Shown: positions 1 to 64,000 of the stretch, piece after piece
How the letters are laid out: every line of letters begins with the position of its first letter
How positions within the stretch are numbered: the first letter of the stretch is position 1
DNA from: a virus
DNA length: 64,000 nt
Strand: one strand, 5' to 3'
Virus record (IMG/VR): IMGVR_UViG_3300019776_000693
Span: 1 to 64,000 of that record
Translations under genes and position numbers: made by a program
The notes under the pieces: generated by a model
The model's input: only the letters and a program-made list of their open reading frames with translations
Database searches by the model: none
Told to the model about the DNA's origin: nothing

Positions 1-155
1 CAATTTAGAAATCGCGCAAAAAAGTGAAAAAACAGAAGAAAATAAAGCTAACAGGACAGGAAATAGAAGAAATTAAAAAAGATGCAAAGAAAATTTGGAA
101 AGTAATTTTATTATTCGTATTTTTGTGGGGAATTTTAATGTTATTTAAAAAGTAA

Positions 156-1067
156 ATGAATAAAGCAGATAAATATTTAAAAGAGATAATTTTAGAAATA
201 ATGGAAGAAGGTTGTGTAGACCAAAATCCACGAGCAAAATGGTCTGATGGTACACCTGCTTATTCTAAATTTACTACGCAAAAAGTTTTTCAATACGATA
301 TTTCAAAAAAAGAATTTCCAATAACAACTTTAAGAACAACAGCTTTAAAAGGGGCTTTTCATGATATTGAAGCAATATATTTAAAACAAACTAATATTTT
401 AGAAGAATTTGATAAAAGTATTTGGTTTTGGTGGAAAGATTTTGTTGTAGATAATGGTACTACACTAGGAACAACTTACGGCGATACAGTAAAAAGATAC
501 GATTTAATGAATAGTCTTTTAGAAGGTCTTGAGAAAAATCCATTTGGGAGACGACACATTATAGATATGTGGCAAGAAAGACAATTATTTGCTACTCCTG
601 AAGCTTTACCTCCTTGTGCTTATTCTACTTTATGGAGTGTTAGAGAAAAAGAAGTTTTAAAAGATTATCATTACAGTAATAAAGCTAATGGTTCTCCTAT
701 TTATGAAAATGTAAGATATATTGACATAACCTTAATTCAAAGAAGTATGGATTTTTGTATGACTTCAAGTATAAATCCTGCACAATATACAATGTTAGCT
801 ATGATGGTTTGTAATCATTTAACTTTCAAAACAGGTGTTAAACATGAAGTCGGAAAATTGTTACATTTAGTACAAAATTGTCATATTTATTTAAGACATT
901 TTGAAGGCGCATCAGAAATATTAGAAAGAGAATCAACTGGTAAACAACCAAAAATAGAATTAATTTGTGAACCTAAAGATTTTTATTCGCACAATATAAA
1001 TGATTTTAAATTTAGTGAATTAGAAGGAATTAAAAAATTAAGTACAACATTAGAGATAGCTATATAA
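156..1067 (+). CDS. thyA: Thymidylate synthase (ThyA family, streptococcal-like subtype)
   Basis: PFGRRHIIDMW, LPPCAY (catalytic Cys), QRSxD...INPAQY, HIY and C-terminal LEIAI motifs. Confidence 0.92.
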   Translation: MNKADKYLKEIILEIMEEGCVDQNPRAKWSDGTPAYSKFTTQKVFQYDISKKEFPITTLRTTALKGAFHDIEAIYLKQTNILEEFDKSIWFWWKDFVVDNGTTLGTTYGDTVKRYDLMNSLLEGLEKNPFGRRHIIDMWQERQLFATPEALPPCAYSTLWSVREKEVLKDYHYSNKANGSPIYENVRYIDITLIQRSMDFCMTSSINPAQYTMLAMMVCNHLTFKTGVKHEVGKLLHLVQNCHIYLRHFEGASEILERESTGKQPKIELICEPKDFYSHNINDFKFSELEGIKKLSTTLEIAI

Positions 1068-1102
1068 TTATGTCAGATTCATTAAAGTAAATATTTTATA
1101 TT

Positions 1103-1696
1103 ATGATGAAAAAGAAAAATCCTTACTATAAATTAATTTACAATACAGGTTTTATAGGAGAAGGTAAATACAGAGTTAGTAAAAATAAAAAATTAAATAA
1201 ACCATATTCTACATGGTTTGATATTCTTAGAAGATGTTATAAACAAGATATTAGAGAAAAAGACATTTCCTATAAAAATACTACAGTTTGTGTTGAATGG
1301 CACAACTTCCAAAACTTCGCAAAGTGGTTTGAAGATAATTATATAGAAGGGTTTCAACTTGATAAAGATATTTTGATTAAAGGTAACAAAATTTATTCTC
1401 CTGAAACTTGTTGTTTTGTACCGCAGGAAATTAATAAATTATTTACAAAAAGATTAAGTAAAAGAGGTTTGTATCCAATAGGAGTAAGTTTAATAAATGG
1501 AAGGATTATAGCCCAATATCGTGCTAATAATATAGGGTATTATCTAGGTACATTCGATACACCTGAAGAAGCTTTTCAAGCTTACAAAGTAGCCAAAGAA
1601 CAGCATATCAAAGAAGTCGCTAATAAATGGAGAGGACAAATTACAGAACGTTGCTATCAAGCGATGTATAATTATCAAGTAGAAATAACTGATTAA
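1103..1696 (+). CDS. Free-standing HNH-like homing endonuclease with C-terminal AP2-like domain (copy 1, apparently 5'-truncated)
   Basis: W..ILRRCY, EWHNFQNFAKWF, LDKDIL..GNKIYSPETCCFVPQEIN; AP2-like GTFDTPEEAFQAY; paralog of 12418..13161. Confidence 0.8.
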   Translation: MMKKKNPYYKLIYNTGFIGEGKYRVSKNKKLNKPYSTWFDILRRCYKQDIREKDISYKNTTVCVEWHNFQNFAKWFEDNYIEGFQLDKDILIKGNKIYSPETCCFVPQEINKLFTKRLSKRGLYPIGVSLINGRIIAQYRANNIGYYLGTFDTPEEAFQAYKVAKEQHIKEVANKWRGQITERCYQAMYNYQVEITD

Positions 1697-1862
1697 AAAT
1701 GGATACAATATAAAAATTTTATATGGATGAAAATTTCGATGGAGAAAAAGAAGAAATAACAGAAAATGTTAAAAATATAATTGATATATTTGATTTATTA
1801 TCACCACTAGAAAAAATACAAGTAAGAAGAATAATAAAAGAAAAAGATATTTTCTAAAAAAG

Positions 1863-1893
1863 TTGTGTAAGTAAATAATAAATAGTATATTTG
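1863..1893 (+). promoter_or_regulatory. Bacteroidota sigma-A type promoter
   Basis: TTG (1863-65)-N20-TATATTTG (1886-93); matches the established -33 TTG / -7 TAnnTTTG consensus. Confidence 0.75.
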
Positions 1894-1912
1894 TAAAATA
1901 AAATTAAAAATT

Positions 1913-3190
1913 ATGAAATATTTAAAAATTCAATCTAAAGGAGAAATAGAAGTTCAAGCATTGTCTTTAATGGGAGCATCTACAAAACGTGATAATCCAA
2001 ATTCTATTGGAGAATGGGGCTCTGGAGGTAAGTACTCTATTTCAACAATGCTTAGAAATAACGTAGATTTTAAAATATTTTCAGGAACAACACCAGTAAA
2101 TATTACAACAGAAACAGTATCTCTTAGAGATAAAGAATTTAAAAAAATATTAATAAATGGAGAACAGACATCCTTAACAACAGAAATGGGAGGTAAAGAT
2201 TGGGACAATAGTTTTTCTTATATTAGAGAAATTTACTCTAACGCTTTAGATGAAGATACTGATGCAACATTATCTGTGGTAGAAAATTTAGAAGGTGAGA
2301 TAGGCTACACAACTTATTTTATAGAATTTAATGAGTCAGTAGAAGATTTCTATAATAATATTTTTGATTATTTCTGTTCAAAAAATCCCAATGTATTGTT
2401 CTCTAATAAATATATTTCAGTTTATAATTCTAAAGATGGTTTAAGATTATTTAGGAAAGGAATACTTTGTAAACACGAACAGAAAGATAAAAGTGTTTTT
2501 AATTACAATAGTCCAGATTTTAAAATAAATGAATCCAGAGTTTTATCGGATACATTTAGTGCTAGATATACAATAGGTCAAGGATGGAAAACTTGTAATA
2601 GTCCTGAACATATATTAATACTATTAAGAAGTATTAGTGGAGCTAATACAGGATTATTTGAACATAGTATAGTTTGGGGAAGCATGGAAAATTTTTCAAG
2701 TAGTTGGTATGAGGCATTAAAAGACAAAACTTTATTAGGGTTAGAACATTTAGAAATGTTTGAGGAAGAATCAAAAAATGCAATCATATTACCATTTGAA
2801 TTAATTAGAACATTAAAAAGTCAATTTGAAGATTTACATGTTTTAGGAGTTTCTTCAAAAAGTAATGGTGCGTTTAAAGAAGAAAAACCTTCTGATAAAT
2901 TAGTTAATAAGGTTTTAGATGCTATAAATTTATTAATGAGTACTAATTATAAAACTAGATATAATAACCCAATTATTAAGTATGTTAAATTTTCAAAAAC
3001 AGATATTTTAGCACAAGCTATTGATGGTGATATTTATCTATCTGTAAAACTAGATACATTAGGAGTAGAAGAGATAGCTAAAATTATTATAGAAGAAAAT
3101 GAACATAATTTAACAGGATATGAAGATAAAACAAGAACATTTCAAAATCATTTATTCTCTTTATATTTTGACGAATTAATTTATAAATAA
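1913..3190 (+). CDS. GHKL (Hsp90/MORC-like) ATPase-domain protein with rearranged motif order
   Basis: LMGASTKR lid, IGEWGSGGKY G2-like box, REIYSNALDE N-box; C-terminal EENEH degenerate zincin-like motif. Confidence 0.6.
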   Translation: MKYLKIQSKGEIEVQALSLMGASTKRDNPNSIGEWGSGGKYSISTMLRNNVDFKIFSGTTPVNITTETVSLRDKEFKKILINGEQTSLTTEMGGKDWDNSFSYIREIYSNALDEDTDATLSVVENLEGEIGYTTYFIEFNESVEDFYNNIFDYFCSKNPNVLFSNKYISVYNSKDGLRLFRKGILCKHEQKDKSVFNYNSPDFKINESRVLSDTFSARYTIGQGWKTCNSPEHILILLRSISGANTGLFEHSIVWGSMENFSSSWYEALKDKTLLGLEHLEMFEEESKNAIILPFELIRTLKSQFEDLHVLGVSSKSNGAFKEEKPSDKLVNKVLDAINLLMSTNYKTRYNNPIIKYVKFSKTDILAQAIDGDIYLSVKLDTLGVEEIAKIIIEENEHNLTGYEDKTRTFQNHLFSLYFDELIYK

Positions 3191-3477
3191 ATACTATGAC
3201 AAAATATAAAATTAGCTATATAAAGAAAAATAAATATGTGGTATTAGAGTATATCGAAGATGGAGATGAGCTAGAAATAAATAGAGCTTATACTGGAAAT
3301 ATTAACGAATGTAAAAAGTTTATAAAAGAGAAGAGAAATGGAATTTAAACTAGAACAACATCATATTTTATACATTTTCGCGCACAAAAAATTAAAAATA
3401 GAAGGAAAAAATTACACCTTCAATAAAAAAGCAATAGATAAAATAAAAAGATTATTTAAAAAGTCAAAATATTATAA

Positions 3478-3903
3478 ATGAATATACAACTCGAACAACT
3501 AGAAGCATTTCAAAAAGCTTTTAAAAGCACTTATTCAAAAATTCCATGTACACTTTCAGAGGGAGATTGGAAATTAAGGTATGATTTAAGTAAAGAAGAG
3601 CTCGAAGAATATAAAGATGCATGTGAAGAACAAGATATTGTAGAAATTTTTGATGCTATTTTAGACCGTTTGTTTTTAGCTTTTGGCGACGCTGTTTCTC
3701 ATGGGTTACAAGATTATTTAGTGGCGGGATTTAATGAAGTATTAGCTAGTAATATGTCAAAATTGAATGATGAAGGTGAGCCGTTATTAAATGGAGTTAA
3801 CACAGAATTTGATTCTACTAGACCCTTCGGTAAAGTTATGAAATCAAAGAACTTTTTTAAACCAAGATTAAAAGAAGTATTAGGAAATAATGGAAGAATT
3901 TAA
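3478..3903 (+). CDS. MazG-like / PRA-PH family nucleoside triphosphate pyrophosphohydrolase
   Basis: LSKEELEEY, EIFDAILD, FNEVLASNMSKL, GKVMKSKNFFKP pattern. Confidence 0.8.
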   Translation: MNIQLEQLEAFQKAFKSTYSKIPCTLSEGDWKLRYDLSKEELEEYKDACEEQDIVEIFDAILDRLFLAFGDAVSHGLQDYLVAGFNEVLASNMSKLNDEGEPLLNGVNTEFDSTRPFGKVMKSKNFFKPRLKEVLGNNGRI

Positions 3904-4099
3904 TTTAGAAATAGGAGAATATTATTTCATAAATAATACGAAAAGAGTACTATATTGGGATGGAGAAAAATGGATGAAACCTAAAAAAGATGTAAGAGGT
4001 CGTTATGGTGGTTGGATTGAACCTTTAGAAAAACAACCTAAAATTAAATCTGTTATAAATGTTAAAGAGACTGACTACGCAGGATTTTATAAAGTTTAA
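3890..4099 (+). CDS. Hypothetical protein
   Basis: ORF overlapping its neighbour in a co-directional gene run. Confidence 0.6.
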   Translation: MEEFNLEIGEYYFINNTKRVLYWDGEKWMKPKKDVRGRYGGWIEPLEKQPKIKSVINVKETDYAGFYKV

Positions 4100-4121
4100 T
4101 AAATTAAAACAATTTTAGAAA

Positions 4122-4349
4122 ATGGATATAAGAGAATTTAACATCTATAACGGAGATTGTAAAGTAATTGTAGAAATTACAGAAGAAAAGAAAAATGCTG
4201 TAATAGATAGTATTTTAAAATGGTGCGAGCAATATAATTGTAATTGTGGAGAAACTTTACATCAAAGTGATGATTGTTTAATAGAAGCTCCTAGTTGTTT
4301 AAGCGATATTATTGATAATATTTTAGAGTTCAGGACTGAGTGTAAATGA
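4122..4349 (+). CDS. Hypothetical protein
   Basis: ORF in co-directional run; ATGA overlap with next small ORF. Confidence 0.6.
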   Translation: MDIREFNIYNGDCKVIVEITEEKKNAVIDSILKWCEQYNCNCGETLHQSDDCLIEAPSCLSDIIDNILEFRTECK

Positions 4350-4460
4350 AAGACTGGAAATTCACTTTAGAAATAATAGCTTATATAATAATCTTTATAT
4401 TAGAAGTTGTAGGTTTTTGTTGGGTAGTTAGTCTGTTCTTTTAATCTTTTATGCGGAATT

Positions 4461-5051
4461 ATGTATATTAATTTAGAAATATTAAAATCAAGAAATATAT
4501 CTCTCTTAGAACTATCTTTATTACAATTAGTAAAACAAGCTAGAATAGAAGATGTTTCAGACGTTTTAAGCCAAAATAAAATAGAAGTTGACTCTTTAGT
4601 TGAGAAAGGCTATATCGCGCCTATAAAAGGAAAAAAGGGGCAGAATCTTTATCAGACTTTACGGGCTACAAAAGATGGATTAGAATTATTAGATTTAATA
4701 TCTACTCCTATCATAACAGATGGGGACACCCAAATGTACAAATATCTGTGTGATATGTATATACAAGAAGATTCAACAAGAACTTTAGGCAACAGAAAAG
4801 CAGGTTTAAGATATTGTGCAGAATTTAGACAAATATTAGGATTAACTTTACACGAAATGTACTACTTATGTGAAGTTTTTGTTGCAAACACAACATTTTC
4901 AAAAGTTTTAGAATATATATTTTTTGAAAAGAAAAATAATCCTTATGGAAAATTCAAAGATAATTTAGACTCAAGTAAACTATATCAATTTTGGTTGGAT
5001 AATGAATATGAAATTAGAGAATATTGGCAAAAGAAAATAAAGGAGGAATAA
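4461..5051 (+). CDS. Hypothetical protein, possibly winged-helix replication accessory
   Basis: Directly upstream of helicase (4-nt gap); N-terminal wHTH-like pattern; function inferred only. Confidence 0.4.
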   Translation: MYINLEILKSRNISLLELSLLQLVKQARIEDVSDVLSQNKIEVDSLVEKGYIAPIKGKKGQNLYQTLRATKDGLELLDLISTPIITDGDTQMYKYLCDMYIQEDSTRTLGNRKAGLRYCAEFRQILGLTLHEMYYLCEVFVANTTFSKVLEYIFFEKKNNPYGKFKDNLDSSKLYQFWLDNEYEIREYWQKKIKEE

Positions 5052-5055
5052 ATAA

Positions 5056-6177
5056 ATGCAATTAGACCCACGAATTAAAAAAGCAGGCGATTTAGCTAAA
5101 GAAGCATTTCAGTATTTAAATAAAATACAAACAGGGGAAAAATCCTTATTAAAAGTAGGTGATGAAGCGATAGATTGTCATATTTCAGGTCTTTTACCCT
5201 CCGATTGTATTTTGTATGCGGCAAATAGTGGAGTCGGAAAAACTAAAAAATTATTCGATGTTTTAGACCAAATATTAGATGAAAAAATAAACCCAAACGC
5301 AAAAAATATAAAAACTTTAGAATATCAATTGGAAATGAAGTTTTTAAATAGGATTTTAAGAGCTACTAATAAATTAACATCTAAGAAAAAAAGTGATATT
5401 TTAACTAAAGAGTTTACAGATGAAGAAAAAGAATTAGTTAGAAGATACTATGAAAATTTACAAGACGATAGAAGATTTATTTGTGAAGAATCTATAACTA
5501 CTAAGGAATTTTATGAAATGACAAAAACTTTCTGTGAACTAAACAAAAACGCAGAGAGTTTGATAATTTGTCTTGACCATTGCTTGCTTCTAAAAAAAGA
5601 TGATAAATTTGAAGATCCTCTCGAAGCCTTAACAAGTTATATCAATCAGTTAAGAAAGGAGTTTCATAACGTATATTTTATTTTACTTTCTCAAATGAAT
5701 CGTGGAAGTTTAATAAATATAAAAGATAGAGATAATTCTATGATTCCTACTACTGCTATGATTTACGGAAGTTCTCATTTTGAATTTTTATGTTCTTATA
5801 TTGTAGCTTTAGTTGACCCATTTAGGTTAGGAGTAAATAGTTACTTAAAAGTAAATAAAGAACGATACGAATGGTTAGAAGAATTTATGGAAGATGAGGA
5901 TAAAAACGGAAAAGTTAGTTTTCCTACTCTAGGAAATTTATTTGAATTTGTACTTAAAACAAGGGAATCAGATTCCCCTTATAAAAATTTATTTATTAAA
6001 AAAATGCAACTTACAAATAGTGAAATAGATAAAATGAAACAAAGTGTAGAGAATAAACCAACAACTCAAACACCTATATTCAACTCTATCCCTGTTTTTG
6101 AACCCGCACCTAATTTAAGTAAGTTTGAAGTATCATTTAATCAGATGAAAGAAGATGATAAAGACAATCCCTTTTAA
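5056..6177 (+). CDS. DnaB-like replicative helicase
   Basis: Walker A AANSGVGKT, Walker B-like IICLDH, LSQMNR motif. Confidence 0.82.
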   Translation: MQLDPRIKKAGDLAKEAFQYLNKIQTGEKSLLKVGDEAIDCHISGLLPSDCILYAANSGVGKTKKLFDVLDQILDEKINPNAKNIKTLEYQLEMKFLNRILRATNKLTSKKKSDILTKEFTDEEKELVRRYYENLQDDRRFICEESITTKEFYEMTKTFCELNKNAESLIICLDHCLLLKKDDKFEDPLEALTSYINQLRKEFHNVYFILLSQMNRGSLINIKDRDNSMIPTTAMIYGSSHFEFLCSYIVALVDPFRLGVNSYLKVNKERYEWLEEFMEDEDKNGKVSFPTLGNLFEFVLKTRESDSPYKNLFIKKMQLTNSEIDKMKQSVENKPTTQTPIFNSIPVFEPAPNLSKFEVSFNQMKEDDKDNPF

Positions 6178-6195
6178 TTTAGAATAGTTATAAAT

Positions 6196-6233
6196 AAACA
6201 CAGTTAATTAATTTTTTCTGTGTTTTTCTTTTT
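6196..6233 (+). terminator. Putative intrinsic terminator after helicase
   Basis: AAACACAG (6196-6203) / CTGTGTTT (6218-25) stem followed by T-tract. Confidence 0.5.
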
Positions 6234-6251
6234 TATGTGGGATTTTGGTTG

Positions 6252-6259
6252 TATATTTG
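6252..6259 (+). promoter_or_regulatory. Bacteroidota -7 promoter element
   Basis: TATATTTG 25 nt before ATG; no clear -33 TTG. Confidence 0.6.
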
Positions 6260-6284
6260 TAAAAAAAAAATTAAATAAACAGTA

Positions 6285-6809
6285 ATGGAAACATTAAGAA
6301 ATTTAAGAAATAAACTTACTTTATATCCTAATGAGGTTGGAAGTAGTATCAGATACTTCTTTAAAAATAATATAGATTGGGATGTATATTTACCGTCAAT
6401 AAAAATGAACCTTCAAAGAGATTTTGTATGGTCTTTAGAACAAAAGCAAGAACTTATCTATTCTATTTTAATAGGTCGTCATATCTCCCATTGTGCTGTA
6501 ATAAACATAGTTGATAAAAATGATTCATCTAAAGAAATCTGGCAAATTATAGACGGGAAACAAAGATTGTCAGCAATTAAATCTTTTTTAGAGGATTTGT
6601 TTTATATAACTTTAGAAGGTAAAGATTATTTATTTTCTATGTTACCTGAAGATTATCAAAAAGGTATAACTCATTCTTATATAAGGTACTATGTAGTTAA
6701 TGAAGAATGGGGAAAACCAGTTACAGACCAAGAAAAAATAACATGGTTTAAATTTATAAATTTTTCAGGTACACCTCAAGATAAAGAACACTTAGATAAA
6801 TTAAAATAA
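6285..6809 (+). CDS. Stand-alone DUF262 (ParB/Srx-fold, GmrSD N-terminal-like) protein
   Basis: LQRDFVWSLEQKQELIYSIL and IIDGKQRL motifs. Confidence 0.78.
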   Translation: METLRNLRNKLTLYPNEVGSSIRYFFKNNIDWDVYLPSIKMNLQRDFVWSLEQKQELIYSILIGRHISHCAVINIVDKNDSSKEIWQIIDGKQRLSAIKSFLEDLFYITLEGKDYLFSMLPEDYQKGITHSYIRYYVVNEEWGKPVTDQEKITWFKFINFSGTPQDKEHLDKLK

Positions 6810-6953
6810 AATTATAATGGATTTTAAAAATTGTAACTTAAATCAGAGGGGATTTTGTACATGCTATCAAACACAATGTACAGATATAAAGGATTGTGCA
6901 ACAAAACTTATAACAAATAAAAATATAGAAACAGTTAGAAAATTAATTGAAAA

Positions 6954-7202
6954 ATGATATACTTATTGATTATTATATGGAGAATAGTTCTTCTGTTTTA
7001 TTATTTGGTTATAGATAGTTTTTATTTCTTAGTCTTTTTTAAGGCGCGGTTTTTTAAGAAAGTCTATATTAAAAACATACTTTATCATTCAGAAGAAGGG
7101 GTTGCACAGTATACGTGGTTTGCGCCGACAAGAAAAATAACAAAAGTAAAAACAGAGTATAAAAATATTTTTTATTATTTATTAAGACCTGTAAAAATAT
7201 GA
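6954..7202 (+). CDS. Hypothetical protein with hydrophobic N-terminus
   Basis: ORF; ATGA overlap with next gene. Confidence 0.5.
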   Translation: MIYLLIIIWRIVLLFYYLVIDSFYFLVFFKARFFKKVYIKNILYHSEEGVAQYTWFAPTRKITKVKTEYKNIFYYLLRPVKI

Positions 7203-7540
7203 GATATAGAGTGAAAATTAAAATAAATACAGATGCGGATTTTGTATTAAGTTTTGAGCATCCAAAAACACCTTATAAATATAAAAATATAGGAGATAAA
7301 ATACGAATAACTTTATATTTTTATGAAGATGTAGACAATACTAAAATAAAATTAATTTCTTTTTTACGTTCTTTGAATATGATAACGCATAAGGAACGGT
7401 TAAAAGATATTTTTGATGAAAATATATACCAATATACAGAAGAGTTAGAAAAACAAGGACTACATTCTAATCATAACTTGTTAAGTGGTAATTATTCAAT
7501 GGAAGTTTTTATTTTTGATGAAAATAGTGAATATTTATGA
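7199..7540 (+). CDS. Hypothetical protein
   Basis: ORF with ATGA overlaps on both sides. Confidence 0.6.
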   Translation: MRYRVKIKINTDADFVLSFEHPKTPYKYKNIGDKIRITLYFYEDVDNTKIKLISFLRSLNMITHKERLKDIFDENIYQYTEELEKQGLHSNHNLLSGNYSMEVFIFDENSEYL

Positions 7541-7687
7541 ATAGAAAAATAATAACATTAGAAAACATAATTAAATTTCAAGATGCTTTAATAGAAATGT
7601 TAGAAGTAAGTAAAGATGGAAACTTAGAAGCACAATTATTTATAAATAGTTATAAAGAAACAATTAGAGAATTAAAAGCTGAATATT

Positions 7688-7900
7688 ATGGGATGTGAAA
7701 TTTGTGGAAGAGGTAGTTGTACTAAAAGTTTTCATTCGATAGAGGAACAAAATAATTTTAATGATATCGCAGACGATATTAAAAATCGCGCAAAAGAAAT
7801 TATAAAACAAAGAATGAACAGACTATCTTATGAAGAAATAGAAGATGAAATATATGTCAAATTAAGTGATGTAATTGATACAATAGAAGATTATGGATAG
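7688..7900 (+). CDS. Hypothetical protein with N-terminal CxxC...C..FH motif
   Basis: MGCEICGRGSCTKSFH. Confidence 0.6.
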   Translation: MGCEICGRGSCTKSFHSIEEQNNFNDIADDIKNRAKEIIKQRMNRLSYEEIEDEIYVKLSDVIDTIEDYG

Positions 7901-8303
7901 TTTAGAAAAAGAAATTTGGCGAAGAGATTATGTTCAACCATTATTTGATAAATATAAAGAAATACCAACAAAACTAAAATATATGTTTATTGAAAAAGAT
8001 TATACTAGAATGTTTGGTAGTAAAAGGGAAGCAGAATCAAGGATGACGTATATGTATGATGATTCACAAACTTTTATTTTTGCTTTTGCGGATGCTTTGT
8101 GTGAATTTACTCCAAGAGTTAGAAAAAATCTTATTCAAAAATATTGGGAAGATTTAGCAATTAAAGAATTTTTGAAAATAGCAGATAGCGGAAGTTATTT
8201 TAAACATTTTTCAGGTAAATGGTTGCAGTATAAAGAATATTTTTGTAATTTAGTTGCCGAAAGAGAAAAAGATAAAGAATATGTTAAACTAATTATGACA
8301 TGA
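7893..8303 (+). CDS. Hypothetical protein
   Basis: ORF overlapping its neighbours. Confidence 0.6.
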   Translation: MDSLEKEIWRRDYVQPLFDKYKEIPTKLKYMFIEKDYTRMFGSKREAESRMTYMYDDSQTFIFAFADALCEFTPRVRKNLIQKYWEDLAIKEFLKIADSGSYFKHFSGKWLQYKEYFCNLVAEREKDKEYVKLIMT

Positions 8304-9019
8304 GTAAACTAAAAGACTTCATGGAGCAATGGTTTCCAAAAACAAAAGAGTGGGATAATGTAACTAAATTTATTTTAGAATCAGGAGTGGAATTAGTGGA
8401 AGAACAAAATCAAAAGTGGCTTCCAGGGTATACAAATATTTCCAAATCATATAAACCACATCATAAAGATGAGTATGTGCGTTACATGGAAGAAAGTATG
8501 TTTATTCTTCATGATGTAGTTCATCAAATATTCACTATAGACACTAATTGTTCTGAAGAAGAATATGTAAAAAGACAAATTTATGGTGAATTGTTTGTTT
8601 TTTATTTGACGGAATACGTAATTCCTAGTCAATATGGTTTAGGTGATAAAAGATTAGATTATATAACTAACGACAGAGATTGTTTTGATTTAATAGATTG
8701 GATTGTTTCTGAAAAACCTCGTTTTACATATAATATTATAGATTGGATGTGGAAAGTTTTTATAGAGGATGTTGATTTACAATATTTAGATAGGTTAGGT
8801 GAGTTACATTTAAAAAAATATAGAAAAATGTTTAAAGAAGATTTGGAAAACTCGAGAAAAAATTATAAATTTGTAAAAGATTTAAACATAGAAAGAGATT
8901 GTTGTATTGTGGGGGCTTCTTCTCAGAATCATATTGATTTTTTTGATGTTGTTAAAAGTGGCGCGATAAAAAATATAAAAAGAGAGTTTAATTTAGAACT
9001 GCCTGATAATTGGAATTAA
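8300..9019 (+). CDS. Hypothetical protein with HDxxH motif
   Basis: LHDVVHQ possible metal-binding motif; no family recognised. Confidence 0.55.
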   Translation: MSKLKDFMEQWFPKTKEWDNVTKFILESGVELVEEQNQKWLPGYTNISKSYKPHHKDEYVRYMEESMFILHDVVHQIFTIDTNCSEEEYVKRQIYGELFVFYLTEYVIPSQYGLGDKRLDYITNDRDCFDLIDWIVSEKPRFTYNIIDWMWKVFIEDVDLQYLDRLGELHLKKYRKMFKEDLENSRKNYKFVKDLNIERDCCIVGASSQNHIDFFDVVKSGAIKNIKREFNLELPDNWN

Positions 9020-9269
9020 ATATGAAACTATACAAAAAATTATTAAAAAGATTACAGAATGGAAAACCAATTTATTGCTATGAGACACTAGCAAAAGAAT
9101 TAGAAGAAATTGCTGAAAAACATTATAAAAAAACAAAATGATTATTTAGGTAAGTATTGTGATTATTTTTCCTTAACATTAGATGGTGGAGAACCAAATG
9201 AAGCAAGTAGAGAAGTTGGGTTATTGTAAATTTTGAGGAGAAAAATAATAGACATGAAAAAATTATAAT

Positions 9270-9629
9270 ATGAGATTAATAGATTATATTGACTATTGGG
9301 AAATATATAGAAAGATAAAGAAAAGTCAATTAGAACAATTCCCAACAGCACAAGAATACATTGAAGAATTAAAAGATTTAGATGAGCCTTATGATTATGT
9401 TGAGGAAATGTATAAAGCTTTTAAAATAGATTTTTCAGGTTTTGATGGAGTAGATTCAGAAAATTTTCCAAATGATTGCATAGGAAATATATTTTCTTTT
9501 GAATTCTCAACAGGAGGTGGTGAATCATACGAAAATGGAGGAGACAATTTTTGGGGATATGGATATAATTTTGAAATCAATTTAGATGAAGAAAGGTTTG
9601 TAAATTTTTGGTTTGAAAATTATTGTTAA
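9270..9629 (+). CDS. Hypothetical acidic protein
   Basis: ORF in co-directional run. Confidence 0.6.
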   Translation: MRLIDYIDYWEIYRKIKKSQLEQFPTAQEYIEELKDLDEPYDYVEEMYKAFKIDFSGFDGVDSENFPNDCIGNIFSFEFSTGGGESYENGGDNFWGYGYNFEINLDEERFVNFWFENYC

Positions 9630-9650
9630 TTCCGCGCAAAATTAAAATAA

Positions 9651-10016
9651 ATGGAAAAATTAATATTTGATAAAAAAGGAGGATTTGCAATAAATTTTTC
9701 TTGGGAAAATAATGACGAGCCACATTGGGTAAATTTTACAGCAGTAGAAGTTGTCTCTAATTATTCTGATGAAAATAATCCTGAGTTTATTACTTTTGAT
9801 ACAGGATATGGTATAGACAGCGATTGTCTTGAATTCAAAGATGTTCCAGAGGATTCAATATTCTTTACGGGACATATTAAATGGGATGGATGTATGGAAA
9901 TACATAATTTAAATCATCATTTTTGTTATAGAAATGATATTCTACAAAGGGTTGTAGATTTAATTTATGACTCAGGTAAAGAAATAATGAAAGTTAAACA
10001 AGATTTTGTTGAATAA
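9651..10016 (+). CDS. Hypothetical protein
   Basis: ORF; KWDGC motif. Confidence 0.6.
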   Translation: MEKLIFDKKGGFAINFSWENNDEPHWVNFTAVEVVSNYSDENNPEFITFDTGYGIDSDCLEFKDVPEDSIFFTGHIKWDGCMEIHNLNHHFCYRNDILQRVVDLIYDSGKEIMKVKQDFVE

Positions 10017-10167
10017 TGACAGAACAAGAGAAAGAAATAATGATTCTTAAATTTAGGCGAACAGATAGTTGGAGATTTGCGGATTATTTGTTTTGGAGAT
10101 ATTTAGTAGAATCGGCGGAAAAAGAAAATACACAGAAAGAATAAAAAACAGAAAAATTAAAATAGAT

Positions 10168-12252
10168 ATGGAGTTAGATAAGAGAGTATGGTTATATGAC
10201 ATAGAAACTCTTTCAAATTGCTTTACGTATACTGCAATCGATAGAAATTCAAATGAAATTATTAAATTTATAATATGGAAAGAAAATAATCAAATTTATG
10301 AATTACTTACTCACTTAAATAATTGTGCAGGACAAATCGGATTTAATAATTTAAATTTTGACTATCCTGTAATTCATTATATTATTAAAGAGCGCAACAA
10401 ATTAGTTTCTTTAGATGGGGATAAAATAGCTAAATTAATTTATAAAAAAGCTCAGTCTGTTATTTCTCAAGAATATTCCGCAATTAAAGAGGACGAAGTA
10501 ATCATTCCTCAGTTGGATTTATTTCGTATTTGGCATTATGATAACAAAGCTCGTATGACAGGACTCAAGAAATTAGAAATAGCTATGAATTTTCCTAATG
10601 TTCAAGACATGCCTTATCCTCACGACTATAAAGTAAAAACAAAGAAAGAAGTAGAAGAAATATTAGATTATAACTTAAATGATGTTGAAGCAACAAAAAA
10701 ATTCTATGAAAAAACAAAAGATAAATTAGAATTAAGAAAAGGACTTCAAACAAAATATGGGCTTAACTGTTTAAATTATCCCGATAGTAAAATTGGAGAA
10801 CAATTAATGTTAAAATTATATTGTCATTATACTCAACAAGACGAGGAAAAAATCAAAAGACTTAGAACCAAAAGAAATTTATTTAAATTTTCAGAATGTA
10901 TTCCTAATTATATTAAATTTGAAACTCTTGAATTTAATCAATTGTTGGATTATTTAAAAGGAATTGAAGTTACCGAATTAAAAGAATCGTTTAAATATAG
11001 TTTTGAATATAATGGATTTACTTTTGATTTAGGTACAGGCGGAATACATGGGTGTATAAAACCAGGAGTTTATAAATCTAATGAAAATGAAATAATTGTA
11101 GATGCTGATGTGGCTTCTCTATATCCTTCGTTAGCAGTTACATTGGGATTATACCCTGAACATTTAGGAAGTCAATTCCCTCAAATTTATGAAGAAGGTA
11201 TTTTAAAACCAAGATTATTTGCAAAAGAAAAAATAGATGGTAAAATGCGTGACCCCATCATGGCAGACGGTTTCAAACTTTCGGCTAACAGTGTTTACGG
11301 AAAAAGTAATAGTGAGTACAGTTTTTTATGTGACCCATTATATACTTTAAAAACAACTTTGGCAGGACAAGTAGCTTTATGTATGCTATCAGAAATGTTG
11401 ATGACAAAAGTGCCTAATCTAACAATGCTTCAAATTAACACTGATGGGTTAACTGTTTCTATCCCTGTTGAACATAAAAGATTATATTGGGAAATTTGTC
11501 AGGAATGGGAAGCCAAAACAGCATTAGTTTTAGAGTATGTTGCTTATTCTCAAATGATTATTCGTGATGTAAATAATTATATTGCGGTTACAGAAAAAGG
11601 AGGAAAAATAAAATACAAAGGAACATTCAAACCTAATAGTGAAATGATTAAAGATGGAGAGTATCATAAATCTTTAAGTCAAGGTATTGTTTCTTTAGCA
11701 GTTTCTGATTATTTTTTGAAAGGAATTCCTGTAGAAAAAACAATTAAAGAAAATAAAGATATTTATCTATTTTGTAAAACATTTAATTCAACTCATGGTT
11801 GGGTATGTGAAATTTTAGATATTGACGATAAAGGTAACGAATCAAATCATCAAAAACAACAAAAAACAAATAGATACTTTTTATCTAAAAGTGGTTCTCG
11901 TTTTCGTAAATTAAAAGATGACAGAATCATTGAAGTGGAAGCTAATAAAACAGTTAAAATTTTCAATAAATATTATGAAGCTTCTTTTGAAGAATATGAT
12001 ATAGATTATGATTATTATATTGATGAGTGTTACAAAATTATTCATCGAATTGATGGAACAGAAGAAAGATTAGAACAAGAACGAAAAGAATTACGTGAAA
12101 AGGCTAAAAGAGATAAAGAAGAAGAAAATTATTTAAAATTTTGTGTAAATAAAATACCAACACAATTACAGTATAACACTTATAACAAAGAATGGTTACA
12201 AGAAAAATACGGAATTCCTGCGGAAATTAAATCATCAAAAGTTAAAATATAG
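10168..12252 (+). CDS. polB: Family B DNA polymerase with 3'-5' exonuclease
   Basis: Exo YDIET and GFNNLNFD; DVASLYPS, KLSANSVYGK, QINTDG, DVNNY. Start moved from TTG 10069 to ATG 10168. Confidence 0.93.
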   Translation: MELDKRVWLYDIETLSNCFTYTAIDRNSNEIIKFIIWKENNQIYELLTHLNNCAGQIGFNNLNFDYPVIHYIIKERNKLVSLDGDKIAKLIYKKAQSVISQEYSAIKEDEVIIPQLDLFRIWHYDNKARMTGLKKLEIAMNFPNVQDMPYPHDYKVKTKKEVEEILDYNLNDVEATKKFYEKTKDKLELRKGLQTKYGLNCLNYPDSKIGEQLMLKLYCHYTQQDEEKIKRLRTKRNLFKFSECIPNYIKFETLEFNQLLDYLKGIEVTELKESFKYSFEYNGFTFDLGTGGIHGCIKPGVYKSNENEIIVDADVASLYPSLAVTLGLYPEHLGSQFPQIYEEGILKPRLFAKEKIDGKMRDPIMADGFKLSANSVYGKSNSEYSFLCDPLYTLKTTLAGQVALCMLSEMLMTKVPNLTMLQINTDGLTVSIPVEHKRLYWEICQEWEAKTALVLEYVAYSQMIIRDVNNYIAVTEKGGKIKYKGTFKPNSEMIKDGEYHKSLSQGIVSLAVSDYFLKGIPVEKTIKENKDIYLFCKTFNSTHGWVCEILDIDDKGNESNHQKQQKTNRYFLSKSGSRFRKLKDDRIIEVEANKTVKIFNKYYEASFEEYDIDYDYYIDECYKIIHRIDGTEERLEQERKELREKAKRDKEEENYLKFCVNKIPTQLQYNTYNKEWLQEKYGIPAEIKSSKVKI

Positions 12253-12284
12253 TTAAATAATTTATATATTAAAATAATATATTG

Positions 12285-12292
12285 TATCTTTG
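12285..12292 (+). promoter_or_regulatory. Bacteroidota -7 promoter element for HNH copy 2
   Basis: TATCTTTG directly before the structured leader. Confidence 0.65.
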
Positions 12293-12298
12293 TAAAGT

Positions 12299-12396
12299 AA
12301 ATTAGAAATACGAGCCTAATTTATAATAAAGATATTAGAAAATTTTTAAAAAAGTCTATTCATTGTGTGCTCGTATCACCTTTGTTTAGGCTTTTT
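12299..12396 (+). ncRNA. Predicted structured 5' leader (two hairpins with complementary loops)
   Basis: Stem AAATTAG/CTAATTT with loop containing ATACGAGC; stem AAAAAGTCTA/TAGGCTTTTT with apical GCTCGTAT. Confidence 0.65.
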
Positions 12397-12417
12397 CTGT
12401 TTTTATAAGCCAAAATT

Positions 12418-13161
12418 ATGGGTAAAATAAAAAATAGAGTAGGTGAAAAGTACATCACAAACGAAGGATACGAAATAGAAATTATTGAATATTTTGGAGC
12501 ATTAAATTGCACCATTAAATTTAATGATAAATTAAATACCACACTTTACAATGTCGCATATCATCAAACAACTAAAAGAAATATTGAAAATCCAAATCAT
12601 CCTAAAACATATAACATAGGATATATGGGAATTGGTAAATTTCTTTCGAAAAAGAATAATATTAATACTCAACATTATGTAATATGGTCTGGTGTTTTAA
12701 GAAGATGTTATAATGAAAATGAGAGACATAAATATCCATCTTATAAAGCATCTACTGTTTGTGAGGAATGGCATAATTTTCAGAATTTTGCTGAATGGTT
12801 TGAAGAAAATTATGTAGAAGGGTTTGAATTAGATAAAGATATTTTATATAAAGGTAACAAGATATACTCCTCTGAAACATGTTGCTTTGTACCAAAAGAG
12901 ATAAACTTACTTTTTGTAAATAGTTGTAATAAACTTAGTGATTTACCTCAGGGAGTAATAAAACATAAAAATAAATATAGAGCTAGGTTTGGTAAAGATA
13001 GAAAACATATAGGTTTATTTGATACCTCCGAAGAAGCTTTTCAAGCCTATAAAACTGCAAAAGAAAAATACATAAAAGAAGTGGCAGATAAATGGCGAGA
13101 TTTAATTGATAAAAAAGTTTACCGAGCAATGTATAACTATCAAGTTGAAATAACGGATTAA
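12418..13161 (+). CDS. Free-standing HNH-like homing endonuclease with AP2-like domain (copy 2, full length)
   Basis: Same motifs as 1103..1696 plus ~50 extra N-terminal residues; both end YNYQVEITD. Confidence 0.82.
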   Translation: MGKIKNRVGEKYITNEGYEIEIIEYFGALNCTIKFNDKLNTTLYNVAYHQTTKRNIENPNHPKTYNIGYMGIGKFLSKKNNINTQHYVIWSGVLRRCYNENERHKYPSYKASTVCEEWHNFQNFAEWFEENYVEGFELDKDILYKGNKIYSSETCCFVPKEINLLFVNSCNKLSDLPQGVIKHKNKYRARFGKDRKHIGLFDTSEEAFQAYKTAKEKYIKEVADKWRDLIDKKVYRAMYNYQVEITD

Positions 13162-13191
13162 TTTAGAACAAATATAAATAACACTATTCTA

Positions 13192-13222
13192 TTGTGTGTT
13201 AGGATTATATGTTGTATATTTG
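13192..13222 (+). promoter_or_regulatory. Bacteroidota sigma-A type promoter
   Basis: TTG (13192-94)-N20-TATATTTG (13215-22). Confidence 0.78.
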
Positions 13223-13285
13223 TAAAAAGAATCTGTTTTTTATTCTTTTTTCGCGAGAAATTAACAAAATTTAACAATAAATATT

Positions 13286-13858
13286 ATGAACTTACAAGAA
13301 TTAAGACAAAAAATTTACGACAGACACTATATTTACTGCAATCAAAAATATGCAGATAGTTTACCTTATAGTTTTCACATACAGTGTGTTGAAGCTCAAG
13401 GAGAGAAATTCTTACATTTAGTAAAACAACATATAGTAAGAGCTAAATATCAAGGATGTGAATTTAATGGTGTTACAATAGAATTAGTAGTATTATTGTC
13501 TCTTTCAGCACACGACCTCCAGGAGGATGGGAGAATGACTTATAATGACATAAAAGATTTAGCTTCTGAATTAGGAAACAGTATTGCAGGTGAAATGGTA
13601 GCAGATATTGTTTATTGTGTAACTGATTTAAAAGGAAAAACACGCAAAGAAAGAAAATCTGATAAATACTATCAAGAACTTAAATCAAATAAACTAGCTG
13701 TTTTTGTTAAACTTGCAGACATTTCGGCGAATACTTTATTTAGTAAGCTTACAGGTAGTTCTATGTATGATAAATATAAATCAGAATTTAAACATTTTAA
13801 AGAGATGTGTTATATTGAAGAATATAAAGAATTTTTTGATTATTTAGAATCTTTATAA
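13286..13858 (+). CDS. HD-domain phosphohydrolase (RelA/SpoT hydrolase / Mesh1-like)
   Basis: LPYSFH, AHDLQED, VYCVTD, VKLADISAN. Confidence 0.75.
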   Translation: MNLQELRQKIYDRHYIYCNQKYADSLPYSFHIQCVEAQGEKFLHLVKQHIVRAKYQGCEFNGVTIELVVLLSLSAHDLQEDGRMTYNDIKDLASELGNSIAGEMVADIVYCVTDLKGKTRKERKSDKYYQELKSNKLAVFVKLADISANTLFSKLTGSSMYDKYKSEFKHFKEMCYIEEYKEFFDYLESL

Positions 13859-13872
13859 ATAACATCTATCTA

Positions 13873-13903
13873 TTGTTTAATTCGATTTGTTTTCATATCT
13901 TTG
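13873..13903 (+). promoter_or_regulatory. Bacteroidota sigma-A type promoter
   Basis: TTG (13873-75)-N20-TATCTTTG (13896-903). Confidence 0.78.
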
Positions 13904-13959
13904 TAGAAGAAATTATTTCTGTCTTTATCTTTTATTTGGCGGAAATTTAAAAATAATGT

Positions 13960-14202
13960 ATGGAAAATTTTGCAAGATTAACAGTGCGTCTTAAAAAAGG
14001 AGACCCTAGGCAACAAGCTAATCATTTTAAATTGTTAGATGATTTTTTTAAATTAATAGGAGGAGAAAGATTCGGGGATATTTATTCTGAAGAAACTAAT
14101 AGAGAAAACATATTATTATATAATATTCCTAAAGATAAAGAAGAATTTGGTATATTGCTTATAGATATGACAGTGAGTTTAAATAATTATATTAGAGGAT
14201 GA
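13960..14202 (+). CDS. Hypothetical protein
   Basis: First ORF after promoter. Confidence 0.6.
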   Translation: MENFARLTVRLKKGDPRQQANHFKLLDDFFKLIGGERFGDIYSEETNRENILLYNIPKDKEEFGILLIDMTVSLNNYIRG

Positions 14203-14489
14203 AAATATTTGGAAGTACACGATACGTTAAAACAGACGTATCAGAAAGTAAATTAATTGGTAATTATCCTGACGTAAAACCTTATGAGAAATATTTACAG
14301 TTAAGTGTGAAAAATATGTGGGATTGTAATCCTGATAATTTTTATTTAGTTTTTAATAATGATTTTTCTTATTACATAACATTGTGTGCTAAAGAAGATA
14401 ATAGTAAATATAGTTTTCATAAATACTTAAAAGAAGAGGATATTACAGAAGAATACAAAGAGTTAATTAACAGTTATTTGAAACTATGA
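14199..14489 (+). CDS. Hypothetical protein
   Basis: ATGA overlap. Confidence 0.6.
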   Translation: MKIFGSTRYVKTDVSESKLIGNYPDVKPYEKYLQLSVKNMWDCNPDNFYLVFNNDFSYYITLCAKEDNSKYSFHKYLKEEDITEEYKELINSYLKL

Positions 14490-14672
14490 AAAACCTATTA
14501 GCATTTTTAAGTACAGTTTTGTTACAAGTTATTTTGTATACTATTTATAGTAAATCTTTTGGTTTAGTTTTTTGTGCGGGATTTTTAAAGTTTGTATTTC
14601 CTGCATTCACGGTGTTTTTAATTTTTTAGGATTTCATAAGTTTTATGAATATATGTTTAAAAAAGAATAATT

Positions 14673-14915
14673 ATGGAGTATAATGAACTTGAAATAATAC
14701 AATATTTAGAACGTCTAAAAAGAAAACAATTATGCAAAGTAGAGTATAGAATACAATTAAAACAACTATTAGAAGAAAATTATGAAAATCCTTTAGCATA
14801 TTATGTTTATAAATCTCTTTTAAATGGTTCAGAAGAATTAGAAGTAATATTTTATTTATTAAAATTAATAAAAGAACAACAATTAACAATAGAAAAACAT
14901 GCAAAAAACAGATAA
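14673..14915 (+). CDS. Hypothetical protein
   Basis: ORF in co-directional run. Confidence 0.55.
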   Translation: MEYNELEIIQYLERLKRKQLCKVEYRIQLKQLLEENYENPLAYYVYKSLLNGSEELEVIFYLLKLIKEQQLTIEKHAKNR

Positions 14916-15723
14916 TATAAAATACACAAAAGACGGTAAGAAAGTAGTTGTAATAGGTGATTTAAATCAAACCGATAAAATTGTTCAAGAAATATTTGTT
15001 ACAAAAGATGGAGATGAAATCCCTCAAGGAGAAAGATTTGTAGAACGTAACTTATTAGATGAACCTGCTAAATCATGGAAAGAAACAAATATAGAAAATC
15101 TTGAATCTCGTTATGAAAAAGATAAAAAAGAATGGGATTTAAAAATAGAAAGACTGAATAATGAACGCCAATTAATATATGATTCTTTAAGTGCTCGTGT
15201 TAAATGGTTGAGAAATGTGGCTAAAGAACCTAGAGTAGAAGAGTTAAAAACAGTTATTAATCAAATTGCTGATTTTTTAGATGGTTCTGAAAAATGGGTT
15301 TTTGTGTATAATTATTCTGACTGGCGCTTAGAAAAATTCAATGAAGAATCTACAAATGAGTTATTAGATTATTATGAAAATGGATATGGTAGAAAAAGAT
15401 TTGACGAGATGCGATTATTATCTTTATATGGAAAATCTGATGGAAGTTTAGTGTACAGAATTAATACATATTCTGATGGTAGTGGTTCAGATAAAGATGT
15501 TGAATTTTTTAAAACTAAAGAGGCAGGTTTAATTTATATGCAAAATAAATTAAATGCTGTAAAAGAGTACTCTGATAGTCATATAAAAATTGCAAAAGAT
15601 TTTAATCTAACACTAGACCAAGAAAAATTAAATCAGTTAAATACTAAAAATCAAAAATATCTTTTAAAACAAATAGAAGACTTAGATAAACAGAAAGAAG
15701 ATTTATTGTCTAAATTAGCGTAA
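14899..15723 (+). CDS. Hypothetical protein with coiled-coil regions
   Basis: 274-aa ORF; no catalytic motif recognised. Confidence 0.65.
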   Translation: MQKTDNIKYTKDGKKVVVIGDLNQTDKIVQEIFVTKDGDEIPQGERFVERNLLDEPAKSWKETNIENLESRYEKDKKEWDLKIERLNNERQLIYDSLSARVKWLRNVAKEPRVEELKTVINQIADFLDGSEKWVFVYNYSDWRLEKFNEESTNELLDYYENGYGRKRFDEMRLLSLYGKSDGSLVYRINTYSDGSGSDKDVEFFKTKEAGLIYMQNKLNAVKEYSDSHIKIAKDFNLTLDQEKLNQLNTKNQKYLLKQIEDLDKQKEDLLSKLA

Positions 15724-15725
15724 TT

Positions 15726-15962
15726 ATGAAAACACAAACAGAAATAAACTATAAAGACTTAGATTTAATTATCTACGGTACTTATACAGAAGAATTGAAA
15801 GGTAGAATGTATTATGATGATATGTCAGGTCTTCCTGATAGTAGTTCTAGTTTTGAAATAAGTAAAATTACTGTTGTTGATTCTGATGTTGATATTTCTA
15901 TTCTTTTTTGTGGCGATTATCAAAAAATAGAGGAATTAGTACTTGATAAAATTGAAGATTAA
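15726..15962 (+). CDS. Hypothetical protein
   Basis: ORF in co-directional run. Confidence 0.55.
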   Translation: MKTQTEINYKDLDLIIYGTYTEELKGRMYYDDMSGLPDSSSSFEISKITVVDSDVDISILFCGDYQKIEELVLDKIED

Positions 15963-15983
15963 TTAAAAGTTATATCTAAATAT

Positions 15984-16283
15984 ATGGAAAATGAAATTAT
16001 AGTAGGTTCTAAAAAATTTAAAAATTCAGAAGAATTTAATGATTATGCTTCTGATAAATTTACAGAATTCTTAGAAAATATAACTAATTTTTCTGAGTAT
16101 ACATATCCTGCTGATGGAAACTCACTTTTTGAAGAAGAGGAAGGAATATCTTTTTATTATACAAATAAAGGAATGGTTTTAGTGAGAAGGTGGAAAGCTA
16201 GAATGCAAAAAATTTTTGATAAGTATTTTCCTGAAAGTTATCCTGAATTTGAAGTTAGTTCCACTTATTTTAAAGAATTTTAA
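15984..16283 (+). CDS. Hypothetical protein
   Basis: ORF in co-directional run. Confidence 0.55.
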   Translation: MENEIIVGSKKFKNSEEFNDYASDKFTEFLENITNFSEYTYPADGNSLFEEEEGISFYYTNKGMVLVRRWKARMQKIFDKYFPESYPEFEVSSTYFKEF

Positions 16284-16292
16284 ATAAATTAT

Positions 16293-16529
16293 ATGATACA
16301 TGAAATTACAAATGAACTTTCAAAATTAGGAATAGTTCAATCAATAAAAAATGATTATGTTTTTACTCTTTTAATGACTAAAGATAAACAGGATTTAACT
16401 TCAAATGGAATCCCAATGAAAGTATTAGATATAGTTACAAGTTGGGTTGGAAATGAAAAATCTACTATTGAAATTATGAAAAATGAAGAAGATTTTCTAT
16501 TACTTATTTTAAAACCAAAGATTGATTAA
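16293..16529 (+). CDS. Hypothetical protein
   Basis: ORF in co-directional run. Confidence 0.55.
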   Translation: MIHEITNELSKLGIVQSIKNDYVFTLLMTKDKQDLTSNGIPMKVLDIVTSWVGNEKSTIEIMKNEEDFLLLILKPKID

Positions 16530-16532
16530 AAT

Positions 16533-16856
16533 ATGACAAAAGAAACTAAAATACTTTATCTTGTTATTGCAGGATTGTTAGTTACTGTTGTTTTTCTTTT
16601 TATGCGCGGTGAGAAAGCTACAAATGAAAATAAAATACTAAAAGAACAAGTAAAAACTGCCGAACAAAAGATAAAAACAGAAGAAAAATTTAGAGAAAAA
16701 GTAAACAATAAACTAGATTCTTTAGATACTAAAATATCAAATACTAAGACAGTTATAAATAATATTACTGTTGAGAGAGATAAGAAGATAGAAGAAGTTA
16801 ATAACTATAATAACGCTGATTTACAGCAATACTTTGATAAAAAATATGGGAAATAA
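16533..16856 (+). CDS. Membrane-anchored coiled-coil protein, possible spanin (Rz-like) component
   Basis: N-terminal TM segment followed by coiled coil. Confidence 0.4.
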   Translation: MTKETKILYLVIAGLLVTVVFLFMRGEKATNENKILKEQVKTAEQKIKTEEKFREKVNNKLDSLDTKISNTKTVINNITVERDKKIEEVNNYNNADLQQYFDKKYGK

Positions 16857-17226
16857 ATTAATATTATTATCAGTTTTATTTTTTAGTCTTTTTATGCGCG
16901 GACAAGAAAAAGATTCAACAATTACTCTATCAACAAGAGTGGCAAGAGAAATTGTAAAGGATTTAGTAAAAGGAGATTATTGTGAAAAGCAAGTAATCGC
17001 GCAAAAAGAATTAATAACACAATTAGAACAAAAGATTGAGTTAAAAGACACTATTATATCTTCTTTTGAACACACAGAAAGATTAAATGAACAGATAAAA
17101 GAAAATTACAAAACTCAATTAAAAAACACGGAAAAAGATTTAAGAAAAGCTAATAGAAAAAATATAGTAAATAAAATACTATTATACAGTTCTTTAGCAC
17201 TTTCAGGATACTTGATACTAAAATAA
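16834..17226 (+). CDS. Signal-peptide/TM coiled-coil protein, possible spanin partner
   Basis: N-terminal signal-like stretch, coiled coil, C-terminal hydrophobic tail; overlaps previous gene. Confidence 0.38.
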   Translation: MIKNMGNKLILLSVLFFSLFMRGQEKDSTITLSTRVAREIVKDLVKGDYCEKQVIAQKELITQLEQKIELKDTIISSFEHTERLNEQIKENYKTQLKNTEKDLRKANRKNIVNKILLYSSLALSGYLILK

Positions 17227-17228
17227 AC

Positions 17229-17420
17229 ATGATAAAAAGAAGAGATAAAGAAGGTTTCAACTATGTGTTTATCGATGAAATACCAATAGAATATCAAGGT
17301 AGTTTTATTATGTTTTTATTAGGTGCTTACGTTCCTGCGCCAATAAATAATAGAAAACGTGCTTTTTGGGGAGATTATTATGAATGGTATTGTAAATTAA
17401 ATAGATATGAATATAGATAA
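17229..17420 (+). CDS. Hypothetical protein
   Basis: ORF in co-directional run. Confidence 0.5.
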   Translation: MIKRRDKEGFNYVFIDEIPIEYQGSFIMFLLGAYVPAPINNRKRAFWGDYYEWYCKLNRYEYR

Positions 17421-17715
17421 AGCAATAGAAGATATAGTTGAAAATTTTGATTACGAAAAAGTTCACAAAGTAATGAAATTTTTAAATTGGACTTGGTTAG
17501 ATAACCCTGAATCACCTAGTGTTGGTAAGATGGTATTAGAAACATCTAAAGAATTAAAAGATTCTTATAATAAATGTGTGGAAAATAAGTCTAATTATTT
17601 TTGTAAATCGGGAGGTTTTTGTTATAATGTTTTTTGGGATTCAGAAAAACAAGAAGTAGATAGCATTGAATTACAATTTCAAGTAGATAGTTGGGAATAT
17701 AATATTTTTGAATAA
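17407..17715 (+). CDS. Hypothetical phage protein
   Basis: IVENFDYEKVHKVMKFLNWTW pattern. Confidence 0.6.
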   Translation: MNIDKAIEDIVENFDYEKVHKVMKFLNWTWLDNPESPSVGKMVLETSKELKDSYNKCVENKSNYFCKSGGFCYNVFWDSEKQEVDSIELQFQVDSWEYNIFE

Positions 17716-17720
17716 TATAG

Positions 17721-17906
17721 ATGGGTGATTTTATAAATATAGCAAAACAGTATTCTAAAGCAGGTTTTGGTGTTATACCTGTAACAAGTGAAAAAATTCC
17801 TTCAATAAAAAAGTTAGAAAAACTCTCAAAATCAAACGCTTTATGTGTTTCTTCTCAAGTTAGAATGTTGATTAAAAAGGCTGTTGATAATGGAGGAAAT
17901 TTATAA
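17721..17906 (+). pseudogene. Chimeric ORF: Prim-Pol N-terminal remnant fused to ribbon-helix-helix-like tail
   Basis: IAKQYSKAGFGVIPVTSEKIPSIK resembles the Prim-Pol start; KLEKLSKSNALCVSSQVRMLIKKAV resembles RHH helices. Confidence 0.55.
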
Positions 17907-18672
17907 AGTATGTACAAAATGTTTACTTAATAAACCTTTGTCTGATTATGCAAATTGTAAAAGAGGTTTATATAAAAAACAACCAAAATGTAAAGATTGT
18001 AATAGGTTATATAGAGAGCAAAACAGAGAGAAAATAATTGATTATTTAAAAAACTATTATGAAGATAATAAAGAATATCTCACTGAGCAAAATAAAATAC
18101 GTACTCAAAATAATAAGGAAGAAGTAGCATCATATAAAAAGCAATGGTACTTTGAAAATATAGAAAAAATAAAAGCAAGTGCAAGCGATAGATACTTAAA
18201 AAATATAGAAAGTATAAAAACTTATAAAAAAGAATATTATGATAAAAACAAAGAGCAAATACTGTTAAAAAGTAACATACGTAAGAAGAAAAAACTGAAA
18301 GAAGATAATTTATATAATTTATATGTTAAAATATCTAGTACTATAAGAACTTCTTTAAAACGTAAAAAGTCAAAAAGAACTTCTGAAATACTTGGTTGTA
18401 CTACAGAAGAGTTTAAAGCTCATATTGAATCGCAGTTCTTATCTTGGATGTCGTGGGACAATTATGGTAATGTATGTGAAACTTTAGACTACAATTGTTC
18501 GTGGGATTTAGACCATATAATACCTATATCTTTAGCTGAAAACGAAGAAGAAATGTATTTATTAAATCATTGGAGTAATTTTCAACCATTATGTTCTAAA
18601 GTAAATAGATGGGAAAAGAAAGGTAATATCTACCCTTGTACTAATCTTGAATTAAAAATTACCTATGAATAA
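17884..18672 (+). CDS. HNH endonuclease with N-terminal Zn-ribbon and YY..NKE helical repeats
   Basis: CTKC...CKDC; MSWDNYG; WDLDHIIP...NHWSNFQPLCSKVN. Confidence 0.82.
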   Translation: MIMEEIYKVCTKCLLNKPLSDYANCKRGLYKKQPKCKDCNRLYREQNREKIIDYLKNYYEDNKEYLTEQNKIRTQNNKEEVASYKKQWYFENIEKIKASASDRYLKNIESIKTYKKEYYDKNKEQILLKSNIRKKKKLKEDNLYNLYVKISSTIRTSLKRKKSKRTSEILGCTTEEFKAHIESQFLSWMSWDNYGNVCETLDYNCSWDLDHIIPISLAENEEEMYLLNHWSNFQPLCSKVNRWEKKGNIYPCTNLELKITYE

Positions 18673-19588
18673 TTATTTAGATTTAAAATTTCAATGGTAT
18701 CAAAACGGTATTAAAACAATTAAGCCGTCGGGGTATATAACTCTTCAACAACTAATAAATAGTATCATTTCTCCAAAATCTGAAATGATTGAAGCTTTTA
18801 AATTAATTCAGGAAGCAGGTGCTAGAGGAGATAAATCAGAAAAAGACAGATTAAAAGCAGAAAAATTATTTTTTACAACACCATCTGCAATATTCAATCC
18901 TATTAGAAATTATGAGTCAATTCAAAATTTTCTGCCACTAGGTGTTTACGAATATGATGATATAGAACATTGTGAATTACTTAGAGATTATATCTTTGAA
19001 AAAAGAAAAGATTGTATTTTTGCTTTCTGTTCTCCTAGTTTTACAGGAACTAAATTTATATTTTTATTCGGTGAAACTCCTACAAGCATAGAGCACTATA
19101 AGAAATTATGGTTTGGTATCGCACATGATTTAGATAAATTTAAAAACCTTGACATGAGTAATGAACGATGTACACAACCTTTGTACAACAGCTATGACCC
19201 TAATGCAAAATTTAGAGAAGATGCTATTGGTACTATTGTTAAGGGTTATAAAACCAATGCTGTGAAAGAAGTAGAGATTGGAGATATTGAGTTTCCCGAA
19301 GAAGTTAGTGAAGAAGATGTTGAAAAATGTTTTAGTTTAATAACTCACTTAATAGATAGAATTGTAGACTCAGGTCATAATCAGATTGTAAGTACCTCTT
19401 TCACTGCATCGGGACTCTGTGCTTTTTACGGAATTGATACTAATGAGATGTGGGATTTAATAGAAGACAGAATCAGAGATAATAATTATTTAAGCAAAGG
19501 TACAGAGGGTTATCTAAAAACCGCAAAAACAATGTTTAATAAAGGATTAAATTTTCCAACTGAGCTTAAAAAGAAACAAAATGACTAG
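18665..19588 (+). CDS. AEP-superfamily primase-like protein (BT4734/VirE N-terminal-like plus helical C-terminal domain)
   Basis: FTTPSAIF, YEYDD, FCSPSFTGTK, LYNSYDP pattern. Confidence 0.62.
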   Translation: MNNYLDLKFQWYQNGIKTIKPSGYITLQQLINSIISPKSEMIEAFKLIQEAGARGDKSEKDRLKAEKLFFTTPSAIFNPIRNYESIQNFLPLGVYEYDDIEHCELLRDYIFEKRKDCIFAFCSPSFTGTKFIFLFGETPTSIEHYKKLWFGIAHDLDKFKNLDMSNERCTQPLYNSYDPNAKFREDAIGTIVKGYKTNAVKEVEIGDIEFPEEVSEEDVEKCFSLITHLIDRIVDSGHNQIVSTSFTASGLCAFYGIDTNEMWDLIEDRIRDNNYLSKGTEGYLKTAKTMFNKGLNFPTELKKKQND

Positions 19589-19679
19589 AGAACAAAAACT
19601 TTTAAATTTGCTACAACCAAAAGAATACAAAAGTAAAATAAAACTTTATTGTAGAGATAATGAATTTAAAATAAAAAAG

Positions 19680-19711
19680 TTTGGTGATTTAAAAAACATT
19701 CCTTATATTTG
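19680..19711 (+). promoter_or_regulatory. Bacteroidota sigma-A type promoter (inside a small ORF)
   Basis: TTTG (19680-83)-N20-TATATTTG (19704-11). Confidence 0.65.
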
Positions 19712-19732
19712 TAGAATAAAAATTGAAGATAT

Positions 19733-20011
19733 ATGAACAAACTAAAAGAACAATTTAAAGAAAAACTATTAGGTCAATTATCAGATGAAAAGACAGAAGT
19801 AGATATTAATAATGCTGTTGATGTGTGTAAGGATTTTACTTTATCTTTTATTTATTTTTTACGCGAAAATTATCATACAGACAAAGAAACATGGACTAAT
19901 ATTAATATTCCTTTAGGATTTCACCAAGATAAAAAGACTTATTATACAGTAAGTACAGAAGAATTATATAATAAATTTTTAGAACAATATGACAGAAATA
20001 TATCATCATAA
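19733..20011 (+). CDS. Hypothetical protein
   Basis: First ORF after promoter. Confidence 0.55.
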   Translation: MNKLKEQFKEKLLGQLSDEKTEVDINNAVDVCKDFTLSFIYFLRENYHTDKETWTNINIPLGFHQDKKTYYTVSTEELYNKFLEQYDRNISS

Positions 20012-20177
20012 GTTTTCACTTTTTAAATTAGAGAGACCTTACCAAAACAGTACAAATTATGCGGAAATATTATTTACATCTTGTTTTGAGTATATTAATA
20101 CATTTAAAACTTTAAAAGAAGCTAAATCTGTACAAAAAGAATTAAAATATAAATCAATAATTTTACCAAGTTATTAA
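19989..20177 (+). CDS. Hypothetical protein
   Basis: ORF in co-directional run. Confidence 0.5.
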   Translation: MTEIYHHKFSLFKLERPYQNSTNYAEILFTSCFEYINTFKTLKEAKSVQKELKYKSIILPSY

Positions 20178-20179
20178 CT

Positions 20180-20614
20180 ATGAAAGAATATGTTTTAGGA
20201 TTCGCTTTTGATGAAAAAAGCACAAATGTTGTTCTTATTGAAAAATTAAGACCAAAATGGCAAAAAGGTTTATATAATGCAATAGGAGGTAAAGTCGAAG
20301 ATTTTGATAAATTCCCAGTTGATGCAATGATTCGTGAATTTAATGAGGAGACATCAGTTGATTTATTCCCTAATATTTGGAATCATTTTGCAACAATGAT
20401 TTTTGAAAATGATATCATGGGAGGTAGCGCTAAAATCTATTGTTTTAAAATATTTTCTGATGAGATTTTTCAATGTAAAACCACAGAAGATGAAGAGATA
20501 AGAATTTATAATATTTCCGATTTAGATAAAATTAAAACAACTCCTAATTTAAAAATGCTTGCATATTTAGCACTTTGTGAAAACGTGGAATTTATAGAAT
20601 TAAAAATGAAATAA
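20180..20614 (+). CDS. NUDIX hydrolase
   Basis: GGKVE.....DAMIREFNEETS Nudix box. Confidence 0.88.
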   Translation: MKEYVLGFAFDEKSTNVVLIEKLRPKWQKGLYNAIGGKVEDFDKFPVDAMIREFNEETSVDLFPNIWNHFATMIFENDIMGGSAKIYCFKIFSDEIFQCKTTEDEEIRIYNISDLDKIKTTPNLKMLAYLALCENVEFIELKMK

Positions 20615-20962
20615 ATGAATAAACTCACAGATAAAGCACTTAAAGATTATACAAAATGGTTAAGTGATTATTCAGAAAAACATCATGGCTTAAAAGGTTG
20701 GATTGAATATGATAATTATTTAGATGAAGTAGAATTACCTGAAACACTACAAAATGCATTGATTATTGAATGGTTAGATTCTGTTAGAATTCATATTTTA
20801 ATCGACTATATAATTGATAAATTTGATATCGAAATAAAAGATTATATAGACTTATTGAAAGAGTGTAAAAAGTATTATTTTACAGAGTTTGATTCGCGCC
20901 AAAAAGCTGTAAACAAAGGAATAGAAAAAGCAAATTTAATTTATAATGAGAAACAGACCTAA
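20615..20962 (+). CDS. Hypothetical protein
   Basis: ORF; ALIIEWLDSV pattern. Confidence 0.6.
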   Translation: MNKLTDKALKDYTKWLSDYSEKHHGLKGWIEYDNYLDEVELPETLQNALIIEWLDSVRIHILIDYIIDKFDIEIKDYIDLLKECKKYYFTEFDSRQKAVNKGIEKANLIYNEKQT

Positions 20963-21419
20963 ATTATATAGTGGATATCTAAGCGATGAAGAAGCTGAAA
21001 ATCAAGTTGATTTAATAGATGAAGTTAAAAAAGGTTTAAAATTATCTGTTGTTGAAGAAAGTATTTTTGATTCTTTTATTAATCTTTTTTTGGTGGGCGA
21101 TTTAAAAGAACTACAAAGAATAGATGCTATGAATATAGTTATTCGAGAACATGATTATCATGAATTACTAGACTTAATTCCTGAACAAGAAATTAAAGAT
21201 TATGCTGAGGATTACTTAGATATGATTGACAAAGATGACCAAAATACAATAGAAGATTTTACAGATGGGGAGATATTAGCTGAAATTGAAGAAAGAGGTT
21301 TAACACTTTTTACAGAAAATATCTCTATTACAGAAGAATTAGAGATGGAAGAGTGGAATAATCTGTTTTATTCTTTATCTTCGGCGCAAAAAGAAGAATT
21401 AATACAAAAATATAGATGA
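20946..21419 (+). CDS. Hypothetical acidic protein
   Basis: ORF in co-directional run. Confidence 0.6.
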   Translation: MRNRPKLYSGYLSDEEAENQVDLIDEVKKGLKLSVVEESIFDSFINLFLVGDLKELQRIDAMNIVIREHDYHELLDLIPEQEIKDYAEDYLDMIDKDDQNTIEDFTDGEILAEIEERGLTLFTENISITEELEMEEWNNLFYSLSSAQKEELIQKYR

Positions 21420-21616
21420 GTCCTAAAGAAAAAGCTGAAGAACTTGTAAATAAGATAGAGGATTATTTTCCTTGGGACAGTACTTCAACAGGTAGAACAC
21501 CTATAAAGATAGCTTTATTATTTGTAAAAGAAATACAAAAATTCGGCACACAAAACAAACTAAGAGAACCAATGATATTTTGAAATATGGTAGAAACAGA
21601 ATTAAATAAAATGTAA
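21416..21616 (+). pseudogene. Small MxPKEKAxELV-type phage ORF with in-frame TGA at codon 56
   Basis: ATG 21416; TGA 21581-83; frame continues NMVETELNKM to TAA 21614-16. Confidence 0.5.
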
Positions 21617-21637
21617 ATACTAACTAAATAAGTATAA

Positions 21638-22876
21638 ATGAGTAAAAACAAAAACCGCAGATATCGTCTAAAAGATATAGAAGTTGAAAAATTAGGTTTG
21701 TCTCCGAATATTAGCGGAAGATATAGGCTTTCTAAAGAACAGGAAAAAGAATTACAAATAATTAGAAATGTTGACAGTGATTTAAAAAATGATATAGCAA
21801 CATATTCTATTAATTATAAAAACGATAAAGAGAAATCACAAAGAGGTTTTACAGCTATTGATGATAGTGGACAATTAATGTCAATAGAACGTTATTGTGA
21901 ATATTATGGATTAGATGTATCAAAAATACGAAGTTATAAATTGATTTCTCATACGGGATTACCCTTTTATAACTGTGTTTTCTATGAAGAAGTTATTGAA
22001 TCTGCTGTAACAGAAGAAGAATTAAAATTATTAATTTTAAAAGGTTTTAAAGACATAGAATACACCAAGATATACAAAGATAACAAAAATAAAATTGGAG
22101 TTGTTAAAATCGCAGATTTACATCTAGGAAGTTATGTTGATAATTTAATCCGTACTAAAAATTTTTCTATTGATATTTTAGCAAATAAATTATTAGAAGC
22201 TGTAGAAGATATCAATGAAAGAAACTATTCTGAGGTACATGTACATATTCTAGGAGATTTAATTGAATCTTTTACGGGACTTTCTCATAAGAATACTTGG
22301 AAAGGGTTAGATAAAGCTATGGTTGGGGCAGAAGCAGTAAAATTAGTTGTTCAAATTTTACATGATAATTTTTTATCTAAAATTACTAATCTTGGGGAAG
22401 TTAAAGTTGTGGCAGGGAATCACGATAGGGTGACAAGTGACAATAAAGAAGATGTTCAAGGAGGTGCTGCAAGTTTAGTTTGTTGGGGATTAGAATTGAT
22501 TGGTTATTCTGTTGAATTCAACCCTTTAGTTATTACACATACTATTGGAAAAATATCTCATATTTTAACACATGGTCATCACGCATTATCTAAAAAATCT
22601 ACAAAACAATTATGTTGGGACTATGGTATTCAAGGAAATTATAATTTAATTTGTGAAGGGCATTTACATAGTATTATTCAAAAATTAAATATAAACCAAC
22701 GTGACAATTATCAAACTATAAAAGATGATGCTGTAGACCATAGAAGAATGAATTGTCCATCTTTTTTTACAGGAAATTTTTATAGTGAATCTTTAGGTTA
22801 TACTTCTGAGAGTGGTTTTGTTATTGTAGAAGATAATGGTAAAGGCGTTCCTAATGTATTTTATTATGCGATTTGA
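21638..22876 (+). CDS. Calcineurin-like metallophosphoesterase
   Basis: IADLHLG, GDLIE, GNHDR, THGHH, GHLH motifs. Confidence 0.88.
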   Translation: MSKNKNRRYRLKDIEVEKLGLSPNISGRYRLSKEQEKELQIIRNVDSDLKNDIATYSINYKNDKEKSQRGFTAIDDSGQLMSIERYCEYYGLDVSKIRSYKLISHTGLPFYNCVFYEEVIESAVTEEELKLLILKGFKDIEYTKIYKDNKNKIGVVKIADLHLGSYVDNLIRTKNFSIDILANKLLEAVEDINERNYSEVHVHILGDLIESFTGLSHKNTWKGLDKAMVGAEAVKLVVQILHDNFLSKITNLGEVKVVAGNHDRVTSDNKEDVQGGAASLVCWGLELIGYSVEFNPLVITHTIGKISHILTHGHHALSKKSTKQLCWDYGIQGNYNLICEGHLHSIIQKLNINQRDNYQTIKDDAVDHRRMNCPSFFTGNFYSESLGYTSESGFVIVEDNGKGVPNVFYYAI

Positions 22877-22895
22877 TAACAAACTGTTTAACTAA

Positions 22896-22927
22896 TTTGT
22901 ACAATTAATTTTTATTTTGTATACTTG
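22896..22927 (+). promoter_or_regulatory. Bacteroidota-type promoter for GIY-YIG gene
   Basis: TTTG (22896-99)-N20-TATACTTG (22920-27), one mismatch to TAnnTTTG. Confidence 0.6.
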
Positions 22928-22933
22928 TGCTAA

Positions 22934-23035
22934 TAACTTCTTGATGCGAACACTAAGTTAATTTTAAGATATTATTTTTTACCGAGGAACTTCTTTAAAC
23001 AGCTATTCGCATTAGTTGTTTTTAGAAGTTTTCTC
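22934..23035 (+). ncRNA. Predicted structured 5' leader (two hairpins with complementary loops)
   Basis: Stem TAACTT/AAGTTA with apical ATGCGAA; long stem AACTTCT..AAACAGCTA / TAGTTGTTT..AGAAGTT with apical TTCGCAT. Confidence 0.7.
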
Positions 23036-23050
23036 ATTTTTTAAAACATA

Positions 23051-23962
23051 ATGAAAAAAGAAATTATTTGCGGAATCTACAAAATCACTTCTCCATCAGG
23101 TAAAATTTATATTGGACAAAGTAATAATATAACGAAAAGATGGACTAATTACAAAAGTATAAGTAAAAGCAATGATGGGCAACCTAAATTAAAAAACTCT
23201 TTTGATAAATACGGAGTAAACACTCATATATTTGAAGTGATTGAGGAGTGTTGTTTTGAAAACTTAGATTGCAGAGAACGTTATTGGCAAGATTTTTACA
23301 ATGCAACAAATACAGGGTTAAATTGTGTATTAACATCTTGCGGAGATGTGCCTAAAGAAATAGTATCAAATAAAGGAGAAAATCATTCAAGAGCTAAAGT
23401 TTATATAAATTTAGAAACAGGAGTTTTCTATCATGGTATTAGAGAAGCCTCTGAATCTATTTCTCATATAAGCTACAACTCTCTAAAATTTATGTTGCTT
23501 GGTAGATATCTAAACACTTCATATATAGTCAACGCCGATGATTACGTAAATAATCCTGAAACCTACTTACAAGAAAAAGAATATAAAAAAGTAATAAATG
23601 TAAAAACTAGAGAGTTGTACAAATCTGTGATGGATGTAGCTAAGATTTATGGTATAGAAGTTAATAAACTTAGAGACAGGATAACAGCAAAAAATAATAA
23701 GTCAGGTTTTATGTTTTTAGATGAATACGAAAACCACCCAAATAAAGATTCTATATTAAGTAAACCAAAAAATAAAACTAGTAAGTATGTAGGTATTTAC
23801 TATTGTAAAAAAGATAGGAAATGGTTAGCTAAATATAAAAAACAAGGTAAAAATTATACCATAGGTTATTATCCTACAGAAGAGGATGCTTATGCAGGAT
23901 ACAAAGACTATTTTAATAAGTACCCTGAATTAGAGCCAAAAGGTTTCAAACCATTAATTTAA
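23051..23962 (+). CDS. GIY-YIG homing endonuclease with NUMOD1-like repeats and AP2-like C-terminus
   Basis: GIYKITSPSGKIYIGQS...KRW..Y; ERYWQDFY; SKYVGI...KW.A...IGYYPTEEDA. Confidence 0.9.
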   Translation: MKKEIICGIYKITSPSGKIYIGQSNNITKRWTNYKSISKSNDGQPKLKNSFDKYGVNTHIFEVIEECCFENLDCRERYWQDFYNATNTGLNCVLTSCGDVPKEIVSNKGENHSRAKVYINLETGVFYHGIREASESISHISYNSLKFMLLGRYLNTSYIVNADDYVNNPETYLQEKEYKKVINVKTRELYKSVMDVAKIYGIEVNKLRDRITAKNNKSGFMFLDEYENHPNKDSILSKPKNKTSKYVGIYYCKKDRKWLAKYKKQGKNYTIGYYPTEEDAYAGYKDYFNKYPELEPKGFKPLI

Positions 23963-23968
23963 TCTAAC

Positions 23969-24008
23969 TAAAACCCTCTGATTAACTTCTTAGGGTTTTA
24001 TTTTTTAT
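23969..24008 (+). terminator. Intrinsic terminator after GIY-YIG gene
   Basis: TAAAACCCT / AGGGTTTTA stem followed by T-tract. Confidence 0.65.
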
Positions 24009-24094
24009 TAAATCGTATATCGCAATATCAGTTTACAAAATATACTTACAACGGCGTTTATTACCGTTAACTTAAAAATTCTTGAGCTTTTTTC

Positions 24095-24125
24095 TTGTTT
24101 ATATTATTTATTGTTTGTATATTTG
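24095..24125 (+). promoter_or_regulatory. Bacteroidota sigma-A type promoter
   Basis: TTG (24095-97)-N20-TATATTTG (24118-25). Confidence 0.78.
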
Positions 24126-24341
24126 TAAAATAAATCTTTCTGCTGTTTCTTTTTATGGCGGAAATTAAAACTTAGAAATTATGAAAATATTTAAAATTAT
24201 ATTAGAGCAATTAATACCATGTAAAAAGAAATCTTTTGCTTTATCTGAGGATACAGATAGTATGGAATATAAATGGTATCTTTATTTTAAAGATGAAGTT
24301 GATAAAGAATTTAAAAAAGAACAATATATAAAAGATAATCC

Positions 24342-25160
24342 ATGGTAAGAGAGTACTTAGGTAAATTAGAAGATAAAATGTGTTTAATTGAAGACAGTTC
24401 TGTTCAAATGATTTTTGCGGATTTTCCATTTGAAACTACTATGGCTAAATGGGATACACCTGTGAATCTTAAATTATTTTGGGAACATGCTTGGAGAATA
24501 TTAAAAGAAGACGGAGTTGTGATTTGTAAAGCCCAAGTGCCATTCAATATAACATTAGGTAATTCTCAACTGAAATATCTTAAATATGAATGGATTTGGG
24601 AAAAAACTTCGGCTACAGGAGGCTTAAACAGTAAGAAAATGCCAATGAAAGCGACAGAAAATCTTATGGTGTTTTATAAAAAGCTACCTAAATATAATCC
24701 TCAAATGACATCAGGTCATATTAGAAAAGTGAGTAGTGCTAAAAATAGAGCACAATGTATAGATAGACGAAATGAAAAAAAGGACTATATCTACGGTAAA
24801 GAATATGCAGATAAAGTAAAAGACTATGATTCAACAGATAGATATCCAAGAAATTTGTTAACTTTTTCGAGTGACAAGCAAAAACTAGCTATCCATCCTA
24901 CGCAAAGTCCTAAAGCATTAACTGATTATTTTGTTAAAACTTATACTGATGTTGGAGATACTATCTTAGACCCTTGTCGTGGGAGTAATAGTATGGGAGT
25001 TTCTTGTGATGATTTAAATAGAAATTACATCGGAATTGAGAATTCTTGGAAATTTTATAACATCGGTTTGTTAAGGAGAGAGTTTCCACATTTTCGCACA
25101 AAAGAATTAAAACAAAAGTTTTATGAAATACACAAATTAATATATGATGAAATTGAATAA
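24342..25160 (+). CDS. DNA amino-methyltransferase (N6_N4_Mtase, beta class)
   Basis: IFADFPFETT, KYEWIWEK, RYPR, HPTQSP, ILDPCRGS; several motifs are non-canonical. Confidence 0.82.
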   Translation: MVREYLGKLEDKMCLIEDSSVQMIFADFPFETTMAKWDTPVNLKLFWEHAWRILKEDGVVICKAQVPFNITLGNSQLKYLKYEWIWEKTSATGGLNSKKMPMKATENLMVFYKKLPKYNPQMTSGHIRKVSSAKNRAQCIDRRNEKKDYIYGKEYADKVKDYDSTDRYPRNLLTFSSDKQKLAIHPTQSPKALTDYFVKTYTDVGDTILDPCRGSNSMGVSCDDLNRNYIGIENSWKFYNIGLLRREFPHFRTKELKQKFYEIHKLIYDEIE

Positions 25161-25162
25161 TT

Positions 25163-25663
25163 ATGAAAGTAAAAATATTAAATAAAAGAGAATTTGAGGA
25201 TTTTATAGTCCCAAAAGTAAAAACAGAAAAAAGCGATAATATATTTTTTATTTCTATTTTAGACCCCGATAATACTGATAATTATTTTCCTGATTCAGAC
25301 AATTATAAAACTATTTGGTTTTACGATTTAGAATATGAAGTAGGAGATTATAAAATATTTAATGATAATATTGCTAAAGAATTAATATTATTTATTTTAA
25401 AAAATAAAGATAAGAAATCTTGTATAGTTCATTGTTCGGCAGGTGTTGCTCGTTCAGGGGCTGTTGGGGAATTTATTAATGATTTTTTAGGTAGCCAAAG
25501 TTGGTCAGATTTTAAAAAAGAAAATCCAAGAATTTCTCCTAATATATTAGTGAAAACATTATTAAATAAAAATATAGAAATTATTAGAGGTAAAAATAAT
25601 GATGGTACATCTTTTAAATTAGTCCCTATAAGAAATTATTTTACACATTTTATTGAAATATGA
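25163..25663 (+). CDS. Cys-based protein tyrosine / dual-specificity phosphatase-fold protein
   Basis: VHCSAGVARS (CX5R) and upstream FYD loop. Confidence 0.82.
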   Translation: MKVKILNKREFEDFIVPKVKTEKSDNIFFISILDPDNTDNYFPDSDNYKTIWFYDLEYEVGDYKIFNDNIAKELILFILKNKDKKSCIVHCSAGVARSGAVGEFINDFLGSQSWSDFKKENPRISPNILVKTLLNKNIEIIRGKNNDGTSFKLVPIRNYFTHFIEI

Positions 25664-25947
25664 GAAAAATAAAATTATCAAAAAGTGTATATGAATTATA
25701 TAAAGAATTAGAAAGATTAGAAGATATTTTAGATTTTTCTGTTTTTTATTCTTTTTTGCGCGTATTTGAATCAAGACACTTCTTACCAGGATTTCATGTA
25801 GATAAAGGATATTTTGAAATACATGAAGATGACAGTAATGAATTAATTGTTTTGAGATTTGGTCACAATTCACGTTTAGGTGACGAAGGGATTGAACTCA
25901 CAGAGAATGAAGTAAATGATTTAGTTAAATGTTTAAAAAGAATGTAA
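25660..25947 (+). CDS. Hypothetical protein
   Basis: ATGA overlap. Confidence 0.55.
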   Translation: MRKIKLSKSVYELYKELERLEDILDFSVFYSFLRVFESRHFLPGFHVDKGYFEIHEDDSNELIVLRFGHNSRLGDEGIELTENEVNDLVKCLKRM

Positions 25948-26141
25948 TTATGAAATATGATAGACCAAAATGTGAAAATAAAAACTGCTGTAAAGAAATA
26001 TATAATACAGAGGAAGAGGCTTCAGCAGAAATTAGAAGAATTATAGAAACTCAACGTAAAATTACAGACATTAAGCCTTGCAGAAGTTTTCATTGTGATT
26101 GTGGTTATTGGGCGTTAACTTCAAAAATTAAAATTTATTAA
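25929..26141 (+). CDS. Small Cys-rich protein
   Basis: CENKNCC...SFHCDCGYWALTS. Confidence 0.55.
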   Translation: MFKKNVIMKYDRPKCENKNCCKEIYNTEEEASAEIRRIIETQRKITDIKPCRSFHCDCGYWALTSKIKIY

Positions 26142-26160
26142 CATGAAAATAATAATAGTA

Positions 26161-26187
26161 AACCTTAAGATTATTAGTCTTAAGGTT
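26161..26187. terminator. Bidirectional terminator between the convergent arms
   Basis: Perfect 10-bp stem AACCTTAAGA / TCTTAAGGTT with 7-nt loop. Confidence 0.75.
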
Positions 26188-26192
26188 TACTA

Positions 26193-27953
26193 TTAATTTA
26201 ATTGTGTAATTAGCATTGTTGATATTTGATTAAGTATTGCATTAGATAATAAAACTTCTGAGCCAAACTGTACTTGAAAAGTTCCTGAAGTAGTGCATTT
26301 AACCAAAACTAAAAGTTCTCCTGTGTGTGGTGTATTAATAGCTGAAACACCTGTTGATGTACCAAAACTTCCTGCTAAGGAATTAGAACTACTAACTGCT
26401 GTAATTGGTACATCTAAAACACCTGCGCTTGCTGTAGAAGCGACTGATAATCTCAAATTACCTGTTACATTTGCAGAACCTGTTGGGGTGATTACACCTA
26501 CACTAACACCTGTAGTAGTAGCTGCTGTTTGATAGCTTAAATAAATATATACCTCATATATTTTACCTGCTACCATATTAAATATAAACTCAGGTATATT
26601 TGCTCTAGTTGTATTAGTACTTGCATAACTACTTGGTAACTCTATAATACTTGCTGTGGGTACATTAATATTACCTGTGCCTTCTAAACTTATATTATTT
26701 ATAGTTTTTAAAGGTCTTTTTGTTTGAATAGAAGATGTTGTCTCATCACCTGTGTTAGTACCACTCACTAAATCTAATTGAGGTTTATTACTATGAGTGT
26801 GTTGATTTGCTACAGCAGTAGTAGTATCTAAATTTGGAACATTACCTAAATTTAAATCTGTTTTTGTAAAGCTGTATGTGTTACTATCCTCGTCTGTGTA
26901 AGTAATAGTCCCACCTGCTTTATTAATAAAAGTAGTTGTTTCAGCACTTTTTACAGCATTATTAAAATCAGTAATATCTGAAGCTTCATGTATATGATTT
27001 GAATTTGCTTTTAAATTAAGTGCAGTTTGAGTTGCATTTGATATAGGCTTTAAAGCATCGCTTGTATTATCTAAATTATTTAGGTTTAAAGTGCTTTTAA
27101 TTACAGAAGGATTTAAACTTACTGTATTACCAGCTAATATGAAATTTGAATCAAAAACTCTATTAGTTGAAGCACTTAATTGAACCCATCTACTTAAAGA
27201 AGAAGAATAAACAAATGAAACATTATACAGAAATGCATTTGAGTTTTGAACAAAAACTGCCAAGTTATTAGACGGCGGGGTAAAAGTATAAGTAAAATTA
27301 CCTGATGATGTCCCTGTAACTTCTACTAAGTTATTATTTTTACCTGTAAATAAACCTATTGGAGTAGAAGTGTTTTTAAAATCTACTCCTAATCTATCAC
27401 CTATTTGTAATGATTTTATTTTAACCCAAGTAGAATCTTGTTTTTGAATTAAATCCCCTACTTGAAACGCAGACCAAATTCCTGTGTTACCACCTACATC
27501 TATAATATACCCATCTAAATCGTTACCTGTAATAGGTGTATTACTATTTCCTATAACATTAACTAATTCAACAGGGTCTCTCCAATTCAAACCTAAAGCT
27601 AATCCATCTACATAAGATATATCTGCTTTTAAATTAAACTCTGCTTCTCCAAAAGGTAATTTGTTTTTAATAAATGTTTTTTTAGAAGAATCTGTTTCCG
27701 TATAATCAGGTTGTATTAAACTTATAACATTTGCTTTATAAAGTGTTAGTTCGTCTAATATAGCTTGTGATGTTGGATATGAGTTATCACTACCATCAAT
27801 AAATTCTGTGTAATTCCTAGAAAGTACTTTTGAATTCCTATAATAAATTCTTATATTATCAGTATTAAATATAACCATGTCTATATCTAATACCTCAAAA
27901 GTATTACCATCTCCTATAGTTAGAAACTCACTATTGTAAATTAATTTTATCAT
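26193..27953 (-). CDS. Tail fibre-like / virion appendage protein
   Basis: NLDNTSDALKPISNATQTALNLKA, HIHEASDI, LGNVPN and HTHSNK fibre-shaft motifs; Thr/Ser-rich beta C-terminal domain. Confidence 0.65.
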   Translation of the reverse strand: MIKLIYNSEFLTIGDGNTFEVLDIDMVIFNTDNIRIYYRNSKVLSRNYTEFIDGSDNSYPTSQAILDELTLYKANVISLIQPDYTETDSSKKTFIKNKLPFGEAEFNLKADISYVDGLALGLNWRDPVELVNVIGNSNTPITGNDLDGYIIDVGGNTGIWSAFQVGDLIQKQDSTWVKIKSLQIGDRLGVDFKNTSTPIGLFTGKNNNLVEVTGTSSGNFTYTFTPPSNNLAVFVQNSNAFLYNVSFVYSSSLSRWVQLSASTNRVFDSNFILAGNTVSLNPSVIKSTLNLNNLDNTSDALKPISNATQTALNLKANSNHIHEASDITDFNNAVKSAETTTFINKAGGTITYTDEDSNTYSFTKTDLNLGNVPNLDTTTAVANQHTHSNKPQLDLVSGTNTGDETTSSIQTKRPLKTINNISLEGTGNINVPTASIIELPSSYASTNTTRANIPEFIFNMVAGKIYEVYIYLSYQTAATTTGVSVGVITPTGSANVTGNLRLSVASTASAGVLDVPITAVSSSNSLAGSFGTSTGVSAINTPHTGELLVLVKCTTSGTFQVQFGSEVLLSNAILNQISTMLITQLN

Positions 27954-29839
27954 TACTTTTCTCTTAATTGAAGTTTAGATGTAAGAATCATTTTTATAGA
28001 ACTGTTATCTGTCAAATTAACCACATGTGCTTCTATTCTATCATTTTGTGACATTAAAGCTGTTGTTAGTATAGAATATTCTGCTGTATCTTCACCCGAA
28101 GGAGATGATACTATAATTCTTCTTATTCTTTGTAGTTCTATATAAGCTGAAGCAGAATCATCCCATTGTTTTATTATTATCTCTACTATATCATTTTGTC
28201 CTCCTACTAAATAAATATTACCAGATATGTCTATATATTTTGGTATCGTCGGTGAATAAACAAAAGAATTATTTGTAGAATGATAAAAATGCACTTCGTT
28301 GGTATATGTTACACCTCCTAGTATTTTTGTTTCAATATTTTGTGTAAGTGGAGTTACCACTTCTGATGAACAAATCCACTCAGCTCCTATATAAGTGTTT
28401 CTGAATGCAATTGTCCCCCCTCCACCTTTATTATCTTTAAAATAAGATTTTCTTGAGTTTTGAGTAGCTGTTGTGTCCCCTGTAGTAAAAGGGGCTATCA
28501 TAACACCCCCTCCATCAAAATATCCATTTATAATTTGATAACCACTATCATCTATTATATTATTATAATCAAAATTAAAAGCATAAGAACCTGTAGGTAT
28601 AGTGGCATTCACATTAGAGCGTATATTTCTACAAGTAAAACCTGTATCTCCTTTAAATATGTAGTTACTCATATTAACTATTCTACTATCTACTAATTTA
28701 ATTCCGTTAGACCATACCCCTTGACATAAAAATCCTTTCTGACACCCAACTGAGAATCCTGCTGACCAAAAAACTTGTCTTATATTATTTAAATGTCCTA
28801 GTTCTGTACAATTAATAAAAGTAGTGTAAAACATATCTAAGGCTTCACTTCCTGTAGCTCCATTCATATCAATAGCTCTACTATTTGTACCAGAGATAGT
28901 TATATTTATGTGTTTTACAAATAAATTTCCTGATGTACTTATTAATGTAATATTATCTTCTGTTGAAAATAGTGTATTTATATTTTGAGAATATCCAGCT
29001 ATAGTTGTACCATTAACGTGCCCTATCAATTTATATCCTGTTGCGTTAAAATTAGTGGAATCTATTTTATAAACTGCATTATCTAGTTGTATTTCATTAT
29101 TTATATTTGGGGTATGTAGTGCAATTAATTCTGCTATGTTTTTTACGTTATACTCTGTTTGATGTTTATCAGATTTTGAATTTAATATATTATTTAATTC
29201 ATTATATATGTTGGTCTTTGACTCTACCCATAATACACCGTCCCACATATATAAACCTGCTCCATAATAAGTTCCTCCTAAGCTTCCTGGCAACCAAGAA
29301 GTTCCTTGCTGTTCTCTTACATAAGCAAAATCATATAAATTTTGTCCTGTCACACTAAGCAGTTCTGTATAATTTTCTACATTATACTTTATATCTAAGA
29401 CAGATTTTACTGTGGTGATAGAACTTCCACCATTATAATTTATAGTTAATGTTCCATCTGTATTTACAACTACAGAGTCTAATGTTGTAACACCTAAATC
29501 ATTTAATGTTGCAAAAACGTTTGTTGCATCAGGTGAGTTTGCATTTTGAAGAGCATCTAAGATTTGGGGAGTAAGCCCTCCCCCATTAAAATTTCCTGTA
29601 TTCTCTGTATAAAAGGTGTCAAATTCTGTAATGGAATAAAAATCTCCGTTTTCTTTTTGTAAATCGGTTATATTTAGACTTCTTTCATGTTTCCAATCTT
29701 TGACGTTAAAAAATCTATAATTTCCTTTATTTATATTACTTTTATCAACTATTACGTCCTTTTTCAACCCATAAAAGAATTCATTTTTTTGAATATCGTT
29801 TATTACGAAATAATTTCCCTTTGTGTATATTTTGTACAT
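27953..29839 (-). CDS. Tail fibre/spike-like protein with probable beta-helix
   Basis: GLYMWDG motif, Asn/Gly-rich beta-repeat central region. Confidence 0.55.
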   Translation of the reverse strand: MYKIYTKGNYFVINDIQKNEFFYGLKKDVIVDKSNINKGNYRFFNVKDWKHERSLNITDLQKENGDFYSITEFDTFYTENTGNFNGGGLTPQILDALQNANSPDATNVFATLNDLGVTTLDSVVVNTDGTLTINYNGGSSITTVKSVLDIKYNVENYTELLSVTGQNLYDFAYVREQQGTSWLPGSLGGTYYGAGLYMWDGVLWVESKTNIYNELNNILNSKSDKHQTEYNVKNIAELIALHTPNINNEIQLDNAVYKIDSTNFNATGYKLIGHVNGTTIAGYSQNINTLFSTEDNITLISTSGNLFVKHINITISGTNSRAIDMNGATGSEALDMFYTTFINCTELGHLNNIRQVFWSAGFSVGCQKGFLCQGVWSNGIKLVDSRIVNMSNYIFKGDTGFTCRNIRSNVNATIPTGSYAFNFDYNNIIDDSGYQIINGYFDGGGVMIAPFTTGDTTATQNSRKSYFKDNKGGGGTIAFRNTYIGAEWICSSEVVTPLTQNIETKILGGVTYTNEVHFYHSTNNSFVYSPTIPKYIDISGNIYLVGGQNDIVEIIIKQWDDSASAYIELQRIRRIIVSSPSGEDTAEYSILTTALMSQNDRIEAHVVNLTDNSSIKMILTSKLQLREK

Positions 29840-29862
29840 TTCTTTACTTTTTTATTAAAAGA

Positions 29863-29870
29863 CAAAAATA
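29863..29870 (-). promoter_or_regulatory. Bacteroidota -7 element upstream of fibre genes
   Basis: TATTTTTG on - strand, 23 nt before ATG; -33 weak. Confidence 0.5.
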
Positions 29871-29930
29871 CAAAATAGATGTGTTAATTTAAAATTGATT
29901 AAATATCTTGCTATTATCGGTAAAATCTTT

Positions 29931-30068
29931 TTATATTTTTAAAGCTAGTTTTATATTCGTTATGTTTCTAGTGTTTATAACCGCATCAATTAAATCTTCT
30001 TCTTTTTCTGTTGAATTATTTTTAAGTTGTTCTTCTGCCCACTTTTCTGCGTCTTCTTTAAAATTCAT
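29931..30068 (-). CDS. Small hypothetical protein (45 aa, not in ORF track)
   Basis: Hand translation MNFKEDAEKWAEEQLK...; overlaps the end of 30058..30477. Confidence 0.4.
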   Translation of the reverse strand: MNFKEDAEKWAEEQLKNNSTEKEEDLIDAVINTRNITNIKLALKI

Positions 30069-30477
30069 TATATTTCAATTTATATTTACTATAATGTTTA
30101 TTCCACAGTTTCTTTTTCAGTATATTATACTGATTTTCTTTAGTGAAAACGTCTTCTATAACTTCTACTAAAGGTTTTACGGGCTTATTTTTATTTTCTT
30201 CTTGTACTCTACGCATATAAGCTACAATACCTTCTCCCTCTTTCATACCCCCACCGCTTCTAGGATAATGTGAATAATATAATTCTATTTCTTCTTTGTG
30301 ATACAAGTCATGAACTTCTTGTGGAATGCTTTTATATTTATGTTCCCAAGGGAAATATTCAGGATATTTATCTATTGTAGCCTGAAGTCTTTTATATGTC
30401 TCTGCACTTACATATCTATTTACACCTTTATATAAACTTACTTTTAATACTTCAAACGGTATATTTTCAAATTTCAT
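30058..30477 (-). CDS. Hypothetical protein
   Basis: 139-aa ORF in small cassette. Confidence 0.6.
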   Translation of the reverse strand: MKFENIPFEVLKVSLYKGVNRYVSAETYKRLQATIDKYPEYFPWEHKYKSIPQEVHDLYHKEEIELYYSHYPRSGGGMKEGEGIVAYMRRVQEENKNKPVKPLVEVIEDVFTKENQYNILKKKLWNKHYSKYKLKYNEF

Positions 30478-30490
30478 AATTAAACTTATA

Positions 30491-30643
30491 TTATTTATTA
30501 AATAAGTAATATTCTAACGCATTTCTTCTTTCACTTCTTGAATACAGTGGTTCTAATTTTCTTTTAATTTTATCTAAAGAAAATCCATTATCAACCATAG
30601 TTTTTATTCTGCTTAATGCTTGCTTTTCTCTTAGTGTTAATTT
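30491..30643 (-). CDS. Small hypothetical protein
   Basis: Likely start at MKLTLREK (30643), downstream of promoter. Confidence 0.5.
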   Translation of the reverse strand, partial: KLTLREKQALSRIKTMVDNGFSLDKIKRKLEPLYSRSERRNALEYYLFNK

Positions 30644-30665
30644 CATAATTTTAATTTTTAAAATA

Positions 30666-30673
30666 CAAATATA
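30666..30673 (-). promoter_or_regulatory. Bacteroidota -7 promoter element
   Basis: TATATTTG on - strand just after terminator. Confidence 0.6.
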
Positions 30674-30691
30674 CAAAAACAATTTTATATA

Positions 30692-30723
30692 TAAAAGAAA
30701 AAAGTGAAGATTTTACTCCTCAC
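30692..30723 (-). terminator. Intrinsic terminator after 1815-aa gene
   Basis: GTGAGGA/TCTTCAC stem (one G-U) plus T-tract on - strand. Confidence 0.65.
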
Positions 30724-30732
30724 CTCTTAAAA

Positions 30733-33700
30733 TTAATTTTCTTCTAAAAATTCTTCTTTAGGAAATAGCCAAGACCATATATTATATGAGTTAGTATCAT
30801 TTGAGAAGAAATTGTAACTATCTCTCTGTGATTTTAAAGAACTTGCGTCCCACAAATCATATATTGGTTTAGCTCCCACAAAATTTTTAATTATCCATCT
30901 TTCTCTTTCTGTTAATCCTGCATAACGACCTCTTTGTACAATATCATCTCCTCCTGTAAATACTTTATAAGCTTTTGGTAATTCAGTTAATTGATTAATA
31001 CCTACAATCGGTTCTTGAACACTTGAATATAATTCTTTTACAATTCCTGCTTGTGAAGATATAGTTTCATTTGTCACACGTTCAAATAAATACGCCATCA
31101 TTTGTTTAGCCATGCTATCATCATCTTCATCCGCCATCCCTGCAAAAACTAAACCTAGCCCATATATTGCTCCTAAAACCCCTATTTCTTTTAAAATTCT
31201 TTGTAAGTTTACTCTTTCTTCTTGCGATGAATTTTCCCAAATTTTAGCAATATTTCTGAAATCTCCTTTATACAAGTTTTCAATTATTCTTGATACTACT
31301 TTACCCGCCGAAACATAACTACCTTCTTCCCATTGAGAAGTTTGCATATTATAATGTCTACCTTTAAATCTATTTGAAACTGCTAAAGCTAACCATCCTT
31401 TATGTGTCATAGTATATCGTAAAGCAAAATGTCTTTGAGCAAAAGTTCTTTCTTCTTCTCTGATAGACCCATCTACTCTTTGAGCTAATGCTTTTCCTTT
31501 AGATATTACTCCTTTTTCTATGTTTTTAAATTCTTCTGGAGTTGTGTTTAACTGTTTGTATAAAGATTCTTTGTAATTAAATTTTCCATCTTTTATTTCT
31601 ACGAAATCATATAACGGTATTAATTCTTTCCATTGTAAATCTGCATCTTTTTTATTTATTCCCGCGCCATTTGTAAGTCTATTGAAAGCATTTTTATCTA
31701 CTAGTTTTCCATTATAAATTCTGTGACCATACATCAAAGAATACATTACATTACTTTTAATTGGAAAATCAGCCATTCTATGTAAACCGTAAGCTGTGTC
31801 TCCAATAGCTCTTGTAACTTTTCCGTATTTAGAGTTTTTAAACTGTTCTGTCAAGTTTATAAGCCCTAAATGTTCTAATATCACACTCGCTTCACTCTTT
31901 GAATACACTTCTAAAAAATCGCCTTTACTGTTCATGTTCTCAGTAGCTGTTTTTCTAAAAGCTTTATTCATGGAATCTTGGTCAAGATATTGTCCAATTA
32001 ACCTTTCCCCTACAAGTCCTGTATAAGCTGTCATCCATGAAGTAATAGGTACAATAGGATTAAAAGATAAACTTAAATTCTGTTTCCATCTGTGAATATA
32101 CTTCAATATCTTAGTTGCGTCTACTTCTCCTAAAATAGGAATACTAACTCTCGCTCTTGTAACATCTTCCACTCCAAATATAGCATTATCTATATATGAT
32201 TGTGCCATTTTAAATGTGTTTGTTGCTTCGGCGGATTTTCCTATTCCTGAATATCTACTACTATCTGATATAGCATCTCTTAAGGCTGAAACTTTATTAT
32301 AATTTTTAACTCTGTTCTTTCTTAAAATCGCTTGTTGGCGCATTAACGTCATAGAATAAAACAAATCATCAGAAACATTTTCAGCGTTTTCTAAAGGATG
32401 CACATAATATTTTGGAATTACTCTGATATTTGAATGATATAAAGTGTTACCTTGTTCATCTCTTTCTCCACTATCAATTTCCCCAACTCTGTAACTTTTA
32501 ATACTTTCTAATTTTTCTTTTAAAACGTTTTTTACCCCACCTTTTAAAGAAGTTTCAATATTATTAATAATAGATTTTGGAACTTGTGGCATTAAATAAG
32601 CATTGCCTTGTTCATGGTCAGCATCCTTTAACGACTGAGATTGATAATTTACAATTAAGTCATGTAATGATACTAATTTACTATCATTTTTTATTTTATC
32701 CCATTTTTTATTATTAAAATTAAATTCTTTTCCAAATACTTTTGGTCTTTTAATTAAACTTGGTTGCGAAATACCTCCTTTAAAATTTACATCTCTTAAA
32801 GGGTTTAACATATCATTAGATTCTGAATTATCCATATAATCATAAGAAACAGACATTCTAACATCTTCTGATTTCTCCAATTCTGCAACTAATTTTGATA
32901 AAGGTTCATTAGTAGTTCTAACTTTTCTATAAAAATCTTGTAAATCTATTGGCGCATACGAAGAATAATAAGGAAGAAGTCTTGTTTGAGCATATTTTAA
33001 AATACCTTCTCTACTTTCTCCGTAAGGCTCTAATAAATTCTTCATCTTATCGTTTAAAGAATCCGTTTCTAATGCTCTTAAAAGTGAAGATACCTTTTCT
33101 CTATTAGCAGAAGTCATATTTTGTTGTGCAAAATCTAATTTTTCTTCTGTGGTTTGTAAATTTAAGTCTCCCATTCTTCCGAAAAATGCTTCATTTGCAT
33201 TTACCGAAGCCCTTCTTTCTTGTATTTCTCCTCCTTTACCTTTAATATACATAAATATTTGAGAAGATTTTACATCAATACTCTCAGATAATTGTCTAAT
33301 TTGTTGTCTAACTCCTTCGGGCATTAAATCAACATTAGTATTAACAGAGTTTTTAGAATCTTTATATTGTTTTAACAAATTGCGTCTTTGTTTTAACAAA
33401 TTTTTATATTCTTTTATTTTATCTCCAATAATTTCATCTTCTAAATAGTTTTCAAATATATCTACATATTCATTATCTTCAAAAAATTTATTAGAGAAAC
33501 CTAAAGATGTATTAAGGTTAAACCAAGAAATAATATCTTCTCTTGTCATTTCAGGGTCATTTTCCATATCTTGTAAATCTTTTCTCCAAGATTCTGAAAG
33601 TCCTTCTGTTGTTTGTCCTTGTTTTTCTTTAATTTGGTCTATGAAGTTTCTGTTGTATTTATTTAATTCAAATGCTATAATAGCTTCTTTTGTCGCTAAA

Positions 33701-36180
33701 GAATAATCTAATCCGATATACTCATTTTCAGATATTTTTACACTGTTTTCAAACGGTAAACTTTCTAAAATAATACCTGTATGAAGCTTACCAAATGAAT
33801 CGTAAATGTTTAAATGTTTTGCTCTTTCCGAAGCTATAATATCTAAATCAATTTTATTTTGTCTTGTTAATACAGGAATACCATTTTTAGATTTTTTCAT
33901 CTGTCTTCTTACTTGTCCTCTCATTTGAGATAAGTTTCTTAAAACAGTTTTTGTAGCTTCATTATATCCTGCTAATCTTTTTTCTTGTTCTTTTATATAT
34001 TTATCAGCTAGAAAAGTTTCAGAACCTGTATTTACAATTTTTTGAGCCTCCGTTTTTACTTTTTGAAATAATTCAAAGTTTGATATTAAGGGTAATTCTT
34101 TAAATTTTGCTAAAAATTGCTCGTCAGTAAGCCCTAAATATTCTTCATGTTCTTTTGCAGACTTATTCTCACTTTTTAAATCGTCTATAATAGCTTGTAA
34201 ATTATCTTTATATGCCTGTGCTTTAGCATACCTTGTAAATTCTTTAAACTCTGCGAAATCCCATTTAGAAGTTATATAACCGTCTTTTTGAACTAGCTTG
34301 GATAAATCCTGCTCTTTAAACCCTAATTTTCTTAATTCGTTTTGAAAATCTTTAGTAACATCTTGAAATTCTTCTGCTGTATCCTGGTATAAATCTCCAA
34401 TCACTGACCCTAGCATATTTAAAAGCGGGTCTTGTGCGTGAGTAATTTGTCCGAAATAACTGTATAATGAATTAGTATCTTTCTTTGCAGAAGTGAAAGC
34501 ATTTAACAATTCTTGTCTAAGTTCATTATCATCTTCTCTTCCGTCTCTTTGTAAAATAGATTCTACAATATCACTTAAAATTGTAGTTTCACTTTGATGT
34601 AAAGCACCAACAGCATCATTTATTTCTTCTTGTATTCCTTTAATATCAATAACTTCCGAAGAGTAATTTTTATTTTTTTCGATAGAAGTTTTAAGTAATG
34701 ATAACGCAGGATTAATTACATTTTTTAAATTTTGAAATACGATATTTTCCTCATTAGAAAGAATTGCACCTCTACTGTTTGCTGATTTAATAGCCTCATT
34801 AATATAGCTTGTTTGTCTTCTAGCTAAACTAATTAAATCTCTTACAGAAGTTTCTTCTAATGTTTTTTCTAAATATCCTTGTAATTTATGTAATTGTTCG
34901 GCAGAACCTCTTCCTAATTTTATTAAAACTTTTTCTTGTTCTTGTAAAGCTTTAATTAAATTGTGTTGAGGATTAGCTGACTTATTTAAACTGTATAATT
35001 TAAACTTCTTATTATCAAAATTACTTGTATTTAAATAATTACTTAAATTATTAGTAAGTAATGCATCCTCAACTTTAGTTGTTAAGTCTTCTAATTTTTG
35101 TCTGTAATTATCTTTCAATACAATTTTATCAAAGAAATTCAACATTGCGTTATACATTCTCTGTAAAATATTTTGAGGCGTAGTTTCAGAAGTAAATTTA
35201 TTCTGTAACGCTTTTGCTAACTCTTTACCTAAAACTTCTTTTCTTACTAAATATTCGATTGCAGATTCACTCATAGAAGGGTTTTCCTTACTATAAACTT
35301 CTCTGTAATTTTCTGAATGTTCCCCGTAAGATTGAGTTTTATGAATATCTCTAACTAAATCATTAATTTCTTGAACATCCCATCCTTCGACAATAAAGTG
35401 GGCTGTTTCTTCTGTTAAAGCTTCTACACTGATTTTACCTTCTCTAAATGCTACAATTCTATTAGAAATATCTGCTAAGGCATTAGCTGAAACATCTACA
35501 TTATATCTTTTACTATAATTTTCAATATTGGTTATTGATACTCCTATTTCTTTTAAGAAATCTAATAATCTGTTTTTTAATACTTTTTCCGATAATTTAC
35601 CTTGTTTTGTACCATATACTCTACTAAAAGTTTTTCTTATAGAATCAGCTACAAAATTATTTTTTTTTACTTGGTCATCTGTAAATTCAATCCTACCGTC
35701 TTTATGAACTATTGTGTTAGACCTTAAATCTTTAGTTACATTTTCATTTATAATTTGTCTAATTAATGAATTTCCTTCCGCTTTTAAAAATGATTTTCCT
35801 TGGTCAATAACTCTTTCATCAGAAATAATATTTTCTTTTATAAGATAGTTTGTAAGACCTTCTTTAGTATTTTTGTTCGTATTAGCTGAAATAGTTAGTA
35901 AAGAAATATCCCCCGATTTAACTTCTATATTACCACCATCACTATCTAATAAAGCATCTTTATATGTGGTAAATTCATTTCCTTTTTCAGAAATAAAAGT
36001 TAAAGGTGTTTCTCCTTTATAACCGTCTTTATATACGTTTTGGTAAGCTGTTAAAGATTGTTCAAGAGTATTTATTTGTGGAATTTTAGCGATTTGATTA
36101 AATAAAGTAGATTCTTCTCCACTTGGAGTATTTACTCTGATTATTTGATTATCGTTATTGTATGTTATTTGACAAGCCAT
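30733..36180 (-). CDS. Giant internal virion / ejection protein (1815 aa) with degenerate zincin-like motif
   Basis: Size, position and helical character; ALTEETAHF motif as in crAss-like polyvalent proteins. Confidence 0.6.
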   Translation of the reverse strand: MACQITYNNDNQIIRVNTPSGEESTLFNQIAKIPQINTLEQSLTAYQNVYKDGYKGETPLTFISEKGNEFTTYKDALLDSDGGNIEVKSGDISLLTISANTNKNTKEGLTNYLIKENIISDERVIDQGKSFLKAEGNSLIRQIINENVTKDLRSNTIVHKDGRIEFTDDQVKKNNFVADSIRKTFSRVYGTKQGKLSEKVLKNRLLDFLKEIGVSITNIENYSKRYNVDVSANALADISNRIVAFREGKISVEALTEETAHFIVEGWDVQEINDLVRDIHKTQSYGEHSENYREVYSKENPSMSESAIEYLVRKEVLGKELAKALQNKFTSETTPQNILQRMYNAMLNFFDKIVLKDNYRQKLEDLTTKVEDALLTNNLSNYLNTSNFDNKKFKLYSLNKSANPQHNLIKALQEQEKVLIKLGRGSAEQLHKLQGYLEKTLEETSVRDLISLARRQTSYINEAIKSANSRGAILSNEENIVFQNLKNVINPALSLLKTSIEKNKNYSSEVIDIKGIQEEINDAVGALHQSETTILSDIVESILQRDGREDDNELRQELLNAFTSAKKDTNSLYSYFGQITHAQDPLLNMLGSVIGDLYQDTAEEFQDVTKDFQNELRKLGFKEQDLSKLVQKDGYITSKWDFAEFKEFTRYAKAQAYKDNLQAIIDDLKSENKSAKEHEEYLGLTDEQFLAKFKELPLISNFELFQKVKTEAQKIVNTGSETFLADKYIKEQEKRLAGYNEATKTVLRNLSQMRGQVRRQMKKSKNGIPVLTRQNKIDLDIIASERAKHLNIYDSFGKLHTGIILESLPFENSVKISENEYIGLDYSLATKEAIIAFELNKYNRNFIDQIKEKQGQTTEGLSESWRKDLQDMENDPEMTREDIISWFNLNTSLGFSNKFFEDNEYVDIFENYLEDEIIGDKIKEYKNLLKQRRNLLKQYKDSKNSVNTNVDLMPEGVRQQIRQLSESIDVKSSQIFMYIKGKGGEIQERRASVNANEAFFGRMGDLNLQTTEEKLDFAQQNMTSANREKVSSLLRALETDSLNDKMKNLLEPYGESREGILKYAQTRLLPYYSSYAPIDLQDFYRKVRTTNEPLSKLVAELEKSEDVRMSVSYDYMDNSESNDMLNPLRDVNFKGGISQPSLIKRPKVFGKEFNFNNKKWDKIKNDSKLVSLHDLIVNYQSQSLKDADHEQGNAYLMPQVPKSIINNIETSLKGGVKNVLKEKLESIKSYRVGEIDSGERDEQGNTLYHSNIRVIPKYYVHPLENAENVSDDLFYSMTLMRQQAILRKNRVKNYNKVSALRDAISDSSRYSGIGKSAEATNTFKMAQSYIDNAIFGVEDVTRARVSIPILGEVDATKILKYIHRWKQNLSLSFNPIVPITSWMTAYTGLVGERLIGQYLDQDSMNKAFRKTATENMNSKGDFLEVYSKSEASVILEHLGLINLTEQFKNSKYGKVTRAIGDTAYGLHRMADFPIKSNVMYSLMYGHRIYNGKLVDKNAFNRLTNGAGINKKDADLQWKELIPLYDFVEIKDGKFNYKESLYKQLNTTPEEFKNIEKGVISKGKALAQRVDGSIREEERTFAQRHFALRYTMTHKGWLALAVSNRFKGRHYNMQTSQWEEGSYVSAGKVVSRIIENLYKGDFRNIAKIWENSSQEERVNLQRILKEIGVLGAIYGLGLVFAGMADEDDDSMAKQMMAYLFERVTNETISSQAGIVKELYSSVQEPIVGINQLTELPKAYKVFTGGDDIVQRGRYAGLTERERWIIKNFVGAKPIYDLWDASSLKSQRDSYNFFSNDTNSYNIWSWLFPKEEFLEEN

Positions 36181-37862
36181 TATTGACAGTTAAAATATTT
36201 TGATTCTGCTTCTTTTAAGTTTTCTTTTTTTATTTCTGTATATGTATCAGGAAATGTAGATTCATTTAAATATCTATTAATATTTATGTCAGAAAATGTT
36301 TTTTCTTCTGCTTCTACTTCTTTGTAAAAAGAAATGTTTCCTTCTTGATAAATCATTTCATAATTTGCTTGATTAGTGCTTAAAAATTGATTTGTATTGT
36401 TTTTAGTTAATAAAACACCGTCTTCTAATATTGTGTAATTTGTTGTTATTTTAGGTGCTACTATTTCTCCTTTAAATATTTTACTTCTTAGCTCATCTTC
36501 TGTGTTAAAACTTTCTTCTTGAACAATTTCTTCTTTGTATAAATCTGCTTTAGCTTTTGTTATAGGGTCATTACTTACAAGTTGAATTCCTTTTGAAGTT
36601 GCTTTTAAAAATGGATTATTTATAGCTTCTGATAAATTTACAAAAGAAGGTTTTTTATTTGATTTAGTTTTTATAGGTGCATTTAAGAAATTTTTCCAAA
36701 TATACATAGCTTCTAAAATATCAGATTCTGTTACTTCATCTTCTACTTGCATTTCGGAAACTTTAGCTTGTACTTGCTCTTTTGTTTTTAACTCTTTTTG
36801 TTGTTTAAAAAAATAATTATATAAATCTTCTATGTTTTCAGGAACTACTTTTGTGTAAACATCGCCCTCTTTTCTAATTAAATTGTGGTCTCTGAATAAT
36901 TCATATTCTGTTAATTCTGTATCTAGTTTGATATCATTGCCTAAATCTTGGGGTTCTTCTGCCGAGATATTAAAAAAATTATCATAAATTTCTGAAAAAT
37001 TATCATTAGGGTTTTTTATATATGCTTCTAAACTTCCTATGAAAGATTTAAATTGATTTAAAGGTAATACTTTATCTTCTATTCCTCTTAAATCAATTCC
37101 ATATTTTACCACTTCTGTTTCTATTCCTTTTGCAACATCCTTTAATTCTGTGTTGTTTCTTTGCGCAACATTTTCAGTAACTGCAAACACAGATGAAAAT
37201 AACATATCTAATTTTTGTGAAACAGGTTCAGAATTAATAGGATACGTTTTTCTTAAAGTTTGTAAAGTATCAGATTTTTTAGGTTGTATTTCTCCATTAA
37301 TTATCTCATTTACACCTTCTTCTTTAACTTCAATATAAACTTTTTGTTTTCCAAAAATTGTAAGTTCATCTGAATATTTTAATTCCTCTCCATTATAATC
37401 TACATTAAATTCAGAATTATTAACTTTAAATATATTATCTTTTATAGAATTTTGTAATTCTTTATTAGATAATATAGCTGTTATTTCATAATCATTATAT
37501 CCCGCTTTTTTAAGTTTTGTTTTATTAAAAATAACTACATTGTTATCATCCAAAAAAGCTTGTTGTAGTTGAGTAAAAAGTTCATAATTATTACTTACTC
37601 CGCTTTCTATAACAGATTGTTTTTGTTCTGTTGTTAATTGCTCTTGTGTAGATGTAGCGTAAGTTATTACATCTTTTATAGTTGGTGCTGTATAAATTGT
37701 TTTAAAATTATCTGTTTCTGTTAAAGCATATAAATCTAACGCTTTTTCTGCACCAAATAAATTTTTTAATTCATCAAATAAAACACTTCTTTCTCCATTA
37801 GGTAAATTAATATATTCTATTTCATTATTTTGATTGTAATGTATATCACAAGCTATTCCCAT
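36180..37862 (-). CDS. Internal virion protein (560 aa)
   Basis: N-terminus homologous to that of the 1815-aa protein. Confidence 0.55.
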   Translation of the reverse strand: MGIACDIHYNQNNEIEYINLPNGERSVLFDELKNLFGAEKALDLYALTETDNFKTIYTAPTIKDVITYATSTQEQLTTEQKQSVIESGVSNNYELFTQLQQAFLDDNNVVIFNKTKLKKAGYNDYEITAILSNKELQNSIKDNIFKVNNSEFNVDYNGEELKYSDELTIFGKQKVYIEVKEEGVNEIINGEIQPKKSDTLQTLRKTYPINSEPVSQKLDMLFSSVFAVTENVAQRNNTELKDVAKGIETEVVKYGIDLRGIEDKVLPLNQFKSFIGSLEAYIKNPNDNFSEIYDNFFNISAEEPQDLGNDIKLDTELTEYELFRDHNLIRKEGDVYTKVVPENIEDLYNYFFKQQKELKTKEQVQAKVSEMQVEDEVTESDILEAMYIWKNFLNAPIKTKSNKKPSFVNLSEAINNPFLKATSKGIQLVSNDPITKAKADLYKEEIVQEESFNTEDELRSKIFKGEIVAPKITTNYTILEDGVLLTKNNTNQFLSTNQANYEMIYQEGNISFYKEVEAEEKTFSDININRYLNESTFPDTYTEIKKENLKEAESKYFNCQ

Positions 37863-37900
37863 TGTCTATTTAATTTTAAAATTTGTTTAATGTGGTAATA

Positions 37901-38125
37901 CTACTTTATTGGTTTAAATTTACTAATATGTTCTTTAAAGTTTGTATCTGCTTGTTCTTTAGATATAGGATTTCCATTATCATCTAAGTCTATCCAAGTG
38001 TTTTTAGGCAAAGACATAATTTTATTAAGATAATCTTCATCTTCAGGTTTTAGAATTGCACCACTTTCCTTTGCTATCTTTAAAATATTAGCTCTTATTC
38101 CTCCGTTCATTATTTGTGTACTCAT
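37901..38125 (-). CDS. Small hypothetical protein
   Basis: 74-aa ORF between giant virion genes. Confidence 0.55.
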   Translation of the reverse strand: MSTQIMNGGIRANILKIAKESGAILKPEDEDYLNKIMSLPKNTWIDLDDNGNPISKEQADTNFKEHISKFKPIK

Positions 38126-38420
38126 AATTTTATATTTTAATTATCATACTATTGCCAACAAATGTTTGTGTAAATAATCATAGTAACTATTAGTATTAAG
38201 TTTCGGCAGTTTTTTAAATTTTTTGCCGAAGTTTAACTTTTGACTAAGTTAATTAAAATTTTCTTTTATAAAATAATTAGTTTCATAGTTATAATCAAAA
38301 TAATCTCTCTGTTTTACCGTTCACATCATCTATATAATCAACGTAATAAGCTAACATAATATTACAATATCCTCTTTTTAAAAACTTTACAACCATAAAT
38401 TCGTTTACTTAATTCTTATG

Positions 38421-38451
38421 CAAATATAGAAAAATAATTTCAGATATCAAA
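38421..38451 (-). promoter_or_regulatory. Bacteroidota sigma-A type promoter
   Basis: TTTG (38448-51)-N19-TATATTTG (38421-28) on - strand. Confidence 0.72.
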
Positions 38452-38460
38452 ACTAATTAA

Positions 38461-38487
38461 AGAAAAAAGGAGAGATTTCTCTCTCCT
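38461..38487 (-). terminator. Intrinsic terminator after 1673-aa gene
   Basis: AGGAGAG/CTCTCCT stem plus T6, overlapping the stop codon. Confidence 0.75.
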
Positions 38488-41400
38488 AACACTCTTTTTT
38501 ACTTTTAGAGGATTCTTTTTTCTTATCTTCTTGCAATTGAATTATATCATCATATTCTGCTTTTAATAAAAAATCTGAATTAATTTTATTTTCCAATTCG
38601 TTTATTTTTTTATTTTTTTCATTATACACAGAGAAAAAGTTTTTACCTCTATTTGTAGCCATTTTTTTAATCTGACTTAATACCTGGTCTTTTATTCCTT
38701 CTGAATAGGAATTATAATCTTCAACTAATTTAGAAAACTTTTTATTAGAAACAGACATCGAATATGTATTTCCTTCATTATCTGTTATATAATTAAAATT
38801 AGCTCCTTCAAATTTAAACGTGCTTTCTGTCACACTTGTTGGAATATTTCTTCCTATTTTACTTAACTCTTTTCGCGCTTCAAATAAATCATTTATTTCC
38901 TGAGATATTTTTTCTTCTGTTTGTATTTCATTTTTGGCGTTTACAAGGGTATTATAATCAATCACAATTTTTGGTGATAATAGCATTGGCTTTTCAACAT
39001 CTAAATTAACAGATATTTCTTTTGTTAACTGTTCTTTATTGTGTCCTTTTTCAAACCAAGCTGTACTATACTCTACTTTATCTTGTAATTTGTTTAATTG
39101 TTCTATGGCGATTTCTAACTCTTCAGAAGTTTTTCCGTCAGGCTGAAACATATTATTGTTATCTTCGGAAATATAGAATAATTCAGAGTTAATACCATTT
39201 AATTTCAATTGTCTATTCATTTCAATGGCTAATTGAGCTTTAGGTAAACCTCTTTCCATTATCTCAGTTCCTATATTTTTATCAATTGTTTTTAAAGCTA
39301 CAGGATATGCAAATTTAATATTACCTTCTTGTAAAATTATAATAGGTAAATTTTTATTTAAACCTTTTAAAAAATCTGTTCTTACTCCTTTAGTAGCTCC
39401 TCTTAAATTTGTTTTTGCGCCGTCCCAAACTCCATAATCTAAAACTCTTTCGGGGTTTACAATATCAAATTCTTTTATTTTACCACTATCGTCTAAAACA
39501 ATATTTGGCGCACCTAAAAATACAGTTTGTACATCTACATATCCTAATTCAATCCTTGTATTTCCGCTTGAATTTAATAAATCATAAGCTTTTTCTCTAA
39601 AAGTTAAAAATGATGTATTATCTTCTCCTCCGTAATTAGCTTTTAAATCTGCTACTTTATTTCCATTAGTGTCATAAAAAGAAATTTTTAAATTGTCTTT
39701 TATTTCTTGTTCAGATTTATCAGAGTTTACTAAAGTACTATTATAAGAATCTTGTAAATCTATGATAGCTGTTAACTCATCGCCATTTTTTAAATTGTAT
39801 ATTTCTTGTGCGGAATAAGTGTCTACATCTGTAAATTCAGATTTCATAGGTTCTCCATTCAAATAAACAATAGAGTATCCACTTTTGGTTTTTCTAAATG
39901 GTAGGTTAAAAGCATCTTTTTTAATTACTAATTTTCCACCTTTCAAAACTCTTACATTAGTATTTCCATAAGAAATTACATCTCCTTCTTCAACTTTTAT
40001 TCTATCATTAATAGAAACTCTTTTAGATGATTTTGCGCCACTTTTAGTTAAAATTGCTTCTATTTGTCCTTGTGCTTCTAAAAGTTGATTAGGAGTCATG
40101 TGAGAGATTATTACATCTCCTTTATCCTGTCTTACAAAAACATTTTGAGGTGTTTGTAAAATATCAAATCTCCTGTCTTTGTCCTCTAAATCTTCTAATT
40201 TTTCAACATCCTCTTCTGTTAAAACTCCTTCATCGGTAGGTTTTGTTATCTCTTTATTTAAAACGATTTGTTGTTGAATAAGCTCTGCAATAGATACTCC
40301 ATCATAAACAGCTCCCTCTAATAATTGCCAATTAGCAAACTTGGTATTTAACTCTACAAGTCTATCAATTTCTTCTTGATTTAAATACTTTTTAAATAAA
40401 TCTAATTGTAAATTATTATAAGTGAATTCTTTATTATCAAAACTAGGGTCATTTAATACAGGAGAGTATAGTTCTATATATTCTATTAATTCTTCATCTG
40501 TTGGTAATGTTTGGTCGAAATTTTCTCCGACTTGCTCGAATAAGTAAGGATTATTTTTTATTAAATCTGTAATGTATTGAACTAAATTTTGTTTATTATC
40601 TATACTCTCTTGAGGTCTAATTGATACTCCATCTTTTTGTTTAGATTTTTCAGTGACCTCTTTTATTTTATTCTTAGTGATTTCTACCTCTGCATTATCT
40701 TTTTCAAAATGAGTATCCATTAAGGATTTAATCATTTCTAAGGCATCCTCATTAGGTGTAGTTTTTCTAAGTAACAATTGACTCAGAGGACTTCTTCTTC
40801 CTAAATCAATATTAATCATTTGATTAGTTCTCTCAGAATATTTTTTCCACGCCCCTAAAGATTTTTCATACTCGTTTAAAAGTACTGTTAATCTTTCTGC
40901 TTTTTCAGGATTAGCGTTTCTTAATTGCTCAATTGAAGATAGTGTTTCTTGTATATTTTTATCTAAATTATTTAATTCATCATTTGAAATTATTTCATCT
41001 TTATTCTGTCCTAATGGATTTTCTAATTTAGCTGATTTATATAAAACATTCCATGAATTATTTAATTCAATTTCTTTTTGAGATAACTCATCTCTTTTTT
41101 GAGTTAATTCGTTTAAATTGTTTAAAGCTGTTTGTCTTTCCTCTGGCGTGGTTGCTTTTTCAACAATTGCTTGTAAATCTCTAAAAGTTTTTTCTGTATT
41201 TTGTAATTCTTTTTGAACGTTGCCTAATTCTTTTTTAGTTTCATTAAGTTTTCTTTTTGTAGCAGTTGTTGATTTTTTAATAACATCTGCTATTTCAAAA
41301 CTTTTACTAACTCTTGTAGAACCAAAAGAATTTTGCAATTCATTATGAAAAGCTCCTAACATTTCATCAGCATGTTTATAGGCATTTTCGCCCATAAATA

Positions 41401-43507
41401 ACTCATAAGTTAACGCCTGTTTTAAAATATCAGACGCTTGCTCTTTGGAAACTTTACTTCCTAATTTTTTAGTTACTTCTTCTAATTCTCCATTTCTTAC
41501 TTTACTTCCAATGATAAAATTAGAAAATTCATTTATTCTTTTATAGTTTTTATATTGAGATTGTAATTCTTCTTTCATTGAAGCTTTAACTTCTTGTGCT
41601 TGCTCTAAAGAAATACCTTGATTATTAGCTATTTGATTTTCATCTAATAAATCTATTTGGTTTTCTAAAAGACCTACTTGCTCATCTAAGAAATTTAAAG
41701 CATTTCCTCTTTGAAATTGAGCGTGTAAAGCAAAAGCTCTTGCTTGTTGTCCTCCTAATAAGTCTCCTTTTCTTTTAGCATTTTCTTCGGCTTTATTTGA
41801 AGCTAAAACACGATTTGCCATAATCATGTTTTCAATGGCTACTTTGGAGGTATAATTAGAGTTTTTACCGAATTCTTTTTCTATTTCTTCATTTCTTCTT
41901 TTTTGCGCCGTAAATTCATGGTCAAAGTTTAATCCTTTAGTACTATACATTCCTGTCATATTACCTGCTAAAGCACCTACAAGCATCCCTGTAAACACTT
42001 CATTAAGCCCTTCTTTTGTAGAATAAACATCACCAAAAGATTTAGTAAATGATTCAACTAAACCATAATTTTCTTTTGCATAATTTTTATCATACGAACT
42101 TTTAATCATATAATCTGCTGTACGACTACCAACAGATTGCAAACCTTCTTCAAAAGCTCCTTCTACTAAAGCACCTTTACCAAAAGTTGACCAACCTATT
42201 TGCAGACCTTTTTGAAATCTTGAGGCTTGGATAGTTTCTACTGCTCCGTCTACCACTTTAGTACCTACTCCAAAAATAGATTTATTTAATGATTCTGTAA
42301 TTCCTGTTTTAGGAAGTTTAAAATTCATTAATTTGCTAAATTGAGCTAAATTTGAAGCCCCTACTAAAGCTAAATTATATGTAAATAGTCCATTAGCTGT
42401 TGATTTTAATTTATCTTCAAAATCTGACAACTCTTCTGCCTCAGGTTCTCTACCATTTTGTTTTTTAAATTGTTCTTTAAAATCTCTTCTAGCTTCATTC
42501 ATGTACGCACGAGCTTCAAATCCTGCTTCGTACCCTGCACTAGTAACTACACTTCTTGTTATGTTTAGAGCTTCTCCTGCTCTTCCTCCGTAAATACCTC
42601 CTTTAAGACCTAATAATGAGTTTCTTGTCGCTAAAGACGGTAAGATAACTGCTTCTTGTTTAGCTACTTTTGCCAATCTTGTTACATCATCTAAATACTT
42701 AGTTGCGTCTAAAGTTTTGTCTGTAATTCTGCCTGCTTTCCCTAATATATTAGCTATTATTGTACCTAATCTTGTTCCTGTTGTTGATAAACTTGTACCT
42801 CCTGTTACAGTAGCCCATATTCCTTCTGTAACTAGAGCTCCTGTGGTAAATGCTAATCCTTGAAATATATCATCAAAAATAAGATTAGCAGTTCCTTTAC
42901 CCATAAAATCTTGTTTATTTTGAGCAGAAATGTAATTAGCATAATCTACATTCATTTTTTCTTGATGTAAATCTAAAGCTTTATTAAAGTCATTATCATA
43001 AAGGGCAGAAAAACTACCCTCTTTAATCATATTACCAATTCCATATAAAGCTCCTAATGTACCTCCTATAATACCTACTCCAGTAGTATCTGCAAACTTA
43101 ATCAACCCATTTTCTGCTTTATCCCATACAGATTGACTTTTAGCATAATTCTCATAATTATTTATTCCTGGAGTGTATGTTTCAAATTTTTTATACATAC
43201 TACCATCAGAAAGTTCTTGATACAATTCTCCTACATTATAATTTCTTGTCGTCCAAGATAATTTAGGATTATTTTCTTCAATTCTTTTTCCAAAAGCTAA
43301 TCTAGGGTCTCCCGAAGCAGATACTTTATTTATTCTGTTTTGAATCTCTGCTTTTTTACTTTCTAATGCGGAAGATTTACTAAATTCATTTATAGCTTGT
43401 AATGATTCAGTAGATAAAGAAGAAGGAGGATATGTTTCCTCCAACGACTTTTTAAATATATCAAAATTTTGATTGGCTAATTCTTTTCCGTCTATTTCTC
43501 CAAACAT
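38486..43507 (-). CDS. Giant internal virion / ejection protein (1673 aa)
   Basis: Gly/Ala-rich hydrophobic segments near N-terminus, long coiled coil; typical podoviral ejection-protein layout. Confidence 0.6.
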   Translation of the reverse strand: MFGEIDGKELANQNFDIFKKSLEETYPPSSLSTESLQAINEFSKSSALESKKAEIQNRINKVSASGDPRLAFGKRIEENNPKLSWTTRNYNVGELYQELSDGSMYKKFETYTPGINNYENYAKSQSVWDKAENGLIKFADTTGVGIIGGTLGALYGIGNMIKEGSFSALYDNDFNKALDLHQEKMNVDYANYISAQNKQDFMGKGTANLIFDDIFQGLAFTTGALVTEGIWATVTGGTSLSTTGTRLGTIIANILGKAGRITDKTLDATKYLDDVTRLAKVAKQEAVILPSLATRNSLLGLKGGIYGGRAGEALNITRSVVTSAGYEAGFEARAYMNEARRDFKEQFKKQNGREPEAEELSDFEDKLKSTANGLFTYNLALVGASNLAQFSKLMNFKLPKTGITESLNKSIFGVGTKVVDGAVETIQASRFQKGLQIGWSTFGKGALVEGAFEEGLQSVGSRTADYMIKSSYDKNYAKENYGLVESFTKSFGDVYSTKEGLNEVFTGMLVGALAGNMTGMYSTKGLNFDHEFTAQKRRNEEIEKEFGKNSNYTSKVAIENMIMANRVLASNKAEENAKRKGDLLGGQQARAFALHAQFQRGNALNFLDEQVGLLENQIDLLDENQIANNQGISLEQAQEVKASMKEELQSQYKNYKRINEFSNFIIGSKVRNGELEEVTKKLGSKVSKEQASDILKQALTYELFMGENAYKHADEMLGAFHNELQNSFGSTRVSKSFEIADVIKKSTTATKRKLNETKKELGNVQKELQNTEKTFRDLQAIVEKATTPEERQTALNNLNELTQKRDELSQKEIELNNSWNVLYKSAKLENPLGQNKDEIISNDELNNLDKNIQETLSSIEQLRNANPEKAERLTVLLNEYEKSLGAWKKYSERTNQMINIDLGRRSPLSQLLLRKTTPNEDALEMIKSLMDTHFEKDNAEVEITKNKIKEVTEKSKQKDGVSIRPQESIDNKQNLVQYITDLIKNNPYLFEQVGENFDQTLPTDEELIEYIELYSPVLNDPSFDNKEFTYNNLQLDLFKKYLNQEEIDRLVELNTKFANWQLLEGAVYDGVSIAELIQQQIVLNKEITKPTDEGVLTEEDVEKLEDLEDKDRRFDILQTPQNVFVRQDKGDVIISHMTPNQLLEAQGQIEAILTKSGAKSSKRVSINDRIKVEEGDVISYGNTNVRVLKGGKLVIKKDAFNLPFRKTKSGYSIVYLNGEPMKSEFTDVDTYSAQEIYNLKNGDELTAIIDLQDSYNSTLVNSDKSEQEIKDNLKISFYDTNGNKVADLKANYGGEDNTSFLTFREKAYDLLNSSGNTRIELGYVDVQTVFLGAPNIVLDDSGKIKEFDIVNPERVLDYGVWDGAKTNLRGATKGVRTDFLKGLNKNLPIIILQEGNIKFAYPVALKTIDKNIGTEIMERGLPKAQLAIEMNRQLKLNGINSELFYISEDNNNMFQPDGKTSEELEIAIEQLNKLQDKVEYSTAWFEKGHNKEQLTKEISVNLDVEKPMLLSPKIVIDYNTLVNAKNEIQTEEKISQEINDLFEARKELSKIGRNIPTSVTESTFKFEGANFNYITDNEGNTYSMSVSNKKFSKLVEDYNSYSEGIKDQVLSQIKKMATNRGKNFFSVYNEKNKKINELENKINSDFLLKAEYDDIIQLQEDKKKESSKSKKEC

Positions 43508-45990
43508 TACTTAAGGGTTTGTTTTATAGTTTCTTTTGTTGCATATTCATCAGAAATTTCTTTACTTAATTCGTATAAAGTGAATTGAGCAGGAAATATT
43601 TGTTGAGCATGAAAATATTCTTTATTTATAGAATCGCTTGTAAATTCTTTTGTCTCCCCATTGATTTTTAAATTCCAAGCACTGTTCATAGGTACTAAAT
43701 CTGCTCTTACTGCTTTTCTAGCTACTTTATCAACTATATTTGCTGACATATTTTGTGCTTCTTGTTCTGAAAATCCTTTTTGTTGTAAAATTATAGAGAA
43801 CATATCAATAGCATCTTGCTTACTTGCAAATGTTTTTAAACCGTTAGCTAATTCTATATCTTTTATTGTACTATCTATATTTTTATATGTACTTGATATT
43901 TGCTTTCTTTCTTTTAATCCATCATACACTCTATGTTCTTTTGAAGCAAATATTGGCTTACCTTTTTCAAAATCAGAGGCTTTTAAACTTCTTTCATTAT
44001 CATCAATAGATAATTCTAGTTGACTTGCTAGAGCAGAGCCTTTTATTGGAACTATTGCTTTTGCAATTTTTACATTTCCTTTTGAATCAACTCCTTGATA
44101 TTCTGTTAACTCTAAAGTTCCTTCTTCTGTATTTTTTTTAACTGTTATATTAGCTTTTTCAGAAAATTTTTGACCCGATAACGCATCTGAAGGTACTAAT
44201 TTTAAAACTTTTTGAGCACTGTCTCCTGAAATAGTTATAACATTTTTTTGTAAAATATATTCAGATTCAGGTATGTCTTTTAAATTTTTACCAATATCCT
44301 CAGTGGTTGGTTCTGTTGCTTGTCCATAAACTGGGACATCTTGATATTGAGGTATACCTTTAACAGAAGAAGGTATTTGTTGTTTTCTATATCCAACTAT
44401 AACTCTTCTAGGTACAAAATTTTTCTGTGCTTTTACTTCCGCCTCTTTTAATAATTTTGCGATGCGTCTTCTTTGGATATCTGCTTCTACTACTTCTGCT
44501 TCAACTTGAGCACCGTTAGCACTTTCTATATCCATTCGTGATTCATAAAAAGCTTTTATAGAAGCATCTGCTTTAGATGCTGTAACTCCTTTTCTTAATG
44601 TAAAATCATCTGTTTTTGGGTTATAATCAAAACCTGATTTTTTCATAGAAGCTATATAACCAATTTTAGTATCTCCTTCGGGTAAATTTTTAAATGCTTC
44701 TGTTGTATTATTAACTACAGTGTTATAACCGTCGTTATATGCTTTTTTAACTTGTCCATAAACATCTAAATCAGGAACAACTTGATTCAATTCAGGATTT
44801 AAAGCTATATCGGAAAGTGGAATGGCTTGGTCATAAGTGCCATTAGCTGTTCTTTTTAAACCTTTTTGTAAAGCCTCTGCTTCTTTTAACGCTAATGCTC
44901 TGTCTGCTCTTACATCATCTCTGTATGCTTTAGCTATATCTTCTTTTGCTTTCCATACATCATTAACTTCATAAGTTTCATTAATTCTAGCTCCTGCAAG
45001 CTCTGAAAATGTGTTTACAAGTTGGTTCTTTTTTAATAAATATCCTATATTATCTACTGATAAATTATCTATATTATTTAAGTTTTGAGTATAGCTATCT
45101 CTTCTACTTTCAAGAATATTTTTTTGTCTTGTAGCGTCTTCTACTTTATCTTTTGTGACATTTGCTTTTATAGTAGCTTCTTGAATTGCGATTTCATCAT
45201 TCATTCTATCTATACTTGTAGTAAGCATATCTCTGAAATCTTTTTTTGCTTCTGCGGGATTTGTTTTATATTCTCCCCATCCGTCAATAACTAATTGTTG
45301 TTCTGTCTCTGTATCGATTATACCTGGAATATATTTTAAGATTTCATCTGATGTAAGTCCGTTTATTTTTCTTACTGTTTTTTTTGCAGGGTCATTAGGG
45401 TCTACAATTTCAACAGTTTGTTCTCCTTTCAATTGCTTATATTTCAAAGCTTTTTCTGTCATTTTTTCTATTGGGTCACCTGCATAAGGAACATAAGATA
45501 AAGTGCCTAATTTAGTATCTACATTTCCACTTAAATAATTATTAAGCCCTGCTTGATATTTAGCATATTCATAATTATTTTGATTAAATGATTTTGGGTC
45601 TTTTTCTTTTAATTTTGCTACTCCTGCTTCAAAATTTTGAATATCTTGAGCATATTTCATGTGAGTTTTTACTTTATCATCAATGGCAGAAGTGATATAT
45701 CTACTTAATTCTGTTGTAACTGAATTACTTAATAATCCTCGTCCTGCACTTGCTTTTAGGTTAGCATTTACTAAATTTAAAGCTCCTTGTACTTTATCTC
45801 CTAAATATTTTTTAGCATCTTCTTGTAATAAAGGAATAGAGGAGACTTTAGAAACAAGTTCCTCTAATTTTGCTGTATTTACATCAAATTTTTGTTGTAG
45901 TGCCCCTTGAACCTGTCCACTTAGTAAAGCATCTTGTAGATAATTTACAGGTTGTCCAAAATTTTTAGGAATATATTCGCCAAATGACAT
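43507..45990 (-). CDS. Internal virion protein (827 aa)
   Basis: Helical protein in cargo cluster. Confidence 0.55.
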   Translation of the reverse strand: MSFGEYIPKNFGQPVNYLQDALLSGQVQGALQQKFDVNTAKLEELVSKVSSIPLLQEDAKKYLGDKVQGALNLVNANLKASAGRGLLSNSVTTELSRYITSAIDDKVKTHMKYAQDIQNFEAGVAKLKEKDPKSFNQNNYEYAKYQAGLNNYLSGNVDTKLGTLSYVPYAGDPIEKMTEKALKYKQLKGEQTVEIVDPNDPAKKTVRKINGLTSDEILKYIPGIIDTETEQQLVIDGWGEYKTNPAEAKKDFRDMLTTSIDRMNDEIAIQEATIKANVTKDKVEDATRQKNILESRRDSYTQNLNNIDNLSVDNIGYLLKKNQLVNTFSELAGARINETYEVNDVWKAKEDIAKAYRDDVRADRALALKEAEALQKGLKRTANGTYDQAIPLSDIALNPELNQVVPDLDVYGQVKKAYNDGYNTVVNNTTEAFKNLPEGDTKIGYIASMKKSGFDYNPKTDDFTLRKGVTASKADASIKAFYESRMDIESANGAQVEAEVVEADIQRRRIAKLLKEAEVKAQKNFVPRRVIVGYRKQQIPSSVKGIPQYQDVPVYGQATEPTTEDIGKNLKDIPESEYILQKNVITISGDSAQKVLKLVPSDALSGQKFSEKANITVKKNTEEGTLELTEYQGVDSKGNVKIAKAIVPIKGSALASQLELSIDDNERSLKASDFEKGKPIFASKEHRVYDGLKERKQISSTYKNIDSTIKDIELANGLKTFASKQDAIDMFSIILQQKGFSEQEAQNMSANIVDKVARKAVRADLVPMNSAWNLKINGETKEFTSDSINKEYFHAQQIFPAQFTLYELSKEISDEYATKETIKQTLK

Positions 45991-46007
45991 AGTTTTCTAT
46001 ATTTTTA

Positions 46008-46038
46008 CAAAGATAAAGAAATTATAATTAATTTCCAA
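46008..46038 (-). promoter_or_regulatory. Bacteroidota sigma-A type promoter
   Basis: TTG (46036-38)-N20-TATCTTTG (46008-15) on - strand, 17 nt before ATG. Confidence 0.72.
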
Positions 46039-47785
46039 ATCTATTTTTATTAAATTTACCTCCTTTTTTCAGAGTTATAGGTTTTTGTATTTGAGGGGTA
46101 TTAATTACTTGATACGTAGAACCATCGTAAGAAATATCGGGATTCAAAACATTGTTACGGTTTAGTTGATTAATATACATCCATTTTTGAAAATTATCTT
46201 GGAATCTTATATTACTTTGATTCTGCAAATCAGCTTCATATCCTTCCAACTCTCTTCCCATTAAACTTTGATATTGTGCAGCAGATTGTGCATCAGCCAA
46301 ACTTTGTCTTGTTTTAACTTGAGCATCTTCGTAACTTTCTCTTTCTCTTGCTTGCGCATTATATCTCGAAGTTTCTGCAATAATTTTAGAAACTGCTTGT
46401 GCATTATTTGCATCCATAGAAGATAAAGTTGCAGCTTTTTGAGCATCAGGAAGTTGGTCTATTTGATTCTCAGTAGCCATTCTACTTCTATTTATTTCAG
46501 ACAATGCTTGCTCAGGATTTATTTCTACTCTTTCTCCTGAATAAATTCTTGGTTGAAATTTTAAAGGTGCTCTAAAAGTAGGGTTTAATAAATCTCTTTC
46601 TGGTAATAATACCATTCCTAATCTCTTAGCTCCCTCCTCTGTTTTAGGTATGTTTGTTGCTTTTTCTTCTTCTGTCGGTATTTTGGCTAAATTTAAATTT
46701 GGTGCGGTTGGTGTTAAACTGATGTTACTTGGTTCAGGTTTTACCGTTTCTGATGAAGCTACCATTGGATAACGCCAATCCCATTTATTATCTTGAAATT
46801 GTTCTAACCAAAAATTATCATCTACTCCCACTGTTTTAGCTAAAGCATCTTTTTCTTCTGGTGTGAAATTAGTCGAATCTCTATTTACATCTAAACCTAG
46901 CTGTTTAAAAGCATCGGGATTAGATTGTTTTAGTATATCTACTCCTTTTGCTGTCATTGGTTGTCCGCTATCTTTAAAATAAGAAACCACTGCTTGAGGA
47001 TTATTAGCTACCATAAATTTTTGTAACTTACCCGCCTCTTGTCCTAAATCACCTTTTAAGTTTAAATCTCCTTCATATCCTAAAGCTACAGATTGATTAT
47101 AAAAATCTTTTAATCTCTCTTTTTGCTGTTCTCCTCCATACTGAAATTTACCGTTTTTATTCTCTTTATCTTTTTTTACGGCTTCTTGTGCAGTGTATAA
47201 AAGATTAAACATTTCTTGTTTAGGTTGCTCTAATTCTTGAAGTTTTTCTCCATATTCTCTGATTTCATCCATCAAAATTTCCTGATTCAAAGCTAAAGTA
47301 GTTTCATCATCTACTTTTTGTTTTTGTTCATCAAGTTCTTTAATATATTTTTCAGCTTCTTCTGTTGCTTCTGTATGTCCTATTTTCTTTAAATATTTAT
47401 CGAGTACTTGAGAGTAAGTATCAGTAGCTTTTATTTTAATTTCAAATTCTTTAGTTAATTTTTTAGCTAATTCTCCACCTACTTTTAAGTGATTAGATAA
47501 TACTCTTGACCCATCTTCCAGATTAGTTTTTATACCACCTTGTTCGTGACTTTCTCCTTCTGCTTTTTTAACGCCTGAAGTATCTTTAACGTATTCTCCA
47601 TCTTCGATTTCGCTATTAGCCATATCCTCAGCATGTTCAGGAAGTTCTCTGATAAACTGACCTGTCATATCTTTATACATCTCTTTTTTTTCTCCTCCAT
47701 TTTGGAAGAAAATTTGTTCAAAGATATTTTTCGGTATTGAAATTGTTTTACTCATAGCTAATTTCGTAATCACCTGTTTGTTCAT
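46028..47785 (-). CDS. Virion cargo-like protein with xxGG motifs
   Basis: GESHEQGG, FQNGG, FQYGG, KKGG; probable start at M11 (47755). Confidence 0.55.
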   Translation of the reverse strand: MNKQVITKLAMSKTISIPKNIFEQIFFQNGGEKKEMYKDMTGQFIRELPEHAEDMANSEIEDGEYVKDTSGVKKAEGESHEQGGIKTNLEDGSRVLSNHLKVGGELAKKLTKEFEIKIKATDTYSQVLDKYLKKIGHTEATEEAEKYIKELDEQKQKVDDETTLALNQEILMDEIREYGEKLQELEQPKQEMFNLLYTAQEAVKKDKENKNGKFQYGGEQQKERLKDFYNQSVALGYEGDLNLKGDLGQEAGKLQKFMVANNPQAVVSYFKDSGQPMTAKGVDILKQSNPDAFKQLGLDVNRDSTNFTPEEKDALAKTVGVDDNFWLEQFQDNKWDWRYPMVASSETVKPEPSNISLTPTAPNLNLAKIPTEEEKATNIPKTEEGAKRLGMVLLPERDLLNPTFRAPLKFQPRIYSGERVEINPEQALSEINRSRMATENQIDQLPDAQKAATLSSMDANNAQAVSKIIAETSRYNAQARERESYEDAQVKTRQSLADAQSAAQYQSLMGRELEGYEADLQNQSNIRFQDNFQKWMYINQLNRNNVLNPDISYDGSTYQVINTPQIQKPITLKKGGKFNKNRFGN

Positions 47786-49076
47786 TCAACTTATATCCTG
47801 TTATTTTCTTACCAATTAATTGGGAAATGTATTCACCTCCATCTTTCATTTGTGGAATCTCTTGTTGTTGCATAGGTTGACCTTGTTGCATAGCAGATTG
47901 AATAATTTGTTGAATTTGGTCTTGTGGAACACCCATTTGCATTAACTGTTGAGCTATTTCTTCGGGAGAAATTCCACTATTTAATGCTTCTATAACCATT
48001 TGTAGTACTTGTTGAGGGTCAGGGGGTGGTAATTGTTCTCCACCATTTTGATAAAATCCTGTCATTGCATCCCTTTGGTTATTATAATAAGTTTTCAAAG
48101 CTTCATTTTTAACTCTTTCTTGTCCTATACCTGAAAAAATATTTCTAGCTGTTCCTGTTGCTACTTTTAGTGCTCCTGCAACTGTTTCTAAAGGGCTTCC
48201 TGATTCTATTCCTCTTCCTAATGCTTGTGCTCCTCCTGCTAAATCAACATCGCTATACGGATTAAAAAACTGATAAGGTTGATTAAAATTTGGAGTAGTG
48301 TTTTGATTATTTACTACATTGTTATTAGTATTTGTTGTTTGTTCAGGTGATAAAGATATTAAATTATTTTGTGCTTGTGTGGTGAATAAAGGAGGATTTT
48401 GGTCATACCAACCCCCATCTTGATAAGAAGCGATAGGATTAGAGTTAAAATTAGGTTCTTTTTTAGAAGACATATAATTTCTATAATTACTCATTTTTTG
48501 AAAATCTTTTTCTCCTTGTGCATCTAAATAATCCACAGAGCCGTCATTATAATAAACCTTAGTATAATTTCCTTCTGGTAATCCTTGTTTTGGTTTATTA
48601 GTTTGCACATTATATTTTATATCACGTATTGATTTTTGTTGTGCAAAAGTTGGTTTATCATATTCACCATAAAGTTTTGTAGGTACAAAAGGTGTATTTG
48701 AATTTATTCTGTTTGTATAATCGTTATATGCTTTAGTATCTTTCATCAAATTAAAAGCCTCATTTTTCACAAATTCAGAATCCCTATCTGCTAAAAATTG
48801 TGGGTCTGATGGGTCTCTATAAAAAACTTTTACACCTTCACCCATAGAAGGATTAAATACATTTGGTTGTATATTATAAATGTTTTTTAAATTAGATTGC
48901 AAACCACCGTCTTGGTGTTTATTATGCTTTTGATTATACATAGAATAAGCTATTGCAACAGCTCTGTCTTTTTCATAGCCTTCGTTAATTAAAACACCTA
49001 TTTTGTGACTAATCCATTCGCTTTTATTTCCACCTTCTTTATATGTATCTATTTTAAATCTGTTATTTTTTTTCAT
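47748..49076 (-). CDS. Virion cargo-like low-complexity protein with xxGG motifs
   Basis: Five [YHM][KQ][END]GG motifs; Gln-rich C-terminal region. Confidence 0.55.
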   Translation of the reverse strand: MKKNNRFKIDTYKEGGNKSEWISHKIGVLINEGYEKDRAVAIAYSMYNQKHNKHQDGGLQSNLKNIYNIQPNVFNPSMGEGVKVFYRDPSDPQFLADRDSEFVKNEAFNLMKDTKAYNDYTNRINSNTPFVPTKLYGEYDKPTFAQQKSIRDIKYNVQTNKPKQGLPEGNYTKVYYNDGSVDYLDAQGEKDFQKMSNYRNYMSSKKEPNFNSNPIASYQDGGWYDQNPPLFTTQAQNNLISLSPEQTTNTNNNVVNNQNTTPNFNQPYQFFNPYSDVDLAGGAQALGRGIESGSPLETVAGALKVATGTARNIFSGIGQERVKNEALKTYYNNQRDAMTGFYQNGGEQLPPPDPQQVLQMVIEALNSGISPEEIAQQLMQMGVPQDQIQQIIQSAMQQGQPMQQQEIPQMKDGGEYISQLIGKKITGYKLNEQTGDYEISYE

Positions 49077-49105
49077 TTTTTAGAATATAATAATTTAATG
49101 CTATT

Positions 49106-50650
49106 TTAAATATCTGAAGCGGGTGATTCAAGTATACTATTTGTATTTTTAAAGAAATATTTATTATTTGGTAACATTAATTTTGTTTCTAACGTCTCTA
49201 AAGAAGTTCCTAAAATAGGATAATTAATGTTTTTCATTGTTATACTTCCATCAGTAGGAACTTGTACAATTTGATTTGGGTAATCATACATTCCTCTTGA
49301 ACTTATTGGAATTTGACCTCCATTTTTTGCTATAAATTCTTTAGGTTTATTTTCTACTGATACTGTTTTATTTAATAAATTTAAAAGTTGTTCATCATTA
49401 AACATATCTAATTTGAATAACTCTTTATTTTTACTGTTTTTTAACTTTTCTGGGTCAATTATTTCATTAGGTTTATATTTATTAAACTGTCTAAATTGCA
49501 TTAATCTTGAATGTACTTCTGATGGGTCTAATAAATAATTACCTTGTGCTCCTAAATTTTTAACTTTACTTTCAGTTTCTTCTGATATATTTTTATAAAT
49601 AGGGTCAGATATAAATTTTACTGTATCCTTTGCTGATAATTGGTCTTGTATATAATGATTTATTTCATGCGGTAGTATTCCTGGAAAACTTTGATAATTT
49701 GGACTTAAAAGTACTTCTTTACTAGAAGGGTTGAATTCTCCATAAGTGCTTTGAGGTAAATCTTCACTTATTTTAGTTACAGGGTTAAAATTAAAATTAT
49801 ATTTAGGTACTTCTATTACGTTTCCTTGTTCATCTAAAACAGTAGTTCTCCCTTGATACCAATTTTTTATAAAATCTTCATCTTCTTTTGAATAAGTCCC
49901 TCCTTCTTGAAATTCAGTTATAGGTGTATATTCTATTGGTTGTAAATCTACTTGATATAGTAATGGTGCTTCTTGATACTGTTGCTCTTGTGTAACAGTA
50001 TTTTGCATTTGTTGTTGAAACATTTGCTGTTCTTCTTGAAAGCTTTCTTCTAATAATTTTTTTGAAGCTGTTTCTTCTTTAGTTTCTTTTTGCTGTTCTT
50101 CTGTGTTAAAAACTTGTCCTACTACTATTGGTAATTTTTCGTCGATATTTGCATAACTATTGACAACTGGTTCGTCTTCAATAATTTTTTCACTTTCATT
50201 TATTGGCATATCCCAAACAGATTTTAAATAATCCATTTTTCTTGCTTTTTGTCCTCTATAAACACTACCTCCTGTTGCTTTTGGTAAAGAAGCCCATTCT
50301 CCTGATAATTTATTTATAGCTGTTTCAAACTTATTATTTAAAATATCATTTAAAGCTCCTCTTTGTTTTATTAAACCTATCGCAGCTAAATCTTGTGAAC
50401 GTGGAGAAAAATCTTTTAAACCTAGTTTTTTAGAAATTCCATCCCATGTTTTATTTAAAAATTGATATGCTCCTTCTGCCGAAGAATAGTCTTTTATACT
50501 CGGTATATAAACTTTTTGTCCTGGTTTTTTACTTAAATCTGAAAATCTTTCGCCTCCTACTCTTGTATTATAATCTGCTCCTTCGGCAGTTCTAATAACT
50601 TTAAGCATTGCTTGAATTTTAGGGTTGTTTAACAACTCTTCCTCATCCAT
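49106..50650 (-). CDS. Virion-associated lambda-type lysozyme/transglycosylase fused to zincin-like domain
   Basis: LKVIRTAEG, SAEGAYQFL..TW, DFSPRSQD, EWASLP; later HEINH. Start moved to MDEEE at 50650. Confidence 0.85.
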   Translation of the reverse strand: MDEEELLNNPKIQAMLKVIRTAEGADYNTRVGGERFSDLSKKPGQKVYIPSIKDYSSAEGAYQFLNKTWDGISKKLGLKDFSPRSQDLAAIGLIKQRGALNDILNNKFETAINKLSGEWASLPKATGGSVYRGQKARKMDYLKSVWDMPINESEKIIEDEPVVNSYANIDEKLPIVVGQVFNTEEQQKETKEETASKKLLEESFQEEQQMFQQQMQNTVTQEQQYQEAPLLYQVDLQPIEYTPITEFQEGGTYSKEDEDFIKNWYQGRTTVLDEQGNVIEVPKYNFNFNPVTKISEDLPQSTYGEFNPSSKEVLLSPNYQSFPGILPHEINHYIQDQLSAKDTVKFISDPIYKNISEETESKVKNLGAQGNYLLDPSEVHSRLMQFRQFNKYKPNEIIDPEKLKNSKNKELFKLDMFNDEQLLNLLNKTVSVENKPKEFIAKNGGQIPISSRGMYDYPNQIVQVPTDGSITMKNINYPILGTSLETLETKLMLPNNKYFFKNTNSILESPASDI

Positions 50651-50684
50651 ATAAAAAATGCCCCTTAAATTAAACATTAAGAGG

Positions 50685-50692
50685 CAAAAATA
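50685..50692 (-). promoter_or_regulatory. Bacteroidota -7 element followed by hairpin
   Basis: TATTTTTG on - strand, then GCCTCTTA/TAAGGGGC stem before the start codon. Confidence 0.5.
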
Positions 50693-50720
50693 CAAAAAAG
50701 TTAATAATTTTTAAAATAAG

Positions 50721-53700
50721 TTAAACATCTACATTAGAAACTGCAAATTTAAAAGTTAAGCTAAATCTGCTGTCTTTTGAATAACTAAATTTATTTAAAA
50801 ACCAATCTCCTTCTAAACGTTTTAATAATTTATTACCTGTAAAAGTTATCACAGAATTATCAATTGTTTTTTCGATTTGGTTTTTATCGTAGTTAATAAA
50901 AGGTACGTTTTTTGAATTATTTCTAACTCTATCAAAAAAATAATTATACGCCCATTTAAATCCGTCTTTATTACTAATCAATATGTCTTGAGTATTATCT
51001 GAATTTGTTTTTGGGTAATTCTTATTCCCTGCAAAATTATTTTTTTGCGGAATTAAGTTTAAATATCCTGAACAAACCATATTATTCCAAATTAAAGATT
51101 TATCAAATGTACGTTCATAATCAATAGCCCAATCGTATTCGTTATGATATCTTTTAGCTTCTGTCCATAAAATAACAGATTCTAATTTTTTAGTAGCTAA
51201 ATCTGATTTTACAGGTATTTCTAACTCAAATGGATACTTATTTCCATAAAAAACTTGATACGACTTATTTGTCAATAAATGTGACCATAATCCATTGTCT
51301 TCTCCAGTAGAGTTGATACCTGATTGAAAATAATTATTATGACTTATATAATAATTAGGTTTAAAATCATAAAAACTCATCCAAGTTCCTAGTATAGGAG
51401 AATAAGCGATTGTCCATGAAACATCTTGAAAATAATCAGGGTCTTCTAATGAAACTTCTATTAAAGGACATTCGATATTTTCTGCAATAATGTTAACCAC
51501 TTCTCCTGATATTCCAACACCATTAGAATTAAAATTATAAACTCCGTTAGTTTGGTCAGCATAGTATTTCATTACGTAACTTAATGATGGTAATATATCA
51601 TTAGGTATATCTGGAGCTATATCTGTTCCTTGTAAAAAAGAAGTTTGAAAAGGAAATATTTGAATTCCTCTTTCTCTTGCATCATTAGATATATTTATGA
51701 CGTTATTCCAATCTGTTATATCATAAGCGTCGTTTAATCCAGAAGGTAAAGCATCTGTTATTAAAAATATAGCTTTTGCTGCATCGGGTCTAAATTCCCC
51801 TATTGTAAGTCCTCCAATAGTAGTTCCTGTATTATCTATTCTCTGAGTGTTGTCCAAAACTGCTCTTAAAGCTTTATCTGTTGGTTCAGGCGTTGCTCCT
51901 CCACCAATTGCTGTAAGACTTGAAACTTCTGTAAAAAATTGGGTCTCATTTTGTAGTGACATGGGTACATTAATAGTGAATAATGGTACTCCACTGAATA
52001 AACTATCATTAACCGCTACTAAGCCTAATCTATAATTATCTCCAAATTTTGCCTGAATAGCAGGTACTATTTGAGTTATAATATTATTTTTTATATTATC
52101 AATAGCAGGTTGTTGTGAACTTGTCTTATCAATAATAAATACAGCATCAATACCATTTACATCATTGCAATTGTCACAATTACTATAAAAATGACCATTT
52201 TGATAAAGTACACAATCTTGTTTTGGAATATAATCTTTTTTAGTTATAAAAACTCTTCTATATCTACTATCCCAAGCCATTGATATACCAATTCCGTTGT
52301 AATTATTATCAACATCTACATCTTTAAAATTTTTTAGTATTTTAAACGGAAGATGTTCTTTAAACCAATTTCTCATTCCTGATGGTTTTCCACCTATTAA
52401 AGAAGATATTTCTTCCATTTGTTGACCTGTAGGTTGAGTTTGAATAACTTGACCTCTCTTAGCATCCACATGAAAATGTCCAAATTCACAACTCACACTT
52501 GTTGTATTTTGTGTGCCTCCAAATCCTAATTGTGCATTGTAAAAAGAAGCACTTCTACGTTGGAATGCTACAGAGCCTCCTAAAAAATTTCTACTAGGAT
52601 TCTGCCCATCATCTACTGTGGTGTCTACTTTATTATACAAAATAGAAGTGTTTTCAAAACGAGTTAAAATAGCTTCATTTTCAATTCCTTGTACATCTAT
52701 TAGTTTTCCATAATTAGTTGGAAACTCAAAGAAATCTAATGGTCTGTATATTAACCAAGGGTCATAGCTGTTGTTTTCGCTATTATCAGGGAGTGATGCT
52801 ATAATTCCATTAGGAAAATCTGTCTTACAATCATTAAAAGTTTTATTGTAACTATTAGATAATGTTCTTAATTTTAATGGAGTGGTTTGTTTAGAATAAG
52901 TCCTATTATAAAAAAACCAATTTTTTTCTCTTATAGGTACATTTTTTTCTTGTGTCCATTCTCCTAAATCTCCTACTTGAGGGTAAAACTGTCTATGATA
53001 AGGCTCTTCTGCATATCTAAAATTAGTATTTATCCTAGTCTCACAAAGAAAGTTAGGAATACCATAATAATATAAATAAAATTTAGAAGGTGGTCTATAA
53101 TAGAATTTACTTTTAGTGTCATTATCAAAATTAAAATCACTATCTATATCAGGAAACACTTTTCCATTTTGGTCAAACTCTTTATCTATTTCATAAGAAA
53201 TATAGAATAAAGGGTTTCTTCCAATATTATTGTAAAAAAAATAATTAAATGGTGTTCTGTCAGCCTGTCCCATAGCTGTGACTAAAAACTGAGAGTGTTT
53301 TCTTTTCAACGTGTGTCTGGTAATAAATGTATCACCACCAAAAACAGATAAGCAATCAGTTCTTGGATTTGTTAAGTCACCTCTATATCCAGTACTTAAC
53401 CATTTTATAGTATTTATTGTACCATGTTGTTGTGGTAAATATGTTTTTAAAGCAACATAAGGAGATGCAATATTTCTTTGAATTTCAGTACTTCTGCCTG
53501 AATCCGATATACCTAATTCAGAAGAGTAAAATAAGCTAGAAGTATATGAATCCCTATCGTATTTTTTATAGCTATCTGGGTAAGTTAATGGGTAATCTCC
53601 AAAAGATAAAAATACAGAAGTTTCTCTATTAATGTTATTTATATCAATTCTTTTAGCAGTAACTTCATTGGTAAATCTATCTGTACCTTCTTTTAAGTAT

Positions 53701-56700
53701 TTAGATATGTTTAAAGAACGTATTTTTTGTCCTTCTTCTTGTTCTAATTGTAAAAAATTGTACTTACCTTCTGCAAAATAGTAATAAGCAAAATTATGAG
53801 GTTTACCAAGATTTCTAAAAGTTTCTAACCATTGATATCTATATCTACCATAATCTGTTATCGCTTTGGTTACATTAGCAATTCCATCTGCTACATAAGC
53901 TAATATAGATGTTACTATTCCTCCTGGATTAAATATTACTACAACTCCTGCTCCTATTTGATAGGATTGGGCTGTTGCAGATAATGTTTGTGCTGTTCTA
54001 ATAGCAGCTTCTGCTACAACTTCTAATCCTGCTAATATTCCTGCTAACTCTCTAGCCTTAGCAGTAAGTACAGTGTATTTAGGATGATTTAAAACTTCGT
54101 CAAAATGTCCTCTTGAATTACCGTACATATACCCCTGCACTGATAATTCTGTAGATAATGTAGGTCTAAAATAATCTGTTTCTGGTGAATGAAAAGTGTA
54201 GTCTGAATTACTTTCTCCAAATTCACTCTGAACTATTTGATTTAATTTATCATTAGCGTAACTATTAAACGGGTAGTTAGGATATTTTATATTTTTACCT
54301 TTTTCAGAGTATTCTCGCATATCGTATAATAACCCTGATGATAGAACACTCCTGTTTAAAGTTAAATCTCCTCTTACTATTTCATATCCTGTTATTTTTT
54401 GCCTATCTTGTGTAGATATTAAATTATTTGATTCGGCAATATCTAAAAAAGAATTAACAATTTCTTCATTTAATGTTACACCTAGTGGAAATATTACAGT
54501 AGATGCAAATGGTAATTGCCTGATATCATACATAAATGGTGATTTTGCATTATCAGGAAATTTAAAATGTCTTATGTTTCTACAAGTAAAATCCACTATC
54601 TCTTTTCCATTATCATCGAATTTCCAAAGATAATTTCCTTCTATATCAACTGTAGCAAAAGATTCTTTAAAACTATCTCTTATACTTAAAGGTATTTGGT
54701 CTTCCTTTATACTTAAAAAAGAAGAATTGTATAATTCTGTATTATCAGGATAAACCTCTTGACTTTCCCAATATGCAAAATTACCTCTTTTATAAGGCAC
54801 TGCTTTACACGCTTGTACTATTGGTTGTTCAAAAGAACAAGTCGCTGTATATTCTATTTTTTTTCTAAGTGTTATAGAGCTCCAAGAAATATCAATTCTT
54901 TTATCTTCTAAATTTCTTGTAGATATTGTATAACAACCTTTACTAGGAGTAGTTGTCCATATAAGGTTTTCATCTACGGATAATATATCACCGCTTCCTC
55001 CATCTATAACAAATGAATATTTTGTAGAACTTATTATTCTATTATCAATAGTAATAAAAAATTTCTTATTTGAAAACCAACCATTAGTTATAGTAGTATA
55101 AGGTGTTCCATCTTCTTTTGTTATAATTAAATCAGCTCCCGATTTTTCTAACTTAAATATTCCCCCTTGTTCTAAATCGACAAACTCTGAAAATATAGCA
55201 TCTGTCGATGTACAACTTTTAAATATTGACATTCTAACAGTCTGTGTTTTATCTGATATCGAATCTATTGGGGATACTATTTTTTGCTTTGATATATCTA
55301 AAATAAAGCTAGTTCTTCCATTTGTATTTCCAGAAAACCATAGTGCACCTTTATGTATTTTATCTAACCATGCAACAGCATCATATTTTACATATAAATT
55401 TCCTGTGGTATCTATTTCATCAATATTGTAAGTTATAGCGTTAGTTAAGGTTACTATATTTGAAGATATAGATAATATCCCCCCAGTTAATGCTTCAATA
55501 GCTGTTTTATGTGTTGTATAAAAAGAATTTGCAGTAACTACCATTGACACCGAGAAAGGGGTTGAAAATAAATTACCATTAATATTTACAGTCACTGAAC
55601 CTGAATCACCTGATTCAAAAGTTATATCTTCGGTTATGTCAAAATTTGAATTATTTTTTGTTGTTTTTAATTCTGATAAACTATTTGAAGAGTAATAGTA
55701 ATTATTAAAATAAGAAGCCCCGTTATTTACTACAGGATTTTGATTTTCATTTATAGTTGCAGCATAAGCACAAGATTCTTCTATAAAATCAGAATCTCTT
55801 TTATATACTGTCATTGATAATATATCAGAAGCCACTGAATCTGTTTCTTTATTACCTGATGAAGAATCTATCTTATATATATTGCATATTCTAGGAGGTA
55901 CTATCTTAGTATAATCTGCCCCGAAAACTTTAGGTACTCTAGTTGAAATTTCACCTTCAAAACTTACAGTTCCTGTTCCTGTTCCTGCTAAAGTAGCTAT
56001 AAATTCTTCTCCAACAGTATTTGAATCTGCCCCTATTGAGGTAAAATCAGTGTCTCCTACAGTTTCTATCCTGTATCTTTTACCTTTTATTATATCTTCT
56101 ACATCTATTATACTTCTTATTTCAGCTACTTCTATTATAGGTGTCCCTACTATTGTTGGAGATTCACAATCAAGACCTTCAAACGGGTCATCTGAACACT
56201 CTATATCGCTATAATCTGCATACAAGGCTTCACAAATATTTCCTCCTGTTGAATTTTCATAAAATTCACTACATTCTGCTTCGCTACTACCTGCATTGTC
56301 ATTTATGTAATCTTCCAGGTTAGTGAATTCTGTGTCTAACTCTATTGATACAGTTCCTTCTTCTATTGTGGCTATATCTTCAATTATACAAAACCTGTTA
56401 ATTTCTTCGGTAACTGTTATAGTTTCTAAATTTGTAGAGCATGGTACATCCTCCACAGTAGCGTCATTATAATATTGCCATCTCCTAGTTCTTATAGTAG
56501 AATTACAATCACTTTTATTTGCTAATATAGATGTAATATCCATATTATCTACATCAACAGGTTCTCCTGTTTCTTCATCTACTACAATATCTAAATCTTC
56601 CTCTGTTGCTATTCTACCTATAAAGGGGAATATAGAAGTTTCATAACCACCATCTAATAAAAATTTAATACCAAAAGGCACTACTTCTTCTCTATTATAT

Positions 56701-57944
56701 CCTGTATATAAAGAAATTGCAATTCCATTTTCATAGAGATTTTCAGGAGCTATATGAGATTGCCATTGAAGAAATTGTCCCATAAGATTAACCACAGGTT
56801 GTAAATTAATCTCTTTTTTAGATGTTATTCCATATTGGTATAGAATATTATTAGCTGTAGCAACTCCTTCCGATTCCTCTACATGTAATGAAATTCTAGC
56901 TAAGTTATCAACAGATGTTTCTGATTTATTTTGTTCAGTAGAATAAACTATAGAAGTATCATTTATAGTATGAACACCTTCTATAAAATACCTAGTTGCA
57001 CCTTCAATATCTGCTGTTTGTATCACAGCTATTTTATAATGTGTATATTTAGTGTCTAGTCCTTCTACATTTAATCGTATTGCAAAACCTGTTCTATCTG
57101 CTAAATTAGGTTGACCTAATATAATATTATTTCTATCAAAAATTGATATAGGGTTAGTTATTGAAAAATACTCTGATATTTCTCTTCCTTCTGCGTCACA
57201 ATATGCTATTAAAAATTCATATACGCCCATCTTTAAATTACCTCCTAATTCAATAGAAGTAGGAACTAATTGAGGAATATTAAATAGTTTAAATATTCTC
57301 ATTTTATCAAAATCAGGGCATAATAGTACAGTATCATCCGAACATACGTTTTCCTGAATAAAATAGTCTTGTATTCTATCTATATTTATATGTCTTGGTG
57401 GATTACCTACATGTGAAAAATATATAGTCTTACCGCATTTTTCATTTTTTATAACAGATTTTTTTATAGGTTGTAATATATTAAAATTAAAACCTTTTTC
57501 AGGCTCATTATTTAATACATGACATTCATCTGATATTTTTGTAGTATAGGTTTGTAATTCTAATTGTTCTAAATTTTCTAAAGGTTCTGCTAATTCTTTT
57601 ATAGAAGCACAATTAGGACAATCTAAAGTAATGTCTGATAAATCATTTATATCTTGATTGTTTTCTACAACTCCAAATTCTCCTATTCCTGTTTCTGGGT
57701 TAACTAAAAAGAAATAAGTATTTGTAGTATCTATATCATTTATAGCATGTATTACTTTAAAGCCCTCTTTAAATTTAGTAGCTAATATGTTTGATTTTTC
57801 ATTTGTAGCATTTAAAGAATTACCAGACTCGTTTTCTATATTACCATTAAGTAAATGTGTATACTCTATTTCTTTTAGCTGACTAGGGTGGCTATCTTTA
57901 TTCATCCCTACTTTACCTAATGATATGTTTTGTTTATTTGCCAT
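50721..57944 (-). CDS. Tail nozzle / stabilisation protein (crAss-like, P22 gp10-like role) with inserted vWA domain
   Basis: GMNKD N-terminus, SPETD, FGGDTFI, WTIAY..W.SFYDFKP conserved blocks; size and position. Confidence 0.72.
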   Translation of the reverse strand: MANKQNISLGKVGMNKDSHPSQLKEIEYTHLLNGNIENESGNSLNATNEKSNILATKFKEGFKVIHAINDIDTTNTYFFLVNPETGIGEFGVVENNQDINDLSDITLDCPNCASIKELAEPLENLEQLELQTYTTKISDECHVLNNEPEKGFNFNILQPIKKSVIKNEKCGKTIYFSHVGNPPRHINIDRIQDYFIQENVCSDDTVLLCPDFDKMRIFKLFNIPQLVPTSIELGGNLKMGVYEFLIAYCDAEGREISEYFSITNPISIFDRNNIILGQPNLADRTGFAIRLNVEGLDTKYTHYKIAVIQTADIEGATRYFIEGVHTINDTSIVYSTEQNKSETSVDNLARISLHVEESEGVATANNILYQYGITSKKEINLQPVVNLMGQFLQWQSHIAPENLYENGIAISLYTGYNREEVVPFGIKFLLDGGYETSIFPFIGRIATEEDLDIVVDEETGEPVDVDNMDITSILANKSDCNSTIRTRRWQYYNDATVEDVPCSTNLETITVTEEINRFCIIEDIATIEEGTVSIELDTEFTNLEDYINDNAGSSEAECSEFYENSTGGNICEALYADYSDIECSDDPFEGLDCESPTIVGTPIIEVAEIRSIIDVEDIIKGKRYRIETVGDTDFTSIGADSNTVGEEFIATLAGTGTGTVSFEGEISTRVPKVFGADYTKIVPPRICNIYKIDSSSGNKETDSVASDILSMTVYKRDSDFIEESCAYAATINENQNPVVNNGASYFNNYYYSSNSLSELKTTKNNSNFDITEDITFESGDSGSVTVNINGNLFSTPFSVSMVVTANSFYTTHKTAIEALTGGILSISSNIVTLTNAITYNIDEIDTTGNLYVKYDAVAWLDKIHKGALWFSGNTNGRTSFILDISKQKIVSPIDSISDKTQTVRMSIFKSCTSTDAIFSEFVDLEQGGIFKLEKSGADLIITKEDGTPYTTITNGWFSNKKFFITIDNRIISSTKYSFVIDGGSGDILSVDENLIWTTTPSKGCYTISTRNLEDKRIDISWSSITLRKKIEYTATCSFEQPIVQACKAVPYKRGNFAYWESQEVYPDNTELYNSSFLSIKEDQIPLSIRDSFKESFATVDIEGNYLWKFDDNGKEIVDFTCRNIRHFKFPDNAKSPFMYDIRQLPFASTVIFPLGVTLNEEIVNSFLDIAESNNLISTQDRQKITGYEIVRGDLTLNRSVLSSGLLYDMREYSEKGKNIKYPNYPFNSYANDKLNQIVQSEFGESNSDYTFHSPETDYFRPTLSTELSVQGYMYGNSRGHFDEVLNHPKYTVLTAKARELAGILAGLEVVAEAAIRTAQTLSATAQSYQIGAGVVVIFNPGGIVTSILAYVADGIANVTKAITDYGRYRYQWLETFRNLGKPHNFAYYYFAEGKYNFLQLEQEEGQKIRSLNISKYLKEGTDRFTNEVTAKRIDINNINRETSVFLSFGDYPLTYPDSYKKYDRDSYTSSLFYSSELGISDSGRSTEIQRNIASPYVALKTYLPQQHGTINTIKWLSTGYRGDLTNPRTDCLSVFGGDTFITRHTLKRKHSQFLVTAMGQADRTPFNYFFYNNIGRNPLFYISYEIDKEFDQNGKVFPDIDSDFNFDNDTKSKFYYRPPSKFYLYYYGIPNFLCETRINTNFRYAEEPYHRQFYPQVGDLGEWTQEKNVPIREKNWFFYNRTYSKQTTPLKLRTLSNSYNKTFNDCKTDFPNGIIASLPDNSENNSYDPWLIYRPLDFFEFPTNYGKLIDVQGIENEAILTRFENTSILYNKVDTTVDDGQNPSRNFLGGSVAFQRRSASFYNAQLGFGGTQNTTSVSCEFGHFHVDAKRGQVIQTQPTGQQMEEISSLIGGKPSGMRNWFKEHLPFKILKNFKDVDVDNNYNGIGISMAWDSRYRRVFITKKDYIPKQDCVLYQNGHFYSNCDNCNDVNGIDAVFIIDKTSSQQPAIDNIKNNIITQIVPAIQAKFGDNYRLGLVAVNDSLFSGVPLFTINVPMSLQNETQFFTEVSSLTAIGGGATPEPTDKALRAVLDNTQRIDNTGTTIGGLTIGEFRPDAAKAIFLITDALPSGLNDAYDITDWNNVINISNDARERGIQIFPFQTSFLQGTDIAPDIPNDILPSLSYVMKYYADQTNGVYNFNSNGVGISGEVVNIIAENIECPLIEVSLEDPDYFQDVSWTIAYSPILGTWMSFYDFKPNYYISHNNYFQSGINSTGEDNGLWSHLLTNKSYQVFYGNKYPFELEIPVKSDLATKKLESVILWTEAKRYHNEYDWAIDYERTFDKSLIWNNMVCSGYLNLIPQKNNFAGNKNYPKTNSDNTQDILISNKDGFKWAYNYFFDRVRNNSKNVPFINYDKNQIEKTIDNSVITFTGNKLLKRLEGDWFLNKFSYSKDSRFSLTFKFAVSNVDV

Positions 57945-57953
57945 TTTTTATAA

Positions 57954-58802
57954 TTACATCGGGAAAAGTTTCTCAAATTTGTTTGTATAACGAATATTAT
58001 TTTTTCTTATTCTTCTGTCCCAATTTCCTAAATTTTCAAATTTTACAGAAGTTTGTGCGAAACCATATAATCTGTCCTCTTCTTGTTTAAAATACTGTAA
58101 TTTATTTATTAAATTTGTATCATCATCATTAGACCACACCATTTCTATAATTTTTCTTTTGCAATATGCTATAAGATATTCTTGTAAATTTCTGTTATCT
58201 GGAATTTCTAAATCATTATCTTCGTTTAAAGGTAATCCATAGTACTGTATATAAATATCACCTTCTTTGAAATTAACTTGTACTTTTTCCCCCACTATAT
58301 TAAATTCATAGGGACTTTTATGTATTTTTAAATTTGGGCAAACATTAGAAATAAACTCTCTTTTTAATCCTTTTACAGGTTTCATTAAAATAGGATTAGA
58401 ATATCTAAATGTAACTGAAGCATCATTAAATAATAACTTTTCTTCAATACATTTAAAGTCTACACCTTTATGAGAATTTGATTGGTTATCCCATTCATAA
58501 GTATTTTCTAATCTTTGGGTATAAAAATAAGAAGATTGAAAATGTGTTTTGTCCCCTTTTTCAAAACAATGTGATTCAGGAGTACATTTTACAGCAAAAT
58601 ATAAATTAAAAAAATTTTCAGGTAATTCTGCTATACCATTTTCAACTCTTAATACTTTTTCAGTGAGTTGCATAACATTATTACCAAACCTTTTTATTTC
58701 GTTTTTTATCCATCTGTTTAATGACCTGTAGTCGATTAAACCTGATTCGTCATATTTTTTAAATTCTGTTAATATCTCAGCTATTAGTTCTCTTCTAGTC
58801 AT
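57954..58802 (-). CDS. Tail ring / tubular protein
   Basis: Position upstream of nozzle; IYIQYYGLP..EIPD pattern. Confidence 0.55.
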   Translation of the reverse strand: MTRRELIAEILTEFKKYDESGLIDYRSLNRWIKNEIKRFGNNVMQLTEKVLRVENGIAELPENFFNLYFAVKCTPESHCFEKGDKTHFQSSYFYTQRLENTYEWDNQSNSHKGVDFKCIEEKLLFNDASVTFRYSNPILMKPVKGLKREFISNVCPNLKIHKSPYEFNIVGEKVQVNFKEGDIYIQYYGLPLNEDNDLEIPDNRNLQEYLIAYCKRKIIEMVWSNDDDTNLINKLQYFKQEEDRLYGFAQTSVKFENLGNWDRRIRKNNIRYTNKFEKLFPM

Positions 58803-58804
58803 TT

Positions 58805-59305
58805 TTATTTTTTACGTTTTTTCTTATTATTGTAATAAAATAAAGAAGGATTAAACATATAAGCATAACCATTTCTCAGATTTTCAGTTAATCTTTTTTT
58901 CATTACTTTTGTAAATGCCAAATCCATACTATATGTTCGTTCTATTGTAGTGTATGAAATAGGTACGAATGATAGATAATATACATCTCCATCTGTATTA
59001 AATCTACCCATATATTCTCTTAAGTATGCTATTTTTTTTGCGGGAGTCTCTACATGTTTACAAACTCCAAAATATCCTAATCTGTCGATGTAAATTCCTC
59101 CTAAATTATCTGCTAAATGCTTTTCAGCAATTCTATAAAATTCTGTTAGTATCTTACCATAATCAACAAAATCCTTCACATCTCTCCTATTATTATGTTC
59201 AGAATGTTTTTTATAAAATACGTAAGCTTTATGGTCTATAGTAGAGAAGGTTTTTAAATTTGGAGCTGTTTTTCTACCCTCCATTTCAAACATTCTACTT
59301 CTCAT
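58805..59305 (-). CDS. IHF/HU-like DNA-binding protein
   Basis: ILTEFYRIAEKHL...IYIDRLGYFGVCK resembles the HU/IHF core; basic tail; same position as in crAss-like tail modules. Confidence 0.5.
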   Translation of the reverse strand: MRSRMFEMEGRKTAPNLKTFSTIDHKAYVFYKKHSEHNNRRDVKDFVDYGKILTEFYRIAEKHLADNLGGIYIDRLGYFGVCKHVETPAKKIAYLREYMGRFNTDGDVYYLSFVPISYTTIERTYSMDLAFTKVMKKRLTENLRNGYAYMFNPSLFYYNNKKKRKK

Positions 59306-59957
59306 TTGAATTTAAATTTGGGTTTTCATCGACAGGTATATTCTTTTTTATAGATATAAAATTTACAGCTTCAGCCACAGCAATTTTTAACAGTTTATCT
59401 GGGCATTTAAATTCGTATTCCCATAAAGATTTACAATCACAATTTTTATCACAATCCACTATGTTTTCTTCTTCTAAGGTTATCAAGTATAAATTTACTC
59501 TACTTACTTTCGTATCCAATAAATATAAATAACCGTCTTTTACATAATAGTCAACATAATCTGATTTTCCTCTTAAACTGTCTCTTCTATATTGTGATGG
59601 TGTCGTTGCTTTAAATTCTGTCTCATCATCTAAAGATGTTATTTCTTTTATAGAATTTCCTAATTTTGAAGATATTAATTTTGGTAATTTGTTAACTGAC
59701 CTCATTATCCTTTTTGCGCGACGAAACTCGATAATATCACATTTAACTACGTCAAAAGGCTCTAAAGCAAAACAATTTATAACAGTGTATATATTATCTT
59801 CTCTATGTAAAGAGCCTTCTGATAATTTTTGCGATATTAAAAATTCTGCCTCTTTTCGCAAAACATTTAAAACATATCGCCTTGGTAATATATTATCTTT
59901 ATTAATAGAGTTAAAACTATTCATAACTCTACTAACAACTTCTGCATTAGTATTCAT
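59295..59957 (-). CDS. Tail ring / tubular protein
   Basis: YYVKDGYLYL, EFKCPD motifs; probable start MNTNAE at 59957. Confidence 0.5.
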   Translation of the reverse strand: MNTNAEVVSRVMNSFNSINKDNILPRRYVLNVLRKEAEFLISQKLSEGSLHREDNIYTVINCFALEPFDVVKCDIIEFRRAKRIMRSVNKLPKLISSKLGNSIKEITSLDDETEFKATTPSQYRRDSLRGKSDYVDYYVKDGYLYLLDTKVSRVNLYLITLEEENIVDCDKNCDCKSLWEYEFKCPDKLLKIAVAEAVNFISIKKNIPVDENPNLNSNEK

Positions 59958-59975
59958 TCTAATAAAATTTAACCA

Positions 59976-59983
59976 CAAAAGTA
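59976..59983 (-). promoter_or_regulatory. Bacteroidota -7 promoter element
   Basis: TACTTTTG on - strand, 18 nt before probable start. Confidence 0.5.
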
Positions 59984-60013
59984 ATTAAAAAACAACAAAA
60001 TTAAAAATTAGTT

Positions 60014-60043
60014 AAAAAGAAAAAGGTGACAAAATTGCCACCT
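60014..60043 (-). terminator. Intrinsic terminator
   Basis: AGGTGGCA/TGTCACCT stem (one G-U) plus T-tract on - strand. Confidence 0.7.
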
Positions 60044-60076
60044 CCTTCAAACAGAAAAATAGGTAAAACCAAAAAC

Positions 60077-61987
60077 CTATATTAAAATATCTCTTACAAT
60101 TAAATCTGCTGTTCCTGTTCCTGTTCCTACCCCTGTGGCTGTAAAATATAAACCGACAGTATTTGCAGAAGCTCCTATTAAAGTGAAATCAGTTGTTCCT
60201 ATCGAAGATATTTTATATTCAACTGTAGGTACAAAACTACCTGCTGTAATTACTTTTCTATTTATAAAGGCACTTCCTGTAAATAATCCATCTGCTTGTG
60301 CTGCATTTTTAGAAGAGTATAAAGGTAAAGTTTCAATTACTTGAGAGCCTAATTCATTAACAGAATTAGTTGAAATTACCATTTCATTAACATCAAACAT
60401 ACTTGTTAAAGTACCACCTATTGTTGAATTTTTTAATTCTATAGGTTGGGGATTTGAGGTAGAAGATAATATAAATTTATTAGTTAAAAAAAGTAGATTT
60501 GTATTTACATTAACTCCTGAAAACGTTATAAATTCTGTTGCTGATACATTATTTAGAAAATTATTTGAATTTCCTCTAAATTCTGTATTTCTTATTATTA
60601 TATTTATATCACTACTGTTTAACTCTTCTACTTTAAATACTGTATCTACTATATTTGATAAACTGTCTATTTGTATTAAACCATTACAACTTAACATTTG
60701 TATTTCTCCACCCTTAAAGTCGAAAGGTACTGTTGCTGTATTCATTGTTAATGTTATTGGGCTACAAAATTGAAAATTTACATTTTCAAATAATAAAGCT
60801 CCGTCTCCGCCCTTCATTACAAATGGAGAATTATGTGATATAACATTAATACTGTTTACTGAAAATAAGGCGGCTGATGGATTTCCGTAACCTACTGTAG
60901 AAGTATAGTTTGATTCAAAAATAGTTTTTATAGAAGGTGAACCTGTTGAATCTGCTAAAGCTGTTATAGTTCCTGTTCCTTTTATACGAAGTATTTTATA
61001 GTAAGAACTATATATACCTGTTGTTCCATCATTTATAAATCCCTTTTTTGTCAGAGCTATATTAGAATTCTCATTTAATATTATAGTACTATCTATGTTA
61101 TCAAGTACGTTCAAAGAATTAAAATCTAATAAATAATTTCCAGAGGAAGGGTTTGAATTTATAACTGTTCCAGTTTCTAACTCTAATATAAAATTATTAT
61201 AATTTAAATTTCCTGTGTATACATAATCTGTACTTGCTCTTGTTATAAAAATAATAGCATTGGCAAATTCTGGATTAGTTACAGAACCTGTTCCTACAAA
61301 TGCAGTAAATGCATTTTCAATAGTTTTAAAAGGCTTGCTTACTGTTCCTAATTCTTCTACACCTGCATAATCTTTATTTACAATAAATCTTTGTATTTCT
61401 GAAGACTCTGGAGATTCTATACTTATTTCAGTATCTGTTGATGATATCATTAACGTATTTGATTTTATTGTTTTAAATTCAAATGTTGTAATATCTCCTA
61501 CAGGAGCAGATACAGGCTCTATTGCTATTTCTTCACCTGTGCCTAAATTATTTAATGTATATTCTTTTTGATTGTCTTCTATAAAATCATTTAATGCGTC
61601 TTCGTCTATTCCTAATGATATATCATTAGGGTTTTGAGTTATTGTAATTATATCAGAACTTGAATTAATTTTTCTTATTTTTTTCTCTCCAAGTAAATTA
61701 TCTCCTGCATAAATTTCAGCTCCTGTTCCTATATTAATTAACCTAAGATATTTTTTTACTTCTTCTATTGCACCACAAAAATATGAAACAATTAATTGTA
61801 AAGCATTTGATAGTATTGTATTAGTAGGTACTATTACTGTTTCTCCGCAAGATATTTCTTCTTTATTATAAAGTACACAATCAGTTGATAAATCAACTAT
61901 TGGGCATTCACAAGGTTCTGGAGTTTGACATTGATTGCAGATATTTTGTTCACATCCACAATTATTATTACATGAGGCACAAGACAT
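60077..61987 (-). CDS. Tail spike/fibre protein with Cys-rich N-terminus and probable beta-helix
   Basis: MSCASC..C.C; STDCVLY; GTVSKPFKTIENA beta-helix cap motif; C-terminal GTTDFT module. Confidence 0.6.
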   Translation of the reverse strand: MSCASCNNNCGCEQNICNQCQTPEPCECPIVDLSTDCVLYNKEEISCGETVIVPTNTILSNALQLIVSYFCGAIEEVKKYLRLINIGTGAEIYAGDNLLGEKKIRKINSSSDIITITQNPNDISLGIDEDALNDFIEDNQKEYTLNNLGTGEEIAIEPVSAPVGDITTFEFKTIKSNTLMISSTDTEISIESPESSEIQRFIVNKDYAGVEELGTVSKPFKTIENAFTAFVGTGSVTNPEFANAIIFITRASTDYVYTGNLNYNNFILELETGTVINSNPSSGNYLLDFNSLNVLDNIDSTIILNENSNIALTKKGFINDGTTGIYSSYYKILRIKGTGTITALADSTGSPSIKTIFESNYTSTVGYGNPSAALFSVNSINVISHNSPFVMKGGDGALLFENVNFQFCSPITLTMNTATVPFDFKGGEIQMLSCNGLIQIDSLSNIVDTVFKVEELNSSDINIIIRNTEFRGNSNNFLNNVSATEFITFSGVNVNTNLLFLTNKFILSSTSNPQPIELKNSTIGGTLTSMFDVNEMVISTNSVNELGSQVIETLPLYSSKNAAQADGLFTGSAFINRKVITAGSFVPTVEYKISSIGTTDFTLIGASANTVGLYFTATGVGTGTGTADLIVRDILI

Positions 61988-61989
61988 AT

Positions 61990-62217
61990 TTATGGTAAAT
62001 TATCAATTTGTTGTTGTAGATTTTCTAAAGTAGCTTTCATATTTAAAAAGGCAGTGTATATTGCCATATTTATCTCTTCTTGTGTTGAATCTGCTTCTAT
62101 ACCTAACTCAGCATATACGTTTTCATCATAAATACACTTAGTACTATATTGTTTTCCGTCACACGGGTCATTTTCTAGTGGTGGTATATTAATACCTGAT
62201 TGACATTTTATAGGCAT
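61990..62217 (-). CDS. Small structural protein
   Basis: STKCIY motif shared with its neighbours; C-terminal coiled coil. Confidence 0.5.
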   Translation of the reverse strand: MPIKCQSGINIPPLENDPCDGKQYSTKCIYDENVYAELGIEADSTQEEINMAIYTAFLNMKATLENLQQQIDNLP

Positions 62218-62228
62218 ATTATTTTATT

Positions 62229-62651
62229 TTAAGGTATATCATTATTTATTAATAATTGTAATAATTGTCCATAAGTTGTGATAGGGTCTCCACAATTATC
62301 TACTAATCCTGTAACATCTACACAATCACCTAAAGGTGCATTACAAAGAGGTCTGTTTTTTAATTCTTCAATTTCTGTTTTAAGTTGACATATCTCTTCT
62401 TCATATTTTAATAAAACTATCTTTACTTTTATTCTTCCGTCTTCTGTAGTATAATTAAGACAATTTTGACCTAACTCTGATAAATTTATATCTTCTAGTT
62501 GTGCGTATATATCTTGAGTAGTTTCTTCTATACTTTTACATGCTTCAGAGTCTAAAGAAGAATTTGTATTTACATCTCCTTCAAATTCTATACAATCAGC
62601 AGGAGTTGTTTTTTCACATGTAAATTTTAATTTATTTTTACAATTTTTCAT
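62229..62651 (-). CDS. Cys-rich structural protein
   Basis: TPADCIEF motif; multiple Cys. Confidence 0.5.
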   Translation of the reverse strand: MKNCKNKLKFTCEKTTPADCIEFEGDVNTNSSLDSEACKSIEETTQDIYAQLEDINLSELGQNCLNYTTEDGRIKVKIVLLKYEEEICQLKTEIEELKNRPLCNAPLGDCVDVTGLVDNCGDPITTYGQLLQLLINNDIP

Positions 62652-62663
62652 TTTGTTCTATTA

Positions 62664-62915
62664 TTATAATTCTTCTTTAATTTTCTTATCTATCCACTTA
62701 ATAGATTTACAATCATTTGAATCTAATGCTTCTTGATATAAATAAGCATGTATGAATAAATTTTCATTGTAACCATTTTGTATTGCAAAATTTTCTTGCA
62801 TAAAAAATAAATCTGCTTGATTAAGCATTGTTTTTTGCGCTTTTTCAAACAGAGTTATTTGATTATAATTTCTTAGTTTTTCTTGACCTGCCATATTATT
62901 TATTATAATTATCAA
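62664..62915 (-). CDS. Hypothetical structural protein
   Basis: ORF in structural run. Confidence 0.5.
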   Translation of the reverse strand: MIIIINNMAGQEKLRNYNQITLFEKAQKTMLNQADLFFMQENFAIQNGYNENLFIHAYLYQEALDSNDCKSIKWIDKKIKEEL

Positions 62916-63423
62916 GCATCTCTCTAGCCTCTAAGAAAAAATTTTGAGCTTTAGCAAAATCTCCTTCTGAAGCATGAGCTTTAGCAACTAATAATATTGC
63001 TTTTATTTTTATAATATAATTTAAAAATGCCTCGTCTCTTTTAAATTCAAATCCATACTTTACAAGAGTTTTATTATATTCTCTTTCAAATAAATCTGTT
63101 TTTAGGTAGAATGACTCTTTTTCAATATTTTCAAATGATGATTTAACGCAAACTGTATAAATCCCATCTGGTAAATCTAAATATACTTCTTCCTGACAAT
63201 TTCCTTTTAAACAACTTATTCCTAAATTGTGAGAATTAAAAGCGTTTAAATTATGTTTTTTAAAAATAAAAGTTTTCTTTTTCTTTGAACCAGGTAATTG
63301 TATTGTTATATAAGCAGGTTTATCTTCGGCATAAATCCAATCAGACATATCTCCTATAACTATATGTGTTGTTTTTCTTGAGAAAATATCAAAATCTATT
63401 TTTATTTCACCTACTACTTCCAT
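62896..63423 (-). CDS. Structural protein (crAss-like tail region)
   Basis: DLPDGIY motif; position. Confidence 0.5.
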   Translation of the reverse strand: MEVVGEIKIDFDIFSRKTTHIVIGDMSDWIYAEDKPAYITIQLPGSKKKKTFIFKKHNLNAFNSHNLGISCLKGNCQEEVYLDLPDGIYTVCVKSSFENIEKESFYLKTDLFEREYNKTLVKYGFEFKRDEAFLNYIIKIKAILLVAKAHASEGDFAKAQNFFLEAREMLDNYNK

Positions 63424-63426
63424 TTT

Positions 63427-63879
63427 TTAATTATATATTCTTATTTCTATAAAATGATTACCTAATAAATCATTGGATTTTGCATAAACTCCCTCCTCTA
63501 ATACATAAGATTCAATAGCAACCTCACTACCTCCAAAAAAATCTATATTGATTTTTTGACTTCCATCAGAATATCCAGAAGTCTGAGTTAAAAGTCCTAT
63601 TTTTTCCGTATCAAAATCCGTAGATTTTGCGACATGGTAATTTCCAATATCATCATAAAACCATGTGAAAACTTCTCCTGTAGTATTTTCCAATACTACT
63701 GCTGTTGGTGCACTTGTTCCTGTTTGTGTAAGTAGTGCGGAGTATACTTTGTAGCTTGGTTGATATACATTTAAATTTAATTTTCTAAGAGCTTCAGCTA
63801 CCATTTTTGGAAGATTAAAGAATCTTGAGGCTGATATTTTTGATATTAATTCTGTTATTGTTAAGTTTGAATAATCCAT
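63427..63879 (-). CDS. Structural / decoration protein
   Basis: YKVYSALLTQTGTSAPTAVVLENT motif. Confidence 0.5.
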   Translation of the reverse strand: MDYSNLTITELISKISASRFFNLPKMVAEALRKLNLNVYQPSYKVYSALLTQTGTSAPTAVVLENTTGEVFTWFYDDIGNYHVAKSTDFDTEKIGLLTQTSGYSDGSQKINIDFFGGSEVAIESYVLEEGVYAKSNDLLGNHFIEIRIYN

Positions 63880-64000
63880 TTATATTTTTAAGTATTAATA
63901 TTAAATTTAAGCTTTTTTTAACCTTTCCGCGTAATTAAATTTTTTATACTGTGCACCATTATAATAGTATGCAAAAGTATCCCAATCTCCTTTCTGTAAA

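Follow-up and report, generated by a model that had tools for sequence, protein, structure and literature searches.

Two homing endonuclease genes in the phage DNA analysed here, a window of 64,000 nucleotides, are each preceded by a conserved structured leader of about 100-125 nt, which is predicted to form an RNA with two hairpins and an intramolecular loop-loop pseudoknot. As a motif, this leader is well supported by its homologs. We propose it as a candidate new cis-regulatory RNA family, which would function in the manner of known attenuator leaders and of the RNAs that regulate endonuclease genes in T4, and which probably throttles expression of the gene behind it. The phage record is complete, with direct repeats at its ends, and the genome has 130.6 kb and 28% G+C. 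The parts of the two leaders in the window, with the genes around them, are listed below; H1 and H2 are the two hairpins, and K1 and K2 are the loop segments that pair in the loop-loop, or kiss, helix.

10069-12252: family-A DNA polymerase gene, directly before the leader 1 cassette
12261-12292, + strand: promoter of leader 1, of predicted Bacteroidota sigma-A type (from sequence)
12297-12324, + strand: hairpin 1 (H1) of leader 1, core 12299-12305 / 12316-12322, loop carrying K1
12308-12315, + strand: K1, 5' partner of the predicted kiss helix, ATACGAGC
12325-12348, + strand: A/U-rich single-stranded linker (from alignments of copies)
12349-12396, + strand: hairpin 2 (H2) of leader 1, two tiers, terminator-like (from sequence, folding and covariation)
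12392-12417, + strand: U-rich tract TTTTTCTGTTTTTAT and unstructured A-rich initiation region TAAGCCAAAATT
12418-13161, + strand: HNH-AP2 free-standing homing endonuclease gene, 247 aa (from PHROG and Pfam)
21638-22876: Mre11/SbcD-like exonuclease gene, directly before the leader 2 cassette
22896-22927, + strand: predicted promoter of leader 2, TTTG, 20 nt, TATACTTG
22934-22960, + strand: H1 of leader 2, TAACTT / AAGTTA, with K1 ATGCGAA at 22944-22950
22984-23035, + strand: H2 of leader 2, with the 7-nt apical loop TTCGCAT (K2) at 23006-23012
23051-23962, + strand: GIY-YIG endonuclease gene with a C-terminal AP2-like domain, 303 aa (from Pfam and PHROG)

All of the features that an initial annotation of this DNA had described between 12285 and 12417, namely the hairpins, the linker, the loop complementarity and the ATG, are present there. 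The predicted promoter of leader 1 consists of TTTA, 20 nt and the -7 box TATCTTTG (12285-12292), the TTTA being TTTG at the same alignment position in other copies, and the +1 predicted from it, at about 12297, is where the extended stem of H1 begins. The H1 core pairs AAATTAG (12299-12305) with CTAATTT (12316-12322) around the loop AAATACGAGC. A linker motif found across copies, WTTAARRWAWTA, reads AAGATATTA in leader 1 (12329-12337). The lower stem of H2 joins AAAAAGTCTA (12349-12358) to TAGGCTTTTT (12387-12396) with one G-U pair, and the upper, inner stem is GTG/CAC (12366-12368 / 12377-12379). The apical loop is K2, GCTCGTAT (12369-12376), the exact reverse complement of K1, ATACGAGC (12308-12315), with a kiss duplex energy of -10.3 kcal/mol. 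The kiss of 8 bp that had been claimed is therefore exact in leader 1, but only seven of its eight pairs are conserved (12308-12314 on the K1 side), and the eighth is in competition with the pair that closes the H2 upper stem; the physical loop-loop helix that we predict in the RNA is a kissing complex of 7 bp. The gene behind leader 1 starts with ATG at 12418, and its 247-aa product matches PHROG phrog_953 (HNH endonuclease, 1.5e-67) and, weakly and below the curated cut-off, Pfam AP2 (E 2.5e-4).

In leader 2 the predicted +1 lies 2 nt ahead of H1, ATTTTTT follows directly 3' of H2, and the ATG stands at 23051. The 303-aa endonuclease encoded there matches Pfam GIY-YIG (1.5e-6) and PHROG homing endonucleases, together with AP2 at 3e-6 (27.9 bits, under the curated cut-off of 33.3). 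A group I intron was considered and rejected, since there is no Rfam intron match and the flanking ORFs are different complete genes rather than halves: the DNA polymerase and an HD phosphohydrolase around the cassette of leader 1, and the exonuclease and a methyltransferase around that of leader 2. Promoter-like sites were also seen behind both endonuclease genes of the window.

Recurrence of the same architecture at 22934-23035 had been noted before, and this holds, but the sequence there had been called different, which is wrong. The two leaders are homologous over their whole length, including the promoter (nhmmer E 1e-33 to 1e-39), and the changes between their kisses are two-sided, from A-U to G-C and from G-C to A-U. 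The genome carries three homologous copies in all (12245-12420, 22880-23053 and G000:83864-84013). The third, outside the window, is more diverged and has the kiss GTAGTGC / GCACTAC, while the lower-stem sequence AAAGTCCTA...TAGGGCTTT is common to it and leader 1. The gene behind the third copy encodes a 278-aa protein resembling HTH_36-type winged-helix phage proteins; Pfam and PHROG searches gave no match for it and a peptide-pattern search gave no close relatives. A search of the records of related phages found homologs, 29-32% identical, in two of them, both preceded by the same kind of leader with other kisses (CTAGGAATC/GATTCCTAG and GTGGAAACC/GGTTTCCAC). Thus, in three genomes the leader precedes a winged-helix gene without a recognisable nuclease domain.

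In any one sequence, the pattern of two hairpins plus a kiss is no better than chance. The fold z-score is -1.9 for leader 1 and -4.87 for leader 2. Run over the 130.6-kb genome, a strict descriptor (H1 stem of at least 5 bp, H2 loop of 7-9 nt, kiss of at least 7 nt with at least 3 G/C) hits one strand 8 times and the other 7 times, and genomes simulated with a first-order Markov model give 3-18 hits per strand. Descriptor scans were rejected as a route of discovery, because the hits of the strict form are at chance level and a loose two-hairpin form gives about 150 hits per strand of the genome. An exact-pattern scan of viral contigs for the linker motif was likewise discarded, as all of the 25 loci that it returned were chance matches by nhmmer. 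Since the single-sequence pattern is unexceptional, support for the leader comes from homologs and from covariation.

Homologs were sought among relatives of the phage. Blastn and megablast against cultured phages returned nothing meaningful as a close cultured relative, and the closest cultured polymerase is at most 36% identical. A crAss-like status was considered and is unconfirmed: a 2,407-aa virion protein matches phrog_37948, but there is no DFDxD motif and no PDB sequence match. Covariance models built from three copies (R1) and from twelve (R2), the E-values of such purpose-built models being rough, brought up about 20 more copies, in contigs of related phages and of metagenomes. Full-length leaders lie directly behind the polymerase gene at L083, L093, L094, L095, L097, L099, L101 and L109; the same phages have leaders at other loci (L118, L119, L120, L138 and L141), and L155, L156, L157 and L161 were found when metagenome contigs were scanned with a pattern.

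Nearly all copies directly precede homing endonuclease genes, which belong to at least four families; the proteins encoded behind the leader, winged-helix proteins included, have 200-460 aa. Behind the leader stand HNH-AP2 genes (window, L083, L138, L155, L157 and L161), a phrog_59 HNH gene (L119), GIY-YIG genes with or without NUMOD3 or AP2 (window, L093, L109, L118 and L120) and T5orf172/MUG113 genes with DUF723 (L094, L095, L097, L099, L101 and L156). L096, L098, L102 and L108, which lack an endonuclease gene behind the polymerase gene, have neither a leader nor an intergenic gap at that place. At the polymerase locus, then, the leader travels with the endonuclease gene. The earlier statement that the element travels with a nuclease survives as an association with endonucleases; it does not survive as a link to one nuclease, given the HNH-AP2, phrog_59 HNH, GIY-YIG and T5orf172/MUG113 genes and, in addition, the winged-helix gene. 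Upstream of 65 HNH-AP2 homologs in other phages the leader is absent except at L083, which indicates that it follows the phage clade and not the protein family. Three phages share a near-identical leader at a second locus, where one of them has a GIY-YIG gene behind it and the other two have HNH-AP2-like genes, and homology stops at the end of the U tract, about 10 nt or less from the ATG. This break indicates that, within the cassettes, the leader stays constant as a 5' module while the ORFs are swapped, exactly at its 3' edge.

For covariation, R2 served to align 19 copies, the kiss being encoded as a pseudoknot. In this structure-fitted alignment, standard pairs fill 90.6% of cells, compared with 68.9% in shuffles; none of 500 shuffles reached the observed pairing, and when partners were slid the paired fraction was 34-45%. 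Two-sided changes occur in 23 of the 30 pairs. H1 is 88.6% paired (two-sided changes in 5 of 8 pairs) and the kiss helix 97.5% (4 of 7), while the lower stem of H2 is 82-90% and its upper stem 98.2% paired, nearly all pairs of the H2 helices having changed on both sides. These values bear out the earlier proposal of a structured cis element of about 100 nt with a loop-loop pseudoknot, in that H1, both tiers of H2 and the kiss all covary, and in that the loop complementarity is kept by covariation in the homologs.

Although the alignments behind the pair counts were fitted to the structure, the comparison of cognate with non-cognate loops is independent of them. Among ten kiss types, complementarity spans 6-8 bp between cognate loops and 2-5 bp between non-cognate ones, with mean duplex energies of -9.5 and -2.1 kcal/mol, respectively, and at least 12 distinct cognate kiss sequences are known when later copies are included. 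Even the copies that the model misaligned stay complementary, with entirely different kiss sequences (L109 GGTCTCAA/TTGAGACC, L120 AGTGAAG/CTTCACT and L093 TGGCGG/CCGCCA). The kiss is the most G/C-rich stretch of a leader that has 20-30% G+C overall, and the 2-3 copies within a genome have mutually non-complementary kisses. In most copies the apical loop of H2 consists of the 7 nt pairing with H1 and nothing else. The upper stem of H2 ranges from 3 to 9 bp across copies, and the linker is A/U-rich, unpaired and 20-40 nt long; RNAalifold on 12 copies found no conserved pairing partner for it. G-U cells number 30 and A-C cells 10 in the alignment, which was fitted to the structure, and a U tract follows H2 on the + strand only; together these point to the + strand, i.e., the RNA, as the folded molecule.

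All copies have the Bacteroidota sigma-A consensus TTTG-N20-TAnnTTTG, a predicted promoter, and a TTTG-N18-21-TAnnTTTG motif also stands before many other genes of the genome. In Flavobacterium, the -7 box spans -12 to -5 and the median 5' UTR is 24 nt (PMC9723704). Behind the other consensus promoters of the genome, leaders are unstructured and 12-30 nt long, which marks the structured insert of about 110 nt as a special module. The promoter type alone suggests a Bacteroidota host. In both leaders of the window the predicted promoter lies wholly upstream of H1. The ATG lies 11-22 nt behind H2 and, across copies, 0-22 nt behind the U tract, which leaves no space for a second promoter, so that the ORF must share the promoter of the leader.

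The resemblance of H2 and its U tract to an intrinsic terminator had been missed in the initial annotation. In about half of the copies, a G/C-clamped lower stem (CCCC/GGGG, CCCCCGC/GCGGG, CCCCACC/GGGTGGG or CCCTC/GAGGG) is directly followed by (A)TTTTTATTTT; this holds for nine copies other than those of the window, and the tail resembles that of the canonical terminator behind the GIY-YIG gene (23972-24007). In the two copies of the window, the H2 stems are A/U-rich and interrupted, and the U run is interrupted and partly paired with an upstream A run (TTTTTCTGTTTTT). A simple terminator scan of the window did not flag H2, owing to its internal loops and few G-C pairs. Further downstream, TTTTC..TTT.TAAGCCAAAAT is conserved in copies before unrelated endonuclease families, conservation of the A-rich unstructured initiation region extends to the ATG even where the ORFs are unrelated, and the ATG with the preceding ~10-22 nt lies outside every conserved helix. 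With three sequences, RNAalifold suggested that the start-codon region pairs with the promoter region or the linker, a pairing that would hide the start codon in read-through transcripts, but this was lost with 12 copies, for which RNAalifold found neither a further conserved helix nor an antiterminator alternative.

The order of promoter, structured RNA, terminator-like hairpin with U tract and ORF, with no room for a second promoter, is the layout of an attenuator. We speculate that the leader is a cis-acting, terminator-like, promoter-proximal attenuator, a reading that we believe and doubt in about equal measure. Transcription would start at a host-type (Bacteroidota sigma-A-like) promoter, and the RNA would fold into the 5'-terminal H1 and the long two-tier H2, with the loops kissing over 7 bp. 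Most transcripts would then stop at H2, leaving a short RNA, and the downstream ORF would be carried by read-through molecules only, resulting in a low level of its product. The kiss might stabilise and pre-organise the A/U-rich, interrupted H2 in the terminator fold and compact the leader, while H1 would cap the 5' end of the transcript. In this way a potentially harmful gene could be kept at low expression and insulated from neighbouring transcription, and promoter and leader would together form the constant 5' module behind which endonuclease ORFs are swapped, just past the U tract. What the comparisons show is the homology, the distribution, the covariation of all helices and the strand bias; promoter activity, the site of +1, the stop of transcription at H2 and what the kiss does are what we infer from the sequences. 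A look for public sequencing runs of this DNA listed none.

Besides the H2 that the terminator scan left unflagged, the interrupted and partly paired U run of the window's copies, and the search that found no covarying antiterminator, two observations speak against the attenuator: U-rich runs are common in a genome of 28% G+C, and the kiss, being compatible with both hairpins and not exclusive of the terminator hairpin, need not affect termination. Moreover, as the leader also precedes the winged-helix gene, the restraint of a toxic nuclease cannot be the whole rationale. A bolder version, which we put forward only tentatively and think possible rather than probable, is that the leader is a portable, self-insulating module shared and exchanged by unrelated endonuclease genes, in which the loop-loop lock sets escape from the terminator and the kisses have diversified against cross-pairing. 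If true, the leader would be a 'kissing attenuator', either factor-independent or gated by a phage factor, and a design of regulation without earlier description.

The main rival of the attenuator is control of translation or mRNA stability without termination, which we consider rather unlikely. Under this explanation H1 would protect the transcript from 5'-end-dependent decay, and the kiss-locked H2 would tune ribosome loading where there is no Shine-Dalgarno sequence. It would suit the start of H1 at the predicted +1, the position of H2 next to the region that the 30S subunit must hold single-stranded, and the A-rich initiation region kept up to the ATG across unrelated ORFs. Precedents also exist, since mRNA structure tunes initiation in Bacteroidota, which lack Shine-Dalgarno sequences (PMC6847099), and T4 endonuclease genes lie under ribosome-binding-site hairpins, seg43(25) having a stable hairpin just upstream that does not sequester the ribosome-binding site (PMC2988022). 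However, the start codon and the 10-20 nt before it are outside the conserved helices, no covarying pairing with the initiation region was found by RNAalifold on 3 and 12 copies, and the G/C clamp and U tract at the foot of H2 would be left unexplained.

Three explanations remain, here in order of falling likelihood: a stand-alone small RNA, a signal at the level of DNA, and an RNA cofactor of the nuclease. It would be tempting to see in the leader a small RNA gene, whose product, ~105-115 nt long and ending at H2, would have a trans target in the phage, the host or a competitor, with the ORF using read-through. Promoter, structured RNA and terminator-like end are indeed the anatomy of such a gene; the loop sequences are G/C-rich and highly diversified, the 2-3 copies in each genome have kisses that do not complement one another, and abundant intergenic non-coding transcripts are found in phage phi14:2 (10.1101/2020.03.07.982082). 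Nevertheless, K1 and K2 occupy each other, their compensatory changes imply that the selected partner is intramolecular, and an ORF with a conserved initiation region lies immediately behind every copy, so that we hold this explanation to be improbable.

An element acting at the level of DNA, that is, a cruciform or single-stranded DNA signal, an operator for a protein (AP2 or winged-helix), or a recombination or mobility site for cassette exchange, seems to us very improbable. A precedent for an operator is that of I-TevI, which represses its own promoter (PMC2988022), and both the constancy of the leader within the cassettes and the swap of ORFs exactly at its 3' edge would be expected of an exchange site. 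Yet three nested helices and a pseudoknot covary, as for a folded single strand and not for duplex operators, the element has a polarity given by its U tract and promoter, and it stands before proteins with unrelated DNA-binding domains. The strand asymmetry described above, in G-U over A-C cells and in a U tract confined to the + strand, likewise disfavours the DNA-level mobility signal that had been suggested for this site. Finally, a nuclease-binding RNA cofactor or guide, as omega RNA is upstream of IscB, was also among the earlier suggestions and would account for a structured RNA directly upstream of nuclease ORFs, but it is hardly credible, because the genes behind this RNA encode endonucleases of at least four unrelated families and, in addition, a non-nuclease winged-helix protein, the variable segments of the RNA pair together and leave no free guide, there is no match to HEARO or any other Rfam family, and the proteins are small ordinary homing endonucleases with DNA-binding domains of their own.

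Whichever way it acts, the leader matches no family in Rfam, a match that, according to the initial annotation, would have removed its novelty. Rfam 15 at gathering thresholds gave no match in the 64-kb window; at a permissive E-value nothing overlaps the leader in 12000-14200, and six loci with divergent copies gave one tRNA and no leader match. A full-text literature search that combined homing endonuclease, kissing loop and phage gave nothing relevant. Loop-loop pairing as such is familiar. ColE1 RNA I/RNA II and R1 CopA/CopT are antisense pairs that form fully complementary intermolecular loop-loop contacts of ~7 nt and control plasmid replication. The leader is like these complexes in the length of its loop pairing, often a whole 7-nt loop, and in that the loop sequence sets specificity; unlike them, its kiss is predicted to be intramolecular, between segments ~45-60 nt apart, and lies beside a U tract and an ORF. 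In purine riboswitches, a kiss between loops L2 and L3 organises the fold upstream of the expression platform. With such riboswitch and attenuator leaders, the element shares a promoter-proximal position and a loop-loop contact before a terminator-like platform, but it has no multi-way junction and no conserved ligand pocket, is A/U-rich, has little conserved unpaired sequence beyond the linker motif, and shows no detected antiterminator.

The put RNAs of phage HK022 are two stem-loops just past a phage promoter that suppress downstream terminators, without loop-loop pairing. By description, the leader resembles them in having two stem-loops directly after a phage promoter and in the cis action on the transcribing polymerase that we propose, and differs in that its second hairpin itself looks like a terminator. 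HEARO, or omega RNA (RF02033), is similar as a structured RNA upstream of an HNH-containing nuclease ORF, whereas the leader has no RF02033 match, no IscB-type (RuvC and HNH) protein and no free guide, and is associated with several nuclease folds.

A functional parallel to the attenuator proposed here is found in T4-type phages, where endonuclease genes are restrained by terminators, ribosome-binding-site hairpins, processing and autorepression (PMC2988022). Their elements include hairpins of I-TevI, segB and Aeh1 mobE, intrinsic terminators of mobE and segF, and the upstream hairpin of seg43(25); the mobE terminator stops ~30% of transcripts, and a downstream promoter serves the next gene (PMC2988022). 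In both cases a cis RNA structure or terminator lies 5' of a free-standing endonuclease gene whose expression is low, or would be low in our case, and a separate promoter, or a promoter-like site here, follows the endonuclease gene for the next phage gene. By contrast, the promoter of the leader is upstream of the whole structure and not inside it, the start codon is left unsequestered, unlike in the translational hairpins, and the conserved two-hairpin kissing fold is common to unrelated endonucleases and a non-nuclease gene. There is no sequence relationship between the two, and the predicted host phylum differs.

Control of homing endonucleases is known almost only from T4-type coliphages, and the leader would represent a covarying RNA solution in an uncultured, Bacteroidota-associated phage clade that serves several endonuclease families. 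As a compact element of ~110 nt it suits assays of termination, translation and stability, its natural orthogonal 7-nt kissing pairs could serve as RNA parts, and it is a candidate family for Rfam-type annotation of phage genomes. Moreover, the exchange of ORFs behind a constant regulatory module bears on how endonuclease elements spread.

Further features lie behind the two endonuclease genes of the window that follow a kissing-loop leader, in which the loops of hairpins 1 and 2 are predicted to pair. Some of these, with others taken up below, are as follows.

Within 13195-13285 of the window: promoter of the consensus Bacteroidota sigma-A type behind the HNH endonuclease gene, TATATTTG.
Within 23972-24127 of the window: canonical terminator immediately 3' of the GIY-YIG gene, AAAACCCT...AGGGTTTTATTTTTT.
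50721-57944 of the window, - strand: 2,407-aa virion protein matching phrog_37948 (E 0).
G000:83746-84847, in the whole phage genome but outside the window (= locus L136:1247-2348): third leader copy and its neighbours.
Locus L151, reverse strand, just 5' of the leader of the winged-helix gene: strong terminator, AAAGCTGT...ACAGCTTTTTATTTTTTT.

Between the promoter behind the HNH gene and the next gene (ATG at 13286) lies a small hairpin of AAAAAGAAT and ATTCTTTTT, accompanied by a U run; promoter and hairpin together may constitute a simpler promoter-proximal hairpin leader. With its terminator directly 3' and then, still within 23972-24127, a consensus promoter that would serve the genes further along, the GIY-YIG gene is predicted to be an insulated transcription unit. 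As for the large virion protein, neither a DFDxD motif within it nor a sequence match in PDB was found, so a crAss-like assignment is not confirmed.

The third leader copy, whose kiss pairs GTAGTGC with GCACTAC, has a tRNA-Gln(UUG) gene immediately 5' of it in G000 and a 278-aa winged-helix (HTH_36-like) gene downstream, the product of which has no match in Pfam or PHROG. In two relatives, homologs of this gene retain the leader, with different kiss sequences. At L151, about 300 nt 5' of the winged-helix gene on the reverse strand, a consensus promoter, a short structured stretch and the strong terminator could make up a small RNA gene. Elsewhere in G000, at 122823-123020 (locus L130, outside the window), a consensus promoter leads into ~150 nt of structured sequence that is richer in G/C, after which comes a clean terminator; ribonucleotide-reductase-like genes lie downstream. 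This region, for which Rfam gave no match, is possibly another attenuator or small RNA.

A divergent leader variant precedes a GIY-YIG gene at L100:6044-6170. Here a terminator-like hairpin carries GGTGATTCAGC in its loop, which can form 11 bp (including 2 G-U) with an upstream strand, GCTGAGTCATC, that apparently lies outside any hairpin, and the predicted fold is an H-type pseudoknot, not a kiss.

Each of five genomes (G000, G001, G003, G004 and G006; loci L118-L120, L141, L150 and L151) carries 2-3 leaders, whose kiss sequences are all distinct and show no mutual complementarity. Such non-complementary kisses might reflect selection against cross-pairing between copies, or else chance.

Follow-up and report, generated by a model that had tools for sequence, protein, structure and literature searches.

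Sequence comparison among uncultured phages with Bacteroidota-type promoters confirmed the hairpins at positions 22896-23050 of an uncultured phage genome and assigned them to a conserved family of leader RNAs, each of some 120 bases. Members of the family fold into two hairpins whose apical loops are complementary to each other. Comparison of homologues demonstrated the fold, the loop-loop pairing, the strand on which the structure lies and its link with inserted gene cassettes. The family most likely limits the expression of the downstream gene, mostly a selfish gene for a DNA-cutting protein, and is very unlikely to provide a guide RNA.

The DNA analysed (the window) is the first 64 kb (64,000 nucleotides) of a complete uncultured virus genome of 130,620 bp (G000) with direct terminal repeats and a G+C content of 28%. 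A megablast search against cultured phages gave no close match to the genome, and its DNA polymerase is at most 36% identical to that of any deposited phage; the promoter type is the sole evidence on the host of this phage. The leader and its surroundings are composed as follows.

21638-22876: calcineurin-like phosphoesterase gene, the upstream neighbour of the leader, with its stop codon at 22876.
22896-22927, plus strand: promoter of the Bacteroidota type, with TTTG (-33) at 22896-22899, a 20-nt spacer and the -7 box TATACTTG at 22920-22927.
22934-22960, plus strand: hairpin 1, a 6-bp stem TAACTT (22934-22939)/AAGTTA (22955-22960) with a 15-nt loop.
22944-22950, plus strand: loop-1 kissing word ATGCGAA, the exact complement of 23006-23012.
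22961-22983, plus strand: A/U-rich, single-stranded linker of 23 nt, holding AAGATATTA at 22966-22974.
22984-23035, plus strand: hairpin 2, a stem of two segments totalling 20 pairs, capped by a 7-nt apical loop and resembling an intrinsic terminator.
23006-23012, plus strand: loop-2 kissing word TTCGCAT, which is the entire apical loop and the exact reverse complement of ATGCGAA.
23029-23042, plus strand: U-rich tail TTTTCTCATTTTTT, overlapping the 3' base of hairpin 2 and ending 9 nt 5' of the ATG.
23051-23962, plus strand: gene for a 303-aa free-standing GIY-YIG homing endonuclease (Pfam, PHROGs and whole-genome search), with the GIY-YIG domain at residues 7-85 and an AP2-like DNA-binding tail at residues 244-288.
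23970-24006, plus strand: terminator-like hairpin AAAACCCT/AGGGTTTT followed by ATTTTTT, located by eye, closing the nuclease cassette.
24094-24125, plus strand: next promoter-like site, located by eye, with the -7 box TATATTTG at 24118-24125.

Every element of the preliminary description was found in place when the sequence was checked. The -7 box TATACTTG departs by one mismatch from the Bacteroidota promoter consensus, -33 TTTG / -7 TAnnTTTG (PMC2483708). A matching promoter box is present 5' of most of the related leaders inspected and is not evident for one of them (L156). Hairpin 1 probably lies at the extreme 5' end of the transcript. The two kissing words form an inverted repeat 55 nt apart, a run of U directly follows the second stem as in a terminator (UUUUCUCAUUUUUU at 23029-23042), and the ATG at 23051 stands 15 nt 3' of hairpin 2. 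No Shine-Dalgarno sequence was found upstream of this ATG, and the spacer is A/U-rich.

The product of the downstream gene was assigned as a GIY-YIG homing endonuclease because its catalytic domain exceeds the threshold (PF01541, 28.8 bits against a Pfam cut-off of 22.6), it carries a DNA-binding module (AP2, 27.9 bits, under its Pfam cut-off of 33.3), it is free-standing and its site is empty in relatives. The promoter-like site at 24094-24125 is placed where transcription could restart into the downstream genes. Further along the window, a perfect 18-bp inverted repeat at 26153-26195 lies between converging gene blocks, the plus-strand genes ending at 26141 and the minus-strand genes beginning at 26193; this repeat is probably a bidirectional terminator.

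The two hairpins of this leader differ greatly in stability. Hairpin 2 has a folding energy of -22.3 kcal/mol (z = -7.2) and none of 200 shuffled sequences folded as well, whereas its antisense strand reaches only -13.4 kcal/mol, that is 9 kcal/mol weaker. Hairpin 2 of this copy is A/U-rich, and a simple terminator consensus scan gave no call. Hairpin 1 by itself is marginal, as 31 of 200 shuffles fold no worse than its -2.6 kcal/mol, and it is omitted from the minimum-energy fold of the entire leader. We also considered a terminator/antiterminator switch in which 22935-22950 would pair with 23006-23030 by means of the sequence AACTTCT found in the 5' arms of both hairpins; this alternative was rejected because the duplicated AACTTCT is absent from two homologues, L010 and L014.

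Taken singly, the copy does not stand out from chance. With a generic descriptor (two hairpins, loop complementarity of at least 6 nt and at least 3 G/C), 23 clusters were found in the genome compared to a mean of 20 in dinucleotide shuffles; with a strict descriptor (long hairpin 2, T run and kiss), there was 1 real match compared to 0.33 expected per shuffled genome, and a looser scoring scheme returned hundreds of meaningless matches. The 9-mer AAGATATTA occurs 6 times in the window for 4.3 expected, which is its chance frequency, and it is meaningful only through its fixed place in the aligned linkers. As paired-loop matches are as frequent in shuffles, hairpin 1 is marginal and the 9-mer is at chance, one copy is not above the background. 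The preliminary description had named equal frequency in shuffled DNA as an outcome that would speak against it, and on this single sequence the comparison did so. The structure is established instead by homologues and their covariation.

Thirteen related contigs carry the phosphoesterase gene, and the sequence after its stop codon varies among them. In L010 and L014, a homologous leader lies at the same place, with a different nuclease in each; L012 and L022 carry a leader that differs in sequence type; in L011 the nuclease stands alone, with no leader; and in L013 and L015-L021, neither leader nor nuclease gene is present. A fourth leader of the same sequence type as 22896-23050 (L027) was found by a separate DNA pattern scan. 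Within this type the loop words change together: the window leader and L027 have ATGCGAA/TTCGCAT, L010 has CTACGAA/TTCGTAG and L014 has ATGCAA/TTGCAT. A covariance model encoding the two hairpins only (R1) was built from these four sequences (window leader, L010, L014 and L027). It found, both at full length, the L012 leader and the other leader of the window (12292-12411). A second model (R2), built from six sequences, was run over 38 whole related virus records, and the R1 and R2 searches over these uncultured phage records gave 17 leaders in total. Weak model matches in L008, L013, L158-L161 and L189 proved on inspection to be coding sequence or plain terminators. A DNA pattern scan of metagenomes returned 120 matches, none of which was a leader as judged from an nhmmer screen and inspection of L135.

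The loop-loop helix was not encoded in the models, and the counts that follow refer to the 15 of 17 members whose loops are in register in the alignment (A4). In all 15, columns 18-24 pair with columns 105-111. For this helix, 99% of cells are paired, 6 of 7 pairs have changed on both sides and up to 4 pair types occur at a position; none of 500 shuffles did as well, and slid registers were only 40-47% paired. The complementarity of the apical loops is therefore kept by compensatory change, as expected of a kissing loop. In the two members with misaligned loops (L156 and L157), perfect complements of 8 nt and 7 nt, respectively, were seen by eye. Probabilities from loop shuffles of individual copies ranged from 5e-4 to 1e-2 across five sequence-distinct subtypes. 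The hairpins themselves also covary: 93% of hairpin 1 is paired with 4 of 6 pairs changed on both sides, and 90% of hairpin 2 is paired with 19 of 20 pairs changed on both sides. A scan of all column pairs for extra conserved helices, such as pairing of the linker with the 5' arm or the tail, gave scattered pairs only. G·U pairs number 47 compared to 6 A·C mismatches; together with the weaker hairpin 2 of the antisense strand, this asymmetry places the structure on the sense-strand RNA and not in duplex DNA.

The other leader of the window had been regarded as unrelated in sequence to the first one.

12285-12417, plus strand: sister leader, following the DNA polymerase gene and preceding an HNH nuclease gene at 12418-13161.
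12308-12314 and 12370-12376, plus strand: loop words ATACGAG and CTCGTAT of the sister leader.

This view does not hold, as the model made from relatives of 22896-23050 matches the sister leader over its full length (R1, E = 0.012-0.04), and R2 gives it 93 bits. The cross-detection by R1, the common CGA/UCG core, the linker word and the U-rich tail show that the two window leaders are distant homologues and not independent inventions. The HNH gene at 12418-13161 corresponds to phrog_953 (HNH endonuclease, PHROGs). The proposal that no further promoter of the window is followed by such a structure was upheld by the model searches, which found no copy in the window besides 12292-12411.

A third leader of the same genome lies outside the window at 83866-84010 (about 1800-1943 of L002) and carries the words GTAGTGC/GCACTAC. 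The gene behind it, conserved and 277 aa long, has 39 homologues and does not evidently encode a nuclease. Neither Pfam nor PHROGs gave a match for this gene. The structure predicted for the protein (pLDDT 84) matches winged-helix regulators only, and weakly (best E 0.012), and its matches show no nuclease fold; the protein is predicted to adopt a winged-helix fold. In seven further contigs, a homologue of the 277-aa gene lies behind a leader of the same subtype (W3), each with a different pair of loop words of 7-9 nt. The W3 subtype is marked by a conserved ACATATCGGAGTTTA 5' of hairpin 1 and by a U run inside a longer outer stem. Just 5' of the promoter of the third leader, at about 83750-83820, the sequence looks like a tRNA gene and bears a GGTTCGAATCC motif.

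Leaders of the family are about 100-125 nt long and present their parts in a constant order: promoter, weak 5' hairpin, linker, long hairpin usually with a U-rich tail, and an ATG within about 25 nt. The stem of hairpin 1 has the consensus U.AAUU/AAUU.A and its loop word the conserved core NNNCGAR. The linker, with the consensus AA..A.AUU, measures 21-28 nt in all 17 members (21-26 nt in the 15 in register), and this fixed length fits a strand spanning the stacked helices of an intramolecular kiss. Hairpin 2 has about 20 pairs and a 6-7-nt loop that is wholly complementary to the loop word; taken as a plain duplex, the kissing helix is worth -5 to -9 kcal/mol. The tail, with the consensus aUUUUUA, is U-rich in 15 of 17 members and degenerate in the other two (L184 and L194), and leaders of the L012, L016, L163 and L193 types have a canonical G+C-rich base (CCCG/CGGG-type) with T5-6. 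The position of the ATG hardly varies, lying between -1 and +9 nt relative to the model end.

One leader was observed with no ORF behind it. At 1501-1634 of L156 (97043-97176 of G013), a perfect 8-nt loop pairing, GTTGGGAC/GTCCCAAC, is followed by G+C-richer sequence close to the contig end; this leader may be the relic of a lost cassette, or the RNA may serve another purpose here.

The genes behind the leaders encode GIY-YIG proteins with AP2, NUMOD1 or NUMOD3, HNH proteins (phrog_953), NUMOD4-HNH-AP2 proteins, endonuclease VII, DUF723 proteins with T5orf172/MUG113 and a weak NucS-like nuclease. A module made of a promoter and a structured RNA is accordingly common to unrelated nuclease families, as had been proposed, and the alignment confirms that its loop-loop pairing covaries. 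The suggested tie to nucleases with AP2-like tails was not borne out, since the leader also lies 5' of endonuclease VII, T5orf172/MUG113, NucS-like and winged-helix genes.

Leader subtypes tend to go with the genomic site and not with the nuclease family. That of 22896-23050 lies 3' of the phosphoesterase gene in three genomes with three different nucleases (L027, with a fourth nuclease, does not enter this site count); it serves a GIY-YIG protein with AP2, another GIY-YIG-like nuclease, endonuclease VII and a SegE-like nuclease. At the site 3' of the DNA polymerase gene, all 8 of the 8 genomes with a nuclease cassette have a kissing leader (W1, L184, L185, L194, L188 and L193, plus the divergent L164 and L171 missed by R2); in four genomes without an insertion, there is no leader and the next gene follows directly. 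The divergent leaders of L171 (about 4545-4667) and L164 (about 3460-3627) belong to GIY-YIG cassettes. The terminator loop of L171 pairs with its 5' partner over 8 positions, including one G·U, but no evident hairpin holds that partner. As both leaders escaped R2 and the L171 partner lacks an evident hairpin, the family extends beyond what the model captures. Leaders seem able to exchange the gene that follows them: L186 (G024) and L163 (G005) carry nearly identical leaders (GTTCGAG/CTCGAAC) with different genes behind them, a zinc-finger-rich 365-aa protein in L186 and an HNH endonuclease (phrog_953) in L163. The leader is not obligatory. The nuclease of L011 does without it, as does an HNH gene outside the window at 114931-115767 of G000, which encodes a NUMOD4/HNH_3 homing endonuclease with its own promoter. 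Within 114538-115767, this nuclease directly follows a 105-aa ORF resembling the N-terminal part of a tyrosine recombinase, as if it had been inserted into or beside a recombinase-like gene.

On balance, we lean towards the leader being a cis-acting attenuator and insulator of a self-contained cassette made of promoter, leader, gene and terminator. Transcription would begin just 3' of the -7 box, and the weak 5' hairpin would form first, its loop exposing a word of 7 nt. Once 21-28 unpaired linker nt had been made, the long hairpin would emerge with a whole apical loop of 6-7 nt complementary to the loop-1 word, so that the two loops could form a kissing helix clamping the 5' hairpin onto the tip of the long one. 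The long hairpin would be followed by the U-rich tract and, within about 25 nt, by the start codon. The U tract would end most transcripts, those begun at the cassette promoter as well as those arriving from the gene upstream. A controlled share would continue into the cassette gene, usually that of a free-standing homing endonuclease, which does harm when overexpressed. The kissing helix would either aid the folding of the A/U-rich terminator hairpin or tune the terminator. In this scheme we infer where transcription starts, that it terminates at the U tract, and in which direction the kissing helix exerts its effect. It is favoured by the terminator-like hairpin, by the insulated cassette and by the parallel with the 5' terminators of T4 mobE and segF described below. 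No other terminator was found between the stop codon at 22876 and the leader promoter, so hairpin 2 is placed to stop both the upstream operon and its own promoter, and the cassette terminator at 23970-24006 with the fresh promoter at about 24094-24125 makes the nuclease unit an insulated cassette.

Several features fit an attenuator less well: hairpin 2 of this copy is A/U-rich and escaped the terminator scan, the U tract is degenerate in two members, some homing endonuclease genes lack the leader (L011 and 114931) and a winged-helix gene has one. The near-fixed distance between hairpin 2 and the start codon also hints at a role in translation. It is indeed conceivable, if rather unlikely, that the leader acts after transcription, as a compact domain at the 5' end that stops 9-25 nt short of the AUG and sets mRNA half-life, ribosome loading or both; the U tract would then be a ribosome landing site rather than a terminator, in a host group without Shine-Dalgarno pairing. 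The position of the ATG within -1 to +9 nt of the model end, the A/U-rich spacer without a Shine-Dalgarno sequence and the fold kept by L184 and L194 despite their degenerate U tracts all agree with this, and T-even phages control homing endonucleases through RNA structure at the translation start (PMC2988022). Such a role leaves the need for loop pairing unexplained, however, and most members have canonical terminator features; moreover, nothing is sequestered, since the start codon and the spacer lie outside the hairpin. A consensus promoter placed right before a terminator is odd for merely low expression and would also make sense if the short RNA itself were needed. This RNA, terminated at about 105 nt, might be a functional small RNA, acting through intermolecular loop pairing or neutralising the downstream protein as a type III antitoxin would, with a private loop word preventing cross-talk between cassettes of one genome; we consider this improbable. 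Its layout of promoter, structured RNA, terminator and harmful gene recalls type III toxin-antitoxin loci, and copies within one genome do bear different words (ATGCGAA, ATACGAG and GTAGTGC in G000; GTACGAA and ATACGAG in G022; ATACGAG and AGTGAAG in G020; GTTCGAG and TTCCGAG in G024). These differences are expected anyway, as the copies belong to different subtypes. The tightly constrained linker suits a kiss within one molecule, a search of 22800-23150 gave no tandem repeats, and specific recognition of a protein by the RNA is unlikely because the same leader subtype precedes unrelated proteins. There is a similarly slim chance that the leader of about 105 nt is an abundant product that pairs with nascent leaders or with itself, as dimers or rings, so that the cassette senses its copy number and adjusts read-through into the nuclease. 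If true, homing endonuclease cassettes would carry their own version of plasmid countertranscript control, one that is self-addressed and encoded on the sense strand.

Readings in which the words address DNA are far less likely than cis attenuation. The 7-nt words form an inverted repeat 55 nt apart and could act in double- or single-stranded DNA, whether as half-sites of an operator bound by the nuclease or by a repressor, as a cruciform or within the homing site; I-TevI, for instance, binds an operator at its own promoter and represses it (PMC2988022). This is very unlikely: the asymmetry of 47 G·U to 6 A·C and the weaker antisense fold are unexpected for a feature of duplex DNA, the words lie exactly in the apical loops of covarying hairpins, and they covary freely across protein families while the same word is kept before different proteins. 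Least probable of all is a guide or cofactor RNA directing the endonuclease to its target. The preliminary description had seen here a candidate for an RNA-endonuclease system, on account of the adjoining nuclease genes and of a variable 7-nt 'code', and nothing emerged in its favour. The code pairs with a partner in the same RNA, the leader also precedes a non-nuclease gene, one subtype serves different nuclease families and tends to track the insertion site rather than the family, the nucleases carry DNA-binding modules of their own (AP2, NUMOD1/3/4), and there is no Rfam match to the guide RNA families of IscB or TnpB.

Control of homing endonucleases by RNA structure is known from T4-like phages. 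In T4, intrinsic terminators at the 5' end of mobE and segF limit homing endonuclease transcripts (Wilson & Edgell 2009, PMC2790892; PMC2988022); genomes without the endonuclease lack them, and a promoter further downstream restores expression of the next gene (PMC2790892, PMC2988022). Common to both is a hairpin terminator with its U tract, placed at the 5' end of a unit encoding a free-standing homing endonuclease. However, the hairpin in T4 is simple, with 9 bp and a loop of 4 nt, and lies within a coding region, and mobE has no promoter of its own; neither mobE nor segF has a second hairpin, loop-loop pairing or an RNA family conserved across endonuclease types. For I-TevI, I-TevII, I-TevIII, segB and the mobE of Aeh1, hairpins sequester the ribosome-binding site and a late promoter is embedded (PMC2988022). 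These share with the present leader a structured RNA just 5' of the ORF, a dedicated promoter and, if the leader attenuates as proposed, an expression that is low or delayed. In contrast, the start codon and spacer here are outside the hairpins, the promoter lies 5' of the whole structure and the hosts do without Shine-Dalgarno sequences. A T-even-type translational hairpin was not found at this locus, where the ATG follows hairpin 2 by 15 nt and the spacer is unpaired in the predicted folds.

Kissing loops are well known from antisense control, as in the complexes formed by RNA I and RNA II of ColE1 and by CopA and CopT of R1. In countertranscript attenuation, as in pT181 and pIP501, the kissing contact decides whether a terminator forms upstream of the regulated gene. 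As in these systems, the loops of the present family are fully complementary over 6-7 nt and the loop word is a private specificity code. Antisense systems, however, involve two molecules from opposite strands, whereas here a single sense transcript carries both loops, 55 nt apart, and the hairpins coexist with the kiss. In type III toxin-antitoxin systems (ToxIN), the antitoxin RNA is made of tandem direct repeats processed by the endoribonuclease toxin, and a terminator sets the ratio of RNA to protein. The gene order of promoter, structured non-coding RNA, terminator and harmful-protein gene is alike. In contrast to ToxIN, the leaders have no repeats and precede DNA endonucleases of many families, with one subtype serving several; at this locus, the tandem repeats of a type III antitoxin RNA are missing and the downstream gene encodes a GIY-YIG DNA endonuclease. 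With the HEARO and omega RNAs of IscB and TnpB, the leaders share the position of a structured RNA beside the nuclease gene of a mobile element. Unlike these RNAs, they have no Rfam match and accompany protein-guided homing endonucleases, and their variable word pairs within the RNA and is not free for a target. A search with Rfam 15 at gathering thresholds gave no match in the whole window, including to Flavo-1, HEARO, the group I intron, small ribozymes and riboswitches, and a permissive search of 22850-23100 gave only five matches, at 15-20 bits against thresholds of 40-90. A full-text literature search found no description of a kissing-loop leader family. The family is apparently undescribed: 5' RNA structures and terminators limiting homing endonuclease expression were already known, and what is new is a conserved loop-loop clamp on a terminator-like hairpin across nuclease types.

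Free-standing homing endonucleases are among the commonest selfish genes of phages, and how the harm to their carrier is restrained is known in detail only for T4-like phages. Here, one structured RNA recurs across many uncultured phages before at least five nuclease families, with an unusually clean and positionally fixed tertiary pairing. The leader offers an experimentally simple system for the effect of a loop-loop clamp on an intrinsic terminator. If the attenuator reading is true, the leader would be a portable module for dosing expression, whose loop word can be changed without altering the fold, and a tunable part for Bacteroidota genetics. It would also bear on how such cassettes insulate themselves from essential neighbours, for example the DNA polymerase gene.
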